Of a stretch of 64,000 nucleotides of DNA, positions 1-64,000 are shown one piece after another. The stretch lies in IMG/VR virus record IMGVR_UViG_3300030419_006472, positions 1 through 64,000 of that record. One strand, given 5' to 3'. Below the pieces are notes generated by a model. That model did no database searches, was not told where the DNA came from, and saw only the letters and a program-made list of their open reading frames with translations. The position numbers and the translations under genes are program-made. Origin of the DNA: a virus (taxonomy: Duplodnaviria > Caudoviricetes). How positions within the stretch are numbered: the first letter of the stretch is position 1; every line of letters starts with the position of its first letter.

Positions 1-1742
1 TGATCATTTACAACACATATAGCAGGAACAATCGAAGTACCTAAATTAGCTTTAGTGTAATGAGTGTATATTTTTTTATTTAAATTTTCGAAAAATGAAT
101 AATGATTATATATTAATTTCTTTGTAGTTTTATTAAACGTAATATGATTAACTATTTCTTGAGGTAATACATATATATCAGATAATGTAAAATAATTTGT
201 ATAAAAAGCCTCATTATATAATTTTGTAGTAGTATTTTTATCTTTAAAAAGATATGTGGATGTCTTATGACCAGACGCTGGCCATACAGGGGGTCCACTA
301 TAAACATCGACTTGGTTACCTGATACTACGCTAGAGAGAGTAGTTGTAGTTATTGCTAGATAATCATGACCATCATGTAATACACTATCAAATGAAGCAA
401 TTGTTTGTGCACTAGTATTTTGAAAATCAGTTGTTAGATTAATAGGTATAGACCATTTAGAGTTAGGACCAACTCCAGGATGGTTTATTTTTCCTGTACT
501 AAAATTTAACCTAGTTATAGGTGTATCTAAAGCTGTTTTATATAGTTTATATATATTTCTATTACTGGCTATATATAAAACATTTTTTGAGGATTTACTA
601 TTAACTATCTTTTTAAAATTACTTCCTTCAGGTTTATATAATTTTCGCTGAGTAATTGTCGAAGCAGGTCTCGCTTCAGGAAATACATAAATTTCATATG
701 GTAAATATGATTCAAATATTTCTACAGGGTCTCCTATAACTCTCGAAACTGGATCATATTCAAAAATCCTACCTTTATTAGTAAGTATATAACCGCGAGG
801 ATCTGTATTTGTATTAGATAGCTCATCTACAACAATTGAAACCGGTTCCTCTGGCGACAAGCCTGTAGGGTATGTAAACAAATCACCATGTTTAATTTCT
901 TCAATAAAATTAAAATTTAAATCATATATTTTAATACTACGAGCACCATTATCTAAAATATATATTTTTTCTTTATGAATACTAAAATCAACAGGATCAA
1001 CTAGTCTGTTTTTTACTTGAGTATATTGAGTACCTCCAAGTGTTTTTAGTAAAATACGACCAGGTTTTTCATCTACCTTAGATACTCTAGCTGTAGTTCG
1101 TTTAACGGCAACATCATTAGTTAAAAGACCAGAGGCCTCGAATTTAAATAATGTCTTATGACCTCGATCTAAAACAAATAAGAACTCATCAACAATATCT
1201 ACTCCTGTAACTCGGTCAAATTTAAATGCGTTTTTATCATCTTGACTATATTCAACAAAATTACCTGATAATATTGTTGAAAGAGAAAGAGTTCTAAAAC
1301 CAGTGCTACTCTCCAGTACTGCCGAATCTCCTTTAGAATATAAAAAGTACACAAATTCATTACTATCAAGTTTTTTTGTTATATGCGTTTGAATATGACC
1401 GTACATAGAAGACAAACTATTACCAGAAGCTGGATTAAGCTCTGTTGAAACAAATGTAGGAAGGAACCTATTATCAAGATTAATGTAATGAGTATGCGCT
1501 GATGTAGGGCATTGAGATGTTACCATTTCAGCGTTAGCAATTAACCATAAATAATTCCGATAAAGTTTACGAATACTGTCATTATATACTTCTGTGACTG
1601 CAAAGTCATTATGACTAATTTTAATATCTTCTAAAGAATATGGTAAGCTAACAGCAGGAGTTTTAAGCGACCCTAGCACTCTGTTTGTAGGATAGCCAAT
1701 ACCGGTTACTGCAGTAACCTCATTGTATAGTGTATGAGCCAT
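1..1742 (-). CDS. Large putative virion structural protein with NHL/beta-propeller-like repeats (partial, runs off left edge)
   Basis: Not in the ORF track. Manual translation from ATG at 1742 gives MAHTLYNEVTAVTGIGYP... with propeller-like blades (FLFVLDRG, IYILDNGARSIKIYD). TAAATA lies 7 nt upstream. Confidence 0.6.
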   Translation of the reverse strand, partial: MAHTLYNEVTAVTGIGYPTNRVLGSLKTPAVSLPYSLEDIKISHNDFAVTEVYNDSIRKLYRNYLWLIANAEMVTSQCPTSAHTHYINLDNRFLPTFVSTELNPASGNSLSSMYGHIQTHITKKLDSNEFVYFLYSKGDSAVLESSTGFRTLSLSTILSGNFVEYSQDDKNAFKFDRVTGVDIVDEFLFVLDRGHKTLFKFEASGLLTNDVAVKRTTARVSKVDEKPGRILLKTLGGTQYTQVKNRLVDPVDFSIHKEKIYILDNGARSIKIYDLNFNFIEEIKHGDLFTYPTGLSPEEPVSIVVDELSNTNTDPRGYILTNKGRIFEYDPVSRVIGDPVEIFESYLPYEIYVFPEARPASTITQRKLYKPEGSNFKKIVNSKSSKNVLYIASNRNIYKLYKTALDTPITRLNFSTGKINHPGVGPNSKWSIPINLTTDFQNTSAQTIASFDSVLHDGHDYLAITTTTLSSVVSGNQVDVYSGPPVWPASGHKTSTYLFKDKNTTTKLYNEAFYTNYFTLSDIYVLPQEIVNHITFNKTTKKLIYNHYSFFENLNKKIYTHYTKANLGTSIVPAICVVND

Positions 1743-1812
1743 TATTAATTATTTAACGTTTTTGCCTTGATTTAACAGATTGAAGTTGCAAAGACATTTG
1801 TAAATATTTATA

Positions 1813-1995
1813 ATGCCGAGGAAAAAAGTAAAAAAAGAAAGACACAAAATAACTCCTGATCTTATTTTAGATTTATACAAACACACTAAAACATTACCTG
1901 ATCCAGAAAAAGAAGAAACAGTTGAAAAAGTAAAAGGTCTCGTAAAATACATAGGCAGTGAAATTAGTATAGATTTACATGACATCAAAAATTAA
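1813..1995 (+). CDS. Small hypothetical protein
   Basis: 60-aa ORF with TAAATA (1801-1806) 6 nt before ATG; overlaps the start of the PRTase gene. Confidence 0.55.
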   Translation: MPRKKVKKERHKITPDLILDLYKHTKTLPDPEKEETVEKVKGLVKYIGSEISIDLHDIKN

Positions 1996-2458
1996 ATTAT
2001 CTTGGGAGAGTATTGAACAAGACGTATCTTTATTAACAAAAAAAGCAAAAGATTTTCATCCTACATGTATTCTCGGTGTTGCAAACGGTGGGATGATTCC
2101 TGCGACTCTCTTAGCGAAACTATTAAAAGTTGATAAATTACTTTCATGTAACTTAAAATCATATCAAGACGATGCACCACGAAGTGGTCCTCATAATATA
2201 AATGATGTAGTAAAACAAATCTCCTTTCCAACGCAAGATGAATTAATGAGAGAGAGAGTTTTAGTAGTCGACGATCTTGTTGATACAGGATTAACTCTAC
2301 AAAAAATATATAACAACTTTGTTTTATATAATGATCAATATAATATAAATTGGGATTTTGCTACATTATATTATAAACCTAAAACATCCTTCATGCCTGA
2401 TTATACAGTAAGACAATTTGACAATGATGCGTGGATTGTTTTTCCGTGGGAGAAATAA
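1979..2458 (+). CDS. Type I phosphoribosyltransferase (xanthine/guanine PRTase-like)
   Basis: ILGVANGGMIPA, PRPP-binding VLVVDDLVDTGLT and C-terminal WIVFPWE typical of the Gpt family. Confidence 0.85.
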   Translation: MTSKIKLSWESIEQDVSLLTKKAKDFHPTCILGVANGGMIPATLLAKLLKVDKLLSCNLKSYQDDAPRSGPHNINDVVKQISFPTQDELMRERVLVVDDLVDTGLTLQKIYNNFVLYNDQYNINWDFATLYYKPKTSFMPDYTVRQFDNDAWIVFPWEK

Positions 2459-3517
2459 TTAAGTATATCCAAGCATGGTTAAAGTATGACCAGAGTTAAA
2501 TACTAAATCAGACGCATCAAAGGCAGCCCCGACTTCACCAATCCGAAACTGAAAATGAAGATTACCAGTTGTTGAGTTACTACTCAACGGGCAGAAGAAC
2601 TGTACAACTCCGCCATGTGTTAAACCACCACTACCTTCTGATCTTTCATAAGCAGCTGATAAAGTTGGTGCAGCATTATTTTGAAGAGCACCATCTCTCA
2701 CTTCAAGAAGACCATGTTTTTCATTACCCCATGTACTAGCATGACCTGGCCATAAAAACTGAAATAAACCTGTAGTGGCATTTTTAGGAACACCAGACGG
2801 GTTTGTGTATGTTAGCCAATTACATGCTGAACCAGCTCCACTATGAGTAGAAATCGTTACAGGTGATGAAAGAAATTTTAAAGTACCATCGGCGATTGCT
2901 ACAGAGTCTGTAGTAGCGGATAATTGACCACCAGCTGTAACAACAACATTTCGGTTACCAGTTCCTTTGAGACCAACTACAAACGCGCTACCACCAGTTA
3001 CACTGGTTGTTGATACTGTACCACTAAAAGTTACATCACCGGAAATATCACCACCTGAAATATAATCCCCTTTAATATCATCAGTTTGTACATGTATATT
3101 ACCAAAGGGTATACCAGAGTTAATCGATACCCAGCTAGCTGTCGCACTTGCATCAGTTGCAGTTAATAACATAACACAAGTAGCACTTGCATGAGGAGTC
3201 GAAGTTGTAACTCCATCGGCTTTATAATATTGTAATGCAGGAAAGACAGCTAAATCTCCTTGCATAGCATAACCACCTGTACCACCATCATATGCAGAAG
3301 CTTGTACTAATTTAGTATGAAAATGGCGACCTAATTCACCACCGCTAACATGAATAGTAGTTCCTACTGATCTACCGCCCGCTGTTGAACCATCCCCGAT
3401 TACTATTCTAAAGGCGTCTGTAGAATATCCGAGTTCGCCTGCGCACAACGTGGTAAGCTTTCTATCTGTATCAGTACCACGTCGTAAAAATAATCTAGCC
3501 TTCTTAACCTCTGCCAT
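2459..3517 (-). CDS. Putative tail fibre / virion appendage protein
   Basis: N-terminal LFLRRGT...GELGYSTD...IGDG.TAGG resembles the Mtd/hyaluronidase-type fibre N-domain; G/S/T-rich; late promoter upstream. Confidence 0.65.
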   Translation of the reverse strand: MAEVKKARLFLRRGTDTDRKLTTLCAGELGYSTDAFRIVIGDGSTAGGRSVGTTIHVSGGELGRHFHTKLVQASAYDGGTGGYAMQGDLAVFPALQYYKADGVTTSTPHASATCVMLLTATDASATASWVSINSGIPFGNIHVQTDDIKGDYISGGDISGDVTFSGTVSTTSVTGGSAFVVGLKGTGNRNVVVTAGGQLSATTDSVAIADGTLKFLSSPVTISTHSGAGSACNWLTYTNPSGVPKNATTGLFQFLWPGHASTWGNEKHGLLEVRDGALQNNAAPTLSAAYERSEGSGGLTHGGVVQFFCPLSSNSTTGNLHFQFRIGEVGAAFDASDLVFNSGHTLTMLGYT

Positions 3518-3571
3518 ATAAAATATTTAATATCTAGATGTGATTAATACAAGACTTATTAAATAATTAAA

Positions 3572-3811
3572 ATGAACAAAAATGAGACCTATTATGCATT
3601 AGCTACACAACAAGGTAGCTCTATTAAGCTTGAAATTAGAGAGACAGTAAAAGGCAATGTAATTAAAACTTACAGATACCCAGGTACTCTAGAAGGTCAG
3701 CCTGTCGTTTCTGGAGATACTGTAAACCTTACGGTAGCAATAGGTTCTTATAGGAAAATGATAATCCAAAACTTAAAAACCGCAAAGAAAGTAGAACGTC
3801 GAATTCAATAG
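3572..3811 (+). CDS. Hypothetical protein
   Basis: 79-aa ORF with TAAATA 6 nt upstream. Confidence 0.6.
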   Translation: MNKNETYYALATQQGSSIKLEIRETVKGNVIKTYRYPGTLEGQPVVSGDTVNLTVAIGSYRKMIIQNLKTAKKVERRIQ

Positions 3812-3827
3812 CATAAATACTTATGTT

Positions 3828-4253
3828 ATGAATGATTTATTTAATTACTTAACAAAACCACGGGTAGCAAGATCATACAGTCCTATGTTTGATCTTTTTA
3901 ATACACTAGAGCAATCATTTACTGGACCGTTTGAATCATTTTCAAATGATAATATCCGGTTTAATGAAACTAAAGAAGGGTCAAATGTTGAAATTGATCT
4001 TCCGGGTGTAAAGAAAGAAAACCTTAAAGTCACTTACAACGATGACACGGACGTAGCTTATGTTGAAGCTAAACGAACCATTACTACAAAAACCGGTTCT
4101 AAAGAAGAAACATATAACCGATCATTTAAAATTGATGGAAATGATTTTAATGTTGAAGAACTAAAAGCAGAAATTACTGACGGTGTTTTGCGTATTAATG
4201 TTCCTAGAGCTGAACGTAAAGAACAAAAAGTAATTAACGTCGAAGTGGCTTAA
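3828..4253 (+). CDS. Small heat-shock protein Hsp20
   Basis: Alpha-crystallin motifs EIDLPGVKKENLKV, YNRSFKI, AEITDGVLRINVP. Confidence 0.9.
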   Translation: MNDLFNYLTKPRVARSYSPMFDLFNTLEQSFTGPFESFSNDNIRFNETKEGSNVEIDLPGVKKENLKVTYNDDTDVAYVEAKRTITTKTGSKEETYNRSFKIDGNDFNVEELKAEITDGVLRINVPRAERKEQKVINVEVA

Positions 4254-4276
4254 ACCCTTCTATCTAAAATAGTTAC

Positions 4277-4315
4277 AGGTAGCGAAATATTAAAGTATTT
4301 CGCTACCTTTCTTTT
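4277..4315 (+). terminator. Intrinsic terminator after hsp20, overlapping the stop of the convergent gp5-like gene
   Basis: Perfect 13-bp stem AGGTAGCGAAATA / TATTTCGCTACCT, 6-nt loop, followed by TTCTTTT. Confidence 0.7.
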
Positions 4316-6638
4316 CATGTGATACAGGCTGAGCTTGTGCTCGAATATGACTATTACATTCTTCACCAACACCACGAACACCGTCTTTTTCTTTATATAA
4401 CTTGAGAGGTAAATTCTTAAACGGATGAGTATGTGGATATGACTCTACTTTGTCGTCATTACTGTCATCATTTAAAGTTAATGTTATTTTACCCTTACCT
4501 GTGTTGGTTCTTCTTCTTTCATGCTCCGTTATGTTAAAATCCGCAGTAAATTCTAACCCTTCTAATAATTTAGCAAATAACGTAATCGGTTCTGTTTCCT
4601 GTATTTCGACAGGTGCAGAAATATGATGAACACTTAGTTCGCCTTCGACATGAGCACCTCCTTGAACGATGAGGTTTTGAGTAACACCTAAATTACTATC
4701 TACTAATACTTGCTTACTATGTTTATTTCGTAGTGTTAATATTTCAGCAGCAATATCAATTCTCTTTGACGACATATTAATCTCATACTCCGAACTTATA
4801 TTAACTTGTTGACCAGCAATATTTGTTATCGTACCTCCAATATCAACTCCACCCGTAGACTTAATACTAACACCTCCACTACCAACTAAAACATTCCATT
4901 TATTTCCAATATTTTGTGTATAATCTCCTCCCGGGAAATCATCTTGATGAACATATTCCAATAAAGCTGATTCTTTCTTTGTAGTAGCAACACCTTTAGT
5001 AAACACATTTACTTCATAATTTTCTATCTTACCGACTTCATCTATACGTACTGACGGGAAGTCGTTATAAACTAAACCAATATTTTCTATTTTATGCTTT
5101 GTGATGTTTACAATCTCACTACCACCAAGACCTAATTTCTTCTCAATATTAATTATTTTCTGAATCTTTGCTTGTAAATTATCTACCACAACCTTCTCTT
5201 TATCAGACGCAACATCCCAATTACCATCTTTACTAGAAGGACTCTGACCCGTACCTCCGCATACCGGGCAAACTTTTTTACCTAAAAACTGTCTTGGACT
5301 AGACGGGTCAATTAAATCGCTAAGAGTATTAGCGTACAGTGAGTCAACTTGCCCTGCATGATCAAATGAAGAATTACCGCTATCATATGCAAAATTTTGC
5401 GTTACCGATTTAAATGTATATATATTGTCCCATATCTGATCTTTTTGAAACACATCACTACAAAGCGGACATTGTGCCGGTGTACCAACTTTTCGTTGAA
5501 GCCCTGAGGTCTTTTTTATAAAATCATTAGGATCGTTTACTGGCTCAGTTCTTTGTAGCTCAAATAATTGCTTACCGTCGGCAATATCTTCCATAAGATC
5601 TCGCCATTCTTTTTGATATTCCCTATTTAAATTACCAATTTTCCTGTAATAATCTCCATTAATAATCTGATCATAGTCTCTACCAACATAGTCATTTTTA
5701 GTTCCATTAACAGTAAAAAACTCATCACCTAAAACTAATTTTTGATTATTCTTTGTTGCAAATTCTATATTAACATCGTTATTAAATTCTTTAAATGAAC
5801 CGGAATAATGAGTCAATTTTAAAGCTTCTTTAGTGTCAGTACTAACTATTTCTATAGTACCACCTTTTTGATTAATAACATACTTATTTCTATAAATGTC
5901 TGTATTATGATTATATTCAGTACTTATATTTTCATACGAACCGGGATAATCTAAATCAGAATTATATATTGACTTCCATTCGGCGGAGCCATACGTTGTC
6001 GCAAAATAAATCGGGTTATTTGGATCCCCTTCCGCAAAAAACACCCACACATGAGCACCTACATTAGGTATACTAAAACTACCTTTTGCACTATTAGAAT
6101 AAGAAGTTGGAACATAATTATATGAAAATCTATTTACATTATTAAATCTAACTTCATTTTTATCTGAAAATGCATCAGCAACTTTAAGGTCGTGATGCTC
6201 ATATTTTCTAGACGGCTTTTCACCTATACCGTCTTGGTTTAAATTATACTCACTTTCAATAGACTCCTCCGCAGGAGTCGAACTATTAACGTTATTAGAA
6301 TCCGATATTGTTGCTGTTTGAGTATATGCGTTATATCTTGCAGGAGCAACACTACCTGCTATCGGAGATGCACACTCTGCCCATGGAACTACTACTTTAA
6401 GCTCTTCTATAATATCTGTAATATCACTGTTAATATTTCTTCCGATAAATTTAAATGCTTTATCATTATTATTCTCGTCCCAGTTTTTATAAATTGTAGG
6501 TGAGACAGGAGGTACCCATACTTTTATTCTACCTCCTTTATCGGGATCATTGTTTTGTATAACTAGTCCTATATAATTACCGAAATATTTCTCAGTGTCG
6601 TTTAATCCTGCATTTGCATTTACATGTATACTACTCAT
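4290..6638 (-). CDS. Baseplate hub/spike protein, T4 gp5-like (OB-fold N-terminus, beta-helix, no lysozyme recognised)
   Basis: YIGLVIQNNDPDKGGRIKVWVP and FSIPNVGAHVWVFFAEGDPNNPIYF match the gp5/VgrG OB domain; beta-helix repeats; C-terminal HTH (His-x-His) spike motif. Confidence 0.8.
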   Translation of the reverse strand: MSSIHVNANAGLNDTEKYFGNYIGLVIQNNDPDKGGRIKVWVPPVSPTIYKNWDENNNDKAFKFIGRNINSDITDIIEELKVVVPWAECASPIAGSVAPARYNAYTQTATISDSNNVNSSTPAEESIESEYNLNQDGIGEKPSRKYEHHDLKVADAFSDKNEVRFNNVNRFSYNYVPTSYSNSAKGSFSIPNVGAHVWVFFAEGDPNNPIYFATTYGSAEWKSIYNSDLDYPGSYENISTEYNHNTDIYRNKYVINQKGGTIEIVSTDTKEALKLTHYSGSFKEFNNDVNIEFATKNNQKLVLGDEFFTVNGTKNDYVGRDYDQIINGDYYRKIGNLNREYQKEWRDLMEDIADGKQLFELQRTEPVNDPNDFIKKTSGLQRKVGTPAQCPLCSDVFQKDQIWDNIYTFKSVTQNFAYDSGNSSFDHAGQVDSLYANTLSDLIDPSSPRQFLGKKVCPVCGGTGQSPSSKDGNWDVASDKEKVVVDNLQAKIQKIINIEKKLGLGGSEIVNITKHKIENIGLVYNDFPSVRIDEVGKIENYEVNVFTKGVATTKKESALLEYVHQDDFPGGDYTQNIGNKWNVLVGSGGVSIKSTGGVDIGGTITNIAGQQVNISSEYEINMSSKRIDIAAEILTLRNKHSKQVLVDSNLGVTQNLIVQGGAHVEGELSVHHISAPVEIQETEPITLFAKLLEGLEFTADFNITEHERRRTNTGKGKITLTLNDDSNDDKVESYPHTHPFKNLPLKLYKEKDGVRGVGEECNSHIRAQAQPVSHEKKGSEIL

Positions 6639-6648
6639 TTTGTTTATT

Positions 6649-7797
6649 TTAATATCCGGGTGTTGGTGGGTTTGGTAGCACTCTATTACCTTCCGGTAAT
6701 ATTTTCATTCTTAATCCTGCAGCTGTTTCAACAGGTTCATCGGCCTGACGTTTTGATAATTGCATTAATCTAGCACCTCCTTTAAAACGGTGCCTAGACT
6801 TCACAATTGAACTAACAGTATTATTACTTACTTTTTGATCTTTTTGTATACTTGTATTAAGAGTACCTACAATTTGATCACTTTTATTCATAATATCTTG
6901 TTGTTTTTTATCAGGATTATTTCGCCATTGTGCTATTGTTGTGTCAGGCACTGGATCTCTTGTTGACGACTCTCCTGTACGTCTAGGAGAAGGTGGGTCT
7001 AATTCATCTATTTGATTTTTTCTTTCCGTATCTTCAAATTCCTGCTCTCTTCTTCTCTTCCCTTCTTCAAAAGCATCCATTAATTCCTTTACTTCTGCAG
7101 AAGAAGCAGGTGTTGCTTCCGGGCATATATCTCTAATCTGTCCATGTAAGCGTTGTTTAAATAATGTTAATTGATGTATTTTAATTTTCTGATACATTAA
7201 ACCACGAAGCTCTGCGTCTATTTTTTGTTCTAATTGATTACGAAACTTTCCTAAAATACCATTTAATCTATCTTCAATATTTATCAAAAAATCTATAGTA
7301 GGGAGTTTATTAATTAAGTCTCTTATAGCTTTATTAATACAGCCAAGTACTGTCTTCATAAATGTTTGCTTAAGAGCGCTTATCTGTGACGTAATATTAT
7401 CTAATACTGCACCACCTAGACTACCTAATAAATTATCTTGATCTAAACTAACTCCTGTAAATTTTTCTAAAGTACTCGTTATAGCTTCTTTAGGGGTTAG
7501 CTTTAATCCCTGTTTATATGCCACGGCTAGCTGTTTAACTTGCCGAGGTGTAACCGTAGCGATAATGCCCGTCTTTTTGTCTCCTGTTAACTGATCTGAT
7601 ATCTTAGTAGGATCTAAAATATCTGCAACTGCATCAACTTTTTTCTTAATTGCCTCTTTTATTATTTTTCCTGATATCAAAGTATTTTTAGCAAATTCTT
7701 TAAACGGTCGAATCGTTGGAATTGCGATTACTTTTCTAAAAGCCGCCACAGCACCAGCCGCAGTACTTGTAAGAGCCTTTTTAACAGATCCTGGCAT
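6649..7797 (-). CDS. Hypothetical late (probably baseplate/virion) protein
   Basis: Track ORF 6649..7869; the start is more likely ATG 7797 (MPGSVKK), 8 nt downstream of a perfect TATAAATA. Confidence 0.6.
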   Translation of the reverse strand: MPGSVKKALTSTAAGAVAAFRKVIAIPTIRPFKEFAKNTLISGKIIKEAIKKKVDAVADILDPTKISDQLTGDKKTGIIATVTPRQVKQLAVAYKQGLKLTPKEAITSTLEKFTGVSLDQDNLLGSLGGAVLDNITSQISALKQTFMKTVLGCINKAIRDLINKLPTIDFLINIEDRLNGILGKFRNQLEQKIDAELRGLMYQKIKIHQLTLFKQRLHGQIRDICPEATPASSAEVKELMDAFEEGKRRREQEFEDTERKNQIDELDPPSPRRTGESSTRDPVPDTTIAQWRNNPDKKQQDIMNKSDQIVGTLNTSIQKDQKVSNNTVSSIVKSRHRFKGGARLMQLSKRQADEPVETAAGLRMKILPEGNRVLPNPPTPGY

Positions 7798-7805
7798 ATT
7801 ATAAT

Positions 7806-7813
7806 TATTTATA
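7806..7813 (-). promoter_or_regulatory. T4-type late promoter TATAAATA
   Basis: Exact T4 gp55 consensus 8 nt upstream of ATG 7797; gp55 is encoded in the window. Confidence 0.7.
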
Positions 7814-7814
7814 C

Positions 7815-7842
7815 TTGATCTTTGTAGTACATATGCTATAAT
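7815..7842 (+). promoter_or_regulatory. Sigma70-type early promoter of the dpdA operon
   Basis: TTGATC-N16-TATAAT with extended -10 TG, 6 nt before ATG 7849. Confidence 0.7.
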
Positions 7843-7848
7843 ACCTGT

Positions 7849-8667
7849 ATGACGATTAAGGTGTCTCATGAATCTCCTATTGCTCTACTACCAGAGTCAA
7901 TATTATACAACGATTATCAATATTGTTTAGTACATTTAATGGAAGAAGAACCAGAATATAGAGACTGGTTTCTCGGAAAATATAGAGCCATCAGACCAGA
8001 TGGTGAAATTCTATTAGATAATTCTATTTTTGAACTTAAGGAAGCGTTTGATTCGGAAAAATATGCACAATGGTGCGAGAAAATAAAACCAAATTATTAC
8101 ATTGTACCAGATGTATTAGAATCAGCATACGGTACAATAGCAAACTTTAAAGCATTTACACAAGATTATAGTGGTCTTCCGGGAGCAACTATCGGTGCAG
8201 TTCAAGGTAAAACATGGACGGATGTCGTTGATTGCTATAAGTTTATGTCAGAGAATGCAGATTATATTGCTATGAGTTTTGACTTTAGTATGTATAATGT
8301 AACGGGTTTTAATCGATTAATTGATAATGAAAAACTTATGCGACAAACTACAGGAAGACAAAACCTTGTAAAAAGACTTATTGATGAAGGATGGTGGGAT
8401 TGGGATAAACCACATCACTTGTTAGGTGCTTCATTGGCTAGAGAGTTTAAGTGGTACGTGAATAATAACATTTATAATATTAGAAGTCTTGATACATCTA
8501 ATCCAGTTGTAGCAGGATTATTAGGTTATCCTTATCAAGGAGATTTTGGTCTAAGTCATAAACCTAGTCAATTACTAGCACATATGATTCGAGCTCAACC
8601 TGATGATGACGCAAAAGAACTTATTAGATACAACACAAAGATGTTTAAAAGTATTATTGGACGATGA
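7849..8667 (+). CDS. dpdA: DpdA-family (DpdA3-like) 7-deazaguanine transglycosylase, TGT fold
   Basis: TGT-like motifs ILLDNSIFE, IVPDV, GAVQG, HHLLG, IRSLDTSNP; first gene of an operon ending in queF. Confidence 0.75.
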   Translation: MTIKVSHESPIALLPESILYNDYQYCLVHLMEEEPEYRDWFLGKYRAIRPDGEILLDNSIFELKEAFDSEKYAQWCEKIKPNYYIVPDVLESAYGTIANFKAFTQDYSGLPGATIGAVQGKTWTDVVDCYKFMSENADYIAMSFDFSMYNVTGFNRLIDNEKLMRQTTGRQNLVKRLIDEGWWDWDKPHHLLGASLAREFKWYVNNNIYNIRSLDTSNPVVAGLLGYPYQGDFGLSHKPSQLLAHMIRAQPDDDAKELIRYNTKMFKSIIGR

Positions 8668-9236
8668 AGTGGATTGCATTTTTTAGTCAAACTGGTTCTG
8701 AAATTGTTAATATATCTAAGACTATCAATAGATGGCCAGATCTTGTTGTAACTAATAAACAAAATGACGAAAGTACTAATATTGAGCTTGTTCGACGAGT
8801 AAACCAACAACTAATTAATATAGTTAGATTACCAAAATGGCCAAAGGAAATGGATTATCTTAGAGCAGCAGATGCTTTAAATTATTCTATTTTAAATGAC
8901 GATTGGACAAACGATGTATTTGTAACTCTTCATGGGTATCTTAGAATATTACCTCCTGACTTTACTAGATCATCTAATATCTTTAATGGTCATCCAGGAG
9001 CTATTCATATCTATCCTGAACTTAAAGGTTTTAATCCGCAGAAAAAGGCTTGGGAAGCAAACCATATTCGAGTCGGGTGTGTTATTCATAAAGTAACCCC
9101 CGAACTCGATGATGGTCCTGTTATAGAAAAGTGTCTTATTAATAATGATTTTGATTCATACGAAGAACTAGAGAAAGCTCTTCACGTTGAATCTACAAAA
9201 CTTTGGATAAATTTTTTAAATGAAAGATTACGATGA
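8664..9236 (+). CDS. PurN-like formyltransferase (DpdN-like preQ1 formyltransferase)
   Basis: FSQTGS, LHGYLRILP, NGHPG, HKVTPELDDGPVI are formyl-THF transferase motifs; translationally coupled to dpdA. Confidence 0.8.
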   Translation: MKWIAFFSQTGSEIVNISKTINRWPDLVVTNKQNDESTNIELVRRVNQQLINIVRLPKWPKEMDYLRAADALNYSILNDDWTNDVFVTLHGYLRILPPDFTRSSNIFNGHPGAIHIYPELKGFNPQKKAWEANHIRVGCVIHKVTPELDDGPVIEKCLINNDFDSYEELEKALHVESTKLWINFLNERLR

Positions 9237-9570
9237 AATTAAAAAAACGGTAGAAGCAGATTACCCTCAAACATGCGCAATGTTGAAGAATTTGCTCGAA
9301 GAAGAATATAAATTGTTTATTCAGAAACAATACGATTACGGACCAGGTAACATTTCAGTTGGTCAAGACGTATCGAAACCAGAAGGACAAATAGTCGCAA
9401 AAACCGGACTAGTGTTTCGTATTCATGATAAAGTACAGAGATTGATTAATCTTATCATTGTGAAACGTACTGACGAAGCTGCCAATGAACCAATTATCGA
9501 TGCTTGGAAAGATTCAAGTTTATATTGCAAAATTGCTCAGATAGTCGATAATGGTACTTGGGGCAAATAA
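9220..9570 (+). CDS. DUF1599 / nucleotide-modification-associated domain 1 protein
   Basis: KQYDYGPGNI, RIHDKVQRL, EPIIDAWKD..Y pattern. Confidence 0.7.
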   Translation: MKDYDEIKKTVEADYPQTCAMLKNLLEEEYKLFIQKQYDYGPGNISVGQDVSKPEGQIVAKTGLVFRIHDKVQRLINLIIVKRTDEAANEPIIDAWKDSSLYCKIAQIVDNGTWGK

Positions 9571-10133
9571 TGTTAATATCTTTTACAGGAGCTCAATCTT
9601 CAGGTAAGACGACGTTACTCAATCATTGGACTGATTGCAGGAATCACTTTAAAGTAGTTCCGGAAGTTACGCGTAAGTTAAAAAGACAGGGGTTTGAGAT
9701 AAACGACGATAGTAGTAACTACGTCGATACTCAAATCGCAATATTAGCTGATCATCTAAATAATATATTTTTATATGCTAATACAGAAACAACTGGAATA
9801 GTTGTAGATACTATTTTAGATAGATGTATTATTGATGGATTTATTTATACACGATACTTTCGACGAGAAGGTAAAGTAGATGAATTTGTAGATAAGATAT
9901 TTACTTATATGCTGAAAAAGTATATTGAGAAATATGATTATATCTTTTATACTAGCCCGTATGATGTAGCTCTAATTAATGACGGAGAAAGATCTATGAG
10001 CGAGAGCTTTCGCAATAAGATTATAAAATTATATGAAGAATTAATCTTAGATAAGTATCCGAATGTTTATGTACTTGAAGGAAGTGTTGAGAGTCGCTAT
10101 AATAAGATGACAGAGATAATATATAATGAGTAA
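9570..10133 (+). CDS. P-loop nucleotide kinase/ATPase (AAA_28/NadR-like)
   Basis: Walker A GAQSSGKTT, VPEVTR, ILDRCIID, DGER; probable start ATG 9570 overlaps the upstream TAA. Confidence 0.75.
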   Translation: MLISFTGAQSSGKTTLLNHWTDCRNHFKVVPEVTRKLKRQGFEINDDSSNYVDTQIAILADHLNNIFLYANTETTGIVVDTILDRCIIDGFIYTRYFRREGKVDEFVDKIFTYMLKKYIEKYDYIFYTSPYDVALINDGERSMSESFRNKIIKLYEELILDKYPNVYVLEGSVESRYNKMTEIIYNE

Positions 10134-11094
10134 ACTCGATAATAAAAACATAAGTAAGCACCTAGGTAAAACTAGCAAATATAAATCTCAATACGATCCG
10201 AGTCTTCTCGTAAGAGAGCCTAGATCCAGTAACCGCAAACATCTTGATATTAAAGAGAAAGATCTACCTTTTGTAGGGTACGATGTATGGAACGGTTATG
10301 AAGTATCAGGACTATTAAATAACGGTGTTCCTATTAGTGCAGTTGCTAAAGTAGTATATCCATGTGATAGTAAATATATCGTCGAATCTAAATCTATGAA
10401 ACTATATTGGAATAGTTTTAATATGACTAAGCTTGGAGATACAATAGAAGAAACAGTGAGCGCTATGGAGAAGATGGCTACTGAAGATCTTAGTACGTTA
10501 CTACAAACGGAAGTTAAAGTTAAATTATTCTCTTGCGATACGGATTTAAAAGGAGTTTCTAATCCATTCTTAGAATCATATGATGCTACTCCAAATTCTT
10601 TAACGATTGTATCAACTAAAAAATATGTAAGGTTGGAGCACTACTTGACAACTGGATGGCGGTCAAAGGAGAAGATTGAGATTACTAAGTATAATGAAGA
10701 TCCTTCTATATTTGATACTAAATATACCTCTGTATCTCAGCCGAATAATCTAAATGTAATGTCTTCATTACTTAAAAGTAATTGCCGAGTTACGTCGCAA
10801 CCTGATTGGGGAGATGTATTTATTCATATAGAAGGACAATGGTTGCCTGGTGTAAGAGAATTACTTGAATATATTATTTCGTTTAGAGACGAAAACCACT
10901 TCCATGAAGAAATATGTGAAACTATATATAAACGCTTGTATGATAGGTTCTCCCCGCGGGAATTAATGATTGCGTGTCTATACGCACGAAGAGGTGGATG
11001 GGATATTAATCCAGTTAGAGCTAATAAAATAGAATTAATCGATAATATTATGTGGGATGAAACCATTCCATGGATTAAGACTATTAGACAATAA
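10126..11094 (+). CDS. queF: NADPH-dependent preQ0 reductase QueF (two-domain type)
   Basis: QueF motif VESKSMKLYWNSF, catalytic SNCRVTSQPDWG, FHEEICE, YARRGGWDINP. Confidence 0.93.
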   Translation: MSKLDNKNISKHLGKTSKYKSQYDPSLLVREPRSSNRKHLDIKEKDLPFVGYDVWNGYEVSGLLNNGVPISAVAKVVYPCDSKYIVESKSMKLYWNSFNMTKLGDTIEETVSAMEKMATEDLSTLLQTEVKVKLFSCDTDLKGVSNPFLESYDATPNSLTIVSTKKYVRLEHYLTTGWRSKEKIEITKYNEDPSIFDTKYTSVSQPNNLNVMSSLLKSNCRVTSQPDWGDVFIHIEGQWLPGVRELLEYIISFRDENHFHEEICETIYKRLYDRFSPRELMIACLYARRGGWDINPVRANKIELIDNIMWDETIPWIKTIRQ

Positions 11095-11121
11095 AAAAAG
11101 GGCGCTCTTTCGAGCGCCCTT
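11091..11121 (-). terminator. Intrinsic terminator of gp23 (between convergent queF and gp23)
   Basis: 10-bp stem AAGGGCGCTC / GAGCGCCCTT with a GAAA loop on the minus strand, followed by a T run. Confidence 0.85.
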
Positions 11122-11142
11122 CGATAATAAACAATATTCGAC

Positions 11143-12714
11143 TTACTGGAATACCGTAGATTGTGCTGCAGCAGCACCACTGTTGAACTGCAAGCCGAGA
11201 CCAGCAACAAACACAACATGGTAGTAGTTAGCTGCACCAAAGAGGTGATCAACTACACCATAACGTGTTAACATACCGACCTTCGGATAGAAGCTATTCG
11301 GATCAACCGAACGCTGTACCATAACCGGAATATAAGGACAGTAAATGATACCAGTATCATAATACTCTGGTCCTTTATAACCAAGCAATGCATACTCAAC
11401 CCTTGTGGAGGCGCCTGTATAACCTGTTCCCAAGTTATATGTAGCTTCGGTACGTGTATCGCGATAAACGTTAAAACGTCCACCAACGTTACCAACCTTA
11501 GCAACACCAACCGGTTGTGTGTTAACATTACCGTTAACGGTCATCCAAGAGAACTCAGGAAGCATCTCAAGAATGGCGCAAACACTAGGTGTTGCAACAA
11601 CAAAGTTAGCAGCACCACGACGGTTGCGAACAGCCATCCTATTAGCCTCAACGATCAACTTCTGATAGAAGTCGCGATTTCTCTCACCCTGCCAGCGAGC
11701 ATCAGCAGCTGATACCTTGTATGTGGAATAGCCAGTGTTATGACCACCACCGATAGCAGCTTGAACCATGCGAATAATCATCTCACGGTCGATTTCAGCT
11801 TGAATCTCATATGACATAGCATTTGTCAACTCAGCGTCAACATCAATACCATTCATATTCTTAAGATCCTGCTCGAGCTCAACTGACCAACGAGCGTTCA
11901 GCCTACGAGTACCAGCTTCAACAGCTGTCTTCTCGAAACTCAACTCGACGGTAGGAGCTGACTTAGCCTTATCAAGCTCGAAAGCAGACAAAGCAGCAGC
12001 AAAACCTTCGTCCTGTGAATCAAGACCAGCTGACAACCAGTGCGCTGTACCAATACCAGCAAGGGTACCAACTGACGCAGCAGCTTTAGTTCCCGCTTGA
12101 ACGGTCGAGCTACTTACACCAGTAAATGATGTACCTAAGTAGTTGTGACCCAACTCACCGTTAGGTGCGCCAGCAGAACCAGCAGCAGCTGTTCCTGCAT
12201 TATTCACTGCATCAGTGACATCACCGATATGTGAAGCAGCGCTTGTATCAGCAGCAGCTGTATTATCAATAGTATCAGCACTGTACTTATAGCGAAGAGC
12301 AAATGCGAGACCAACCGGACCACTCATTGGCTGAACACCAACGATCTCGTTAGTAATCAACTCAGGGAATGTACGGCGAATCATCGGAATAAGAATCTTC
12401 GGTAAACGTGCGTCGTTAGATGCATATGTATCCCCAGATCCATATGTACCACCGGCCTGACCAGCACCATGACCAACGCTCGAACCAAACGAGCCTTGAT
12501 TACCTGCGGCATTACCAGATGTGTTACCCTCTCTCAAACACCATTCCTCTTGGTTCTCAAGGAGAATGGCAGTGTTCATCCGCGTATGCGGATTCTCAAT
12601 AGGCGAAACTTTGTCAGAGGTATAGTCCAGAACTGGACTCCACTTCTCCAACAATTGCTCTGCTCTATTATTGTCAATATAATTAGTATTTGGACGTGTA
12701 TCTGTTTCGTTCAT
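11143..12714 (-). CDS. gp23: Major capsid protein (T4 gp23)
   Basis: LLEKWSPVL, ILLENQE, IVGVQPMSGPVGLAFALR, WSVELEQDLK, YCPYIP, GMLTRYG. Confidence 0.97.
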   Translation of the reverse strand: MNETDTRPNTNYIDNNRAEQLLEKWSPVLDYTSDKVSPIENPHTRMNTAILLENQEEWCLREGNTSGNAAGNQGSFGSSVGHGAGQAGGTYGSGDTYASNDARLPKILIPMIRRTFPELITNEIVGVQPMSGPVGLAFALRYKYSADTIDNTAAADTSAASHIGDVTDAVNNAGTAAAGSAGAPNGELGHNYLGTSFTGVSSSTVQAGTKAAASVGTLAGIGTAHWLSAGLDSQDEGFAAALSAFELDKAKSAPTVELSFEKTAVEAGTRRLNARWSVELEQDLKNMNGIDVDAELTNAMSYEIQAEIDREMIIRMVQAAIGGGHNTGYSTYKVSAADARWQGERNRDFYQKLIVEANRMAVRNRRGAANFVVATPSVCAILEMLPEFSWMTVNGNVNTQPVGVAKVGNVGGRFNVYRDTRTEATYNLGTGYTGASTRVEYALLGYKGPEYYDTGIIYCPYIPVMVQRSVDPNSFYPKVGMLTRYGVVDHLFGAANYYHVVFVAGLGLQFNSGAAAAQSTVFQ

Positions 12715-12801
12715 AATAGTAATTTCCTTTCATTTATATAATAATAGTTTCCGTTGCATTGGAGAATCAGGTAGTATATACCTCAACATCAAAAATGGAT
12801 T

Positions 12802-13686
12802 TTACAATCTCATATTAGCTAATTCTTGAGCATAATGACTAGCTACGGTTTTAGGTTGCTCTACTTTCTCTTCAACAACCTCAACCTTAGCTTCTTTAGT
12901 CTTAGACTCTGTCATAGCTTCTTCTTTTAACAAATCAAGAGATTCTTGAGCCTTCTTGTCAAAGATATTGACTGTATACTCAAAGTTCTCTTCAATAAAC
13001 GCAAGATCTTTATCTTCAAAAGTCTTTCTTACGAAATTCATTTTCTTTTCATCAAAACCGGTAAGCTTCTTCTCTAAATAGAGATCCTTTTTAAGACTTT
13101 CTAGTTCTTCTGAAACTGCATTATGGGATTCAGTGAGCTCATTAAGTTCTTTCTTCTGAGCATCAATAGTCTCTTTCCCATCTTTAACTGCATCCCTAAC
13201 AGACTCGGTGGCTAATGCCATATCAACTGAAAGCATCTTGCGAATGTCGCTTAATAAATTAAATGCTCTCTTATTTGTTGTAGCTTCCTCAATTGTCTTA
13301 GTAGGAATAGCTTCATCTATATATGAATCAAGATAATCTGAAACCGACTCAACAACAGTGTCTTTCAATGAACCAGCTTCCTCATTAATAGCGGTACGAT
13401 ATCGTTGAACAACATTCTTTAATTTACGTGCTCGATCTTGATCTACTGCCTCAACAACTTTAGTGAGTTTTTTAGTGTGATCCTTATCTATAGCTTCCAG
13501 GAGCTGTTCTAACTTCTTAGAGTGCTCTTCATCTTGAGCTGTAAGAGCCGCTTCTGTCGCGATTTGAGCGCGATCTTCGGCCTTTTTATCAACTGCTTCA
13601 TTGAACACTGTTTCAATTTGTTTAAGACTGTCTTCTGTGAGGACGTCTTTACCTACTTGTTTAAGTAAATCAGATATATTGCTCAT
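12802..13686 (-). CDS. gp22: Prohead core scaffold protein (gp22-like)
   Basis: Acidic coiled coil with VESVSDYLDSYIDE, located between gp21 and gp23. Confidence 0.8.
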   Translation of the reverse strand: MSNISDLLKQVGKDVLTEDSLKQIETVFNEAVDKKAEDRAQIATEAALTAQDEEHSKKLEQLLEAIDKDHTKKLTKVVEAVDQDRARKLKNVVQRYRTAINEEAGSLKDTVVESVSDYLDSYIDEAIPTKTIEEATTNKRAFNLLSDIRKMLSVDMALATESVRDAVKDGKETIDAQKKELNELTESHNAVSEELESLKKDLYLEKKLTGFDEKKMNFVRKTFEDKDLAFIEENFEYTVNIFDKKAQESLDLLKEEAMTESKTKEAKVEVVEEKVEQPKTVASHYAQELANMRL

Positions 13687-13688
13687 GT

Positions 13689-13835
13689 TTAAAATAAATC
13701 CTTTTTAGTTGCTTTCGCTATTTTTTGTTTAAGTTTTTCTGCTACAACCGATTTTAGATCTGCAGTAGCATTGGCGTAATTTTTATCAATAATATTACCG
13801 ATAAACGATTTGATCTGTTTATTTTGATCCATCAT
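13689..13835 (-). CDS. Small prohead core protein (gp67-like)
   Basis: Not in the track. Manual translation MMDQNKQIKSFIGNIIDKNYANATADLKSVVAEKLKQKIAKATKKDLF; own TAAATA; head-module position. Confidence 0.6.
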   Translation of the reverse strand: MMDQNKQIKSFIGNIIDKNYANATADLKSVVAEKLKQKIAKATKKDLF

Positions 13836-13863
13836 AATTATTTAAGTAATTTATACAATTTTT

Positions 13864-14526
13864 TTAAAAGTTTTGAATTAGTTCAATGAACTTATTCTTA
13901 AAGTATTCATCGACATCCTTACGTGGTAAGTTATTTAAACTTTCTTCAAACCTATCAAAATGCTCTTCAAATTGTCCGCTATGATTTAAAATCCATTGCT
14001 TCGACTCTAATATACCGTTAACAAAGGCATCTGAATAAGAAGGATCTGCAACACAATCAATCGCAACTAACTTCATTTCAGTAACATGACCAACATCACT
14101 ATCAGGTTCTTGATCAATCTTACCTAATGCCCTTGACGACATACCAACTCTCACACCATCTGTTACTAATTGTTTTACTATAGTACCGCATGGTGTTTGT
14201 AGGACTTTACTCTTACCATAAAAAATGTTACCGTCTTGTTTCATTTCGGTAACTATATGACATGCTCTTTCTAAGTCGACTTCAGCTGTAGTAGGATGGT
14301 TTAATTCACCCATGGCCCGATCTGTCTTAATCATTTCTTTTTGATACCGAGCTACTTCTTGAACCATATTATCTAAATCGTATACTCGTTTATTCTTATT
14401 AACTTCAGAGGCCATCATATATGGTCCTTTGATGTATAATCTAGATTCAGATTTATTATTTTTTTCCTCTACGATGTATTCAAACTCGGTTGGGTCCGTT
14501 TTCTCTACTAGCAATTTAAAGGCCAT
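13864..14526 (-). CDS. gp21: Prohead protease (gp21)
   Basis: NKNKRVY, AMGELNHP, VGMSSRALG, IDCVADPS. Confidence 0.95.
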   Translation of the reverse strand: MAFKLLVEKTDPTEFEYIVEEKNNKSESRLYIKGPYMMASEVNKNKRVYDLDNMVQEVARYQKEMIKTDRAMGELNHPTTAEVDLERACHIVTEMKQDGNIFYGKSKVLQTPCGTIVKQLVTDGVRVGMSSRALGKIDQEPDSDVGHVTEMKLVAIDCVADPSYSDAFVNGILESKQWILNHSGQFEEHFDRFEESLNNLPRKDVDEYFKNKFIELIQNF

Positions 14527-14553
14527 AGCGCTATAAAATATTTATTGTTTATC

Positions 14554-15015
14554 TTACTTTTTTCCGTTAAATAATTCCTTTTCTGTAAGAATTAGAAAAT
14601 TATATCCATGATCATCAGCCCATTTTTTTGCTGCTTTCCACTTAGATTGATTAACATCATATGTAGCTTGTTCATGTAAAAATGTACTTCGCTTCTTTCT
14701 CCCTCTCATAACCGGGCGTTGAGTCTGACTATATGGCTTTATTTCTACTAAGTATTTTACCTTTTTATTCCTCTCTTGTAATACTAAAGTATTATCGACA
14801 TAATATCTATGCGTTCGAGAATCTAAAGGGCTTATATAAGGAACTATAACACACTCGCTAGTCCATTCAAGTACATTTGGATTATAATCACACCACTTAA
14901 AAAAATGTAATTCCCAAGAACTTTTATATTGAGGATATTTCTTGCCAAGAAATTTTTTATTATTAATAGGCCTATATACACCCTGTTTAAATGCGCCTTT
15001 TTTATGAGGAGCCAT
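14554..15015 (-). CDS. gp4: Head completion nuclease (gp4, TnsA-like fold)
   Basis: YKSSWELHFFKWCD.NPNV.EW.SE, RYYVD, LVEIKPYSQT, KWKAA..W. Confidence 0.88.
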   Translation of the reverse strand: MAPHKKGAFKQGVYRPINNKKFLGKKYPQYKSSWELHFFKWCDYNPNVLEWTSECVIVPYISPLDSRTHRYYVDNTLVLQERNKKVKYLVEIKPYSQTQRPVMRGRKKRSTFLHEQATYDVNQSKWKAAKKWADDHGYNFLILTEKELFNGKK

Positions 15016-16373
15016 TAGCCTACGAAGAACATTGGAGGGTCTGAATCTCCAAAACCAGCTGTAGCACCGGTAAAGAGCCTTTCTTCTAATTCTTTCTTTT
15101 CCTCTAACCCTTCCTGTAAAATACCAGCATCTAACCCTGTACCACCGAACAACTGAGCGTTACCGAACTTACCTCTTACTCTGCCTAATGTGATTTTAGT
15201 TAATGCGGTAGCATATTGATACACCCACGGCTCTTTAATTAAGTCTCTGAGAGATTTTTCTACATAGCAACTCAATACACCATAAAACTGTTCTCCAGTT
15301 TTAGGTTCCGGTATCATAAGTAACCGTTGCCTAACATCATCAAATTTAAAATAGCGTTTCGTTGAGAGCATTTTTTCACGCGTCTCTAACCATTGCTTTA
15401 ATATATACCAGCTAATTAAATCAAACCCATAATTACCCATTGCATAGCTGAAATAAGTTTGTTGCGCTAAAGTCTGCTCAATTGTAAATAATGTATTTAA
15501 ACTACTACTGGTCGATTCATCATAACTAAAAACGTCTATTACCTTTCTATGCTGTCTAGTAAGACCGTCAAAGTACCCTATATTACAACTCCTTGCTGTA
15601 AGGGCATCTCTAGTGGTAGTGTCACTTAACATACTCTTCCGTGTAGCAGTAACTAGCGCGTTTGTATATTCGTTACCTCTCGTAGTAAGACCAATTTGTA
15701 CGACGTTGGATCCAGAAGCTGAAAGCGAGCTTACAGCGGATACTATTGTTTGTGCTGTTGTATATACATCCCCATATTGAGTTATACTAACACTAGCAGG
15801 TCCACTACTTGCCGAAGTACATGTAATTAAAGATTTTACTACATGAGCTGATTCAGGTTCACCAGACAATGTAACTACAAATGTATATTCAGATGGATAA
15901 GTTGGAATCTCACCACAATCAAATTTAAAGACTGACGTAAATTTTCCTCCATATGCATCATAACCAGCACCAGAAATAGTAGCTGTTGTAAGTGTGGGTA
16001 ATAATGTAGATTCCCCAGCTGAAGTTTTTACATCAGCTTTACCATCAGTAGGAAATGAATAATTAGCAGATAGTTCATTTGTAAGAAGAAATAATTCACT
16101 AAGATCTAATCCTTTACCTCGAGTGTATTTAGAACTATCAACAACTAAATGCTCTAAAGTATACCCAGCAAACTTAGAAAACATTTCTATCGATTGAGCT
16201 ATATGAGTAAAAATCTGATTACCATGTAATTCTAAATTAATAGTAGGATAGCCTAAACCATAGGTTATCCTATCGGCTAGCTCTTGATAGGTGTCAACTG
16301 AATTAGCAAGATATGTAGAGTATAAGTGACTTCCTGCGTCTAAATAATCATCTGTCCATGTACTAGTGGCCAC
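15015..16373 (-). CDS. gp13: Neck protein (gp13-like) with a large central insertion
   Basis: LGYPTINLEL N-terminus and WVYQYATALTK..LG.VRGKF...GG C-terminus; GTG start. Confidence 0.8.
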   Translation of the reverse strand: MATSTWTDDYLDAGSHLYSTYLANSVDTYQELADRITYGLGYPTINLELHGNQIFTHIAQSIEMFSKFAGYTLEHLVVDSSKYTRGKGLDLSELFLLTNELSANYSFPTDGKADVKTSAGESTLLPTLTTATISGAGYDAYGGKFTSVFKFDCGEIPTYPSEYTFVVTLSGEPESAHVVKSLITCTSASSGPASVSITQYGDVYTTAQTIVSAVSSLSASGSNVVQIGLTTRGNEYTNALVTATRKSMLSDTTTRDALTARSCNIGYFDGLTRQHRKVIDVFSYDESTSSSLNTLFTIEQTLAQQTYFSYAMGNYGFDLISWYILKQWLETREKMLSTKRYFKFDDVRQRLLMIPEPKTGEQFYGVLSCYVEKSLRDLIKEPWVYQYATALTKITLGRVRGKFGNAQLFGGTGLDAGILQEGLEEKKELEERLFTGATAGFGDSDPPMFFVG

Positions 16374-16381
16374 ATAATTAT

Positions 16382-18175
16382 TTATGTCGGCAACGCTGAA
16401 GTTTCGCCCCCAGCAGTGGGCTCAGGAGTAGGTGCTTCAGTATCTCCCCCACCAGCAGCAGGCGCGCCAGTACCGATTTCTGGTGGAATATCATCACCAG
16501 GACCTGGTGCTCCAGGAGCTCCTGGAGCGGGCATCGGCGCACCTCCAGCAGCTGGAGCAGGACCGCTACCGACAGCCCAGTCAGGACCGCCACCTCTGAT
16601 TTGATCTAGTTCAAACTGTAAGGCTGCATCCTTTCTAAGCCACTCTCTATTAGCTTTAATTTGCTCATCTGTCCATCCGAGATATTCTTTTTGACCAAAT
16701 CCTTGTGATATAGATTCATTAGCAACAACATTAGTAAAATTGTTGAGCTTAAGATCCATTATTTGTTGCCTGCGTAATTCAAAATAATTACGTGGCGGTG
16801 TAAACGTCAAATCAAATATGTTTTCTCTTAAATCAAAATCTTTCCATATATGTTTTAATTTAAGATGAGTAATAAATGCATCTTTTAATCCAATGGCAAA
16901 TTGATGTTGAAGTCGGACGATAAAATTAGCAAACTTTAATTCTTCTCTCAAAACAGTCGCATCGGCACTATATTGAGATGTTTCAGACTCAACTCGATTA
17001 GTAGGTACCTTAAGAGCCTTATATAACTTTTTAACGAAATATTTTAAATCATCTAATTCACCTAAATTTTGACCTCCTGGTAGTGTTTTAACTTCTGTTC
17101 CATTACTACCTTCTCTCTTCGGGAACCAATAGGCATCTAAAATAGACTGTGGATTAAATGAATCCACTCTTTTATTATCATCTAAGCTAAATGTTTTCTT
17201 ACTCCAATAATTTTGCATTAACCGTCGAATATATCCTTCAGCTTTTGGAGCGCTCATATTACCAACATCAACATTAAACACTAACCGTTCTGGAGCACGA
17301 ACTAATCGATATATAATAATTGAATCTTCAATTAAAGATAACTGTCTATATGCTCGACGGGCATTCTCAATAAACGGAATTCTAAAAGTTTTATTTTCAT
17401 TCCACGTACCAGAATTTATATATGTAATCTGATTTTTTTCCATCGGAATAAAATCTTTATCACCATGAGAATTAAATTGTTCTTCTGCATCCTTATGATG
17501 TTTAGCCTTTCTAAGTAAATATGCTTTAATGTGCATATTTTGATAGTTATCATACACTGGATCTATCGCTTGAGTAGGGACATTAATAACACCTAATATT
17601 CCTTCTTTAATATGCTTCTCGTGAATTATATTTTCAAAATAAAGCTCACCGTCAACTAACATCGACCTCACATATTCCCAACCACGTTCTTTAATATCAA
17701 ATAAATTAATAAATTTACCAAACTCATCATTAAGTTGCTTTTTTACTAACGGATCAAAATCTACTACATCTCTTAATTCTAAATTAATTATATTTCCGTG
17801 CTCATCTTCATTGAGAAAATCATCACAGATTTCATCCAATGCATCTGCCACCTCAGCAAACTGAGCCATTGTCCTATAATCTCGTAAACGCCTGTACTTA
17901 TCTACATCGAGTGTAGCATACATTAATTCATTATACATCCTATCTGCTAGGAACGAGCCTACAGGATGAGATGACTCCGGAGCCTTGGGAGCAAGAATAG
18001 AATGCTGGGCTAATAGTTCTTTACGTAATGAACCTGCTTTATAGAAATCTTTAAACTTAGGGTTCTCTTCTGTTACGTCGTCTATAATCGCCGCAGGAGA
18101 CCTATAGGGTAAATTATTTTGAATAAATTTTTGTAACCCTCTACCAAATGTACCTTTTCTTCCGTCGTCAGCCAT
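16382..18175 (-). CDS. gp20: Portal vertex protein (gp20)
   Basis: YRTMAQFAEV.DALDEI, LIEDSIIIYRLVRAPERLVFNVDVGNM, DAYWFPKREG, LPGGQNLGE; probable start 18175. Confidence 0.96.
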   Translation of the reverse strand: MADDGRKGTFGRGLQKFIQNNLPYRSPAAIIDDVTEENPKFKDFYKAGSLRKELLAQHSILAPKAPESSHPVGSFLADRMYNELMYATLDVDKYRRLRDYRTMAQFAEVADALDEICDDFLNEDEHGNIINLELRDVVDFDPLVKKQLNDEFGKFINLFDIKERGWEYVRSMLVDGELYFENIIHEKHIKEGILGVINVPTQAIDPVYDNYQNMHIKAYLLRKAKHHKDAEEQFNSHGDKDFIPMEKNQITYINSGTWNENKTFRIPFIENARRAYRQLSLIEDSIIIYRLVRAPERLVFNVDVGNMSAPKAEGYIRRLMQNYWSKKTFSLDDNKRVDSFNPQSILDAYWFPKREGSNGTEVKTLPGGQNLGELDDLKYFVKKLYKALKVPTNRVESETSQYSADATVLREELKFANFIVRLQHQFAIGLKDAFITHLKLKHIWKDFDLRENIFDLTFTPPRNYFELRRQQIMDLKLNNFTNVVANESISQGFGQKEYLGWTDEQIKANREWLRKDAALQFELDQIRGGGPDWAVGSGPAPAAGGAPMPAPGAPGAPGPGDDIPPEIGTGAPAAGGGDTEAPTPEPTAGGETSALPT

Positions 18176-18176
18176 A

Positions 18177-18653
18177 TTAATCAATTGTTATTGTTGTGTT
18201 TATATCTCTTACTATACTACCATATCCTGCTACATTCATAGGAATAATATCTATACTACCAGTAGCTGTAATCTCTGGGAATGTAACTGTTAACATATTA
18301 TAGTTATTTAATGTATAATTGCTAGTCAATAACCCACTCATAGCAGGACTTAATGTAGCTCCATCACATAAAGTTGAGAAAGAACTAAATCCCGTTAAAG
18401 GCCAATTTGTAAAATCTGCAGCACTAACAAATACATTTTGATTATTATAACAACTTATTAATACAGATTCTACAGAGTCTAAACTATAGCCTATAAATGA
18501 TTTTTGTGCTGTAAATCCGCAAGTAAGAGTTGTATATGTATTACCAGCGGTAAATTCTGGCCGTCCGGATAATGCTCGGTTGTCAAAATTACCGCTAAAA
18601 GACGTAACGTCAGTTAAGTTAGTATTATATTTTATAAACTTACTCATAATCAA
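18177..18653 (-). CDS. Hypothetical S/T-rich virion protein
   Basis: Lies between gp15 and portal; beta-rich, S/T/G-rich. Confidence 0.55.
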   Translation of the reverse strand: MIMSKFIKYNTNLTDVTSFSGNFDNRALSGRPEFTAGNTYTTLTCGFTAQKSFIGYSLDSVESVLISCYNNQNVFVSAADFTNWPLTGFSSFSTLCDGATLSPAMSGLLTSNYTLNNYNMLTVTFPEITATGSIDIIPMNVAGYGSIVRDINTTITID

Positions 18654-19320
18654 ATGTATTTACCGGGATGTAATCTTGATCAATAACAAATATATTTTTA
18701 ACATCAGTTGTATCCCCTTTAAACAACCACCCTTTCATTGTAAAGCTAGTATCTGCTATAATTCTAGCAGGTTGTGCACCTGATACTTCAACAGGATAAT
18801 CTAAACTTATATTACCATCCCATAATACTTCAGTTCTTATTTCTAAATCATTAGCTAAATTCTGGGAAGACGGTACCTTCCAGCTTATAACAATATATGG
18901 GTTATTATAAGGTACAAAATTACTTAAAATCTGATCCATATCAGTTTGAAACTTTGTCATAATAGACATTGATATACCGATATTAACTGGTATGGGTGTT
19001 TTCATCCAGTCAGAGTCAAAACCACCAGCACTTACTGAAGGAGCTTTAGTATAATAAAAGCCCGGTATCTTATTAAAGACCCTTTCAGGATCTCTAGTAA
19101 TAGATGTATAATGAACAGCAATAGTCGGAAGTTTTAACGATTGAGATTTATTAACTATATCTTGAAGAGCCCGTTCCTTCGGACCATAATAGAACCCAGT
19201 CTGAATTCTATCAACAATAGTTTTACTTCTATTATATCTATTAATGACAATACTATTAAAAGCAGTAATAAACTGCCTTATCATGTCTTTTAGTTCAAAA
19301 CCATAATACCGGTTTTTCAT
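18640..19320 (-). CDS. gp15: Tail sheath stabiliser / tail terminator (gp15-like)
   Basis: FITAFNSIVINR, YGPKER, LPTIA, PIPVNI, DMDQILSNFVPY, FTMKGWLF. Confidence 0.85.
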   Translation of the reverse strand: MKNRYYGFELKDMIRQFITAFNSIVINRYNRSKTIVDRIQTGFYYGPKERALQDIVNKSQSLKLPTIAVHYTSITRDPERVFNKIPGFYYTKAPSVSAGGFDSDWMKTPIPVNIGISMSIMTKFQTDMDQILSNFVPYNNPYIVISWKVPSSQNLANDLEIRTEVLWDGNISLDYPVEVSGAQPARIIADTSFTMKGWLFKGDTTDVKNIFVIDQDYIPVNTFDYE

Positions 19321-19332
19321 TATAAATATTTA

Positions 19333-20970
19333 TTAAATAAAACGGTCTATAAAATAATCTGGCAATAAACTTCTATATTCAGGTAGTAATTTTCTTATAC
19401 CACCAGCGTCAATGACATACGTAGTACTATAGTCATTTTCGTCTCTCGTACATCTTCCACACTGTTGAATAAACGTAGTAAACATTTTATTTGTATACCA
19501 TTTATAATCATTTTTAGACATTTCTTTTACTCGTATGTCTCCTAAATCAGGCCATGGGCATTTAATAATAATACAAAATCGAGCCGCATCACCTTTCAAA
19601 TCAACCCCAAAACTTAACGACGGGCTAGCTAATACAGTAGGTTTCGAACTTTCAGAATGCTCGGTCAATATATCTATATTATCCTTATCACCTCTTATAC
19701 GATATAACACCCTATCATTTTTTAATTCGTTTTTTAATCTCAATGTCAAAGCATTTGACTGAGTGTGAATTAAACCTTTTACATCTTTATGCTCCTTTAA
19801 AATTTGATCTACACATTCAACAACTTTAGGAAAATATCTATCAATATTCTTTTTTGAAAGTTGAATAGTACCAAATACAATTGGTGACAGTTTCGGATCA
19901 AACGATGAAGGTAAATCTATATATTTAAAATCTTGCTCTTCTATACCTAAGTTTCTCATAACACGTCTATAATCGACGAATGTAGCAGACATAAGAAGTA
20001 CCTTATCAGCATATCTAAATAAATGCTGCGCTAATACATCAACCTTTTTAGGTATTAATTGTATATATTTTTTATTATAAATAGAAGTCTTATTAACAAT
20101 ATATTCAGATTGCTGCCAAGTATCAATAATAAGAGATAAGTCGCGCTTTAAATCTGCAATAAATTTAAACTCTTTCTTTACTGCATCACTTATAGTGTCA
20201 GAATGCTTCTCAAGCATACGGAGCAATTCAACATACCTACCTTCTAACTGACGATGTAAGTTAATTAAATTATTATAAAACCGTTTTCTGTTAGATGAAT
20301 ATAATAAACTAAAACTATACCTGTTTAATTTACCCAATTCAATACTACAACTAAACCGACTAACAATTATATTTTCTAATTCCGACGCCTCGTCACATAC
20401 AATAAGCTGTCTATATTTTAAATGATCAGGTTTGTGAAAGAAGCTAGAATAATTTTCTACACTTATTTTTGCAGTTATAGATTTATTTTTAGCTTCATAA
20501 TAATCACACCTATTACAATCCCAACATTCTCTTTTTAGTTTAGAACTAAAAGTACATGGAGCAGCATCGGCAGTACTTCGATCATCTAAATTACAAACAT
20601 ATGAACCTTTACCTTTAAGAGGTTTTATGTCTTTAAAATCTTTAGTGTATTGATCTTGTAATGCTTTTGTTGTTGTTAATATCGATGTGCCGTAATTTTT
20701 ATCAATAAAATCGTCTGCATATTCATAAACTAATTTACCATTATCCCATGATGTCTCAAACGCTCTATAATCGGAAACTAATTTTGATAACCTTGACGGT
20801 AATTTTTGTAATCCGTTTGCTATTGTTTTGGCAATAAAACTTTTTCCGCAGCCAGTAGGTCCCTGCATAACAACAAACTTGTGCTCTTTAAACGCATCAA
20901 GTATATTAGGGATAGCATACTGCTGACTCGAGGATGGAGTGTATCCTTTCGGGAAGTTTTTAATACCCAT
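19333..20970 (-). CDS. DinG/XPD-family SF2 helicase
   Basis: GPTGCGKS, TKALQDQY, Cys cluster, DEAS, MSAT, GVDL, QQCGRCTR. Confidence 0.85.
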   Translation of the reverse strand: MGIKNFPKGYTPSSSQQYAIPNILDAFKEHKFVVMQGPTGCGKSFIAKTIANGLQKLPSRLSKLVSDYRAFETSWDNGKLVYEYADDFIDKNYGTSILTTTKALQDQYTKDFKDIKPLKGKGSYVCNLDDRSTADAAPCTFSSKLKRECWDCNRCDYYEAKNKSITAKISVENYSSFFHKPDHLKYRQLIVCDEASELENIIVSRFSCSIELGKLNRYSFSLLYSSNRKRFYNNLINLHRQLEGRYVELLRMLEKHSDTISDAVKKEFKFIADLKRDLSLIIDTWQQSEYIVNKTSIYNKKYIQLIPKKVDVLAQHLFRYADKVLLMSATFVDYRRVMRNLGIEEQDFKYIDLPSSFDPKLSPIVFGTIQLSKKNIDRYFPKVVECVDQILKEHKDVKGLIHTQSNALTLRLKNELKNDRVLYRIRGDKDNIDILTEHSESSKPTVLASPSLSFGVDLKGDAARFCIIIKCPWPDLGDIRVKEMSKNDYKWYTNKMFTTFIQQCGRCTRDENDYSTTYVIDAGGIRKLLPEYRSLLPDYFIDRFI

Positions 20971-20976
20971 TCACAT

Positions 20977-21004
20977 ATTATAATATTTCTATAGAGAGAA
21001 GCAA
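20977..21004 (-). promoter_or_regulatory. Sigma70-type promoter of the helicase gene
   Basis: TTGCTT-N16-TATAAT-N6-ATG. Confidence 0.55.
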
Positions 21005-21304
21005 GTCGTAATATTTGTTACGTTTATTTTTGATCAACCGGTTAAGTCGAGCTTTCCATATAATATCATCTCGATGTATGTGTTGTAAGGTATAATCGAA
21101 ATATATAATTTTCTTTTCAGTAATAATATTAAAAGGATATAATAACTCTACTTTCTTATTATTATTAAAAAATAATTTAATATTAAAATCCTTTATATCA
21201 TATAACATAATTTGACCAGTACCGAGAGTACGTTTTTTCGATGTAATCTTAACATCGTGAAGTAATAACTTTTTTAATGTGTTATTAATATCTTCGTACG
21301 TCAT
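20978..21304 (-). CDS. Hypothetical protein
   Basis: 108-aa ORF coupled to its neighbours. Confidence 0.6.
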   Translation of the reverse strand: MTYEDINNTLKKLLLHDVKITSKKRTLGTGQIMLYDIKDFNIKLFFNNNKKVELLYPFNIITEKKIIYFDYTLQHIHRDDIIWKARLNRLIKNKRNKYYDLLLSIEIL

Positions 21305-21678
21305 GTATTCATAAAGGCCATTTTCTCACCTGCAGACATAGGTGCGATTTTTTCATTTATATATACCCAAAATGTTTCATCTGCTTCTAATGTACTAATT
21401 AAATCCACTGTGTCGCAATTTATAGTTCTATAATCTTGCATTATAATATCCCAAACTATAATTAAATTCTCTTGATTAGGATTATAATTCGGAGCTTGTC
21501 GCGGTGGGTCATAATTTAAAATAGTACGACCCTCTACGGAATTTAAAAGCTGTACATTATTAGTGCACAGCATTCGTCTAGTTGCTGGACGTCCAGGTTT
21601 AGGGTTCCGTCTTACAAACTTTACCTCACATACCTTATCTAATAATATACCTTTAAGATTAGCTAGACTGGTTATCAT
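21301..21678 (-). CDS. Sm-like SH3 beta-barrel protein (WYL_2/DUF2693-like)
   Basis: VCEVKFVRR...RRMLCT...LIIVWDI...YRTI pattern. Confidence 0.6.
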   Translation of the reverse strand: MITSLANLKGILLDKVCEVKFVRRNPKPGRPATRRMLCTNNVQLLNSVEGRTILNYDPPRQAPNYNPNQENLIIVWDIIMQDYRTINCDTVDLISTLEADETFWVYINEKIAPMSAGEKMAFMNT

Positions 21679-22144
21679 CGTCTTCTAAGTCCTGACAAAT
21701 TCCGAAAAAACGTTGTTCATTTAAAAATATACAATCCCTAAGAGAATTCTCATAACCTACTACTCGTAAATTATCAACCTTTATTCCCTTGTCGTCTGGA
21801 AAACAAACAACATCGCCAGGAGATGAATATTCACATCGAGGACCTACTAATATAACCCTAGCTAATCGCCATGTACGTTTAACTTGAGATAATGGAATAT
21901 GTATACCATTCCGTATAACAGACCGACCATCATTTGATAAGTCTACATATTGTGCTAAAACAATATCATCCATAACCTTACTCAACTTATATCCTTGAAG
22001 ACTAAATGTATCAGTATCTTGATATGTATCTAAATTGATTAAGCTACGCTTTACATCATGATCCAAAGCGTCCCGTTGACTATCAGTTAGATCTAACTTA
22101 TCTAATGCTTTGTCGTAATGTTTTTTCTTTATTTTCTCACTCAT
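21659..22144 (-). CDS. GroES-like co-chaperonin (gp31-like)
   Basis: DDIVL...GIHIP...ARVILVGP...GDVVCFP...FLNE pattern. Confidence 0.65.
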   Translation of the reverse strand: MSEKIKKKHYDKALDKLDLTDSQRDALDHDVKRSLINLDTYQDTDTFSLQGYKLSKVMDDIVLAQYVDLSNDGRSVIRNGIHIPLSQVKRTWRLARVILVGPRCEYSSPGDVVCFPDDKGIKVDNLRVVGYENSLRDCIFLNEQRFFGICQDLEDDDNQSS

Positions 22145-22517
22145 ATTTTTTAATATTTATCTTAAATGTTTCTGAATACAAATCTACCTCTCTTTGCGAC
22201 AATTCATATTGTTTACACACTCTTTCATACGCGGTTTTATCCTTTTTTATTTTTTTAGTATAGTTAATATATTTCCTTTTTGTTTTTGGAATTAAACAAT
22301 GCAGTAAATTATAATGATCAACATTTATACTAAAAACAGACCCATACATATTAACACTATTGTTTATTAATGGAACAAACCTAGCATCAGCAAATGTAAT
22401 ATATCTGTTAACTATATACGGAGAATAAATCTGCGCAGATGTTACGTCTATATCAATTTTACTTTGTTCAAATAAAATATTAGTTACAAAATCAAAAAAA
22501 TTATTCGCTTGTTTCAT
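22137..22517 (-). CDS. Clamp-loader small subunit (gp62-like)
   Basis: FFDFV..I, YSPYIVNRYI, HYNLL...IPK.KR, YELSQRE. Confidence 0.65.
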   Translation of the reverse strand: MKQANNFFDFVTNILFEQSKIDIDVTSAQIYSPYIVNRYITFADARFVPLINNSVNMYGSVFSINVDHYNLLHCLIPKTKRKYINYTKKIKKDKTAYERVCKQYELSQREVDLYSETFKINIKKYE

Positions 22518-22522
22518 ATCTG

Positions 22523-22663
22523 GAAATCCCTATAAGGATTTTTTCCCAATTTTTGCAAAAAAAATTTGGACTACGGTCGTAAGCTAAAAAACTAAAATTA
22601 CAAATCGCCAAATAGGGAAATCCCCGGGTTTTTGCGAAAAAAATTTGACCGCAGTACGTAACC
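22523..22663. repeat. Non-coding spacer with two imperfect direct repeats and A/T tracts
   Basis: GGAAATCCC occurs twice; TTTTTGCAAAAAAAATTTGGA vs TTTTTGCGAAAAAAATTTGAC; each copy ends near CGTAA. Confidence 0.5.
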
Positions 22664-23251
22664 TCATAGTGTTAATTTCGTTGTCGCAATAAACGCGTCA
22701 TCCGTCATGGAATAGTACAAATCCACCACAATTTTCATGAATTCCTCTACTTGATTATCGGTTAAATTAGTGGAAAACGCAAAAGATGGTGCCTTTTGAC
22801 CAGCTAGCACATTAATTGCCGTGTGACCAATCGCAACATTGTCTTTTGAATAGGTTATACTAACACTACACTTACCTTTTGGTTGTATAATGCCGTGTTG
22901 CTCAAATTCTTTATGTACGATTAAGTCATCACCATCAACTTCGATGGGAGCCTTCAAATATTTCGTCGACAACAAATTCGCAATTTGTGTGTTAAATAAT
23001 CTTTGAAAGAAAACAGCCCCAAGAGGACATAAATTAGGAAGCTCCCAACAAAAATTGACAGCGTCATCAGAGTAAATAAAATCATTGTTAAGAAGGTCTT
23101 CATTATCAATCATCCCCTCGGTTTCTACTTTCATTGGAGCACGAAACGCAATAATATTACCAATTGGGAGTGTTTTTTTACGAAAATATTTATAAGCAAA
23201 CCGACCGTGAATCAAATTTCCATCATAGATATCGATATCTTTTAAAATCAT
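22664..23251 (-). CDS. DUF366-family protein (biotin/lipoate-ligase / class II aaRS-like fold)
   Basis: YDG, IIAFRAP, MID.ED, SDD, FQRL, DGDDL, KCSVSI, HTAINV match my recollection of DUF366. Confidence 0.75.
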   Translation of the reverse strand: MILKDIDIYDGNLIHGRFAYKYFRKKTLPIGNIIAFRAPMKVETEGMIDNEDLLNNDFIYSDDAVNFCWELPNLCPLGAVFFQRLFNTQIANLLSTKYLKAPIEVDGDDLIVHKEFEQHGIIQPKGKCSVSITYSKDNVAIGHTAINVLAGQKAPSFAFSTNLTDNQVEEFMKIVVDLYYSMTDDAFIATTKLTL

Positions 23252-23258
23252 GCTAAAT

Positions 23259-23286
23259 ATTATAGATTACCCGCAAAAATAATCAA
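23259..23286 (-). promoter_or_regulatory. Sigma70-type promoter of the DUF366 operon
   Basis: TTGATT-N16-TATAAT-N7-ATG. Confidence 0.65.
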
Positions 23287-23287
23287 C

Positions 23288-24172
23288 ATGAAAGTGCAGT
23301 TATTTTCAATAATTTGTTTAGATGAAGATGAATATCCAGATTTAAATTTATATAGACATTTTATAGATCATTACAAGAGTTTAGGGATAAAAAGTAAACA
23401 CTTTAATATTATACCATGCGGGGTTGATTCATATAAGGAAAACTTCGAAAAATTTAAAAATATAAACTCCCGTCATAACATAACCACCTTAGAATTGCTC
23501 CCTAAAAAATATGACATAAAAGAGTCGCATAAAATATACTTAAATTGGCGTGATAAACTGGATCCAGAGGAGTGGGTTATTAGACCAGATCCAGATGAAT
23601 TCAACGACTACGGTCCATTCGATAAAATACAAGAATGTGCACAGTATTTGGAAGAAAATAACTATCAAGCACTACAAGGTGAATTAATGGATTGCGTTGC
23701 TAAAGATCTTGTCTTACATAAAGTACAATACCCAGAAAATTTATTCATGCAATTCCCGATCCGAGCCAATATAACAAAATTTTTTATAAACCCACTAACT
23801 GACAAGCTCTTATTATTTAAAGCGAAAGTAGAATTCCAGCAAGGACACCATCATGTTGTATGGAACCCAAAAAGAGAGGCGATAGCAAAATCAGAAGATA
23901 TTATATGGGATGAAAAGGCGTCAATCTCTGGTGTGAAAATACGATATAATACATCTGAGTATTGGAACCGACCACCGTCACCAACACCGGGAATATATGA
24001 AACAAATTTCAAAGCATTTCATTTTAAATGGACGGACGTATTAGTGCGCAGATTGGAAAACACACAACATAAAAACTTATATGTATCCTTTGGTAAAGAC
24101 AGAAAAAACACTAACGACATTATAAAGGGAAATAAATTTAATATTGTAATTAAAGAGGTCGAAACCGTGTAA
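23288..24172 (+). CDS. GT-A glycosyltransferase (GT2-like/GT92-like)
   Basis: FIDHYKSLG, WVIRPDPDEF (DxD), GHH, HFKW. Confidence 0.7.
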   Translation: MKVQLFSIICLDEDEYPDLNLYRHFIDHYKSLGIKSKHFNIIPCGVDSYKENFEKFKNINSRHNITTLELLPKKYDIKESHKIYLNWRDKLDPEEWVIRPDPDEFNDYGPFDKIQECAQYLEENNYQALQGELMDCVAKDLVLHKVQYPENLFMQFPIRANITKFFINPLTDKLLLFKAKVEFQQGHHHVVWNPKREAIAKSEDIIWDEKASISGVKIRYNTSEYWNRPPSPTPGIYETNFKAFHFKWTDVLVRRLENTQHKNLYVSFGKDRKNTNDIIKGNKFNIVIKEVETV

Positions 24173-25007
24173 AATCATATATCTCATCTTTCGCAAAAGA
24201 GGCAGATTTTTCAACTTTCTCTACTTCTTTTGTCCACGGGACATGAATACCAGAATCTAAACATTTTACTGCTCTACCGTAGTATTCATCTTTTGACATC
24301 TGTTTGCTGTTAACACATCGATTACCACCTGGATGATAAAAATATGGTTTCTTGAAATTATAAGTTATATCATCAGTAGTCCAGCTTACATAGTCAGAAA
24401 TATCAGATCGTATGTTTTTCAAAGTAGTATATTTTTTTAAGACTGTACCCAACCTTAACTCACTAAACATATGCTCATAAAAATATTTGTTTTTTATAAT
24501 TTCATTTCTATAATTTTTTAATGTACTGTTGTTAAAACTAACACATGTAGTCTGACCACCAGCACCATAATCGTCATCATACATAGAGACATCTCTATGT
24601 TGATCTATAAAGCTTTCGAACTTTTGAATCCAAACCCAAGCTTGACCTGGATTATTATCAACATTACAGCCTAGAAAATCTTCCCCTTCTATGTCGAAAA
24701 AGTCTAAAACCGGTATGTTGAATATAGTATCGTATTCTACGAAGAAATAATAATCATACTTCGGTTTATGTCTATATGCTTCACAAAATAATAAATCAGC
24801 TTCTGACCATTCCACTGGAAGGGCACCCTCAATACAAGAATTCGAAGGGTATTTATCCTTTTTCGCAATTAACGATCCTGGTAGTAATTTATTACCTTTA
24901 AAACCAATACTATAAATATCCCACTGAGGGTTTAACTTCCGAAGCTTTTTAAATGTATCACGTACAAACTCGTCTTCATAATGGTGTGTGTAAAAAATAG
25001 CATTCAC
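24150..25007 (-). CDS. Putative GT-A glycosyltransferase
   Basis: YDYYFFVEYD motif, ELRLGT, YHP; located in the glycan island. Confidence 0.55.
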   Translation of the reverse strand: MNAIFYTHHYEDEFVRDTFKKLRKLNPQWDIYSIGFKGNKLLPGSLIAKKDKYPSNSCIEGALPVEWSEADLLFCEAYRHKPKYDYYFFVEYDTIFNIPVLDFFDIEGEDFLGCNVDNNPGQAWVWIQKFESFIDQHRDVSMYDDDYGAGGQTTCVSFNNSTLKNYRNEIIKNKYFYEHMFSELRLGTVLKKYTTLKNIRSDISDYVSWTTDDITYNFKKPYFYHPGGNRCVNSKQMSKDEYYGRAVKCLDSGIHVPWTKEVEKVEKSASFAKDEIYDFTRFRPL

Positions 25008-25068
25008 AGGTAATGTAAAAAATAGTATATGTTACTTTAAAATGAAAATCCAGTGATTAAATATTTAT

Positions 25069-25662
25069 ATGTCAGAGACACCCCCATGGGTACCGACCGG
25101 GCCTTTCGATTTAAATAACGTTGTTTTATCTTCTTGGGAATTTATATACGATAATGGTGGTTGGGAAGAACAAGGTTCCGGACCAGGTAGTACAGTAGCT
25201 AATAGCGGTGAACTAATAACTTGGATAAAAAACTTTATAACTACTAATAACTGTTCTAGTATGGTTGACGTAGGGTGTGGCGATATGCAATGGACAGCTC
25301 AAGTATTAAAAGCAAATCCCTTAGTAGCGTATACCGGTATAGATTGGGTCTCTACTGTATGTAATACAAATAAAACCAACCACCCAACACATACATTTCT
25401 AACTCAAAATTTCATGCTTTCTACTTTTAGTAACAGTAATACGTATGACATGTTAATATGTAAAGATGTATTACAACATCAATGGAATGGTGTAGATCAA
25501 ATAATTACTAATATAGGAAATATTAATGCTGAACATTCTATCTTTATTGTACCGACAGTAGCAGACAGCATTCTAGAAAGTAAATTAGTAGCAGCAGGTT
25601 ATACATTATCTACGACAGTGTCTTCAGATGAAGAGAAAAGTATATTCTTAAAGTCTACTTAA
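25069..25662 (+). CDS. Class I SAM-dependent methyltransferase
   Basis: SGPGS, VDVGCGD, YTGID, DMLICKDVLQH; own TAAATA. Confidence 0.85.
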   Translation: MSETPPWVPTGPFDLNNVVLSSWEFIYDNGGWEEQGSGPGSTVANSGELITWIKNFITTNNCSSMVDVGCGDMQWTAQVLKANPLVAYTGIDWVSTVCNTNKTNHPTHTFLTQNFMLSTFSNSNTYDMLICKDVLQHQWNGVDQIITNIGNINAEHSIFIVPTVADSILESKLVAAGYTLSTTVSSDEEKSIFLKST

Positions 25663-26449
25663 AATAACCTGCCTGGTGATTGTCCCGTTTATACCTCTGA
25701 GGACGTGTCATATACTTTTTGCTAATTTGTTTTTCGTTGTCAATTTGACTTTCAAATATTGTATTGTCGCATAGAAATGGTCGAAAGACATATGCATTAT
25801 AAAATTTTCTAGCAAAAATATTATTAGAAAGCGATGCAGTAATACCGTCGGATGGAAGGATTATAGGGTAATATTTCCATAATAAATGCTTTGCTGTTTC
25901 TATAGTTAAAGCGTAACAAACAGTACCACCATGTTCCCTATAACCGATGTAAAAATAATCATTAAACTGCCTTCTTTTTTTACTTAAGTTCGGCTCACGA
26001 ACTCCTTCGAAATCTCTCCAAGAATGAAAATGAATGATGTCCCAGTCATCAGGTATATATTCCTTCCACTCTAATGCATTGTTACATAATTCCTCATTAA
26101 CAATAGCGTCATCTTCTATTACAAGAAAATTATTTACATTATCATCAATCGCTGTTTTATATGCTTTAAGATGACCATATGAACAACATATTTCAGCTAA
26201 AGATATTGGATGAGGAGAGCCAGAAACATGACGTGTATTGTCATATTTAGCTGACGCCTCCATCCATAATTTTTTAAACCTAAATTTTCGATTTTTTTTA
26301 CCCTTAACCGTTAGGTTATCTGGAACGATACTACGAATGAACTTATAGTTTTCAATATTACATTTTTTAAAATGATCCTTAATATACTCTTTACGCATAG
26401 GATCTCTACCCCACACTACATATATTTTATCAAATAGTGTGTCGAGCAT
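25655..26449 (-). CDS. Glycosyltransferase family 25
   Basis: FDKIYV, EICCSYGH, LVIEDDA, DWDIIH, GTVCYAL...A. Confidence 0.85.
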   Translation of the reverse strand: MLDTLFDKIYVVWGRDPMRKEYIKDHFKKCNIENYKFIRSIVPDNLTVKGKKNRKFRFKKLWMEASAKYDNTRHVSGSPHPISLAEICCSYGHLKAYKTAIDDNVNNFLVIEDDAIVNEELCNNALEWKEYIPDDWDIIHFHSWRDFEGVREPNLSKKRRQFNDYFYIGYREHGGTVCYALTIETAKHLLWKYYPIILPSDGITASLSNNIFARKFYNAYVFRPFLCDNTIFESQIDNEKQISKKYMTRPQRYKRDNHQAGYFK

Positions 26450-26467
26450 TTTTTAAAAAATAAAAAA

Positions 26468-26947
26468 CTATCGCAATAGAGTTTCTTTATAACCTAGCAT
26501 TTCCCATGTATCGGCTTCCGCGGACCAATAAACAACAATACCAATTGGAAGCTCGGCGGTATCAACAAACTCATCATTAACGATACCCTTTTTAATCTTT
26601 GATTTTTCTACAAGAAAAACCTTTTCCTTAAAGTAAATAGCTTGACACTTCCGCTTATACTTTATTTCATACGCTTCCTTATCAGGTACTTTAGTCCAGT
26701 CCCAAATTAACGGATTCCAAAAAACTGAAAGATTAGGTTTAACCTTTGCTTGAATTGTCTTAGTCCCTAAAAATGAGATTTCTTGTATATCTTTTTTACC
26801 GGGCTTATATGCAGATCCATTGTAAAAAATATCTACATTTTCGAACATACTATCAGTAAGAGGATCCTTGAGGTCACCTGGATCAACATCCTTTGTGGCG
26901 GCTCTCTTTGTTTTAGGTTTAGTCTTTGTTGTCTTAGTTGCAGTCAT
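26468..26947 (-). CDS. Hypothetical protein
   Basis: 159-aa ORF with no recognised motif. Confidence 0.55.
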   Translation of the reverse strand: MTATKTTKTKPKTKRAATKDVDPGDLKDPLTDSMFENVDIFYNGSAYKPGKKDIQEISFLGTKTIQAKVKPNLSVFWNPLIWDWTKVPDKEAYEIKYKRKCQAIYFKEKVFLVEKSKIKKGIVNDEFVDTAELPIGIVVYWSAEADTWEMLGYKETLLR

Positions 26948-26990
26948 AATTAGTATTGAAATAAGTGTTCATTCTTGTAATTAATTATAC

Positions 26991-28040
26991 ATGTCAGATG
27001 ATCTTTCAACTAGGTTTTGCGACCGGCCATGGACTTTTTTAGAAATACAAGAAAAAGGATTATATAACTGCTGTCCGCGCTGGGTAAACCTTAATAAAAT
27101 AGGAGAAATTACACCAGATTTAGATTTTGCTAAAGAATGGAACAGCGAAGCTAGTAAAGCGTTTCGTCGTAGTATTCTAGATGGGTCTTTTAGTATGTGT
27201 AATAAAGAGGAATGCCCTATGATTCAAAATAAATCACTACCAAAACGTGAAGACGTATTAAATGGATCACACGGTACTAAATTACAACAAACTGTAGAAT
27301 GGGATTTAGATATAGCTGACTTACCTTCTACTATTAATCTATGTTATGATAGATCTTGTAATTTAGAGTGTCCTAGCTGTAGAAAGCAGAAAATTTTCTA
27401 TAACAAGAAAAACTATCCCCGTCAATATGAACATGCGTTACGAGTTAACGACAAATTACTAAGAATGATTCATAGTAAGCCTCATGACGTTACTCTTAAT
27501 ATTACGGGTTCTGGTGACCCATTTGGATCACCGTCGTTTTTTGAGTTAATGAAAAAAATTAACCCGCGTCTAAACCCAAAAATTACCTTAATGCTACAAA
27601 CAAACGGTGTATTATGGGATCGACAGAGATGGGCAAAATTAAAAAATATACATAATTTACAAATAAAAACTATTATTAGTTTAGATGCGGGTATAAAAGA
27701 GCATTACGATAAAGTTAGAGTAGGAGGAGACTGGGACCGATTGATGAAGAATTTAGAATTTATTAAATCTCTCCAATTACCATGGGTTAGACTAGATATG
27801 TGTGTACAAAAAAACAACTATCAAAGTATACCTGAATTTATTAAAATAGCTGAACACCATAATTTTAATTCTTATACATCTAGGATATTTAATTGGGGTA
27901 CATTTAAAGAAGATCAGTTTAACGAGCACAATATTTTTGATACAAAACACCCGGAGCATAAAAAATTACTAGAAATAATAAACAAGGAATATGATAGCCC
28001 TAGACATGATTGGGGAAACTTGACTGACTTTAGAACATGA
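26991..28040 (+). CDS. Radical SAM protein with SPASM/twitch-type Cys cluster
   Basis: CNLECPSC, GSGDPF, LQTNG, ISLDA; N-terminal C..PW...NCC...C. Confidence 0.85.
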   Translation: MSDDLSTRFCDRPWTFLEIQEKGLYNCCPRWVNLNKIGEITPDLDFAKEWNSEASKAFRRSILDGSFSMCNKEECPMIQNKSLPKREDVLNGSHGTKLQQTVEWDLDIADLPSTINLCYDRSCNLECPSCRKQKIFYNKKNYPRQYEHALRVNDKLLRMIHSKPHDVTLNITGSGDPFGSPSFFELMKKINPRLNPKITLMLQTNGVLWDRQRWAKLKNIHNLQIKTIISLDAGIKEHYDKVRVGGDWDRLMKNLEFIKSLQLPWVRLDMCVQKNNYQSIPEFIKIAEHHNFNSYTSRIFNWGTFKEDQFNEHNIFDTKHPEHKKLLEIINKEYDSPRHDWGNLTDFRT

Positions 28041-29329
28041 AATTAGCAGTAGTATTATTTGGACAACCCCGATTTTGGGATTTAAGCTATAAGAGTATTA
28101 TACAAGAAACTACTTTCGATAATAGTACTACGGATTATTACTTTCACTTTTGGGATAAAATAGCGTATAATACTGACGATCCAGAATATAAATTAACCGA
28201 TACAGACAAGGCAAATATAGTAGATGCCTATAAACCTAAAAACTATTCCTTTTCTGATTATTCTATATTAGAAGAAACATGCGATGATGTATACCGTATA
28301 GTAAAAAAACAGAAAAAAGAATTAAACAAATTTTTAGATGAAAAACACGGTACACCAGAAAAAGAATTACTACCAACAGATACTATAGAAGATATTATAA
28401 ACAATGTTCGAACACTTAACAATGATAATATACAGAGACACGCCAGTCGTTTAAGGAAGACTATTTTTGAAGTCACACAACCGAAAAATTTAACATATTT
28501 TCTTGGTCAGTTTGTATCATTACAAGAGGGAGCGAAGTTGGTAGAAGAAGAAGGAGAGGAATATGATTATATTTTTAGATTAAGAACGGATGTATTATTT
28601 GTTACTCCTGACTTATATAAAAATAAAACAGATTACCTAAATGATAAACAATTATTTTATAATAGAATAGAAAATTTAGATAAAGGTATTTTCTGTAGAA
28701 CCGGGGATTTGCAAATCTGGGAAGGATCATGTCATTCAGACGATGTAGGTGTAAAAAATAAATCTGGGTTACCAAACTACGGACCTAAGGAAAGAATTTT
28801 TTGTAGTAGATTTAAGTATGCGAATAACAAAATGACAGCAAGGCCACATAAATCGAGCATAACGAAGAAGCTACATACATCGAATAGTAAAAATACAAAA
28901 TCTCATACATATAACCCTGAAACACAATACTTACACATGAAAGACTGGTTTATGGTAGGATCTGGTTCAGAAATGTTATTAAGTATGAAACAATATGTTA
29001 ACACTATTATACATTTAATTAAAAAATCTAAACAATTCCTCATAGATAACGGTATAGATAATAATTGGGCGGCTGGGGAGCTCGTATGCGGAGAAGTTTT
29101 AGGGTTAAATGGTATAAGTGCTGCAGAATTAGGTTTTGAGCATTATGGTGAAATGATTATTCCTAATCGATTTATAAAAATTGCTAATGACCATACTAAA
29201 GAATTTATTTTAAACCGACCTCATGTTAGAGTATTAGCGGATTCTGATATACCAGTAGAAGAACAATATAAGGAATTAATACAAACTTTTTATATGAAGC
29301 CTCATATGAAAGATAAAATAAACATTTAG
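28037..29329 (+). CDS. Putative glycosyltransferase, 'GQPR' family paralog 1
   Basis: AVVLFGQPRF, YYFHFWD, GQF.S, YDYIFRLRTD, DWF. Confidence 0.6.
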   Translation: MKLAVVLFGQPRFWDLSYKSIIQETTFDNSTTDYYFHFWDKIAYNTDDPEYKLTDTDKANIVDAYKPKNYSFSDYSILEETCDDVYRIVKKQKKELNKFLDEKHGTPEKELLPTDTIEDIINNVRTLNNDNIQRHASRLRKTIFEVTQPKNLTYFLGQFVSLQEGAKLVEEEGEEYDYIFRLRTDVLFVTPDLYKNKTDYLNDKQLFYNRIENLDKGIFCRTGDLQIWEGSCHSDDVGVKNKSGLPNYGPKERIFCSRFKYANNKMTARPHKSSITKKLHTSNSKNTKSHTYNPETQYLHMKDWFMVGSGSEMLLSMKQYVNTIIHLIKKSKQFLIDNGIDNNWAAGELVCGEVLGLNGISAAELGFEHYGEMIIPNRFIKIANDHTKEFILNRPHVRVLADSDIPVEEQYKELIQTFYMKPHMKDKINI

Positions 29330-29331
29330 GC

Positions 29332-30579
29332 ATGCCGAAGAAAGGAATAAAAGGATTTACAGAGTGGAGTTTAGAGTCATCAGATAGACGACCTCCACCG
29401 ACAGCACCTGTTGGGTTGGCACAACCAGCTCCTGTGAAAATGAATAAAAAAAATATGAAAATAGCAATATTAATGTTTGGACAACCTAGGTTTTTAAAAC
29501 AAACTATTAATTTAATAAAGGATGAATTTGACCTACCTGGTCACGAAGTACATTATTTCGCTCATTGGTGGAATAGTATTGGGTATCTACCTAACGGTAA
29601 AGAAGAAATATATGATAAAAAAGAAATATATGATTTAGTAGAAGAAAAACTACCCAATTCAGTTCTTCCTAATAAACCATCACAGAGAAACATAATTATA
29701 CAAGATTATGAAAATTTAGATGAAACGTGTAATCATATATTAAATTTTATAAGATTACATAAACGAAATTTACCAATAAGCATAAACTGTGCAATTGAAA
29801 ATTTAAGATATAAATTCGGACAACATCAGAGTATGAAATGGGCTTTTAGACGTATTTTATCATACGAAAAAGAAAATGATTTTAAATATGATGTAGTTAT
29901 TAAAGTAAGAACAGATATTGTATATAAATCAAAAGACACATATGAAAGTGAAGAAGAGTATTATGCTGCAAAAGAAGAGTTATATACAGATTTATGCTTC
30001 AATGTTCCTCATTTAAAATGTACAGCGCTTAGATATGTAGATCTCACAGAAAGACGTAAAGATAAAGCAGGTAGTGTTGGTAAAGATAACAACATAGGTA
30101 TGTTTAGATTTTATAAAAATAATATATCGTTTGAGAGACGATCTATTATACAAAAACACAAAAATGGAACATTCGAAAAACATATAAAAACAGCCTACGA
30201 TCCGGAAAATGAATGTCATTGGATTAAGCATACTGAGGACTATAATAAAAGATTAGCATTTAATGATTGGACATTAATATGTAACCGAGATGCTGCAGAG
30301 ATAATGTATTGTAATTGGTTTGAAAATTACTTTCTTACCTTATCGAAAGATATAAAAAATAATAATACCAATAATTGGTTTATTTCTCAATCTGATCATT
30401 GTCTACAAGGTCAGATGTTACTTAATTACAACTTAGCTGCTGAAAGAATATCTCCTAGAAGAGATGCGAGATTAATTCATCCAAAAATAATAAAAAAGGA
30501 TATTAAAACTGGAGGGAAGATTAAAGCTGAATCAGAAGCTCAAATTAGAAAGGATATATTAACGCATAAATTTTCGTGA
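29332..30579 (+). CDS. Putative glycosyltransferase, 'GQPR' family paralog 2
   Basis: IAILMFGQPRF, YFAHWW, GQHQS, YDVVIKVRTD, NDW. Confidence 0.6.
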   Translation: MPKKGIKGFTEWSLESSDRRPPPTAPVGLAQPAPVKMNKKNMKIAILMFGQPRFLKQTINLIKDEFDLPGHEVHYFAHWWNSIGYLPNGKEEIYDKKEIYDLVEEKLPNSVLPNKPSQRNIIIQDYENLDETCNHILNFIRLHKRNLPISINCAIENLRYKFGQHQSMKWAFRRILSYEKENDFKYDVVIKVRTDIVYKSKDTYESEEEYYAAKEELYTDLCFNVPHLKCTALRYVDLTERRKDKAGSVGKDNNIGMFRFYKNNISFERRSIIQKHKNGTFEKHIKTAYDPENECHWIKHTEDYNKRLAFNDWTLICNRDAAEIMYCNWFENYFLTLSKDIKNNNTNNWFISQSDHCLQGQMLLNYNLAAERISPRRDARLIHPKIIKKDIKTGGKIKAESEAQIRKDILTHKFS

Positions 30580-31406
30580 AAAAAATTTGTCATATTAGAT
30601 GTAACGATAAGTACTGGGAGGGGTTGAATGTATATCCATTATTTTCAAAACCTAAGCACCAGTATAATTATTATCTTAATATAATTAAATTATGGGATGA
30701 TAATTTAAAAATAAAGTATTTACCTTTTAGAAAGCGTATACGAGATTTAGTTCTTGATCGTATTTTTAATATGGAGTGCTTCGATGTTGTATTAGAAAGT
30801 AATCAACACTGTGAAAAATATCTTAACGAAAACTCAAGTAGTAATATTTTATTTTTTCAACAAGACGATGATGACATCTTTTTAAAATTACCCGAAGTTA
30901 CTGAGTTAACTGAAGGTATTAATATTTTTAATTACAGTTTTTTAGATCCTGTAGGTGGTCGACGAAAGCCAGGGTATAGAAACCGAGTTTTCGGTTTTAA
31001 AAACCCAATGAACAAAATACAAAGTAATCATAGTTTAATTTTTAATAAAAATAATAATATTGATCTACAGGAACATAAAATATATAAAGCAGATCATTCA
31101 ATATATACCGAGATATTAGAACCTTTACGTATCCAACGTAAATTAGGTGCTGTGGGGAAATTAAATTCAGAGATTCCGTATAATTATAGAATTATAGAAT
31201 ACCCAATATCAATTCAATTTTATCACTTACACAGTATTTCATTATGGAAGCATCAATTTAAATTTTCTAATACTAATTATACAGAAGAAAGTCAATTTAT
31301 AAAATATGTAGAAAGATATATTAAAGAGACTGAAGATTTATATTTACAGTATAAAGACATACCGTTGTTTGAAGAGATAAACAATTTATATCGAATATTA
31401 TTATGA
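30576..31406 (+). CDS. Hypothetical protein, possible GT-A
   Basis: FFQQDDDDIF acidic motif; island context. Confidence 0.5.
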   Translation: MKKICHIRCNDKYWEGLNVYPLFSKPKHQYNYYLNIIKLWDDNLKIKYLPFRKRIRDLVLDRIFNMECFDVVLESNQHCEKYLNENSSSNILFFQQDDDDIFLKLPEVTELTEGINIFNYSFLDPVGGRRKPGYRNRVFGFKNPMNKIQSNHSLIFNKNNNIDLQEHKIYKADHSIYTEILEPLRIQRKLGAVGKLNSEIPYNYRIIEYPISIQFYHLHSISLWKHQFKFSNTNYTEESQFIKYVERYIKETEDLYLQYKDIPLFEEINNLYRILL

Positions 31407-32167
31407 GCAAAAGAAGATGTAACACTGATAACGCCGACGTGTTTATAGGGGCATGGCATAAAACAGGTATTAACGCGATTAAATCCCTTTTTAGATTATA
31501 CAAAGAGGACGTACCAACATTCGAATTTCAATTTAAAAAGAAATTAGGAATAGGGTTTAATCATTACGTACTAGAACATAGTAAAGTCATACTTTGTATT
31601 AGAAATCCATATGAAACTATAGTCTCAGGTATGAGATACCATCAAAAAACTAAAGAAAAATGGTGTATACAGCCTCACGAAAGATATGGAGGGATAAGTT
31701 ACAAAGAACATATAAGCAATCTAGAAACTGAAGAAGAAAAATTACTATTTGAGATGAGAGAAAACGCTTATTTGACGATTACTAGCATGTATGATTTTGT
31801 AAGAGACCATTCTCAATACGAAATATATTCAAAGACTAGTAAAAATATAAAGGAAAAAACACCCGACGGGACTTGGCGTGAAAAAGGTTATAATATAAAT
31901 GATAATATTGTTTTTATAAGGCTAGAGCAATTTGAAACCGAGGAAGGACGACAAGAAATAGTTGATACTATTACTTCTCATGTACCTAATATGGATAAAG
32001 ACATATTAGCAGAATGTATTCAAGCTCATGGTAGAAAAAAATTCAATAAAACTCACGACGGTTCTGGATATACATACGACCAACATTTTACTGGTAAACT
32101 ATACCACGAATTTGATGAATTGTTTCCTGAAGATTTGTTTGAGGTTTTAGGATATCAGCGTAAATAA
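31403..32167 (+). CDS. Sulfotransferase-like protein
   Basis: 5'-PSB-like HKTG, 3'-PB-like IRNPYETIVSG, IRLE, terminal LGY. Confidence 0.7.
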   Translation: MSKRRCNTDNADVFIGAWHKTGINAIKSLFRLYKEDVPTFEFQFKKKLGIGFNHYVLEHSKVILCIRNPYETIVSGMRYHQKTKEKWCIQPHERYGGISYKEHISNLETEEEKLLFEMRENAYLTITSMYDFVRDHSQYEIYSKTSKNIKEKTPDGTWREKGYNINDNIVFIRLEQFETEEGRQEIVDTITSHVPNMDKDILAECIQAHGRKKFNKTHDGSGYTYDQHFTGKLYHEFDELFPEDLFEVLGYQRK

Positions 32168-32173
32168 TTTATT

Positions 32174-33133
32174 ATGATACCATCTACGAACGAGGTTAGA
32201 ATAGAAACATCTACTGCTTGTAATGCAGGATGTGTTTTTTGCCCTCATCCTACTGAAGATTTTGTCCGTAAAAGAGAGGTAATGTCCTTAGATGATTATA
32301 AATTTTATTTAGATAAAGTATTAAACGAGATAGGGGATCAAATTCAAGAAACTACGTTTTCTGGGTTTGGTGAAATTTTTATAGACAAAGGCATTATCGA
32401 AAAGATTGCTTACGCTGGCAAAACCGACCTACTTATACATCTTTTAACAAACGGGTCTATGCTTACCCCAGAACGTATAGACAAAATATATGAAATTGGA
32501 GTTAAGGATATAAGAGTAAGTCTTCATACTACAAACCCTGATAGTTATGGTAGAGTCATGCGGTATAAATCTTCAGGATTTGATTTCGATTCAGTCATGA
32601 AAAATGTTAATTATGCTATTGAAAATAAACCAGAGGAATCTGATATTATAATTACAGCCGATATAGTTGAGGAGAATAAAGAAGATGTAGAGCAAATGAT
32701 TGAATATTTTAAAGACAGATGTTCTCTTGAAGTGTGGTATCCTCATAACTGGGTTTACGGTAAGACTTATAGAGATAAAACTAAAGAAAATACTTTAAAA
32801 TCTTGTGGCAGACCGTTTAATGGACCTATACAAATTCAAATAGACGGAGATATAATTATGTGTTGTTTTGATTTTAATAATGAACTGGTCTTAGGTAATT
32901 TTAAACGTCAAACATTAGAAGAGATATTCAACGGAAAGGTTTTTCAAGAACTTTATAATCATCATGATAATGGTACCTGCACAAAATCAGATTTTATTTG
33001 TAAAAATTGCGATCAACTTAAAGATAAAAGTGATATTGTTATATATAACAACAGGGTAGAGGATAAACAAAAACGAGCGACACAGACCAGTACGGTATTA
33101 AAAGAACTAAAACCTGAATTGAGTAATGGCTGA
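32174..33133 (+). CDS. Radical SAM/SPASM protein
   Basis: CNAGCVFC, GFGE, LTNG, C.RPF...DG...CCFD...LGN, CKNC. Confidence 0.9.
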   Translation: MIPSTNEVRIETSTACNAGCVFCPHPTEDFVRKREVMSLDDYKFYLDKVLNEIGDQIQETTFSGFGEIFIDKGIIEKIAYAGKTDLLIHLLTNGSMLTPERIDKIYEIGVKDIRVSLHTTNPDSYGRVMRYKSSGFDFDSVMKNVNYAIENKPEESDIIITADIVEENKEDVEQMIEYFKDRCSLEVWYPHNWVYGKTYRDKTKENTLKSCGRPFNGPIQIQIDGDIIMCCFDFNNELVLGNFKRQTLEEIFNGKVFQELYNHHDNGTCTKSDFICKNCDQLKDKSDIVIYNNRVEDKQKRATQTSTVLKELKPELSNG

Positions 33134-33884
33134 ATATCAAAAGATTTCTGATTGGACCATTTTAAAAAGTGAAGAGGATACTGCCATGGTGCAGCATGCC
33201 AAAGTAGGTATAGATAACTGTGTATGGCATGAGAGATATATAGATGATATTTTATTACCATACTTTTTAACAGGTAAACGACGCACTGTAATTGATATTG
33301 GTTCTAGTTACGGTTGGATGGCTGTTTCTTTTGCAAAACATTTTGATGAAGTAAAGTGTTTTGAAGTTAGAGAGGATATAAGAGATGCTCTTAAGGAAAA
33401 TGTTAGTAGATTTTCTAATGTGGAAGTTTTTGATTGCGGTGTAAGCAGTGAGGAAAAATATGTTAGGGTAAATAAGAAGAAAGTTACAGGAGTAACTCGT
33501 ATTGCCCAGAGACGATTTAGCGACACTGGTGCACCAATTATAGGTAAAGATGAATATGTAATAGAAAAACCGCAACATAAAAACGGTATTCTAGTACGTC
33601 CGCTTGATAGCTATAATTTTGAAAATGTGGATTGTATAAAGCTTGATATTGAAGACCATGAATATTATGCAATACTCGGTGCTCAAGAGACTATAAAAAA
33701 ATGGAAACCAGTATTAATTCTTGAAATATCATTTATAAGAAGGAGACATTTAAGTTTCTTTAAACCTAGACAACGCATATTTAAATTACTAGACGACCTC
33801 GATTATCAAATAGCAGATATAAGAGGCGGTGATGTTATTTTTACACATAAGAATCTAACTCACTATGATGCGTTAGGCCTGTAA
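33126..33884 (+). CDS. FkbM-family methyltransferase
   Basis: VIDIGSSYG, CFE, LDSY, IKLDIEDHE...GA..TI....PV..LE. Confidence 0.85.
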   Translation: MAEYQKISDWTILKSEEDTAMVQHAKVGIDNCVWHERYIDDILLPYFLTGKRRTVIDIGSSYGWMAVSFAKHFDEVKCFEVREDIRDALKENVSRFSNVEVFDCGVSSEEKYVRVNKKKVTGVTRIAQRRFSDTGAPIIGKDEYVIEKPQHKNGILVRPLDSYNFENVDCIKLDIEDHEYYAILGAQETIKKWKPVLILEISFIRRRHLSFFKPRQRIFKLLDDLDYQIADIRGGDVIFTHKNLTHYDALGL

Positions 33885-34788
33885 CTTCGATAGTTGTGTT
33901 TTCTTTTCTATCTATCCAAGATTTCTTACATTTATCTTTTAAATATAAGCGTATATATCTTCTTTCCTTTCCTACTAAATGTATGTTATTATATATAGCT
34001 GCATTACCCCATACAACATCCTGTTTTTTATGAGATTCGAGCTCTTTTTCTAACTTATTTACAGAGTCAAAAATAAGTGTTCTTAAATACGTTTGATACC
34101 AAGTATTAAACAAATAATACGCAGCAGATCTCGTTGCAGACATAGTGTTAATATCATACCTAATATTTTCATATATACTTTCACCTGTTAGTGTTACTCC
34201 AGGTATATATTCTTTTAATTGATGGTTTTTAAATCCGTTTAATTCCTGTACAAATTTTCGTATTTTTAAATTTGTTACTAATGCAAAATTTGTATTTATT
34301 TTATCTTCAGGAATAATGTAATTATCAAGTTTATCGCTATTGCTATAAATATAATCCGTTTTCGTTCTTATGACAACATCGTATTTAAAATTATTTTCTT
34401 GTTCATATTCTTCCATCAATGAATATGCTCTTTTATTACTAAACCATTGACCGAATTCATACCGATATTTGTCTTTTACAGCCTTAAGCAATATTTTATC
34501 ACTAACCAAAAAGGTATTTAAATTTTTAAACAAAAAAACTAAATTATCTAATTCAGAATAATCTTCAATTTTATATTTTTTAGGTTCTAAATAATGTATA
34601 TATTTTTCTAAATTATCATCAGTTGTATAATCTTTAGTTTTTTCGCATTGAGGTGAAAATCCTACAACGTTCCAAAAATGTATAAAAAAATCAACTTGTA
34701 CATTAGGAATATTAAACTCTTCTTTTATTCTTTTATATGTTAAATTTAGAAATCTAGGTTGTGCGCATAATAAAACAGCTATTCTCAT
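33841..34788 (-). CDS. Putative glycosyltransferase, 'GQPR' family paralog 3
   Basis: IAVLLCAQPRF, FFIHFW, GQWFS, YDVVIRTKTD. Confidence 0.6.
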   Translation of the reverse strand: MRIAVLLCAQPRFLNLTYKRIKEEFNIPNVQVDFFIHFWNVVGFSPQCEKTKDYTTDDNLEKYIHYLEPKKYKIEDYSELDNLVFLFKNLNTFLVSDKILLKAVKDKYRYEFGQWFSNKRAYSLMEEYEQENNFKYDVVIRTKTDYIYSNSDKLDNYIIPEDKINTNFALVTNLKIRKFVQELNGFKNHQLKEYIPGVTLTGESIYENIRYDINTMSATRSAAYYLFNTWYQTYLRTLIFDSVNKLEKELESHKKQDVVWGNAAIYNNIHLVGKERRYIRLYLKDKCKKSWIDRKENTTIEVTGLTHHSELDSYV

Positions 34789-34790
34789 GA

Positions 34791-35621
34791 TTAAAGTACC
34801 TCCAATTTAAATTGATTAGTTCTACCTACAAACCGCGGATGACTTTGGTGAAGAATCGGCCATACTCTATGTATGTTAGTATGATATAAAATATAATTTG
34901 CTAGTTCAGCGTGACTACTACCTTTCCATACTGGGACTTTATTAGTATACATACCCATACCTATAGGTATTTTAGGAAAATGTTCAAACATACTATTAAA
35001 AACAGTAGCGTTACCTAGCAAGTAAACATGGTATATCCATGGTTCTTTTCTACCTGGAACAAAAGACATTCTTTCTACAAGCAATGAATCTCTTTCAGTA
35101 ATATATTTACAGTAAAATTCTAATGTTCTATTAGTAATTGACTGATCATCAAATAAACAATCAGTTTTTACAATGAGAATTAAATCATATTTGTCTTTAT
35201 TTTTAATTACGTTAAAGCTCTGAGCCATACTGTATAATTGTGAGAAAGATGGAGTGTTTGAGTACTTAACTGCAAGTTTTATATCTTCACTAGACATAAA
35301 TTCATTACTAGGGTTGAATTTATCTATATATTTGTCAAGTACATTTTTATTTTCTATTTTATAATTTATAGGTTGAAGTACGTTTAATAGTTCTTTATGC
35401 TGTAGATTAGATTTAATAACACAGACATCCTCTAAATCTGCTTTATTTTGTATTAACTCAATCATATTTCTACATCTACGAGTAATATTATCCCATAAAT
35501 GAAAATACACATCTACATTAAATTTATTTTGATCTAAATTTTTAAACTTTTCAAGATTTTTTGCAGCGTTATTTTCCCAATTTCTCGCCTCACCATAAAA
35601 AGTTATAGCTATATTATACAT
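34791..35621 (-). CDS. Putative glycosyltransferase, 'GQPR' family paralog 4
   Basis: IAITFYGEAR, VYFHLWD, SQLYS, YDLILIVKTD. Confidence 0.6.
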   Translation of the reverse strand: MYNIAITFYGEARNWENNAAKNLEKFKNLDQNKFNVDVYFHLWDNITRRCRNMIELIQNKADLEDVCVIKSNLQHKELLNVLQPINYKIENKNVLDKYIDKFNPSNEFMSSEDIKLAVKYSNTPSFSQLYSMAQSFNVIKNKDKYDLILIVKTDCLFDDQSITNRTLEFYCKYITERDSLLVERMSFVPGRKEPWIYHVYLLGNATVFNSMFEHFPKIPIGMGMYTNKVPVWKGSSHAELANYILYHTNIHRVWPILHQSHPRFVGRTNQFKLEVL

Positions 35622-35625
35622 ATTT

Positions 35626-36486
35626 TTAATAATGACTATATTTTCTTTTTTGCTCGTTATAATAAGTTGGCATTTGATGCAATTTATATTTTAACGCATT
35701 ATGTAAGTGTCCGTGGACTTTGACTTTAGCATGATTTAAAATTAAATTCATAAATACTGTGTGATCGTTCGTGACGCTTAAATGAGGACCCCCTCTATAA
35801 TAATATAAATCTGGTATAATTTTTTGCGGGTAATTTTCCCATATATTTTTACCTAATGTTTTTGAGTTACCAAAAAATAATGAAAACTCAGGTATAATTA
35901 AAGTTTTATGTTTTACGCTCCATACTTCCATATTAGGTAGAAATATTTGTTCTTGAAAATTTGATCTTTCAGATACTTTTTTAATATGCGCAAAGGTAGG
36001 ATGACACCTAAATTCTACATCAGTTCTTGTTTTAATAATTAAATCGTATTTAATATTATTCTTTTCTTCATATTCTATTCTCATTAATTGATTCTTACAT
36101 AAACTATGTAATTGAGAATAACCAGGTGTATTAGAGTAGTAAATTTGATTTTTTAATATTTCTTTTGTATCATATCTAGGATTTGGTTCATTTAAATTAC
36201 AAACATAATCCCATATGTAATCTATTTCTTCATCCATTTCTTTTTTATCACCTAAATGACCTACAGTAGAAGGATATAATTTTTCTATCTCTTCTGCGGT
36301 TACATACTCTACAAATGGATCTTGAGATTTATGATTACGTTGACGTTTAGTAACATGATCCCATATATGATAAAAAACATCAACACGTACATCATATCCC
36401 TCGACAGCTTCTCTAAATTTTCTAAGACTTTCAGCTCCTATTTCTTTCATCCGCGGCTCGCCGCATATACATATTGCTATATTCAT
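35626..36486 (-). CDS. Putative glycosyltransferase, 'GQPR' family paralog 5
   Basis: IAICICGEPR, VFYHIWD, SQLHS, YDLIIKTRTD. Confidence 0.6.
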   Translation of the reverse strand: MNIAICICGEPRMKEIGAESLRKFREAVEGYDVRVDVFYHIWDHVTKRQRNHKSQDPFVEYVTAEEIEKLYPSTVGHLGDKKEMDEEIDYIWDYVCNLNEPNPRYDTKEILKNQIYYSNTPGYSQLHSLCKNQLMRIEYEEKNNIKYDLIIKTRTDVEFRCHPTFAHIKKVSERSNFQEQIFLPNMEVWSVKHKTLIIPEFSLFFGNSKTLGKNIWENYPQKIIPDLYYYRGGPHLSVTNDHTVFMNLILNHAKVKVHGHLHNALKYKLHQMPTYYNEQKRKYSHY

Positions 36487-37136
36487 AGTGATTTTAAATA
36501 TTTTTCGGCAACAACAAAGTCTTCATGTGTATCTAAATCAATACACTCCGCTCTATCGTTAATTATATAAAAATACGGAGTAGCACCTACACGACATCTA
36601 AACCTATCATACGCACTTTTCGATATACCATATAAACCGGTTGTCTCCTTTATAACAGGTGTAGCGTCTTGAGATCTAGGTAAGATATTAGGCTGATAAT
36701 TTACAGGATGATCTTTATGCCAAAACCACCCAAATTCTTCTGTAGCTGTAAGTATAGAATCATGCTTTGAACTATGAGTTAACTTATGTACACATTCTCT
36801 AATAGTTTCTGGCTTTAAAAACGGTGCTGTAGCATATAATTGAAAGTAAAAATCGTAATGCCCTATAAAATCTATATCATAGTGAAAGACATCATTACCA
36901 TTTGCAGTGTCTAATGTGAGTTCAGGTTTACGTTTAATGCATATTACCTGATTTTTTACACAATAACTATTAATCTCAGGACTATCAGTATCTACATATA
37001 TATCATCAAAACATTCTGCTTGTATACAATGATCAATAATATACTGATATAAAGGCTTACCTCCTAAATCTTTAAAATTCTTATCCTTTACTCTAGTAGA
37101 ATTACTTTTAATTGGAATTGTCGCGCATACTTTCAT
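36483..37136 (-). CDS. Acylneuraminate/ulosonate cytidylyltransferase (NeuA/KdsB family)
   Basis: IPIKSNSTRVKDKN, VDTDS, TAPF, PRSQD, IDLDT.EDF. Confidence 0.88.
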   Translation of the reverse strand: MKVCATIPIKSNSTRVKDKNFKDLGGKPLYQYIIDHCIQAECFDDIYVDTDSPEINSYCVKNQVICIKRKPELTLDTANGNDVFHYDIDFIGHYDFYFQLYATAPFLKPETIRECVHKLTHSSKHDSILTATEEFGWFWHKDHPVNYQPNILPRSQDATPVIKETTGLYGISKSAYDRFRCRVGATPYFYIINDRAECIDLDTHEDFVVAEKYLKSL

Positions 37137-38508
37137 AATTAGATATAAAATTATTCAAATCCTCCGGAGTACCTAGACCCCACATTTTCGGTACATCAAA
37201 AATTTTAATATTTTTTCCATCTTCTATAGCTTCGTTAAACACAGGACAAACATAAAATTCATTATTTGTCCTAATATTTTTATCTATCATTTGCTCAGCA
37301 TATTTTACATAATCAGACCCTTTAGACCAATAATAAATACCAACCGTAGCAATATTAGATATAGGTTTCTTTTCGGCGACTTCTGTAACAAACCCATTAT
37401 CTCCTAATCTTGCATAACTCCATTTAGGATGTGTAGATTTAAAAGTTAAAATACCACCATCTACGTTATCTCCGACCATAGAATACATAAATTCATTACT
37501 GTCCCAATCTACATATTGATCAGAATTAGCCATAATTAACGGTTTATCATTATCAATAAACTCTTTAGCTAATAAAGTAGTACATGCTGCTCCCTCTGTT
37601 ATACCTTCAACTTGTACAATTGTGCATTTCGGTGCTATGTTTTCTAGTACTGTTTGTAAATGATATTTGTCATAATGAGATTTTTGGACAATAAAAATAT
37701 AATTGGCTTCAATATTTAAATTGTCCACCACTGTCTGTATCATCGGTTTACCGTTTACATCAACTAACGGCTTTGGAAAGGTGTAACCAGCTTTTTCAAA
37801 CCGTGTACCAGCACCAGCCATGGGAATTAATACATTCATATCACCACCTAACCATTTAGGTTTTATTTCTTCCATAGTCTTATCTTTATTTTTAATAAAA
37901 TTAGTTATATAATTAAATGTTACCTCTTCTGGCCCTGTTACAGGACACAGATGTGAACCACTTCTAATAGCTCCTTTTCTCCCGGTATGTGAATCTTCAA
38001 CAATTACAGTTTCATCTGGATTAGTCTTTGTATGTATCATACATCTCATATACATTTCTGCATTAGGTTTACAGAGAAACACATCTTCATTAGTTAATAC
38101 ATAATCACAATACTTAAGTACCCCTATTTTATCAAGACATGTCCATACTGTTCGACGTATTGCATTAGATGCAATTGATATTTTTAATCCTTCATCTTTT
38201 AAAAATTTAAATAACCGTTGTAAATCTAAATTCTCTTGCAAAGATTGAAGACGTTCTGTTGTAAATTGTTGTTTTAATTGCCAAATTTCATCATACTTGC
38301 TCTCTGGAAGCTGCTTGGCCTTAGTTAACAATTTAAGTTTTGCGGTAGTTGTATGACCGTCATATGAAGATAGATGCTCTTCTCGAGAAATAACATAGGA
38401 CTCACCAATTGAACGTAAGGCATCATTAAATGCGTAATAATGTAAATCTCTACTATCTAGTAAAACACCGTCAAGATCAAAAATAACGTGTTTTATATAA
38501 TTGTACAT
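37108..38508 (-). CDS. HAD phosphatase fused to sugar/polyol-phosphate nucleotidyltransferase
   Basis: N-terminal FDLDGVL, KP, VEDS; C-terminal IPMAGAGTRF..PKPL, EKKPIS, LGTPEDL. Confidence 0.88.
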   Translation of the reverse strand: MYNYIKHVIFDLDGVLLDSRDLHYYAFNDALRSIGESYVISREEHLSSYDGHTTTAKLKLLTKAKQLPESKYDEIWQLKQQFTTERLQSLQENLDLQRLFKFLKDEGLKISIASNAIRRTVWTCLDKIGVLKYCDYVLTNEDVFLCKPNAEMYMRCMIHTKTNPDETVIVEDSHTGRKGAIRSGSHLCPVTGPEEVTFNYITNFIKNKDKTMEEIKPKWLGGDMNVLIPMAGAGTRFEKAGYTFPKPLVDVNGKPMIQTVVDNLNIEANYIFIVQKSHYDKYHLQTVLENIAPKCTIVQVEGITEGAACTTLLAKEFIDNDKPLIMANSDQYVDWDSNEFMYSMVGDNVDGGILTFKSTHPKWSYARLGDNGFVTEVAEKKPISNIATVGIYYWSKGSDYVKYAEQMIDKNIRTNNEFYVCPVFNEAIEDGKNIKIFDVPKMWGLGTPEDLNNFISNYESMRDNSN

Positions 38509-38914
38509 AGTCGGAGCAAATACCCTTACAATTATAATTAGGAGGATTTTTCGAATTATCTACAATAATGCAATTTTCTGAAGCGTATTTACCTGGATAC
38601 GTCCAAATAAACCGCTCCGAAGTAATAGTATATTGATCTGTTTCATGCCAAAAGCAATGTATGTTACGATTTTTTAACATCATCTGTAATGCTTCTAAAT
38701 TTTTAGCATGACACCATAGATGAGGATGTTCAAGTGCATACTCCTTAATACGAATTTTCGGTTCATCATGTCCTAATAAATATTCACCGTTTATAAACCA
38801 AACATCTATCTCGCAATGAAATCCTAAGTCTAATACCGTTTGAATTTGGAGAGGTTTATTCTCTAATTTAGAATTTTTACCAGTTAAATTACCTCTATGA
38901 GAGATTAAAATCAT
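38477..38914 (-). CDS. GDPD/PLC-like phosphodiesterase-fold protein
   Basis: ISHRGN, EN, EIDVW, LGHD, HAKN, ICSD. Confidence 0.7.
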   Translation of the reverse strand: MILISHRGNLTGKNSKLENKPLQIQTVLDLGFHCEIDVWFINGEYLLGHDEPKIRIKEYALEHPHLWCHAKNLEALQMMLKNRNIHCFWHETDQYTITSERFIWTYPGKYASENCIIVDNSKNPPNYNCKGICSDYVQLYKTRYF

Positions 38915-39591
38915 TTTACATCCTCGATCCTCTTTATTCCGTCAATAAGAAAAAGTGTATCCATTGATAAAGCTAAAAACTCTGAATCCCTGTAAATGTC
39001 TAATTGATCTTCAATATTTTTAACTATGTGATAACCAAGTTTATTTCCGACTTTCGATTTTAATTTTTCTATAGCTGTTTTATATACAGGGGAATCAAAA
39101 TTACCAACACATCCTAAGCTTGCAGATAAATCATATGGTCCAACCATAAAATAATCAAAATCTACTTCTGCGATAATGCTTATATTATCTAAACCTGCCC
39201 GTGTTTCTATTTGAGCTACAACTATAGGGTCACGTTTTTTAAAATCTTTATTACCCCACTCATTCTCTCTGACTAACCCTTGCCCTCTACTACCTTTAGG
39301 TGGATAGAAACAGTAATCATAATACTCTTTAGCTTTAAAATAATTCTGTACTGTTGAAAATATAACTCCTGATACACCAGCGTCTAAACTCATTCGAATA
39401 ACAGTCTTATCTAACCAAGTAACTCTAATAAAACATAATTTGTTTTTAAGTAAACATACCTGTATACAGGTATACAGCGTCTCATTATTAAAGCATCCAT
39501 GTTCAAGATCGAAGACTACTCCGTCAAGTGTAGAGTTACATAATATCTCTGTAATTGTTGGACTAGGAAGTTGTTGCCATAAGAGTCTCAT
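38911..39591 (-). CDS. HpcH/HpaI pyruvate-dependent aldolase
   Basis: DLEHG, LDAGVSGV, YPP.G.RG, QIET, VGPYDLSASLG. Confidence 0.92.
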   Translation of the reverse strand: MRLLWQQLPSPTITEILCNSTLDGVVFDLEHGCFNNETLYTCIQVCLLKNKLCFIRVTWLDKTVIRMSLDAGVSGVIFSTVQNYFKAKEYYDYCFYPPKGSRGQGLVRENEWGNKDFKKRDPIVVAQIETRAGLDNISIIAEVDFDYFMVGPYDLSASLGCVGNFDSPVYKTAIEKLKSKVGNKLGYHIVKNIEDQLDIYRDSEFLALSMDTLFLIDGIKRIEDVK

Positions 39592-40264
39592 TAATTTTTA
39601 AACACTCCTGCCAGTTATCTTCTGTGTCAATATCAAAATTCTCAGGATGATCGACTTTAAAGAAAGCTGGATTTTTACCTACCCTATTTTTAATAGTAGT
39701 AAATACACTTTTCTTAAACATATAAAAAGCAGAATTCTCTTCATACAACGTTGGAAGTGATTGAGTTTGTTCTAGTTTTAGAGGGTTATGATTTACAGGA
39801 CAATAACCATATTCTTCCTTTCTCCATAAACGAGAATTTATTAAATTACAACTAACAACAGAATCACACTTATCATTTTCAAAAAACTTATACGCCTTCT
39901 CTAAAGTTTCTAATTTAAGGAAAGGACTAGTTACATGAATTTGACATACAACATCGCTAGGCTCTATAACTGTTGACGTCTCCGCTCCTCCACGCCACAT
40001 CCCGTTTAAAAGATTATCAATAAGCTTATTTACTGATACATCGTTACCACATAAATAATGAGGTCTCTTAAGAGTAACAACATTCCTTAAATTAACATCA
40101 TTACGAATATTATGAATTATTTCATCACTATCCGTATCAACAAAAACCCTATAATCTTTTAATTTGTAAAGTGTATGTTTGTAAAGAGGTAAACCGCTTA
40201 ATTGCCGAAAATTCTTACCAGGTACTCTCTGAGATTCATGTTTAATTGGTATAAAAATCTTCAT
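39563..40264 (-). CDS. Second NeuA/KdsB-family cytidylyltransferase
   Basis: IPIKHESQRVPGKNFR, VDTDS, HVTSPF, TQSL, DIDTED. Confidence 0.88.
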   Translation of the reverse strand: MKIFIPIKHESQRVPGKNFRQLSGLPLYKHTLYKLKDYRVFVDTDSDEIIHNIRNDVNLRNVVTLKRPHYLCGNDVSVNKLIDNLLNGMWRGGAETSTVIEPSDVVCQIHVTSPFLKLETLEKAYKFFENDKCDSVVSCNLINSRLWRKEEYGYCPVNHNPLKLEQTQSLPTLYEENSAFYMFKKSVFTTIKNRVGKNPAFFKVDHPENFDIDTEDNWQECLKINETLMATTS

Positions 40265-40300
40265 CCTTCTATATATAATTACAATAGTTTGTCAAATAAT

Positions 40301-41194
40301 CTATAACAAATAATTTTTACCTTTCAAGTCTTCTATATCTTTTTCGAAATACAAATATTTTATAATAGATTTAATTTTAGATTTTGTTATATCAGGTGGG
40401 TTATTAATAAGTTCCGCTGGCCACGCCTTAACCCACTGAGATTTTTCTGGTTTTTTAATCCATGTACCGTTCCATTTATTAAAAAAATACATCCAAGCAT
40501 ATTCTTTATATATACCAGATCTAGTTTTCCAAATTTCTTGATGCTCGGAGTCATCTGCTCTTCGCTTTAACGTTTCATCTCCTCTAAAACCTTGTTCTTT
40601 AACAAATACTCGATCAGCTACTGTGTCTAATTCAAGAGCATCAGTGTTATTCAATTCAATACCATGTAGGATGTCATTAATACACGATTTTTCTTTATTA
40701 AAAATTAAAGCTCGTAACCAATAATCTGCTTCTTTATACTGTACTCCAAAGAAATTTTCATCCCAAATGCCAATCTTCTTAACAGCTGCTGGTGTATAGC
40801 TTACTAAATTATCGCCAAACTTACCTACGATAAAATTATACTTCTTATGCATTTTTAAAAGATTACTACACCAGTTAGGATGAACACTTGTATCATTTTG
40901 CATTGTGACTAGATACTCACAATCTGGTTTATTGAGATCTTTAAACCCATTAATTAAAGCTTGGTTCCAATTTTCAGCTAAATTACCGTTAGACCAATCT
41001 GGTCTAAGGACGTTATGTAATACATTAACTTTGTCTTTAAATTGCGAATTAAGTTTAAAGTCGGTATGATTGTTAATTATATTAACTTCTGTATTTGGTA
41101 TTTGAGAGAAATCAGATTTAAATAATTTTTCTAATGTATCATTTAAAACATCTGATCTCTTATACGTTACTATATAAATCTTGAGTTTTTTCAT
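40301..41194 (-). CDS. GT2-like glycosyltransferase
   Basis: IVTYKR, QND, IGIWDENF...EADY. Confidence 0.7.
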   Translation of the reverse strand: MKKLKIYIVTYKRSDVLNDTLEKLFKSDFSQIPNTEVNIINNHTDFKLNSQFKDKVNVLHNVLRPDWSNGNLAENWNQALINGFKDLNKPDCEYLVTMQNDTSVHPNWCSNLLKMHKKYNFIVGKFGDNLVSYTPAAVKKIGIWDENFFGVQYKEADYWLRALIFNKEKSCINDILHGIELNNTDALELDTVADRVFVKEQGFRGDETLKRRADDSEHQEIWKTRSGIYKEYAWMYFFNKWNGTWIKKPEKSQWVKAWPAELINNPPDITKSKIKSIIKYLYFEKDIEDLKGKNYLL

Positions 41195-42758
41195 TAAATT
41201 CCTCTCTACTAAGAGCTTTTAAATTCAAAATTTTAGTTAATACGTCATCTAAAATAACTTTGGGATTATCTTTTAAATGTTTACGAGAATACTCCCATTG
41301 ATTTACTTGATTATGGCGTTTAGATGCAAAACATTGCTTAGCAAATTCCTCTTCATCTCTCGTACAACCTTCTTTATAGCCTGGTGTAAAGTTATCTAAA
41401 TAAAAACTAAACCCAGTAATATAAAGAGATTCAACACCACGATGTAACAGATCAAATATCGCTGCAAAACCAGTATTAGCTCTACAAGCTACTCCTTTGT
41501 TTAGTTCTCCATACAATCTATAATCCATTACATGAAAGTTAAAATTGTTTGCTATTTTAGTTACGGTTTGTGAATTGACCATCGGACTCAACCTGTTACT
41601 ATGGCAATTACCTTTAACATCAGAATGTGGTATTGTACATACCCACTGTATGTTATGATCTTTAAGTCTATTAATATCTATTATACCTCCATTATCTTTA
41701 TGCTCTATAAGACAATTATAAAATACATCTGTTTTAGAGCCGATATATGGTTTGTACTTATCTATGACATCTAACCCTCTGTTCAATCTTACTACGACGT
41801 CAAATTCGTTATCTATTTTTTCACCAAAACCATAGAACGGTTTAGTAGTAACATACTGTGCTGGACCAATAATAATAACTTTCTTACCTTTTAAAAAGTT
41901 AGAATACGATGCCGCCGCATCCTCTATCGCTCTATCCAGTTTTGGGTTTTTATCCGCCTGCTCCTCCTGTTTTTTTAATTTTTGCAGATAATGCGATTTA
42001 AAATCTTCGTAACAACCTTCAATAAACTCTATACTAGAACTAGCTATATGAGGTGTCATGAAAAACTTATCACTTTTAAATTCAGTAAGCTTACCTGTAT
42101 ACGGCTCTTCCCAAAAAGCATCAAACGCGGCACGCATGTTAGTAATTTTTAAGTGATGGTAAAGATCATCTTCATTAACTAAAGGACCACGAGCCGTATT
42201 AATTAAAATAGCATCAGATTTAAATCTCTTAAGATTTTCTTTATTAATAAAATTCTTATTTTGAGGAGTATAAGGTATATGAAGAGTAACTATATCAGCT
42301 TTACTGTAATCAGGAGGCCTATCATCATTTAAAATATCATAAGTTAATATATTTTTAATAAACGGAGCCATTTTATGTTTAACTCTTTGTCCTATATTCC
42401 CTAGACCGACAATAAGAAGAGTCTTATTTGTAAGAACGTGTCTTTGAGTACTACTCCATGATGTTAAGTCTCCTATACCGTCATATAACATTTTAAATAT
42501 TAAACTACAAGTAAAATTTGCAGTTTCTTCATAGATATAATTCTTAGTTTTTACTGAAGGAAACTCTACTTGTATGTCAGAAGGAAAATTTACATTATCT
42601 GTACCAACACCTGCACGAAAAACAAACTTAACATTAGGGAATAATTTTATATCTATAGGCGGAGCACCTAATATAATTGACGTAGCTTTACTTGGAGTAG
42701 TTGTTACTAGCTCTTTTGGTAAAAGAGAATCAAAAAGTGATGTATTGGTCCAAATCAT
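41160..42758 (-). CDS. D-2-hydroxyacid dehydrogenase fused to GT29-like (sialyltransferase) domain
   Basis: N-terminal GVGTDNV, GLGNIG, INTARG, TPHIA; C-terminal sialylmotif-like VIIIGPA...ID...VVRLN...GSKTD and NTGFAAI...ITGFSFY, then H...E. Confidence 0.8.
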   Translation of the reverse strand: MIWTNTSLFDSLLPKELVTTTPSKATSIILGAPPIDIKLFPNVKFVFRAGVGTDNVNFPSDIQVEFPSVKTKNYIYEETANFTCSLIFKMLYDGIGDLTSWSSTQRHVLTNKTLLIVGLGNIGQRVKHKMAPFIKNILTYDILNDDRPPDYSKADIVTLHIPYTPQNKNFINKENLKRFKSDAILINTARGPLVNEDDLYHHLKITNMRAAFDAFWEEPYTGKLTEFKSDKFFMTPHIASSSIEFIEGCYEDFKSHYLQKLKKQEEQADKNPKLDRAIEDAAASYSNFLKGKKVIIIGPAQYVTTKPFYGFGEKIDNEFDVVVRLNRGLDVIDKYKPYIGSKTDVFYNCLIEHKDNGGIIDINRLKDHNIQWVCTIPHSDVKGNCHSNRLSPMVNSQTVTKIANNFNFHVMDYRLYGELNKGVACRANTGFAAIFDLLHRGVESLYITGFSFYLDNFTPGYKEGCTRDEEEFAKQCFASKRHNQVNQWEYSRKHLKDNPKVILDDVLTKILNLKALSREEFNEKTQDLYSNV

Positions 42759-43501
42759 TAATATTCAAGATAATTCTCTAAGCAATATTGTAATGCTGAA
42801 TCGAGATTTTTTTGTTTATGATGCATATGAAGAATTCTCTCTCTAAGATGCTCATGACCAAATTCATGATGAAACGTTCTTTGTTTTTCTCTGTTCTGTT
42901 TACTTCTAGCATTATACTCTGGAGGTAAAATATATAATCTAGCTTTTGATTCCCATAAGGAAACTCTAAATGTAGGTTGATCATATGGGCAAACGTTGTA
43001 ATACTTACGATAATATTTCGGCCAAAGATCAAATAAGTTATCTATATTATCACACTTTTTAAATCCTAAAACACCAGTATTAACTTCTGAAAAAGCATAT
43101 GGGATGTTTTTATATTCAGGTATACATTTTGAATATTTTTCTCTCTTTCTAGCCAAACAGTGAGTAATAACTAGCTCATATTCATCTAACATATCAAATA
43201 TGTCGTATACATTATAGTTAAAAACCGTGTCTGTATCAAGAAACAATGTCTTTTCATATGGAGAATGTTTAAGTACATCAACCTTTGCTCTTAATATCTG
43301 GCAATTAATTTGTATACATTGATCAATACCTGGTACTAACTTTAATAACTCATCTGGCTTCATATCAGAAAAGCAAGTAATATGAAGATCAGGATGAAAC
43401 TTTCTAAAAGACTCTACAGAGATACTTAATTCTCTAAAAAATTCCATATTACCCAGTGCATTATAAACTGTATAAATTATACCTTTATCCCTTTTTTCCA
43501 T
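42758..43501 (-). CDS. GT-A glycosyltransferase (GT8/nucleotide-diphospho-sugar transferase-like)
   Basis: SPYEKTLFLDTDT, NTGV, DQP, LPPEYN. Confidence 0.8.
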   Translation of the reverse strand: MEKRDKGIIYTVYNALGNMEFFRELSISVESFRKFHPDLHITCFSDMKPDELLKLVPGIDQCIQINCQILRAKVDVLKHSPYEKTLFLDTDTVFNYNVYDIFDMLDEYELVITHCLARKREKYSKCIPEYKNIPYAFSEVNTGVLGFKKCDNIDNLFDLWPKYYRKYYNVCPYDQPTFRVSLWESKARLYILPPEYNARSKQNREKQRTFHHEFGHEHLRERILHMHHKQKNLDSALQYCLENYLEY

Positions 43502-44117
43502 TTTTAAAAAAACCTACCTTTCCTTCTACGATTTTAAATAAATTTTCTTTCCCGAAATAATGATCTGAATATGTTTTTTCAATGCCTCTATTATAATCAT
43601 CTATAACAATAATGCCATCTTCTTTTATCAATGAATAAGCGGAAAAAATACTACTCATCCGACCTGGTCCATCATATGGCCGTGGTGGTTGATGACCTAA
43701 CGGGCCATCTACAATTATAAAATCCCATAAAACATCCGTAACTTCAGAGGGTAAATCAATTTTAATTTCTTCCTCGTCAAAAAATGAATCATCTCTAACA
43801 CCGAGATTTATTTGATGATAATCTTGTATCTTTGTTTTATAATTTATATGATGTACCGTTAATTCATTAGTATTCTCAAAATATGAACAATCTTCTGTGC
43901 TTTTATTTGAAATTTTATCTATCCAAGATTGATCATTTTCTAAAAAAACTGTTACACCCTTAATGTTTAAGTTTTGCCACAAATGAGAGTCGTCTCCTAA
44001 ACCGAAAACTAATAAATTACAAGGACAGTGTGGCTCTAACTCTTTAGCTATTTCAGTATACTGAACATGACTCATTAAACCACGACCATATTTTGAAACT
44101 AATTCTTTATAACTCAT
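43485..44117 (-). CDS. DUF579 polysaccharide O-methyltransferase-like (GXM/IRX15 family)
   Basis: PCNLLVFGLG.DS.LW..LN..G.TVFLE and WD.I.VDGP.G.....PGRMSSI.SA. Confidence 0.75.
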   Translation of the reverse strand: MSYKELVSKYGRGLMSHVQYTEIAKELEPHCPCNLLVFGLGDDSHLWQNLNIKGVTVFLENDQSWIDKISNKSTEDCSYFENTNELTVHHINYKTKIQDYHQINLGVRDDSFFDEEEIKIDLPSEVTDVLWDFIIVDGPLGHQPPRPYDGPGRMSSIFSAYSLIKEDGIIVIDDYNRGIEKTYSDHYFGKENLFKIVEGKVGFFKNGKKG

Positions 44118-45072
44118 TTAGCTGTGTATATATTCTCTTCGCCCATACTAACGGATCATAAAGCCTGTCAAATTCTTGTTTCGCCTTTAATGCCATTTCG
44201 TTTCTCTTCTTAGAAGATGATAGCTGTCTAAATGCTTTTAGCCATCCGTGTTTATCTGCGGCAATTAAGCCGTGCTCAGGGTTTCCTAGAATATGTAAGT
44301 TACTCGGAGTCAGATCTGTTACAACAGGTAGACCTAACTGATGAAAAACAAACGCTCTACCGCTGTTAGATTTGTTTTTAAACCTAACTACATAATCCGT
44401 ATCATATGCTCCAGTATCAATAACCTGATCTCGTTTATAATCATCTACATATGTAGCATTAGGACATAATCCTATATCAGCCGATAAAATATCCTGAGCT
44501 ATTGTACCTGCATTCCATTGTTTATATTTTATTTTTATATCTGGTCGACCTATTTGCCAGTCAAACTCCGGATGTCCGTGAATAATAAGCAGCTCAATTT
44601 CTCTCTCTTTGGAAAATTCTTCTAATGCTAGTTTAACATGCGGGTCAAACTTAGCTAAATGAGGGTAGTGACCATGAAAGCAAAAGCGTAATACGTCTGT
44701 ATCAGTGTGTTCTTTTATATCTTTATTTTGAAATAGCTCTTCAATTAGTGGATATAGTAATACGTTTTTGTTTGTCGATAAACTCGCCTGTTCTTCTATT
44801 GACCCTACGATAAGAAAATCACAGTAGTCATAAGTATCTACTTTCGGATTTATCAACCCTACCTTTTTCCACGGGCATTGTTGTTTTACAGCACGTGCTA
44901 TGTTTATCTCACCCTTTACAACAATAACAATCTCTTCATCTCCAATATCATGAGCAATCTGAGAGGGTATATTTAATTGTTGAAAATAATTATTAAGATC
45001 ATGAATCCAGATCCTGTAAGAACCTGTGTTGAAGTCACGATGATTTGTAAGAAATGTTATTCTTTTCTCCAT
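44107..45072 (-). CDS. GT-B glycosyltransferase (GT4-like)
   Basis: SYRI, ADIGLCP, KSN.GR....LGLPVV. Confidence 0.65.
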   Translation of the reverse strand: MEKRITFLTNHRDFNTGSYRIWIHDLNNYFQQLNIPSQIAHDIGDEEIVIVVKGEINIARAVKQQCPWKKVGLINPKVDTYDYCDFLIVGSIEEQASLSTNKNVLLYPLIEELFQNKDIKEHTDTDVLRFCFHGHYPHLAKFDPHVKLALEEFSKEREIELLIIHGHPEFDWQIGRPDIKIKYKQWNAGTIAQDILSADIGLCPNATYVDDYKRDQVIDTGAYDTDYVVRFKNKSNSGRAFVFHQLGLPVVTDLTPSNLHILGNPEHGLIAADKHGWLKAFRQLSSSKKRNEMALKAKQEFDRLYDPLVWAKRIYTQLNEL

Positions 45073-45656
45073 AGTATGTTAACTTTTTTATTATTATCAG
45101 GGTTATCAAATATTTTTACAATAGTCAGACCGTAACCATAAGGTAATGTTGTTCCATCGTGTTTATATTTTTTAATTAAATCGCTATTTGCTAGACCTCG
45201 TCTCATTTCAGGACCAAGATCATAATGAGCTGTATCATGTACTAAAACTAATCCTCCACTTTTAACATATGGAGCTATATTATTTAAATCTTTAGTAACT
45301 TCTACATCAGTATGAGAACCATCGTGTAGTACAACATCATAACATTCACTATGATCTAAAGTAGGTACAACATCTAAAGAGTCTCCTAGGCAAAACGACC
45401 ATATATCCTTACTATCAGCTACAAAATCATCAGGAATATCTTCTCGCTCAGATAAAGGCCTTTTATCTACACTGGTTATCTTACCACCAGTTACCTTTAA
45501 CGCTTCAACCATTGATCGAGTCGAAAAACCACAACCAAATTCAAATACATTCTTGGACTCCATTCCTAAAACAATAGAATATAAGGTGAGATAATGTCTT
45601 GTTAATCCTGTATCATTTAAATGATGTTTTTGTACTATAAAATTTAAATCGTGCAT
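45057..45656 (-). CDS. Class I methyltransferase (Methyltransf_24-like)
   Basis: FEFGCGFST, GDS, HDGSH, GGLVLVHD. Confidence 0.85.
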   Translation of the reverse strand: MHDLNFIVQKHHLNDTGLTRHYLTLYSIVLGMESKNVFEFGCGFSTRSMVEALKVTGGKITSVDKRPLSEREDIPDDFVADSKDIWSFCLGDSLDVVPTLDHSECYDVVLHDGSHTDVEVTKDLNNIAPYVKSGGLVLVHDTAHYDLGPEMRRGLANSDLIKKYKHDGTTLPYGYGLTIVKIFDNPDNNKKVNILWRKE

Positions 45657-45663
45657 ATTACTT

Positions 45664-47331
45664 TTATGTTTTTTTAATTACAACCTCTTTGTTAAGTGTT
45701 AGAAATTCTTGATAAGTAATATCACTCTCATTAATCACTTCTGTATTAGGAGGTAATAGATCAAAAAAATCAGTTTGAATGTTTTTTATGTCATAAACAG
45801 CATACTTATCATTATCCATAAAAAGCTGTAAATGCAATAACGCAAAACCACCTGGCTTTAATACTCGTATCATCTCAGAGCAAAATTTCGAAGGATATAA
45901 TGCATGATCAAGAACATTAGTAAAAATAAAATCAAATGTCTCGTCTTTAAAATCTAAATTATGAAAGTCACCTTCAATAACTAATGGCTCACATGCAACT
46001 AAATCTACACCTATTGCATCTTTATTTAAATCCTTTAAAGCTTGAACCTCCTGACCTGTTCTCGCACCAATACATAAACACTTATTACCAATATACTTTA
46101 TATTTTTATCAAAAACTTTTCTAAACCCTGAAGTTTTATAATCCCATTCTTTGGTTAACCAGGTTTTTCTTTTTTCAGGGTCATTAGTTTTCTCTTTCTG
46201 TAACTCTACGTAATCTTCATACTTATTAAAAGATCGATTTGTGTGAGGAGCGCGAATTTGTTCTAATAAATTTACAACACGTGTAGCATATTGTTCTTGA
46301 GTAAAGTCTCGAGTATACTCAAGACCTTTCTTAACAAGTTTATTTCTCTCTTCATCGTTTTCTAAATAGTAAACAAGCTTTTTAATAATTTCCTGATCAG
46401 ACATTTGCATGTTTATTTCAATTAAAAATGATTTTAATTTTTTAACATCTTCAGGATGATCATCATACAAATCTCCCGCTAAAGCAGTACCACACATAGG
46501 TACTTCTATATACTTTCCAAATCTAGAATTAGGTGCTCCGCTATCAGTAATAATAATTTTAGCTGAATTTATTTTATTAGCAAAATCAATTGCATACTTA
46601 TCAGTATATGCATCGGAGTGTGAGCCACCGACATGAGGAATAACACCACACTTATACTTAGACGGCATAAGATTGAGTAATCTTGCCATTCTAGCTCGTA
46701 GAGGGTAATGTTCCCCTAACATAGTTGTAACGTTTGTTGCACCTACTAACGCAACATCATATTTCTTCTCTATTTCAGGTTTAGGTTTAAATATACTCGC
46801 TTCGGCGCTATGAGGAATCCACGTCATACATTTAATATTTTTAAATAATTTTGAATATAGTGTAGCATGTTCTGGGGAGGACTTAAAAAACTCTAATAAT
46901 CTTCTATATTCTACGTAATCATTATAATGATGACATATAACAACATTAGCATTACTGTCGGTTATTTCTTTTAACGTCCATTCTTTGTCGTACATTTCAT
47001 TATATCGAATACATTTATAAAACTTTATTTCTTCAAAACCAGATATCTCTAAAGGTTTATACCCGATAACCAAATGACAAACTGTAACCTGTTGATTAGT
47101 TCCTTCAATACGCTTTCCTTCAATAATATTATAAATATTATCTTGTGGAGATAAATTAGAATCCCAATTATCCCATCCAGGACCGGTATATATCCCGTTG
47201 ACATTAGTATGGTTAAACAGAGCGCGTATAGAATGGAATCTAATACGAGACATTTTAGTATCGAAATACTCTTTTTTAATTAAAAATACTATATTATACT
47301 GATCAGTTTGTTCTTCTAATGTCAACAGCAT
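45664..47331 (-). CDS. GT-B (CgeB/Glyco_trans_1_2-like) fused to class I methyltransferase
   Basis: KKYDVALVG...YPLR, KYIEVPMCG; C-terminal LCIGARTGQEV, GDFH, FDFIFTNVLDH, RVLKPGG. Confidence 0.8.
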   Translation of the reverse strand: MLLTLEEQTDQYNIVFLIKKEYFDTKMSRIRFHSIRALFNHTNVNGIYTGPGWDNWDSNLSPQDNIYNIIEGKRIEGTNQQVTVCHLVIGYKPLEISGFEEIKFYKCIRYNEMYDKEWTLKEITDSNANVVICHHYNDYVEYRRLLEFFKSSPEHATLYSKLFKNIKCMTWIPHSAEASIFKPKPEIEKKYDVALVGATNVTTMLGEHYPLRARMARLLNLMPSKYKCGVIPHVGGSHSDAYTDKYAIDFANKINSAKIIITDSGAPNSRFGKYIEVPMCGTALAGDLYDDHPEDVKKLKSFLIEINMQMSDQEIIKKLVYYLENDEERNKLVKKGLEYTRDFTQEQYATRVVNLLEQIRAPHTNRSFNKYEDYVELQKEKTNDPEKRKTWLTKEWDYKTSGFRKVFDKNIKYIGNKCLCIGARTGQEVQALKDLNKDAIGVDLVACEPLVIEGDFHNLDFKDETFDFIFTNVLDHALYPSKFCSEMIRVLKPGGFALLHLQLFMDNDKYAVYDIKNIQTDFFDLLPPNTEVINESDITYQEFLTLNKEVVIKKT

Positions 47332-48052
47332 CGTACTTTTGTTTTAATTGTTCATAAATTGATGTTTCAGGGAATTGTCCGTGCTTATCTATACCTAACC
47401 TACGCCATGCTTCATTCCATAAATGTAATCCGTATATACTATTACTAGGCTTCATTACTTTACCTGGAGTGATGAATAAATTTGATCTAAAGGGAGCAAT
47501 AAAACAAAAAGTATGTATAGGTTTAATATACTCATTATAATTAAATTTGTTTACAGCTTCATTCAATAACCTAGGACCGACAATTCCCCACTCTAATGTT
47601 TTTTTATCTTTCTTTAAACACTCATTATAACAATAATCCATTAACTTATCTCCCTTCGGACATTTAATGGCTCCTGTGTTTAATATAGGCTTATGTGTAT
47701 CGTAGTCTTCCTCTGAGCAAAATACATATTCGTCTTCAAAGTCCCATGGTTGTAAGCAGACCATATCAGTATCAACCCACCAGCCTCCCTTTTCGTACAA
47801 TAGTTTATACCGAAAATAATTAGAAAAAGCAGAATATGAACCCTTACCAGGCCCTACTTGATAAGCAAAAACATCTTCTTTAGGAAGAATATCCTTACCG
47901 TCTTTTATGATAACACCATCTGGTACATTCTTTATGTCTTCATAACAATATAAATGAATTTCCATATCGTTTTTAACAAACGAATTTAAAGACAAAATCT
48001 CCATACATGAAAGTGTATCTCCGATCCATAATGTTTGAATAATATTGCTCAT
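47303..48052 (-). CDS. Glycosyltransferase family 32 (DXD, alpha-1,4-GT-like)
   Basis: IQTLW, FSNYFRY.LLY..GGWWVDTD, WGIVGP, HLWNE; probable start 48052. Confidence 0.88.
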   Translation of the reverse strand: MSNIIQTLWIGDTLSCMEILSLNSFVKNDMEIHLYCYEDIKNVPDGVIIKDGKDILPKEDVFAYQVGPGKGSYSAFSNYFRYKLLYEKGGWWVDTDMVCLQPWDFEDEYVFCSEEDYDTHKPILNTGAIKCPKGDKLMDYCYNECLKKDKKTLEWGIVGPRLLNEAVNKFNYNEYIKPIHTFCFIAPFRSNLFITPGKVMKPSNSIYGLHLWNEAWRRLGIDKHGQFPETSIYEQLKQKYDAVDIRRTN

Positions 48053-48852
48053 AACTCTAATTGATCTCTCCAAATCCTTAAAATACCAACATTCGACCAC
48101 AAACTTTGTTCTATAATATTTTCATTACCATGAAAATTTACATCAGTTAACTTACACTCATCAGATACAAGAGAGGCATTTTCGGATAATGACGAATGAT
48201 ACACGTCAGTTATGGTATCATATATTGTTTGTTTCTCTTCTACATAACCAATTAGTTTAACTTGTTTAGAATATTTCTCAATAACAGGTCTTACATCACT
48301 TTCATAATAATCAGGATCATTAATTGTACCGTATATTCGAATATCAGTATGACCGTCTTTTATGGCTCTCTCTATAGAAACATGTACTTGTTTATTTTTA
48401 TCGATACTGCCTATAATACCGGCAATTTTTTGTTTAGGTTTGTTACAGGGTTTTAAATCTTCATTTACATTACCGCAAATAAACCAAGATAAATTTTTTA
48501 TTGTATGAGCTTCGTGCCATAGTAACTGCTGTTTATTTAAAAAATGTATTTTATCAAAAATATGAACAGGTGTTTGCTTTAACGGATATAGATCTTTTTC
48601 GTGTAAACTTAAAATAAATTTATCAACATTAGGTCTAGTTTTTCTTACATGTAAAAAGTGATATATAACTTTATCTGATTCTTTCGTGGTCGCAGTCTGT
48701 AACTTTGCACCATTACATTTATCGAGATGCCAGTCGTGAGGACCGTACATTATACATTCATGACCGTTGTTATTAAATAAGTTGCATAAATTAATAAATG
48801 CTGTAGTAGAACCACCGGGATTACTCCATCCTGTAAATATTTTTATCACCAA
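48049..48852 (-). CDS. GT-B glycosyltransferase (GT4-like)
   Basis: PGGST, IGSIDKNK, VYHSSLSE...LV.DE. Confidence 0.75.
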   Translation of the reverse strand: MVIKIFTGWSNPGGSTTAFINLCNLFNNNGHECIMYGPHDWHLDKCNGAKLQTATTKESDKVIYHFLHVRKTRPNVDKFILSLHEKDLYPLKQTPVHIFDKIHFLNKQQLLWHEAHTIKNLSWFICGNVNEDLKPCNKPKQKIAGIIGSIDKNKQVHVSIERAIKDGHTDIRIYGTINDPDYYESDVRPVIEKYSKQVKLIGYVEEKQTIYDTITDVYHSSLSENASLVSDECKLTDVNFHGNENIIEQSLWSNVGILRIWRDQLEL

Positions 48853-48906
48853 TAACTGTTAATTATTGATTTCCATCTAGGTAAATTGCAATAAATATTT
48901 AAAGAT

Positions 48907-49707
48907 ATGGCTAGAAAAGGACGTTCCGCGTCGGTTTCTAACTCAACTAAAAAGACTGCATTAAGTGGCAGACGAGTTAGTAAGAAAAAATTAGTTAACA
49001 ATAAGGAAATTAAAGAAAGTATAGAAAAAAATACATTCCTAAATTTTGATGTTAAACAAAAATATGAAATAACACCCGTTCACGAACAATTCCTTGAGAC
49101 ATGTTTTAAGGATATATGTAGAATGGCGTTAGTCGACGGACCTGCCGGGTCGGCAAAGACATATTTATCAGTATATGTCGCATTACAATTATTACGTACA
49201 CAAAAAGTACAAGAAATTATCTACATACGAAGTATTGTAGAGTCAGCATCAAAAAGCATGGGGTCGTTACCAGGAGAAGTTGATGATAAATTTTTACCGT
49301 GGTGTTTTCCGTTATTTGAAAAATTAAATGAATTTTTAGATAAGTCTTTATCTTCTAGCCTAATAACTGAACAATATATTAAATGTGTACCGGTAAACTA
49401 CGTACGTGGTTTAACGTTTAACAACGCTTGTGTTTTAATTGATGAAGCGCAAAACTTAACCTCCGGGGAATTAACTACAATTTTAACACGGTTTGGCGAA
49501 AATACGAAATATATAATAACCGGAGATACACAGCAAAGTGATATAGGAAGTAAGACTGGTTTTAAGTCGATTTTAAATGCATTTAATACAGAGGAGTCCT
49601 ATAAACACGGTATATGTACGTTTAAATTTAATGAATTAGATATTGTACGATCTGAAATATTAAAATATATTGTAAAAGTGCTGAGAGATTTAAAGATGGA
49701 AGCTTAA
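48907..49707 (+). CDS. phoH: PhoH-family protein
   Basis: GPAGSAKT, RGLTF, DEAQN, TRFGE, GDTQQSD, DIVRS. Confidence 0.93.
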   Translation: MARKGRSASVSNSTKKTALSGRRVSKKKLVNNKEIKESIEKNTFLNFDVKQKYEITPVHEQFLETCFKDICRMALVDGPAGSAKTYLSVYVALQLLRTQKVQEIIYIRSIVESASKSMGSLPGEVDDKFLPWCFPLFEKLNEFLDKSLSSSLITEQYIKCVPVNYVRGLTFNNACVLIDEAQNLTSGELTTILTRFGENTKYIITGDTQQSDIGSKTGFKSILNAFNTEESYKHGICTFKFNELDIVRSEILKYIVKVLRDLKMEA

Positions 49708-49881
49708 AGCTTTACGAATTCTTTCTAATAATGTTTTTTTGTTTTGACCACTTTCAACTAGTCGAGAATATTCTAATTTAAATGCATCAATAAATTCTTG
49801 TGATAATTCAAATTTACGTGGATAAAATGAACGCACCTGTCTAGTCATATATCGTTCACATAATTTATCATAATCCGTCAT
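49690..49881 (-). CDS. Small hypothetical late protein
   Basis: 63-aa ORF with TAAATA 5 nt upstream. Confidence 0.6.
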   Translation of the reverse strand: MTDYDKLCERYMTRQVRSFYPRKFELSQEFIDAFKLEYSRLVESGQNKKTLLERIRKALSFHL

Positions 49882-49885
49882 ATAA

Positions 49886-50644
49886 TTATTTATTCATACG
49901 ACTCGCCTTATCTTTCTCGATTTGCTCTTCTAATGCTTTTCGTAAATGAGAATGCTCTGTAGGATCTACATCTGCCCACGCACCACTTAATGCTTTCATG
50001 TCAGATAGCATATCTTCATCGATAAGATCTCCCCCAGGATGTATATCTCCCTCAGCATCAATATAAAGTTTAAGTATTTGTATACGTTCTCTCTGACTGC
50101 CAAATACTTCTATAATACCAGGTTTATCATCTTTAATAAAAAACACACTTGAATCATTATTCATGTATTCTCGGTGCATAGCTTTAAAGATATTATCTAC
50201 TTCCTCTATAACTTTAAGGTTAGTGTCCCGTAGATCATCTTCTGTTAATTCAACAGGAGCGACCTTTGTTATAGGTGTGAAAAATATAATATCTAAATCA
50301 CGAAAACTCTCTCTAACGAGAGGAATACATTCCTGTACAAAATCATCATCTATATCTAACTCGGTCTGTTCGGTTGCCCACATGCTATATACAAGATTAT
50401 CTAATGGACATCTATCAAAAATTACATTATCAGAGCTACGATATTTCTTTTGCTCTTTAATCATAAAATCTAATATTTTCTTTTGTGTTTTTTTATTAGT
50501 TTTTGATGAATGCTCGAGATCATTTTCTTTAATAATGTCTCTATACGTCTTTTTAGGGGTAGTGTAACTCGGCCATTGCTCTAAGAAGTCTTTAATTAAA
50601 GTAGTTTTACCCTGACACGCAGTTCCACTAATTGCAATCCTCAT
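49886..50644 (-). CDS. P-loop nucleotide kinase/ATPase (AAA_28-like)
   Basis: GTACQGKTT, FDRCPLD, D.LR; directly downstream of queE. Confidence 0.75.
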   Translation of the reverse strand: MRIAISGTACQGKTTLIKDFLEQWPSYTTPKKTYRDIIKENDLEHSSKTNKKTQKKILDFMIKEQKKYRSSDNVIFDRCPLDNLVYSMWATEQTELDIDDDFVQECIPLVRESFRDLDIIFFTPITKVAPVELTEDDLRDTNLKVIEEVDNIFKAMHREYMNNDSSVFFIKDDKPGIIEVFGSQRERIQILKLYIDAEGDIHPGGDLIDEDMLSDMKALSGAWADVDPTEHSHLRKALEEQIEKDKASRMNK

Positions 50645-50664
50645 ATTAATTAATATTTATATAG

Positions 50665-51426
50665 TTACACTTTTAAGGCCATATCCCATACTAGTAAATG
50701 TAGCCTAGGGCTAAAATTAAAGTGATGCTTTTTAGCTAATTCTGCAACCATAGGAGCAACTTCAATATGCTCTTTTCTACTACCAGCGCAAGGCATTAAC
50801 CAAACACGACCTGTAGGTATATCAAATTTATCAACATACTTTTTCATCACTTCATCTAAATCTGATTCTTTACTTATGACGAATTTAAAACCAGATCCTT
50901 GATTTGCATGCCATTCTAGTACATTAGGTTTATATCTCCTATTTTCTGGGTCACCATTATTACTAAGCTTAGGAGAAGTAGTAAATGTAGCACCAATTCT
51001 AACCCATTCTTTATCTGGCATAATTGTAGCGTTGGTTTCAAAATCAATTCTAGGTACCCAACCCCATTCTACCTCCATATATGCTAAAAACCTAAGCAAC
51101 GCAGGCTGCTGTACTAAGGGCTCACCACCTGTAATCTTCCATATAGCTCCGTTATATAAATGCTTTTCAAAACCTTCCTGTTCTAAGTGTTGTAATAAAT
51201 CAGCATTTGTAATTCTATTCTTAACGCTCCAAGATATATAACTATCACAACCATTGGGAGAATCTTCTGAAGCGAAACCTTGACATGTAAGGTTACACAT
51301 AGATAATCGCATAAATACCGAAGGGTATCCTACAAACTCTCCTTCTCCTTCCACAGTATAAAATACTTTATCGTCAGATAATAGTATTGTCTTATCACTA
51401 AGATCGTCTTTATAAAGATTTGTCAT
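50665..51426 (-). CDS. queE: 7-carboxy-7-deazaguanine synthase QueE
   Basis: FYTVEGEG, F.R...CNLTC...CDS, ITGGEPL, ETN, SPKL, SPRLH. Confidence 0.93.
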   Translation of the reverse strand: MTNLYKDDLSDKTILLSDDKVFYTVEGEGEFVGYPSVFMRLSMCNLTCQGFASEDSPNGCDSYISWSVKNRITNADLLQHLEQEGFEKHLYNGAIWKITGGEPLVQQPALLRFLAYMEVEWGWVPRIDFETNATIMPDKEWVRIGATFTTSPKLSNNGDPENRRYKPNVLEWHANQGSGFKFVISKESDLDEVMKKYVDKFDIPTGRVWLMPCAGSRKEHIEVAPMVAELAKKHHFNFSPRLHLLVWDMALKV

Positions 51427-51559
51427 TTAAATATAAGTCTTTTATGTCACGGGACTTCGGTTCTACTTCCTTCTTCTTAGGCTTGTCCCATTTTATATCG
51501 TCCCAGTTATCATTGACTTTACTGGTATCCTCTTTTCGGCGCTTACTACCTTTACTCAT
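51410..51559 (-). CDS. Small basic hypothetical protein
   Basis: MSKGSKRRKED...NWD.I from ATG 51559, between queD and queE. Confidence 0.55.
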   Translation of the reverse strand: MSKGSKRRKEDTSKVNDNWDDIKWDKPKKKEVEPKSRDIKDLYLNDKSL

Positions 51560-51561
51560 TA

Positions 51562-52041
51562 TTAATCTACTGTAGCTGAAAGTGCAGACCATACTGCAGT
51601 TGTATCTTCTACTTCATAAATAGCAGAATTATTTTCATGTTCGAAAACTTCTACTCTTTTACACCAACATCTATCATCAGTTAGTTCTTTTACATACTCA
51701 TCAGCAGTTCGCCAGCAATATTCAGCAAACTTTTCAATACCAACACCATCCATAATTCTTAAATCTACAATATCATCGTCGTTTAACATCTTAAAGGCTC
51801 TTATTGCAGGGTCGTCGGCGGCAATTACAGTGGTGTGATCGAATTGATGTTGGAGTTTCTTTTTAAGATCTTTTAATCCACCGAAGTCAACAACCCAATT
51901 ATTCTCATCTAACTCTTTAGCTCCAAACCAAAATTTACCAACCAACCGATAACCGTGTACAAACCGGCAATGCGATGTAGCTTTAGGCTGTCTGAACGCA
52001 CAACTACCTAATTCAATAATTTTAGTACTAGAAAAACTCAT
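51562..52041 (-). CDS. queD: 6-carboxy-tetrahydropterin synthase QueD
   Basis: CAFRQ, HCRFVHGY, WVVDFG, FDH, GIEKFAE, EHENNSA. Confidence 0.9.
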   Translation of the reverse strand: MSFSSTKIIELGSCAFRQPKATSHCRFVHGYRLVGKFWFGAKELDENNWVVDFGGLKDLKKKLQHQFDHTTVIAADDPAIRAFKMLNDDDIVDLRIMDGVGIEKFAEYCWRTADEYVKELTDDRCWCKRVEVFEHENNSAIYEVEDTTAVWSALSATVD

Positions 52042-52047
52042 AAAATA

Positions 52048-52075
52048 ATTATATATTATTCTTCTTTTTTGTCAA
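52048..52075 (-). promoter_or_regulatory. Sigma70-type promoter of queD-queE
   Basis: Perfect TTGACA-N16-TATAAT-N6-ATG. Confidence 0.75.
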
Positions 52076-52304
52076 GTTTTAATTCTATGGATTGTAAGAC
52101 GTTATTAAAATTATCAACTACCCAACACACACCAGCACTGACAAACGGAAACAATATATAATCGTTTTTACTTACGAAATATACAATAACACCTGACCAG
52201 AAACCTAAACATAAGCTACATTTAAATAACTCTCGTAAAAACGGTATTTTAGTAAGAATTTTTCTAGGAAAATTAAGTATTGTACCGTATTTGAGAATGA
52301 ACAT
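52056..52304 (-). CDS. Small membrane protein (DUF1360-like)
   Basis: LFKCSLCLGFWSG CxxC-W motif and hydrophobic helices; the frame is open further upstream without an ATG. Confidence 0.6.
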   Translation of the reverse strand: MFILKYGTILNFPRKILTKIPFLRELFKCSLCLGFWSGVIVYFVSKNDYILFPFVSAGVCWVVDNFNNVLQSIELKLDKKEE

Positions 52305-52339
52305 TAACCCAATACAGGCTAATATATCAATAATAATTG

Positions 52340-52513
52340 TTATTTATCCTCCTTTAACAGATCCTTTAAAGCTTTAGTAATTAATTTAGCTTGTGAAACG
52401 TCCATTTTTACAGTATTATTATCATCGTCTGTAATATGAACGGTTTTTTTATCTTCTAGCAAAGATAATGTAGGGCAACACGCTTTACCGCCGCACAATA
52501 AGATAGATTTCAT
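52340..52513 (-). CDS. Small Cys-containing protein
   Basis: Not in the track. MKSILLCGGKACCPTLSLLEDKKTVHITDD..., 57 aa, TAAATA 5 nt upstream. Confidence 0.6.
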   Translation of the reverse strand: MKSILLCGGKACCPTLSLLEDKKTVHITDDDNNTVKMDVSQAKLITKALKDLLKEDK

Positions 52514-52531
52514 GTAACTATTTATTTCTAT

Positions 52532-52639
52532 TTACCAGAAAGGATATGTATTATCATCATCATCGTCTTTTTTAAGCTTTTGTAATATCCATTGCTTAAT
52601 TTGAAGGTATCTTAATTTTATCTTATAAAAAACTGTCAT
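52532..52639 (-). CDS. 35-aa hypothetical peptide
   Basis: Not in the track. MTVFYKIKLRYLQIKQWILQKLKKDDDDDNTYPFW; ATGA overlap with the upstream stop. Confidence 0.45.
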   Translation of the reverse strand: MTVFYKIKLRYLQIKQWILQKLKKDDDDDNTYPFW

Positions 52640-53412
52640 AAATGTTCCTTTATTTTATCTGCTATTAGCTTGGCCCCAAGTTGGTTTACATGTCGATGAT
52701 CCTCAGTCAATGTTGGATTATGGGATTTAAACCAACTGGTGTGAAAATTATTCTCATTAATATAAACAATATTATTTATATCACAATATTCGGATAATGT
52801 TTCTTTATAAAAATCTTTTGAAAATTCATGAATAAAAGGATGTATAGTTTCTTCGTAACGTAAAAATATTATTTTAATTTCAGGAAATTTATCACGAATA
52901 AGGTCAACATTATATTTTACAGCTCTTATCGCTTTTTCATAAAATAAATCACGACGAGACATAATATCATATATGTCTTGCATAGTAATTTTAGATTTTT
53001 TAGGCGATAGATCGTTTCCAAACTTTAACATAGTCCATAAAAACTCTGATCCATATATGTCAGTCTTTTGGTCATGGCCAATCCGATCTGGGTGACGCAA
53101 TCTCCCTTTTTTAATTTTTACATTATATTTTTTAGATAAATATTCTTTTATCTCTATAGGCGCTGAATAAAAATCATCTATTGAATAATTTTTACATAAT
53201 GGTTGTCTTGCTGGAGACGGTACTTGCCAGATAAAATGAGTTAGTTTAAGATGGTATTTATTAGTTAAAAACTCTTTAACCCGTGTTACGTCGATGCCAG
53301 AACCACGTTCAGCAATACTGTGTACCTTCCCTGGTAAGTAACGCCAATACGCCTGCATCGCGCCAACCCCAAAGGAAATAGAAAATGAACAACCGTTATT
53401 TAAAATAATCAT
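52636..53412 (-). CDS. SGNH-hydrolase-like paralog 6
   Basis: NGCSFS, IAERGSGI, THFIWQVPSPARQP, KIIFLRYE, DHRHVN..GA. Confidence 0.65.
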   Translation of the reverse strand: MIILNNGCSFSISFGVGAMQAYWRYLPGKVHSIAERGSGIDVTRVKEFLTNKYHLKLTHFIWQVPSPARQPLCKNYSIDDFYSAPIEIKEYLSKKYNVKIKKGRLRHPDRIGHDQKTDIYGSEFLWTMLKFGNDLSPKKSKITMQDIYDIMSRRDLFYEKAIRAVKYNVDLIRDKFPEIKIIFLRYEETIHPFIHEFSKDFYKETLSEYCDINNIVYINENNFHTSWFKSHNPTLTEDHRHVNQLGAKLIADKIKEHL

Positions 53413-54341
53413 AAATACTCTTTTATTTTATTTGCTATTAGTTCTGCACCGGCGCGATTAGGGTGTCTTTTATCATCACATAATTTTTTATCTTTAAACC
53501 ATTTTGTATTAAAATTTTCTTCATAGATATATGTAACATTATTGTCTTTACAATACTCAGATAAAGTATTTTTAAACCAATCCTTTGCGTATTCATGAAC
53601 TAAGGGTATTTTAGTTTCTTCATACCGTAAAAATATAATTTTTACATCTGGCCATTTATCGCGAAGTATATTAACATTTTCATTTACACCGTTAAGTGCC
53701 TTTTTTAAATATCTTTCACGGGTCTCGAGCCCGAAAATTTTATGTTCATGTCGTAGTTGATGCCATAAAAAATTATCTTGTAAGTATTTTGTCTTCTGAA
53801 CTTCTTCCCACGAACCCTCCATATATTTTTCCCCACACCCAAACCTCTTAAACCGACGACCTAGGAGCCTAAGGACGTCTGTTAAGCGTTCGCTGTAACC
53901 TGTTGAGTGGTTAAGAGCTCGTTCTGTGTACTTAGGAGCATTCTCCGAAATTTCCCAAAGCTCATCTATTTGTAAGGTAGCTTTATAAAACTCTTCATCA
54001 TCTTTTAATTCTTCAAATATCGGCTGTCTAGTAGGATGAGGGATTTGATAAATATAATGAGTTAATTGTTTGTTTTTTTTACGCCAACGAGCATCTACCT
54101 CATCTAAAAACCTCTTAGTCCGTGTTACGTCAATACCGGATCCGTGTTTGGCAATATTGTGTATTTCTCCTGGTAAATAATCACAATATGATGTTATGTA
54201 CCAATCAGTGTTGCGCCGGACTTTCGGTTTTTTAGGTGAAGAATGTTTATCTTTCCGTAGCAATTGTTGTCCTTTACCGTTTTTAGCATATTTAATTTTG
54301 CTTTTAGCCGAAAATGAACAACCGTTATTAAGAATAACCAT
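53409..54341 (-). CDS. SGNH-hydrolase-like paralog 5
   Basis: NGCSFS, NIAKHGSGI, THYIYQIPHPTRQP, KIIFLRYE, DKRHPN..GA. Confidence 0.65.
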   Translation of the reverse strand: MVILNNGCSFSAKSKIKYAKNGKGQQLLRKDKHSSPKKPKVRRNTDWYITSYCDYLPGEIHNIAKHGSGIDVTRTKRFLDEVDARWRKKNKQLTHYIYQIPHPTRQPIFEELKDDEEFYKATLQIDELWEISENAPKYTERALNHSTGYSERLTDVLRLLGRRFKRFGCGEKYMEGSWEEVQKTKYLQDNFLWHQLRHEHKIFGLETRERYLKKALNGVNENVNILRDKWPDVKIIFLRYEETKIPLVHEYAKDWFKNTLSEYCKDNNVTYIYEENFNTKWFKDKKLCDDKRHPNRAGAELIANKIKEYL

Positions 54342-54352
54342 AGAAATATTTA

Positions 54353-55147
54353 TTATAAGTTTTTCTTTATTCTATTTGCGATTAATTTCGAACCTTCAAT
54401 ATTAGGGTGTACTTTGTCAATGGTTAAATTATGACGGTAAAACCATAAAGTGTTAAATTGTTTTTCATATATATACGTTATATCGTTATCCTCGCAATAA
54501 TTTGGTAGTAATTGTTTATAAAAATCTTTACAAAATTCAGCAATTAAAGGATTTCGACCTTCCTCATAACGTAAAAATATAATTTTTACATCAGGATGTT
54601 CTCGTCTGACGATATTAACATTATTATTAACTTTACTTAAAGCTTTATTTAAAAATAAATGCCTATTATTGAATTCTTCTACATTGCCTCCCTTAAGTAA
54701 CCGCCATAATGTTCTATTTTTTTTACCTACAGACCATAGATTATCCTTGTGCTTTCCACAAAAGGGCCACGCATAAGGATCGTTTAATTGTTTTGGTTGT
54801 CTGGCGGGGCTCGGTACTTGATAGATAAAATGTGTTAAACGGATATTTTTATTTCGTGTAATAAACTTCGATATATCTTGACTTTGAATACCGCTAGCTG
54901 GTCTTCCTATATTATATGTTGTCTCAGGGAGGTAATTAGTATAAGAGACATACGGGTTCAGTATAAACTCATTTAATTTAATAGTAATTTCATCTGCAAG
55001 CGCAGACGCTGGATGACCATTAGCATAATCTGCAGGTATAAAACTAGGACCTGGTACGGTACTATCATCTATTCCGTCAACAGTGATATCGCTAGTATGA
55101 TTCCAACCAGCTGTAAACGAACAACCTGCACATAATATATTATACAC
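54353..55147 (-). CDS. SGNH-hydrolase-like paralog 4
   Basis: AGCSFT, NIG..ASGI, THFIYQVPSPARQP, KIIFLRYE, DKVHPN..GS. Confidence 0.65.
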   Translation of the reverse strand: MYNILCAGCSFTAGWNHTSDITVDGIDDSTVPGPSFIPADYANGHPASALADEITIKLNEFILNPYVSYTNYLPETTYNIGRPASGIQSQDISKFITRNKNIRLTHFIYQVPSPARQPKQLNDPYAWPFCGKHKDNLWSVGKKNRTLWRLLKGGNVEEFNNRHLFLNKALSKVNNNVNIVRREHPDVKIIFLRYEEGRNPLIAEFCKDFYKQLLPNYCEDNDITYIYEKQFNTLWFYRHNLTIDKVHPNIEGSKLIANRIKKNL

Positions 55148-55944
55148 TATAAATACTCTTTTATTTTATCTGCTATCAGCTTGGCTCCTGCTTTATTGGG
55201 ATGGATTCCAAGTTTGTGTTTTTTAAACCATCTTGTATTAAAATTCTCTTCATAGATATATGAAAAATTATTTTTTTCACAATAGTTAGCTAGTGTGTTT
55301 TTATAAAAATTTTTAGTAAATTCATATTGTAAGGGCTTTCTCGTATCCTCGTACCGTAAAAATATTATTTTAGCATTAGGGTGATTTTCTCGAATTAAAT
55401 TAACATTAATGTTAACTACATCTATAGCTTTTTTATGATATTCCTCTATTTTATCAAAAACCTGTAAATTAGGTTTTCTTAATTCATTATATATTGTTTT
55501 TTCAAAATCATTATCAGGTGTACGCCGCGTTCCCTCATTAATACTTACTTCTTCCAATTTACCATCATAATGTACGTAAGTATGACCGTTTATAAATGCG
55601 TATTTATCACGACCTCCAATTCTAAGTCTAAAATGATCTTCATTGTAATTATTCAAATCTACGGGTTGGCGAGTAGGACTAGGTACTTGATAAATAACGT
55701 GTGTCAATTTTACGTCTCTATTTTGATCAAAAAACAGTCTAAAATATCTGGGAGAAATTCCAAGTCCCCATTTACCAATATTATATGTTTTACCAGGTAA
55801 ATAATTGGCATATGGATACCAGCGAGGATTTAATGGGTCATCGTCCACCAGCTCAACGGAAGTCTTACGATCAACGTATGTTACTTCGCGTTTATAATTA
55901 CCGTGAGTAAAAGAACAGCCAGCACATAATATATTATACATCAT
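55147..55944 (-). CDS. SGNH-hydrolase-like paralog 3
   Basis: AGCSFT, NIGKWGLGI, THVIYQVPSPTRQP, KIIFLRYE, HPN..GA. Confidence 0.65.
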   Translation of the reverse strand: MMYNILCAGCSFTHGNYKREVTYVDRKTSVELVDDDPLNPRWYPYANYLPGKTYNIGKWGLGISPRYFRLFFDQNRDVKLTHVIYQVPSPTRQPVDLNNYNEDHFRLRIGGRDKYAFINGHTYVHYDGKLEEVSINEGTRRTPDNDFEKTIYNELRKPNLQVFDKIEEYHKKAIDVVNINVNLIRENHPNAKIIFLRYEDTRKPLQYEFTKNFYKNTLANYCEKNNFSYIYEENFNTRWFKKHKLGIHPNKAGAKLIADKIKEYL

Positions 55945-56969
55945 ATATATATTTTTATTTTATCTGCAATTATCTTAACTCCCTCACCGTCAGGATGTGT
56001 TTGGTCAGTCGTCATTCCATTTTTGTTAAACCATTTTGAATTAAAATCTTCTTCATATATATACGTAATATCGTTTTTCATGCAATATTCACTTAAATTA
56101 TTTTTATACCAATCTTTACAAAATGCACTGAGTAATGGAATAGTAGTTATTTCATAACGGAGAAATATAATTTTAATCCCTGGGTAGTTTTCACGTATAA
56201 ACTTAACGTTAATATCTACGTTGTTCATAGCTTTATCTAAATATTTTTCATGATTAGTAAAAATCTCCGTAATATGTTTGCTTCTTAAAATTTTATTTTC
56301 TATTAATAAATTCCATATATTTTTTTTATTTAAAATTGAATTTTTATAACCGTGGATTATTTTTCTTTCGTCCTCTACAGCTTCTCTAATATGAAAACAC
56401 TCCGGAGCGTTTTCGTTTATGTCTAAAGGCTGACGCGCAGGAGATGGTACTTGATAAATAAAATGTGTTAAATCTATATCTTTATTTTCTTGAACGAATT
56501 TCTCAATTAAATGCTTTGTAATACCTGCGCCAGCTTCTCCGATGTTATATACAAACTCCGGTAAATGATTAGCATATGAATAACCTCCGAAAGTATTACC
56601 TGTAGGGAGCCTTTCGCATTTTGTAAACGAACAACCGGCGCATAATATATTATACATCATAAATTTTCCTCTATCTTATCTGCTATTAGCCTAGCTCCTG
56701 CTCTATTAGGGTGTGAGCCATAGTTATTTCGCTTAAACCACTTTGTACCGAAATTTTTTTCATTAATATACGGTATATCGTTTTTCTCACAATAATTAGT
56801 TAGTACTTTTTTATAAAAATTCCTGCTAAATTCATATATTAACGGTTTTATTGTATGTTCAAATTTTAAAAATATTATCTTAGCATTAGGATAAGTTTCT
56901 CGAATTAAATCAACACTTTTGTTAACCATGTATAAGGCTTTTTTATGATATTCCTCTATTTTATCAAAA
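55427..56969. repeat. 33-bp identical direct repeat shared by paralogs 3 and 1 (55427-55459, 56937-56969)
   Basis: GCTTTTTTATGATATTCCTCTATTTTATCAAAA is read at both positions. Confidence 0.75.
55941..56660 (-). CDS. SGNH-hydrolase-like paralog 2
   Basis: AGCSFT, NIGEAGAGI, THFIYQVPSPARQP, KIIFLRYE, DQTHPD..G. Confidence 0.65.
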   Translation of the reverse strand: MMYNILCAGCSFTKCERLPTGNTFGGYSYANHLPEFVYNIGEAGAGITKHLIEKFVQENKDIDLTHFIYQVPSPARQPLDINENAPECFHIREAVEDERKIIHGYKNSILNKKNIWNLLIENKILRSKHITEIFTNHEKYLDKAMNNVDINVKFIRENYPGIKIIFLRYEITTIPLLSAFCKDWYKNNLSEYCMKNDITYIYEEDFNSKWFNKNGMTTDQTHPDGEGVKIIADKIKIYI

Positions 56970-57427
56970 CCTTGCAAACTCGAGTTAAAATGATTTTTAG
57001 AAACCGCTAACTGCATCCATAATGATTTTATTCCAAAGCTTGCACCTAAGGCTCTAAAATGATTTTCATTATAATCACTTAAATCTACGGGTTGACGAGT
57101 CGGACAAGGTACTTGATAAATAAAATGTGTTAAATTTATATCTGGTTTTACTTTTATAAACTTTTTGAGATACTTAGGAGAAATACCAAAACCACGTTTT
57201 CCAATGTTAAATACATGACCTGGTAAATAACTTGCATACGGAAATTCTTCTGTACCTTTATGACAGTGTGTAAACGAGCAACCACTACATAATATGCAAT
57301 AATTTTTATCAGAAGGATTTATGGTCTCTAAACACAATGGAGATTTTTCGCAAAATGTTGTATGTCCTATATATTCGTGATTTCTATATATTTTCTTTGT
57401 GCTCAGATCCGATCTCTCAACAACCAT
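56657..57427 (-). CDS. SGNH-hydrolase-like paralog 1
   Basis: SGCSFT, NIGKRGFGI, THFIYQVPCPTRQP, KIIFLKFE, HPN..GA; late promoter upstream. Confidence 0.65.
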   Translation of the reverse strand: MVVERSDLSTKKIYRNHEYIGHTTFCEKSPLCLETINPSDKNYCILCSGCSFTHCHKGTEEFPYASYLPGHVFNIGKRGFGISPKYLKKFIKVKPDINLTHFIYQVPCPTRQPVDLSDYNENHFRALGASFGIKSLWMQLAVSKNHFNSSLQGFDKIEEYHKKALYMVNKSVDLIRETYPNAKIIFLKFEHTIKPLIYEFSRNFYKKVLTNYCEKNDIPYINEKNFGTKWFKRNNYGSHPNRAGARLIADKIEENL

Positions 57428-57443
57428 AGAAGTATTTAATGAG

Positions 57444-57471
57444 TTGATTTATAATTCAAATATGTTATAAT
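57444..57471 (+). promoter_or_regulatory. Sigma70-type promoter of folE
   Basis: TTGATT-N16-TATAAT with extended TG, 7 nt before ATG 57479. Confidence 0.7.
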
Positions 57472-57478
57472 GATTCAT

Positions 57479-58117
57479 ATGAATGAGGATTTACTTCGAT
57501 ACGCTAACGGTAATAAACCGCGAACACAAGAAGAGAGAGAAGCGATAATTGATAAAGCTGCTGCAGCGTATGAAAAATATATGGATGCATTAGGCTTTGA
57601 TTGGAGAAATGATCCTAATAGCGCAGACACTCCAAGACGGGTAGCTAAGGCATTTGTTAATGATCTAGCAGAAGGATGTTATAGTAATTCACCGAAAATT
57701 ACAGCATTTGATAATGTTGATAAGTACGATGGTTTAGTATTTCAAGGTAATATTAAAGTTAATTCTTTTTGCTCACATCATCACTTACCGTTTATTGGTC
57801 AAGCTCATGTATCTTATATACCTGGAAAAGACGGTAAGGTAATCGGTTTAAGTAAAATTAATCGTATTGTTGAATGGTTTTCAAGACGACCACAAGTACA
57901 AGAAAACTTAACTATGCAAATTCATAATTATATGAATGAAGTATGTAAGGGAAATAAAGGTATTGCAGTTCTAGTATCAGCTAATCATACATGCGCCGGT
58001 CTTAGAGGTGTTAAGCATGATAGTATTATGAAAACTGCTAGAATGTCAGGAGCGTTTTTAGATAAAACAGATTTAACTCGTCAAGAGTTTTATGACTTTG
58101 TCAGAGATTTAAAATAA
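57479..58117 (+). CDS. folE: GTP cyclohydrolase I FolE
   Basis: DTPRRVAKA, SFCSHHHLPF.G, GLSKINR, RRPQVQE, HTC..RGV; track start 57470, likely start 57479. Confidence 0.95.
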   Translation: MNEDLLRYANGNKPRTQEEREAIIDKAAAAYEKYMDALGFDWRNDPNSADTPRRVAKAFVNDLAEGCYSNSPKITAFDNVDKYDGLVFQGNIKVNSFCSHHHLPFIGQAHVSYIPGKDGKVIGLSKINRIVEWFSRRPQVQENLTMQIHNYMNEVCKGNKGIAVLVSANHTCAGLRGVKHDSIMKTARMSGAFLDKTDLTRQEFYDFVRDLK

Positions 58118-59284
58118 TTACTGAAGAGAATCAAAAACTTGTTTAACTTCCTCAGGACTGACGTGCTCCGGTATGTCAGTCCTTATTTTTTCAAAATCGT
58201 CAAAGTTATCTCTAATATTACTAGCACTATAAGGACGACCAGATGCATTTGTACTAACATTAACAGCAGTCTGTTCCGGGTCGAGGATATTTAAACCTAA
58301 TCCTTCTTTCTCGGCCCATGGACGCGCATATGACCAGCGCTTCCAATCATTATCTTTTGTACTAGCTCCTAAAACTACCGTTGTTCCGGCATCTAATGTC
58401 TTAAGAGATTCATACGCTGCCGTAACTGGGGACGGATATTCAGAAATACTTACTGTTACATTATTAAGAGGTTCAACGTATAGTTCAAAAATTTGTGCTG
58501 CAGCAGATGGAGTAATTACTTTACCGTCTTTAGTTCTTCTCTCACTCTTAGCAGACGGTGCAGAAATTAAAACATGTACATGACCATCAGGATAGGCTCG
58601 GCTATAATGTTCGACCATTTCATAATGACCTTTATGAGGTGGTTTAAAGCTACCAGGAACAAGAACAACTACTTTATCGTTTTTTTTTAATAGATCCTCA
58701 AGGACCATGTCTGCTTTATTAACAAAACTTTCAGTATATCCTTGATCGACTAGTATCTTGTGTACAATTTTAGCTACCTTTTTAGCAGTTTCTGGTTCAG
58801 CATCTTTATTAATAAGTTCTCTATCAGCGTCTGATAGTAATACATCATCTAAGTCAATATGTAATGCTTTACGAGCAAGATTTACTAAAAATGTTTCTCC
58901 TTCTGTCGTTAACGGTTCAGCTGGCTCTTGAACAGGATCCGGTAACGGTGGAACTCCAACTCCAGGAGGCGGAATAGCTGGTTCAAATTCACCACCAACA
59001 GGTGGTCCTTGTCTAGGAACAAATTCATCTCCTGGAGCCTCGATGAGCATTGAGTTAATTACTTCTGTTGAAGAATTTAAGGCCTGTATATCCTGTTGAA
59101 CCTTGGTTTGGAGCTTTTTAGTTCTTTCATCATCATCTTTTAATGCTTGCTTTTCATCATCAGTAAGATCATTAGGTGTCTCCTTCTGCTTTTTTCTTAG
59201 GTTAGCGAGGGTTTGAGTCTCAGTAGAGTGTGTATCATCATGACCTGTTGTCAATTCAGCGATTTTTTTAAGAAACTTACTCAT
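58118..59284 (-). CDS. Cytidyltransferase-like (HIGH) protein with acidic/Pro-rich N-terminal extension
   Basis: PGSFKPPHKGH, SPV, YSASNIR; TATAAATA upstream. Confidence 0.7.
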   Translation of the reverse strand: MSKFLKKIAELTTGHDDTHSTETQTLANLRKKQKETPNDLTDDEKQALKDDDERTKKLQTKVQQDIQALNSSTEVINSMLIEAPGDEFVPRQGPPVGGEFEPAIPPPGVGVPPLPDPVQEPAEPLTTEGETFLVNLARKALHIDLDDVLLSDADRELINKDAEPETAKKVAKIVHKILVDQGYTESFVNKADMVLEDLLKKNDKVVVLVPGSFKPPHKGHYEMVEHYSRAYPDGHVHVLISAPSAKSERRTKDGKVITPSAAAQIFELYVEPLNNVTVSISEYPSPVTAAYESLKTLDAGTTVVLGASTKDNDWKRWSYARPWAEKEGLGLNILDPEQTAVNVSTNASGRPYSASNIRDNFDDFEKIRTDIPEHVSPEEVKQVFDSLQ

Positions 59285-59293
59285 CTTAATTAT

Positions 59294-59836
59294 TTATAGC
59301 AGCGAAAGCTTATTTCTTATATCATTGAAATATGTTTTATCTAAAAATGTTAACTCATAACGCTTACAAAAATATTGTAACTTACTAAAATAAAACTTAC
59401 CGATTTGTATCTTTTTAAGTTTTCTCATTAACAATATAATTAACTCTGTTGAAACACCATCACATTTAAGTGTTTTCTTAAATTCTTTAAAGGATAATGG
59501 TTCGCGTATTATAATAACCGGAAATTTCTTCGCAAAAACGTTTAAAAAGGGAATATACTCTTTATTAAGCATGTTAGTAATATCGAAATATATTACCGGT
59601 TTTTTCTTATTATTACAAATTTTTAATACCTCACAAGTATAATGTATAAAATAATGAAATATATATTTTTTATGCTGTTTGTTATTAAACTTTAACTCAC
59701 TATCAAATTCAGATATCTTATCAATCGATGAATTATGAATATATTCTATTACCGGAGTAAAATTAACAATATTGAAAAAAGAATTAGGTAACTTATAACT
59801 CTGGTGGTGGATTTTCGTTAAGTTTTCTAATTGCAT
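59294..59836 (-). CDS. Hypothetical protein
   Basis: 180-aa ORF with no recognised motif. Confidence 0.55.
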   Translation of the reverse strand: MQLENLTKIHHQSYKLPNSFFNIVNFTPVIEYIHNSSIDKISEFDSELKFNNKQHKKYIFHYFIHYTCEVLKICNNKKKPVIYFDITNMLNKEYIPFLNVFAKKFPVIIIREPLSFKEFKKTLKCDGVSTELIILLMRKLKKIQIGKFYFSKLQYFCKRYELTFLDKTYFNDIRNKLSLL

Positions 59837-60296
59837 CTACATTATTTTTCCAAAAATCGTCATACTTAATTATAATATAATTCTTTGTATAACGCAAGTA
59901 ATTTTCAAAACGGAAATAATGAGCTATATCTTTGTGAAATAGTAAATAGCTACCTTTTCTGGTTACTTTAATTATTAAAAACCATAACCTACCGCTCTCT
60001 GCTTGTTTAATCCATTTATCTAATGTTTTATTTTCAGTAAATAACCTATGATATTCAAACGTTTTATAATTCTTACATTCTAATTTAAATTTAGACATGC
60101 ACGGAGGTACCATTATATCTCCATCCATCATACGTTTTTGATCTTCGGTTAATTGATCAAGTCGGTGAAAATTAGCGCCTCCAGTATAGGCTCCGGAATT
60201 TGGAACTCTAATAAAATTTTCATTAAAAACTTCACTTAAATCCTTAGCAACTTCTCTCTCCCATGCGTTACCCTTCTGTTTGGCTGCGCTAGGCAT
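59793..60296 (-). CDS. Holliday junction resolvase, Hjc-like PD-(D/E)xK nuclease
   Basis: KQKGNAWEREVA, RVPNSGA, GDI, LECK, W..QA. Confidence 0.75.
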   Translation of the reverse strand: MPSAAKQKGNAWEREVAKDLSEVFNENFIRVPNSGAYTGGANFHRLDQLTEDQKRMMDGDIMVPPCMSKFKLECKNYKTFEYHRLFTENKTLDKWIKQAESGRLWFLIIKVTRKGSYLLFHKDIAHYFRFENYLRYTKNYIIIKYDDFWKNNVDAIRKLNENPPPEL

Positions 60297-60331
60297 ATAT
60301 AGTTACTTATCAATTAGCTAGATTTTGCAAG

Positions 60332-60865
60332 TTAAATTGTAAAATTTTTAATAATACCATGATATTCGAATGTACTATTATCATCAATTACATTTTCGTC
60401 ATTATACAATTTGTTTAAATTTAAAGTGTTAATAGGAATAGATAAAACAACAATTTGTTTTAACCAAGAATCTGGAACTATATCGCTTGTTTCAGCATAA
60501 CTATAAGCAACATCAGGGTCTTTAGCTAAATAAACCACCCCAGGCTTACTATCTTCCCATTTCGCTTGAACTCTAGACCCTCCTAAACCGTTTTTTTGTA
60601 TACTCTTTAATAAAGGTTTATACGTTGCGTGATACAATATATCATTACTTTCGTTTAGTTTTTTTTTACGCTTCTTTTTTGCTTTACCTTTACGTGTAAT
60701 AGTATCACCTAATATCTTAGGCATTCTTGCATCACCAGGGGCATATGAATCTGCAGTAGTAAAATCTCCTGCGCCTTGCGCTCCCGTCGGACCTATATTA
60801 GCAGACGCAACGGTATTATCAGTTAGATATTGTGTAACTGCTTGATCGAATAACTTAAGAGGCAT
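60332..60865 (-). CDS. Late protein with C-terminal ADP-ribosyltransferase-like (H-Y-E) domain
   Basis: LYHAT...SI.KNGL...GVVYLA.D...A..YA...FEY, following a basic stretch and LNE. Confidence 0.55.
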   Translation of the reverse strand: MPLKLFDQAVTQYLTDNTVASANIGPTGAQGAGDFTTADSYAPGDARMPKILGDTITRKGKAKKKRKKKLNESNDILYHATYKPLLKSIQKNGLGGSRVQAKWEDSKPGVVYLAKDPDVAYSYAETSDIVPDSWLKQIVVLSIPINTLNLNKLYNDENVIDDNSTFEYHGIIKNFTI

Positions 60866-60896
60866 ATTAAGTATTTATCGCATAACGGTTAATAAG

Positions 60897-60923
60897 TTGA
60901 CTTTTTTTAAAAAACGGTATAAT
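60897..60923 (+). promoter_or_regulatory. Sigma70-type promoter of the uvsY-uvsW-gp55-gp47 operon
   Basis: TTGACT-N15-TATAAT-N6-ATG; the spacer is short. Confidence 0.5.
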
Positions 60924-60929
60924 AAATAA

Positions 60930-61334
60930 ATGGAGATTGGTGATATTATCAATCAGTATCTTAAAGAAGCAAGTATAGATACAAATTTAGATCGATTAGA
61001 AGTTACATCTACGCAAGAACAGCTAGTTGCTAATAAGCATAAGTGGTCGGCTAGATTAATTAATCATAAAATTAAATTAAATAATTTTAAATCTGAACGA
61101 TCTACTCTCCTAGAAAAATATATAACTGATTATCAAGATAAAGAACCCGTACGGGTAAATAAATCAATTGCTCAAAAAGCCGTTGAGAATAAAAAAGAAA
61201 TTAAAAGTATAGATCGGAAAATTGAAAATGAAATTCTGATTATTAGTTTCTTAGAAAATATATATAAAAACATAAGCTTCGCAACAAATGATATAAAAAA
61301 TTTAGTAGAGTTAATGAAACTCGAAACTCAATGA
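60930..61334 (+). CDS. uvsY: Recombination mediator UvsY-like
   Basis: Helical 134-aa protein ending ...DIKN.VE..KLE, directly upstream of uvsW. Confidence 0.7.
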   Translation: MEIGDIINQYLKEASIDTNLDRLEVTSTQEQLVANKHKWSARLINHKIKLNNFKSERSTLLEKYITDYQDKEPVRVNKSIAQKAVENKKEIKSIDRKIENEILIISFLENIYKNISFATNDIKNLVELMKLETQ

Positions 61335-62782
61335 TTGATATAACATTAAATTCAAACTCTCAAGCTGTATTAAAGGGACCTGAGTTAGATATTATTAGAG
61401 AGCATTTTAGTGTAAAAAATGAAAATGCGCATTTTCAAAGAAGATTTGGAAGGTTTGTACCTCCACGAACTTATGTAATTACTCAACAAGGAAAAACTGA
61501 TGTTGGTCTTTTGGCTGAAATTGCAAAGCTTTGCAAAACAAAAGATATAAAAATTAATTTTTCTAAAGATATAAAAAATTCACTTATACCAACATTACGT
61601 AAAGATAATATTATTGACTATGATTTAAATTTAAAATTTAGAGATTATCAACAGGATATAATTACTAAATGTATTAATCAAGGACGTGGTACAATAATAT
61701 TAGCTACTGCAGGAGGTAAGACTTTAACCATGGCAGGGCTATTAGAATTTTATTATCAAAATTACAGTAAAAATTTTAAAGGGTTAATTATTGTACCTGA
61801 TTTAGGATTAGTAAATCAAACAACTTCTGATTTCGAAGAATATGGAGTATCCTTTTCGACTACCAAATATACAGGTAAAGATGAATTAATATTGTCTCGC
61901 AATATTATTATAGCTAATCTAGGCATACTACAAAGTTCGAAGCAAGATATTTCATGGATAGAGCATATTGATTTTTTAATTGTAGACGAGGTACATAAAG
62001 TAAGGAGAGGTAATAAAATAAATAATATTCTTAAAAAAATTACTACTCCTCACCGTTTCGGTTTCACGGGAACGTTACCAGATGATCTACTCGACAAATG
62101 GAATATTCTAGGAAAGATAGGGCCGCAATTATTCGAAAAGAAAGCTCATGAATTAAGAGATGAAAATTATGTTGTACCAGCAAAGGTACATGTCTTAGAA
62201 TTAGCTTATAACACTCCCTCGACTGAAATCTATCAAGGAAATAATTCCAATGCGTATTATTTACAAGAGAGTGAATTTATACGAAGGAACTCTTTTAGGA
62301 ACAATTTGTTAGCTAAATTAGCAGATAAATTAGATAATAATGCATTAATTCTAATCGATTATATAGAGCACGGGGAACTATTGTTCAACACCCTGACTGA
62401 GATTTGTAAAAATAAACAAATATATTTTATTAGAGGTGACGTGGAGGTGAAAGAGCGTAAAAAAATACAAGAATTAATGGAGCGTCAAAAAGATATAATA
62501 ATTATAGCTATATCAAAAATATTTTCTACAGGTATTAATATTAAAAATTTACATTATTTAATATTTGCTAGCGGTGGAAAAGCAAAAATAAAAATTATAC
62601 AAAGTATAGGTCGAGGCCTGCGCTTGCATAATGATAAGAAAGAGCTTATAATCTTTGATATCGCTGATAATCTACGTTATGGTCAACGTCACGTAGAGCA
62701 ACGATTATCACTATATGATAGTGAACATATAAAATATAAATTTACCCAGTATCATGAAACCAAAGACAAAGAAACCAAATAA
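61331..62782 (+). CDS. uvsW: DNA helicase UvsW
   Basis: RDYQ, ATAGGKT, DEVH, GFTGT, FSTGINI, QSIGRGLR. Confidence 0.92.
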   Translation: MIDITLNSNSQAVLKGPELDIIREHFSVKNENAHFQRRFGRFVPPRTYVITQQGKTDVGLLAEIAKLCKTKDIKINFSKDIKNSLIPTLRKDNIIDYDLNLKFRDYQQDIITKCINQGRGTIILATAGGKTLTMAGLLEFYYQNYSKNFKGLIIVPDLGLVNQTTSDFEEYGVSFSTTKYTGKDELILSRNIIIANLGILQSSKQDISWIEHIDFLIVDEVHKVRRGNKINNILKKITTPHRFGFTGTLPDDLLDKWNILGKIGPQLFEKKAHELRDENYVVPAKVHVLELAYNTPSTEIYQGNNSNAYYLQESEFIRRNSFRNNLLAKLADKLDNNALILIDYIEHGELLFNTLTEICKNKQIYFIRGDVEVKERKKIQELMERQKDIIIIAISKIFSTGINIKNLHYLIFASGGKAKIKIIQSIGRGLRLHNDKKELIIFDIADNLRYGQRHVEQRLSLYDSEHIKYKFTQYHETKDKETK

Positions 62783-63194
62783 AAAAACATATTACGTTAA
62801 TCCAAAACAATTTTTACAACAACTAACAGAATATTATGAAACAGACGATTTAATCGACGAACTAGCTGAGTCGGTTTACAAAATCGCTGTTGGTTTAAGT
62901 TATTCTCCAAACTTTATAAACTATAGTTATAAAGATGAAATGATAGGTGATGCGGTTGTAAAAATGATAGCAGCTGTAAAAAATAAAAAATTTAATCTTG
63001 ATTCTGAGTCAAACCCGTTTTCATATTTTACTACTATCGCATATCATGCGTTTATTAACAGAATAAAGAAGGAAAAAAAATATCGAGAAACAATTAATGA
63101 TTATCAAGAGCAAGTATATGGATCTTTAGCTAATGAAGAAAAAATTGTTAATAAACAACCAGTTAAAGATTACGATCAAGAATTATACACATAA
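62754..63194 (+). CDS. gp55: Late-transcription sigma factor gp55
   Basis: YVNP..F, NFINYSYKDEMIGDA, NPFSYFTTIAYHAFINRIKKEK. Confidence 0.95.
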   Translation: MKPKTKKPNKKTYYVNPKQFLQQLTEYYETDDLIDELAESVYKIAVGLSYSPNFINYSYKDEMIGDAVVKMIAAVKNKKFNLDSESNPFSYFTTIAYHAFINRIKKEKKYRETINDYQEQVYGSLANEEKIVNKQPVKDYDQELYT

Positions 63195-64000
63195 TGGTAA
63201 CCGAAAACAATAAAAAAATCGGTTTCTTCTCCGATTTACATATTGGCATACATCAAAACAGTGAAAAATGGCATGATGTGGCGTTTGAGTGGGCGAAATG
63301 GTTTACGTCGGAGTTAAAAAAGGAGAAAATCACTAAAATAATATTTGGCGGGGATTTTTTTCACTATAGAGATGAAATAAACGTTAAATCCTTACACTTT
63401 GCAAATAATTTACTGGATTTATTTAATGGTTTTGAAATATTCATGATTCCCGGTAATCATGACGCATATTACAAGGATAACTCAAACGTACATTCGCTAT
63501 CTATTTTAAGTAACAGGCATAATATTCATATTATTAACGAACCAAGCGTGCAAAATATGTTCGGGTTTAATATTTGCTTTTGTCCGTGGGGAACTAGTAT
63601 AAATGAGATTTCAGAATCTGATTTAATAATCGGACATTTTGAAATTGAAAATTTCAATTTTAATAGCTTTAAAGTATGTGAATCAGGTATTCAATCATGC
63701 GACTTACTAACAAAATCCAACCTTATACTATCTGGTCATTTTCACAAACGTCAGCGTCGAAAATATTCAAACGGAGAGATAATTTATGCAGGAAATCCGT
63801 TTGAAATGGATTTTAATGATATACAAGACCAGAAAGGCTTTTATATTCTTGATCTTAGCGAACAAAACATAAAATACACTTTTGTTGAAAATAAAATATC
63901 ACCTATTCATGTAAAAGTAAACTTAAGTGAACTCGAAAAACTAAAAACAATCGCAAAAGAGGTCGGTTGGTCGAAGTTAGCTATAAAAATTGTTATTGAT
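63194..64000 (+). CDS. gp47: Recombination endonuclease subunit gp47 (Mre11/SbcD-like), partial
   Basis: Not in the track. MVTENNKKIGFFSDLHIG..., GDFFH, PGNHD, GHFH metallophosphoesterase motifs; runs off the right edge. Confidence 0.9.
   Translation, partial: MVTENNKKIGFFSDLHIGIHQNSEKWHDVAFEWAKWFTSELKKEKITKIIFGGDFFHYRDEINVKSLHFANNLLDLFNGFEIFMIPGNHDAYYKDNSNVHSLSILSNRHNIHIINEPSVQNMFGFNICFCPWGTSINEISESDLIIGHFEIENFNFNSFKVCESGIQSCDLLTKSNLILSGHFHKRQRRKYSNGEIIYAGNPFEMDFNDIQDQKGFYILDLSEQNIKYTFVENKISPIHVKVNLSELEKLKTIAKEVGWSKLAIKIVID

Follow-up and report, generated by a model that had tools for sequence, protein, structure and literature searches.

A conserved kinase and a variable nucleotide-hydrolase slot beside DpdA3 in an uncultured marine T4-like phage: a possible pre-replicative route to 7-deazaguanine DNA

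Among the 7-deazaguanine phages, the closest characterised system to the one described here is that of Flavobacterium phage immuto_2-6A, whose DNA has fdPreQ1 in place of every G; Hutinet 2023 gives 345,000 fdPreQ1 per 10^6 nt for it, with no dG peak. Two further DpdA3 phages are fully substituted according to the same source, i.e., Campylobacter phage CP220 (Firehammervirus), with dADG for all G, and Cellulophaga phage phiST, with dDG for all G; cells infected with CP220 were also seen to contain the ADG nucleoside. That study, in which DpdA3 was defined, argues for post-replicative exchange of the base, and reports that attempts to reconstitute DpdA3 in E. coli did not succeed: no modification resulted from DpdA3 by itself, and missing enzymes were suspected to lie behind the failure. 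Bacterial DpdA inserts preQ0 only with the ATPase DpdB, a ParB-like protein (PMC10164549). In the Z-genome phages, MazZ supplies dGMP to PurZ (PMC8342488). The literature that we found on DpdA3 or on a nucleotide-level route was Hutinet 2023, whose supplements may already list the kinase discussed below.

We examined a window of 64,000 nt (positions 1 to 64,000 of IMG/VR record IMGVR_UViG_3300030419_006472) from an uncultured marine T4-like phage, for which the viral record is 114.7 kb long and 57% complete. Between 7849 and 11094 it carries five overlapping genes, all on the + strand, for DpdA3 (7849-8667, 272 aa), DpdN (8664-9236, 190 aa), a DUF1599-like protein (ORF3; 9220-9570, 116 aa), an AAA_28 kinase (Kin1; 9558-10133, 191 aa with a TTG start) and QueF (10126-11094, 322 aa). 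The open reading frames are exactly those reported in a preliminary description of this DNA, and domain and fold matches bear out the identities that it had assigned. Each gene junction is an overlap, in order ATGA (4 nt), 17 nt, TAATG and 8 nt, where the TAATG junction assumes that Kin1 starts at ATG 9570; this is probably the true start, being backed by the Kin1 relatives, in which M5 is invariant. The five genes had also been called translationally coupled; the overlaps hold at all junctions and make such coupling plausible. Structural genes of the - strand flank this + strand block, one at 6649-7869 and a T4-like capsid gene at 11143-12714. A sigma-70-like promoter match, by consensus only (TTGATC-16 nt-TG-TATAAT; 7815-7842, + strand), ends 7 nt before the DpdA3 ATG, and sites of this type are common in the region (27 found vs 19.1 +/- 4.2 in shuffles); the single early promoter of the preliminary description gains no support from it. 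A G+C-rich, terminator-like hairpin (11097-11122; 11 pairs, 7 of them G-C) follows the block, where QueF and the capsid gene converge, with a T-run on its - strand side.

The cassette is of an already known kind. It has in common with immuto_2-6A the order DpdA3, DpdN, AAA_28 kinase, QueF (45, 40, 31 and 43% identity), as well as FolE, QueD, QueE and a small purine phosphoribosyltransferase (PRT), and an immuto QueC is given in Hutinet 2023. The homology of DpdA3, DpdN and QueF to their immuto counterparts supports the fdPreQ1 DNA predicted in the preliminary description. The two cassettes differ in that the DUF1599-like gene lies within the operon here, whereas immuto_2-6A has a PRA-PH-type gene upstream, with an NTP pyrophosphatase nearby, and in that the present block sits, in a distant T4-like phage, amid structural genes, whereas that of immuto_2-6A is beside the polymerase. 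CP220 and phiST likewise have a DpdA3 homologue beside a P-loop kinase-like gene, with an HD fusion or MazG as nucleotide hydrolase nearby, but they are without QueF or DpdN and have another final base, and the kinase of phiST belongs to AAA_18 instead of AAA_28.

The DpdA3 gene product was assigned by homology and predicted fold as a minimal TGT-fold guanine/7-deazaguanine transglycosylase. By tblastn it shares 45.5% identity with the immuto_2-6A DpdA (E 3e-55), 40% with CP220 CPT_0056 (E 1e-38) and 27% with phiST CGPG_00065/gp042 (E 9e-3), and an HMM built from its relatives recovers the immuto, CP220 and phiST members, all three. No Pfam model, that of TGT included, matches the protein; a PF01702 search of phages 9g, CAjan, Rosebush, nt-1 and immuto missed all of their DpdAs, this model being too insensitive. 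The AlphaFold model (pLDDT 95.9) gave tRNA-guanine transglycosylases for all of its best 50 Foldseek matches (top E 7.8e-9), and superposed on 1iq8_A (ArcTGT) and 7ui4 (DpdA) with VIA Z 18.1, which answers in the affirmative whether 7849-8667 encodes a TGT fold. The catalytic barrel matches over 232-237 residues, with Z 17.9-18.1 and an rmsd of about 3.0 A, when set against TGT, ArcTGT or DpdA, whose chains run to 358-577 residues; DpdA3, at 272 aa, is much the shorter protein, without the conserved Cys cluster and without a ParB-like DpdB partner. A single conserved Cys in the family means that there is no zinc motif. TGT and DpdA share three invariant active-site aspartates, which in S. Montevideo DpdA are Asp95, Asp130 and Asp256. 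Aspartates D57, D88 and D215 of DpdA3 are conserved at 90% or above (58 sequences); the D215 region (the Asp of DTSNP) aligned to the 7ui4 nucleophile region as a weak match (E 1.2), and D57 and D88 were paired with TGT/DpdA aspartates by motif resemblance only. The family is acidic (median pI 5.48, net charge -8, n=126), and this acidity and the missing subdomains are weak arguments for the pre-replicative route proposed below. The family is represented in metagenomes by 1057 representatives at E<=0.001 and in IMG/VR by at least 533 stretches, and includes two DpdA3-DpdN fusion proteins.

DpdN is a PurN-like formyltransferase (PF00551, Formyl_trans_N, E 8.5e-11), with 39.8% identity to immuto26A_67 (KNV73_gp067; E 7e-37) and a match to PDB PurN 5cjj at E 2.8e-8. 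Residues N108, H110 and D149, which we take to be the equivalents of the PurN catalytic residues N106/H108/D144, are invariant among 10 sequences, along with an N-terminal S8/G11/E13 loop. The DpdN gene adjoins DpdA3 in 45 of 73 IMG/VR loci. QueF is a predicted bimodular preQ0 to preQ1 reductase (QueF_N E 5.5e-33, QueF E 3.7e-17), for which both Pfam domains score above cut-off and TIGR03138, at 249.9 bits, falls below its cut-off of 293.45. The same 114.7-kb record also encodes FolE, QueD, a QueE-like protein and QueC, together with a purine PRT and a second AAA_28 kinase. FolE, GTP cyclohydrolase I, is at 57470-58117 (+ strand; PF01227 E 4e-48), QueD (PTPS) at 51562-52041 (- strand; PF01242 E 7.8e-19), and the QueE-like radical SAM enzyme, a weak assignment, at 50665-51426 (- strand; immuto QueE tblastn E 2.9e-6, Fer4_12 E 0.0031). 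Directly downstream of QueE and QueD is the kinase paralogue Kin2 (49886-50644, - strand; PF13521 E 3e-14), in which the invariant residues of Kin1 are also present. The PRT (1979-2458, + strand; PF00156 E 4.8e-12) is of the 6-oxopurine type and a homologue of immuto26A_60; against PDB it matched the purine PRT 1vdm at 6.2e-19 and XGPRT at 2e-6. A purine PRT is also encoded by immuto and phiST, and was not found in CP220, BSTP12 or CC_R7.

Kin1 matches the AAA_28 nucleoside/nucleotide kinase family (PF13521 E 5.5e-15, 56.4 bits vs a cut-off of 27; phrog_2107 E 3.5e-23). Its family profile matched in PDB the deoxyguanosine kinase 2jas (2.4e-8), and also dNK, the NadR ribosylnicotinamide kinase and TMPK; 8puu, 9x6f and 2pbr are among the structures matched. 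Residues G11, G16, K17, R39, Q59, D88, R89, D93, R145 and R180 are invariant. The immuto and CP220 homologues are named thymidylate kinase in GenBank, a name stemming from phrog_2107; we rejected this assignment for Kin1, as no TMPK Pfam or NCBIfam model matched at E<=0.1 and TMPK structures scored below deoxynucleoside kinases. Linkage was assessed in 73 de-duplicated IMG/VR DpdA3 loci, all extending 2600 nt or more past DpdA3 on its downstream side. A Kin1-family gene was found within 2.6 kb downstream of DpdA3 in 69 of these and anywhere in the locus in 70, the three loci where none was found being L055, L096 and L110; DpdN and QueF varied across the same loci and the kinase was retained. 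A P-loop gene lies directly beside DpdA3 in CP220, CC_R7, phiST (AAA_18) and BSTP12, and one gene off in immuto. As a control, the Kin1 profile matched immuto at E 3.5e-59, with one weak match in nt-1, and gave none in the three DpdA1 phages 9g, CAjan and Rosebush, whose substitution is partial or unmeasured. Members of the family are also present in 29 Streptomyces phage records; LukeCage was the one examined of these, and there the gene adjoins an FkbM methyltransferase and DpdA3 was not found, and the DpdA3 profile, run without a positive control, matched none of five control records. The kinase is thus not DpdA3-specific, and an exclusive link between the two is not supported.

ORF3 (phrog_1485) is a putative DUF1599-like (Nmad1) four-helix protein and a candidate (d)NTP pyrophosphohydrolase. 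It gave no match itself to PF07659 (DUF1599), even at E<=10, and is so named because its relatives do: PF07659 was matched by 12 of 27 aligned homologues (best E 1.7e-6), and 26 of 30 ESM Atlas matches with ORF3 were in the PF07659 set (top score 0.96). The model is a helical bundle (pLDDT 89.6), and E90, D94 and D98 are invariant in the family. Its best fold match, 2p06_B, presumably of the MazG-like class, had Z 7.8 over 86 residues, which is within noise for helical bundles; Foldseek returned nothing at E<=0.001, with weak rows to dCTPase only, and the ORF3 profile matched no PDB sequence, so that hydrolase activity is only suggested. Just upstream of Kin1 the 73 loci show a slot that holds ORF3 in 24, a gene of PF18909, the dATP/dGTP-diphosphohydrolase family, in 11 (E about 2e-22), and both in none; this exclusive occupancy could stem from lineage structure instead of equivalent function. 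By hhalign the ORF3 family and the PF18909-like genes aligned at a K-x-YG motif with E 0.044, which is not significant. A DpdA3-DUF1599 fusion, suspected in the 361-aa DpdA3 protein P0140, was not borne out: its C-terminal tail aligned to the ORF3 family at the K-x-YG motif with a non-significant hhalign E of 0.043, and Pfam found nothing in the tail. Genes of the HIT (2 loci) and IMPDH/GMP-reductase-like (4 loci) types were seen among the 73 loci as well, and NTP pyrophosphatase or HD genes lie beside DpdA3 in immuto, L035, phiST and CP220. The fetched flanks of 30 of the 73 loci (A3-Kin1-QueF and A3-DpdN-Kin1-QueF) had no hydrolase gene. MazG, PRA-PH and HD models gave no match in the 114.7-kb record, which shows little at 57% completeness. 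The preliminary description had joined the kinase and the DUF1599-like gene to DpdA3. Co-occurrence stands for the kinase and fails for the DUF1599-like gene as a universal partner, while a kinase and a nucleotide hydrolase do appear as parts of the DpdA3 module. Gene identities, folds, linkage and a complete pathway are what the analysis shows.

We propose, with about even confidence, that the block is a 7-deazaguanine DNA-hypermodification cassette and that its modified nucleotide is built before replication; every substrate, and the order and timing of the steps, we infer. FolE, QueD, QueE and QueC would take GTP to preQ0, and QueF would take preQ0 to preQ1. A (d)NTP pyrophosphohydrolase would drain dGTP and yield dGMP, for which the candidate here is ORF3, that in sister operons the PF18909 protein, and those in other phages MazG, PRA-PH or HD proteins. 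DpdA3, as a stripped-down TGT barrel, would then act on a free deoxynucleotide or deoxynucleoside and put the 7-deazaguanine base in place of its guanine, DpdN would formylate the aminomethyl group, and Kin1, perhaps with Kin2, would phosphorylate the product towards the triphosphate, whereupon the phage polymerase would build fully substituted DNA. The purine PRT may return the released guanine to GMP, and on to GTP for FolE. The T4 hmC route employs a dCTPase, a dCMP hydroxymethylase and a dNMP kinase, and both this and the Z-cluster of S-2L (DatZ, MazZ, PurZ) combine a dNTP hydrolase, a base change on the monophosphate and a kinase. A hydrolase, a base-modifying enzyme and a kinase here repeat that logic, and this speaks for assembly of the nucleotide before replication and against the published post-replicative view; the difference is that the base changer would be a transglycosylase, unprecedented at the nucleotide level. 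In its fullest form the proposal is more tentative, somewhat short of evenly balanced: DpdA3 would be not a DNA transglycosylase but the first TGT-fold enzyme to exchange guanine on a free deoxynucleotide or deoxynucleoside, forming with a dGTP hydrolase and a kinase a three-step pre-replicative pathway, so that fdPreQ1, dPreQ1, dADG and dDG genomes would be polymerised from modified dNTP and the published post-replicative model would be overturned for DpdA3. We know of no TGT-fold enzyme that acts on a mononucleotide, and this counts against the pre-replicative route, as do the 30 loci without a hydrolase gene in their flanks.

Were DpdA3 instead to put preQ1 or formyl-preQ1 for G into finished DNA, the kinases, PRT and hydrolase would merely supply purine (guanine to GMP by the PRT, to GDP by the kinase, to GTP for FolE) or be general nucleotide-metabolism genes. 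We regard such exchange as unlikely, although it suits the fold, which is that of polynucleotide transglycosylases with the Asp aligned to the DpdA nucleophile kept, as well as the 6-oxopurine type of the PRT, the Kin1 family member in a phage where DpdA3 was not found, and the hydrolase-free loci. Hosts, however, already possess guanylate kinase, no PRT accompanies DpdA3 in CP220, BSTP12 and CC_R7 while the kinase is near-universal, and a dGTP-hydrolase-family gene in the operon would starve a replication dependent on dGTP. The data of Hutinet 2023, which favours exchange, also bear against it, in that full replacement with no dG peak would be hard to reach on packaged-length DNA and E. coli showed no modification when DpdA3 was supplied alone.

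Kin1 could also be an ATPase partner of DpdA3 rather than a kinase, hydrolysing ATP for base exchange on DNA in the manner of DpdB, which bacterial DpdA requires for preQ0 insertion (PMC10164549), and the tight adjacency of DpdA3 and Kin1 would suit a two-protein enzyme. This we judge very improbable: DpdB is ParB-like, whereas Kin1 is a small P-loop protein of the NMP/nucleoside-kinase type; beyond the P-loop, its conserved R39, Q59, D88, R89, D93 and R145 line up with deoxynucleoside kinases in their substrate and LID regions. There is likewise little to recommend a pre-replicative route without DpdA3, in which the purine PRT, as in toyocamycin-type pathways, would couple PRPP with the 7-deazaguanine base, the dNTP would be reached through the kinases and ribonucleotide reductase, and DpdA3 would only clear residual G from DNA. 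A purine PRT in the present genome, immuto and phiST, and the two kinase paralogues, agree with this, but no PRT was found in CP220, BSTP12 or CC_R7, though CP220 is fully substituted, and the universal element is DpdA3, not the PRT.

What is new here is comparative, namely the DpdA3-kinase linkage and the interchangeable, mutually exclusive hydrolase slot. The conserved kinase and the slot supply candidates for the enzymes missing from an account of complete G replacement in DpdA3 phages and point to another substrate for DpdA3, a question that can be tested in vitro and, in culture, with the immuto/Flavobacterium system. If true, the nucleotide-level route would extend the TGT superfamily by a new type of reaction and provide a compact gene set for fully 7-deazaguanine-substituted DNA; since the DpdA3 family is large in metagenomes, fully substituted genomes may be common at sea.

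The five ORFs of the cassette lie on the plus strand at 7849-8667, 8664-9236, 9220-9570, 9558-10133 and 10126-11094, in agreement with the preliminary description, whose gene calls (DpdA3, the formyltransferase DpdN, a DUF1599 protein, a P-loop kinase and QueF) were also correct, the DUF1599 call for ORF3 holding by its relatives only. Every junction overlaps (ATGA, 17 nt, TAATG and 8 nt, in gene order); the TAATG junction presumes that the kinase gene, ORF4 (Kin1), starts at ATG 9570 and not at TTG 9558, and the ATG is favored because M5 is invariant among relatives. No Shine-Dalgarno-like sequence was seen upstream of any of the five start codons. The cassette forms a plus-strand island amid minus-strand structural genes (4290-6638, 6649-7869 and 11143-12714), the last of these a T4-type capsid gene with 31% identity to cyanomyophage capsids, and it ends at a G+C-rich hairpin (11097-11122). 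Upstream of DpdA3, a sigma-70-like site (7815-7842) ends 7 nt before the ATG. The DNA is A+T-rich, and such sites are hardly more frequent in it than in shuffles (27 observed versus 19.1 +/- 4.2). With the -10-like hexamer of the 7815-7842 site ending so close to the ATG, a leaderless transcript would be allowed. Elsewhere in the window are genes for a protein whose N-terminal domain is of the major-tropism-determinant type (Mtd_N, 2459-3517, minus strand, E 6.6e-7), Hsp20 (3828-4253, plus strand) and PhoH (48907-49707, plus strand). At least half of the sampled cassette words (7849-11094) were present in contigs of five public runs, from three studies, labelled as marine or seawater metagenomes, and one of these runs may come from the source sample.

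ORF1 matched no Pfam or NCBIfam model. Its AlphaFold model, built with an alignment of 58 sequences, has a pLDDT of 95.9, and the proposed TGT fold was borne out: the top 50 Foldseek matches were all tRNA-guanine transglycosylases (best E 7.8e-9). By VIA-align, the model was similar to archaeosine TGT 1iq8_A (Z 18.1, 237 residues aligned), the DNA preQ0 insertase DpdA 7ui4 (Z 18.1, 233 of 413 residues aligned) and bacterial TGT (Z 17.9). D57, D88 and D215 are conserved in the family alignment, which has no conserved cysteine cluster; the DTSNP motif holding D215 aligns weakly (E 1.2) to the 7ui4 segment with the Asp256 nucleophile. DpdA3 is small and acidic, and is without extra subdomains. 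The family is environmental and large: 1.84 billion proteins yielded 1057 representatives at E<=0.001, and at least 533 IMG/VR stretches carry a member. Two 447-aa members (P0021 and P0093) are natural DpdA3-DpdN fusions, in which a Formyl_trans_N domain comes after the DpdA3 barrel (E about 2e-9; E 9e-53 to the DpdN HMM built here), and this arrangement suggests that both enzymes act successively on one molecule. Other members carry a weak GNAT-like C-terminus (P0012; Acetyltransf_1 E 0.0095), an uncharacterised 317-aa N-terminal domain (P0031), a NUMOD3 homing-endonuclease-like tail (P0038), or a 100-aa tail whose K-x-YG / R-x-x-DK motif resembles ORF3, a match that is not significant (P0140). 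Distant DpdA3-like genes were found in Bacillus phage BSTP12, Weizmannia phage Youna2 and Chryseobacterium phage MA9V-3; that of BSTP12 (4342-5690 of the fetched locus L038) is beside a Gat-QueC/QueD/FolE cluster, and in sister records it bears a wrong annotation (NadR, integrase or polynucleotide kinase).

ORF2 is a PurN-type formyltransferase (PF00551, E 8.5e-11) with 40% identity to DpdN of Flavobacterium phage immuto_2-6A; N108, H110 and D149 are invariant in its family. In PurN a glycine-rich loop binds phosphate, and a near-invariant N-terminal SQTGSE loop occupies its position in DpdN. This loop, together with the descent of DpdN from an enzyme acting on a ribonucleotide 5'-phosphate, would fit a nucleotide-level route, and is offered as a lead only. 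ORF3 itself reached no DUF1599 score; the domain was matched by 12 of 27 aligned homologues, and DUF1599 clusters made up 26 of its 30 ESM Atlas matches. Its model is a helical bundle (pLDDT 89.6), for which the sole full-length fold match was weak (2p06_B, Z 7.8). ORF5 is a bimodular QueF by its Pfam domains. Kin1 is an AAA_28 P-loop kinase by Pfam, and its family profile best matched deoxyguanosine/deoxynucleoside kinases, NadR ribosylnicotinamide kinase and thymidylate kinase. A paralogue, Kin2 (49886-50644, minus strand), is encoded immediately downstream of QueE and QueD; this second AAA_28 kinase has an acidic C-terminal extension of roughly 60 residues. Campylobacter phages also have two Kin1-family copies, at two places in 12 of 17 records.

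The window covers the first 64 kb of an IMG/VR record of 114.7 kb, whose completeness is rated at 57%. Since FolE (57470-58117), QueD (51562-52041), a QueE-like gene (50665-51426), QueC (71437-72153 of the record, outside the window) and QueF are all in the record, every preQ1 gene is present together with DpdA3 and DpdN, as in immuto_2-6A. Next to FolE is a gene (58118-59284, minus strand) whose 388-aa product has a weak cytidylyltransferase-like domain, and a 6-oxopurine-type phosphoribosyltransferase (PRT) is encoded at 1979-2458. DNA of immuto_2-6A contains 345,000 formyl-preQ1 deoxynucleosides (fdPreQ1) per 10^6 nucleotides and the dG peak is absent (Hutinet et al. 2023); by homology, fdPreQ1 in the DNA of the present phage is a sound prediction.

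We compared DpdA3 loci from two overlapping fetched sets (31, then 80), which were de-duplicated on the C-terminal 200 residues of DpdA3 to 94 unique entries, five of them GenBank phages; 16 IMG/VR loci with <2600 nt downstream were left out and 73 IMG/VR loci were counted. A Kin1-family gene was within 2.6 kb downstream of DpdA3 in 69 of the 73 and at +5 kb in L061; none was seen in L055, L096 or L110. Of the two genes whose co-occurrence with DpdA3 was to be checked, the kinase was near-universal and ORF3 was found in 24 loci only. These 24 have the order DpdN-ORF3-Kin1; in 11 loci, also with DpdN, ORF3 is replaced, just upstream of Kin1, by a gene matching PF18909 ("dATP/dGTP diphosphohydrolase, N-terminal", E about 2e-22), 10 have DpdN-Kin1 with neither of these hydrolase-slot genes, 21 have DpdA3-Kin1-QueF, and a few are without QueF. 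ORF3 and the PF18909 gene were together in none of the 73 loci. Also within DpdA3 loci were a HIT-domain gene (2 loci; L026:10806-11177 and L061) and an IMPDH/GMP-reductase-like gene (4 loci, among them L087:7379-8347 and L104). The extra operon genes are variable, several being from families acting on free purine nucleotides; L061:9395-10318 is of the ornithine cyclodeaminase family, L070:6804-7250 is a cupin, and in 8 loci the PF18909 gene comes after one for a 181-aa protein of unassigned family.

The same DpdA3-kinase pairing is seen in cultured DpdA3 phages. In immuto_2-6A a PRA-PH-type pyrophosphatase is followed by DpdA3, DpdN, kinase (E 3.5e-59 to the Kin1 profile) and QueF; Campylobacter phage CP220 has an HD + P-loop fusion, then DpdA3 and kinase; and CC_R7 has QueC, a DpdA3-like gene, kinase and DNA polymerase in order. 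In Cellulophaga phage phiST, MazG and then a hypothetical gene precede an AAA_18 P-loop protein and DpdA3, after which come a short hypothetical gene and polymerase III alpha, and in BSTP12 the DpdA3-like gene has a P-loop protein directly upstream and polymerase I directly downstream. The Kin1 profile gave only a weak match in nt-1 (a 327-aa ORF) and, as a control, no match in the DpdA1 phages 9g, CAjan and Rosebush. The Kin1 family is not exclusive to DpdA3 phages: Streptomyces phages account for 29 of the 50 phage records in which a relative of Kin1 occurs, and DpdA3 was not found in LukeCage, the one of these 29 examined. In LukeCage (L040, 6216-7627) an FkbM-type methyltransferase directly precedes the kinase and a MazG-like gene is 5 kb upstream; the methyltransferase-kinase pair, which may recur across the 29 Streptomyces phage records, may be another nucleotide-level modification module.

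The pre-replicative idea of the preliminary description has gained real comparative support, and is unproven. Gene identities, folds, the complete preQ1 pathway and gene linkage are the facts shown here. Our preferred reading, to which we give about an even chance, is that the DpdA3 subfamily acts on free nucleotides before replication. The hydrolase would convert dGTP to dGMP, both removing the competitor and supplying substrate; DpdA3 would exchange guanine for the 7-deazaguanine base, DpdN would formylate the aminomethyl group, Kin1, perhaps with Kin2, would phosphorylate the product, and the polymerase would make fully substituted DNA. Hydrolase, modifier and kinase are likewise the logic of T4 hmC synthesis. 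The proposed route shares this logic with T4 and with the Z-cluster, where dGMP for PurZ is made by MazZ (PMC8342488). Action on nucleotides fits the small size, acidity and missing subdomains of DpdA3, and fits three reports in Hutinet et al. 2023: complete substitution in 3/3 chemically analysed DpdA3 phages, failure of DpdA3 reconstitution in E. coli, and (as cited there) ADG nucleoside in CP220-infected cells.

Post-replicative exchange on DNA, the conclusion of Hutinet et al. 2023, in whose main text "kinase" does not occur, could include the PRT and kinase as recyclers of released guanine to GTP. This fits the DpdA3 fold and the purine PRT, but leaves unexplained a dGTP-hydrolase-family gene within the operon, and a near-universal kinase when the PRT is absent from CP220, BSTP12 and CC_R7; we judge it rather unlikely. 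That the PRT is not universal also weighs against a nucleotide route based on this enzyme, with DpdA3 clearing residual G from DNA, which we consider quite improbable. There is similarly little chance that Kin1 is a DpdB-like ATPase partner of DpdA3, since DpdB is ParB-like and Kin1 retains kinase substrate-site residues.

The cassette is an uncultured new example of the DpdA3/DpdN systems described in 2023 (Hutinet et al. 2023). Literature searches, with the supplements of that paper and Crippen 2019 outside their scope, found no nucleotide-level proposal for DpdA3. Within the reach of these searches, neither the conserved pairing of DpdA3 with a kinase nor the interchangeable hydrolase slot had been reported, and the two provide a concrete, testable alternative to the post-replicative model.
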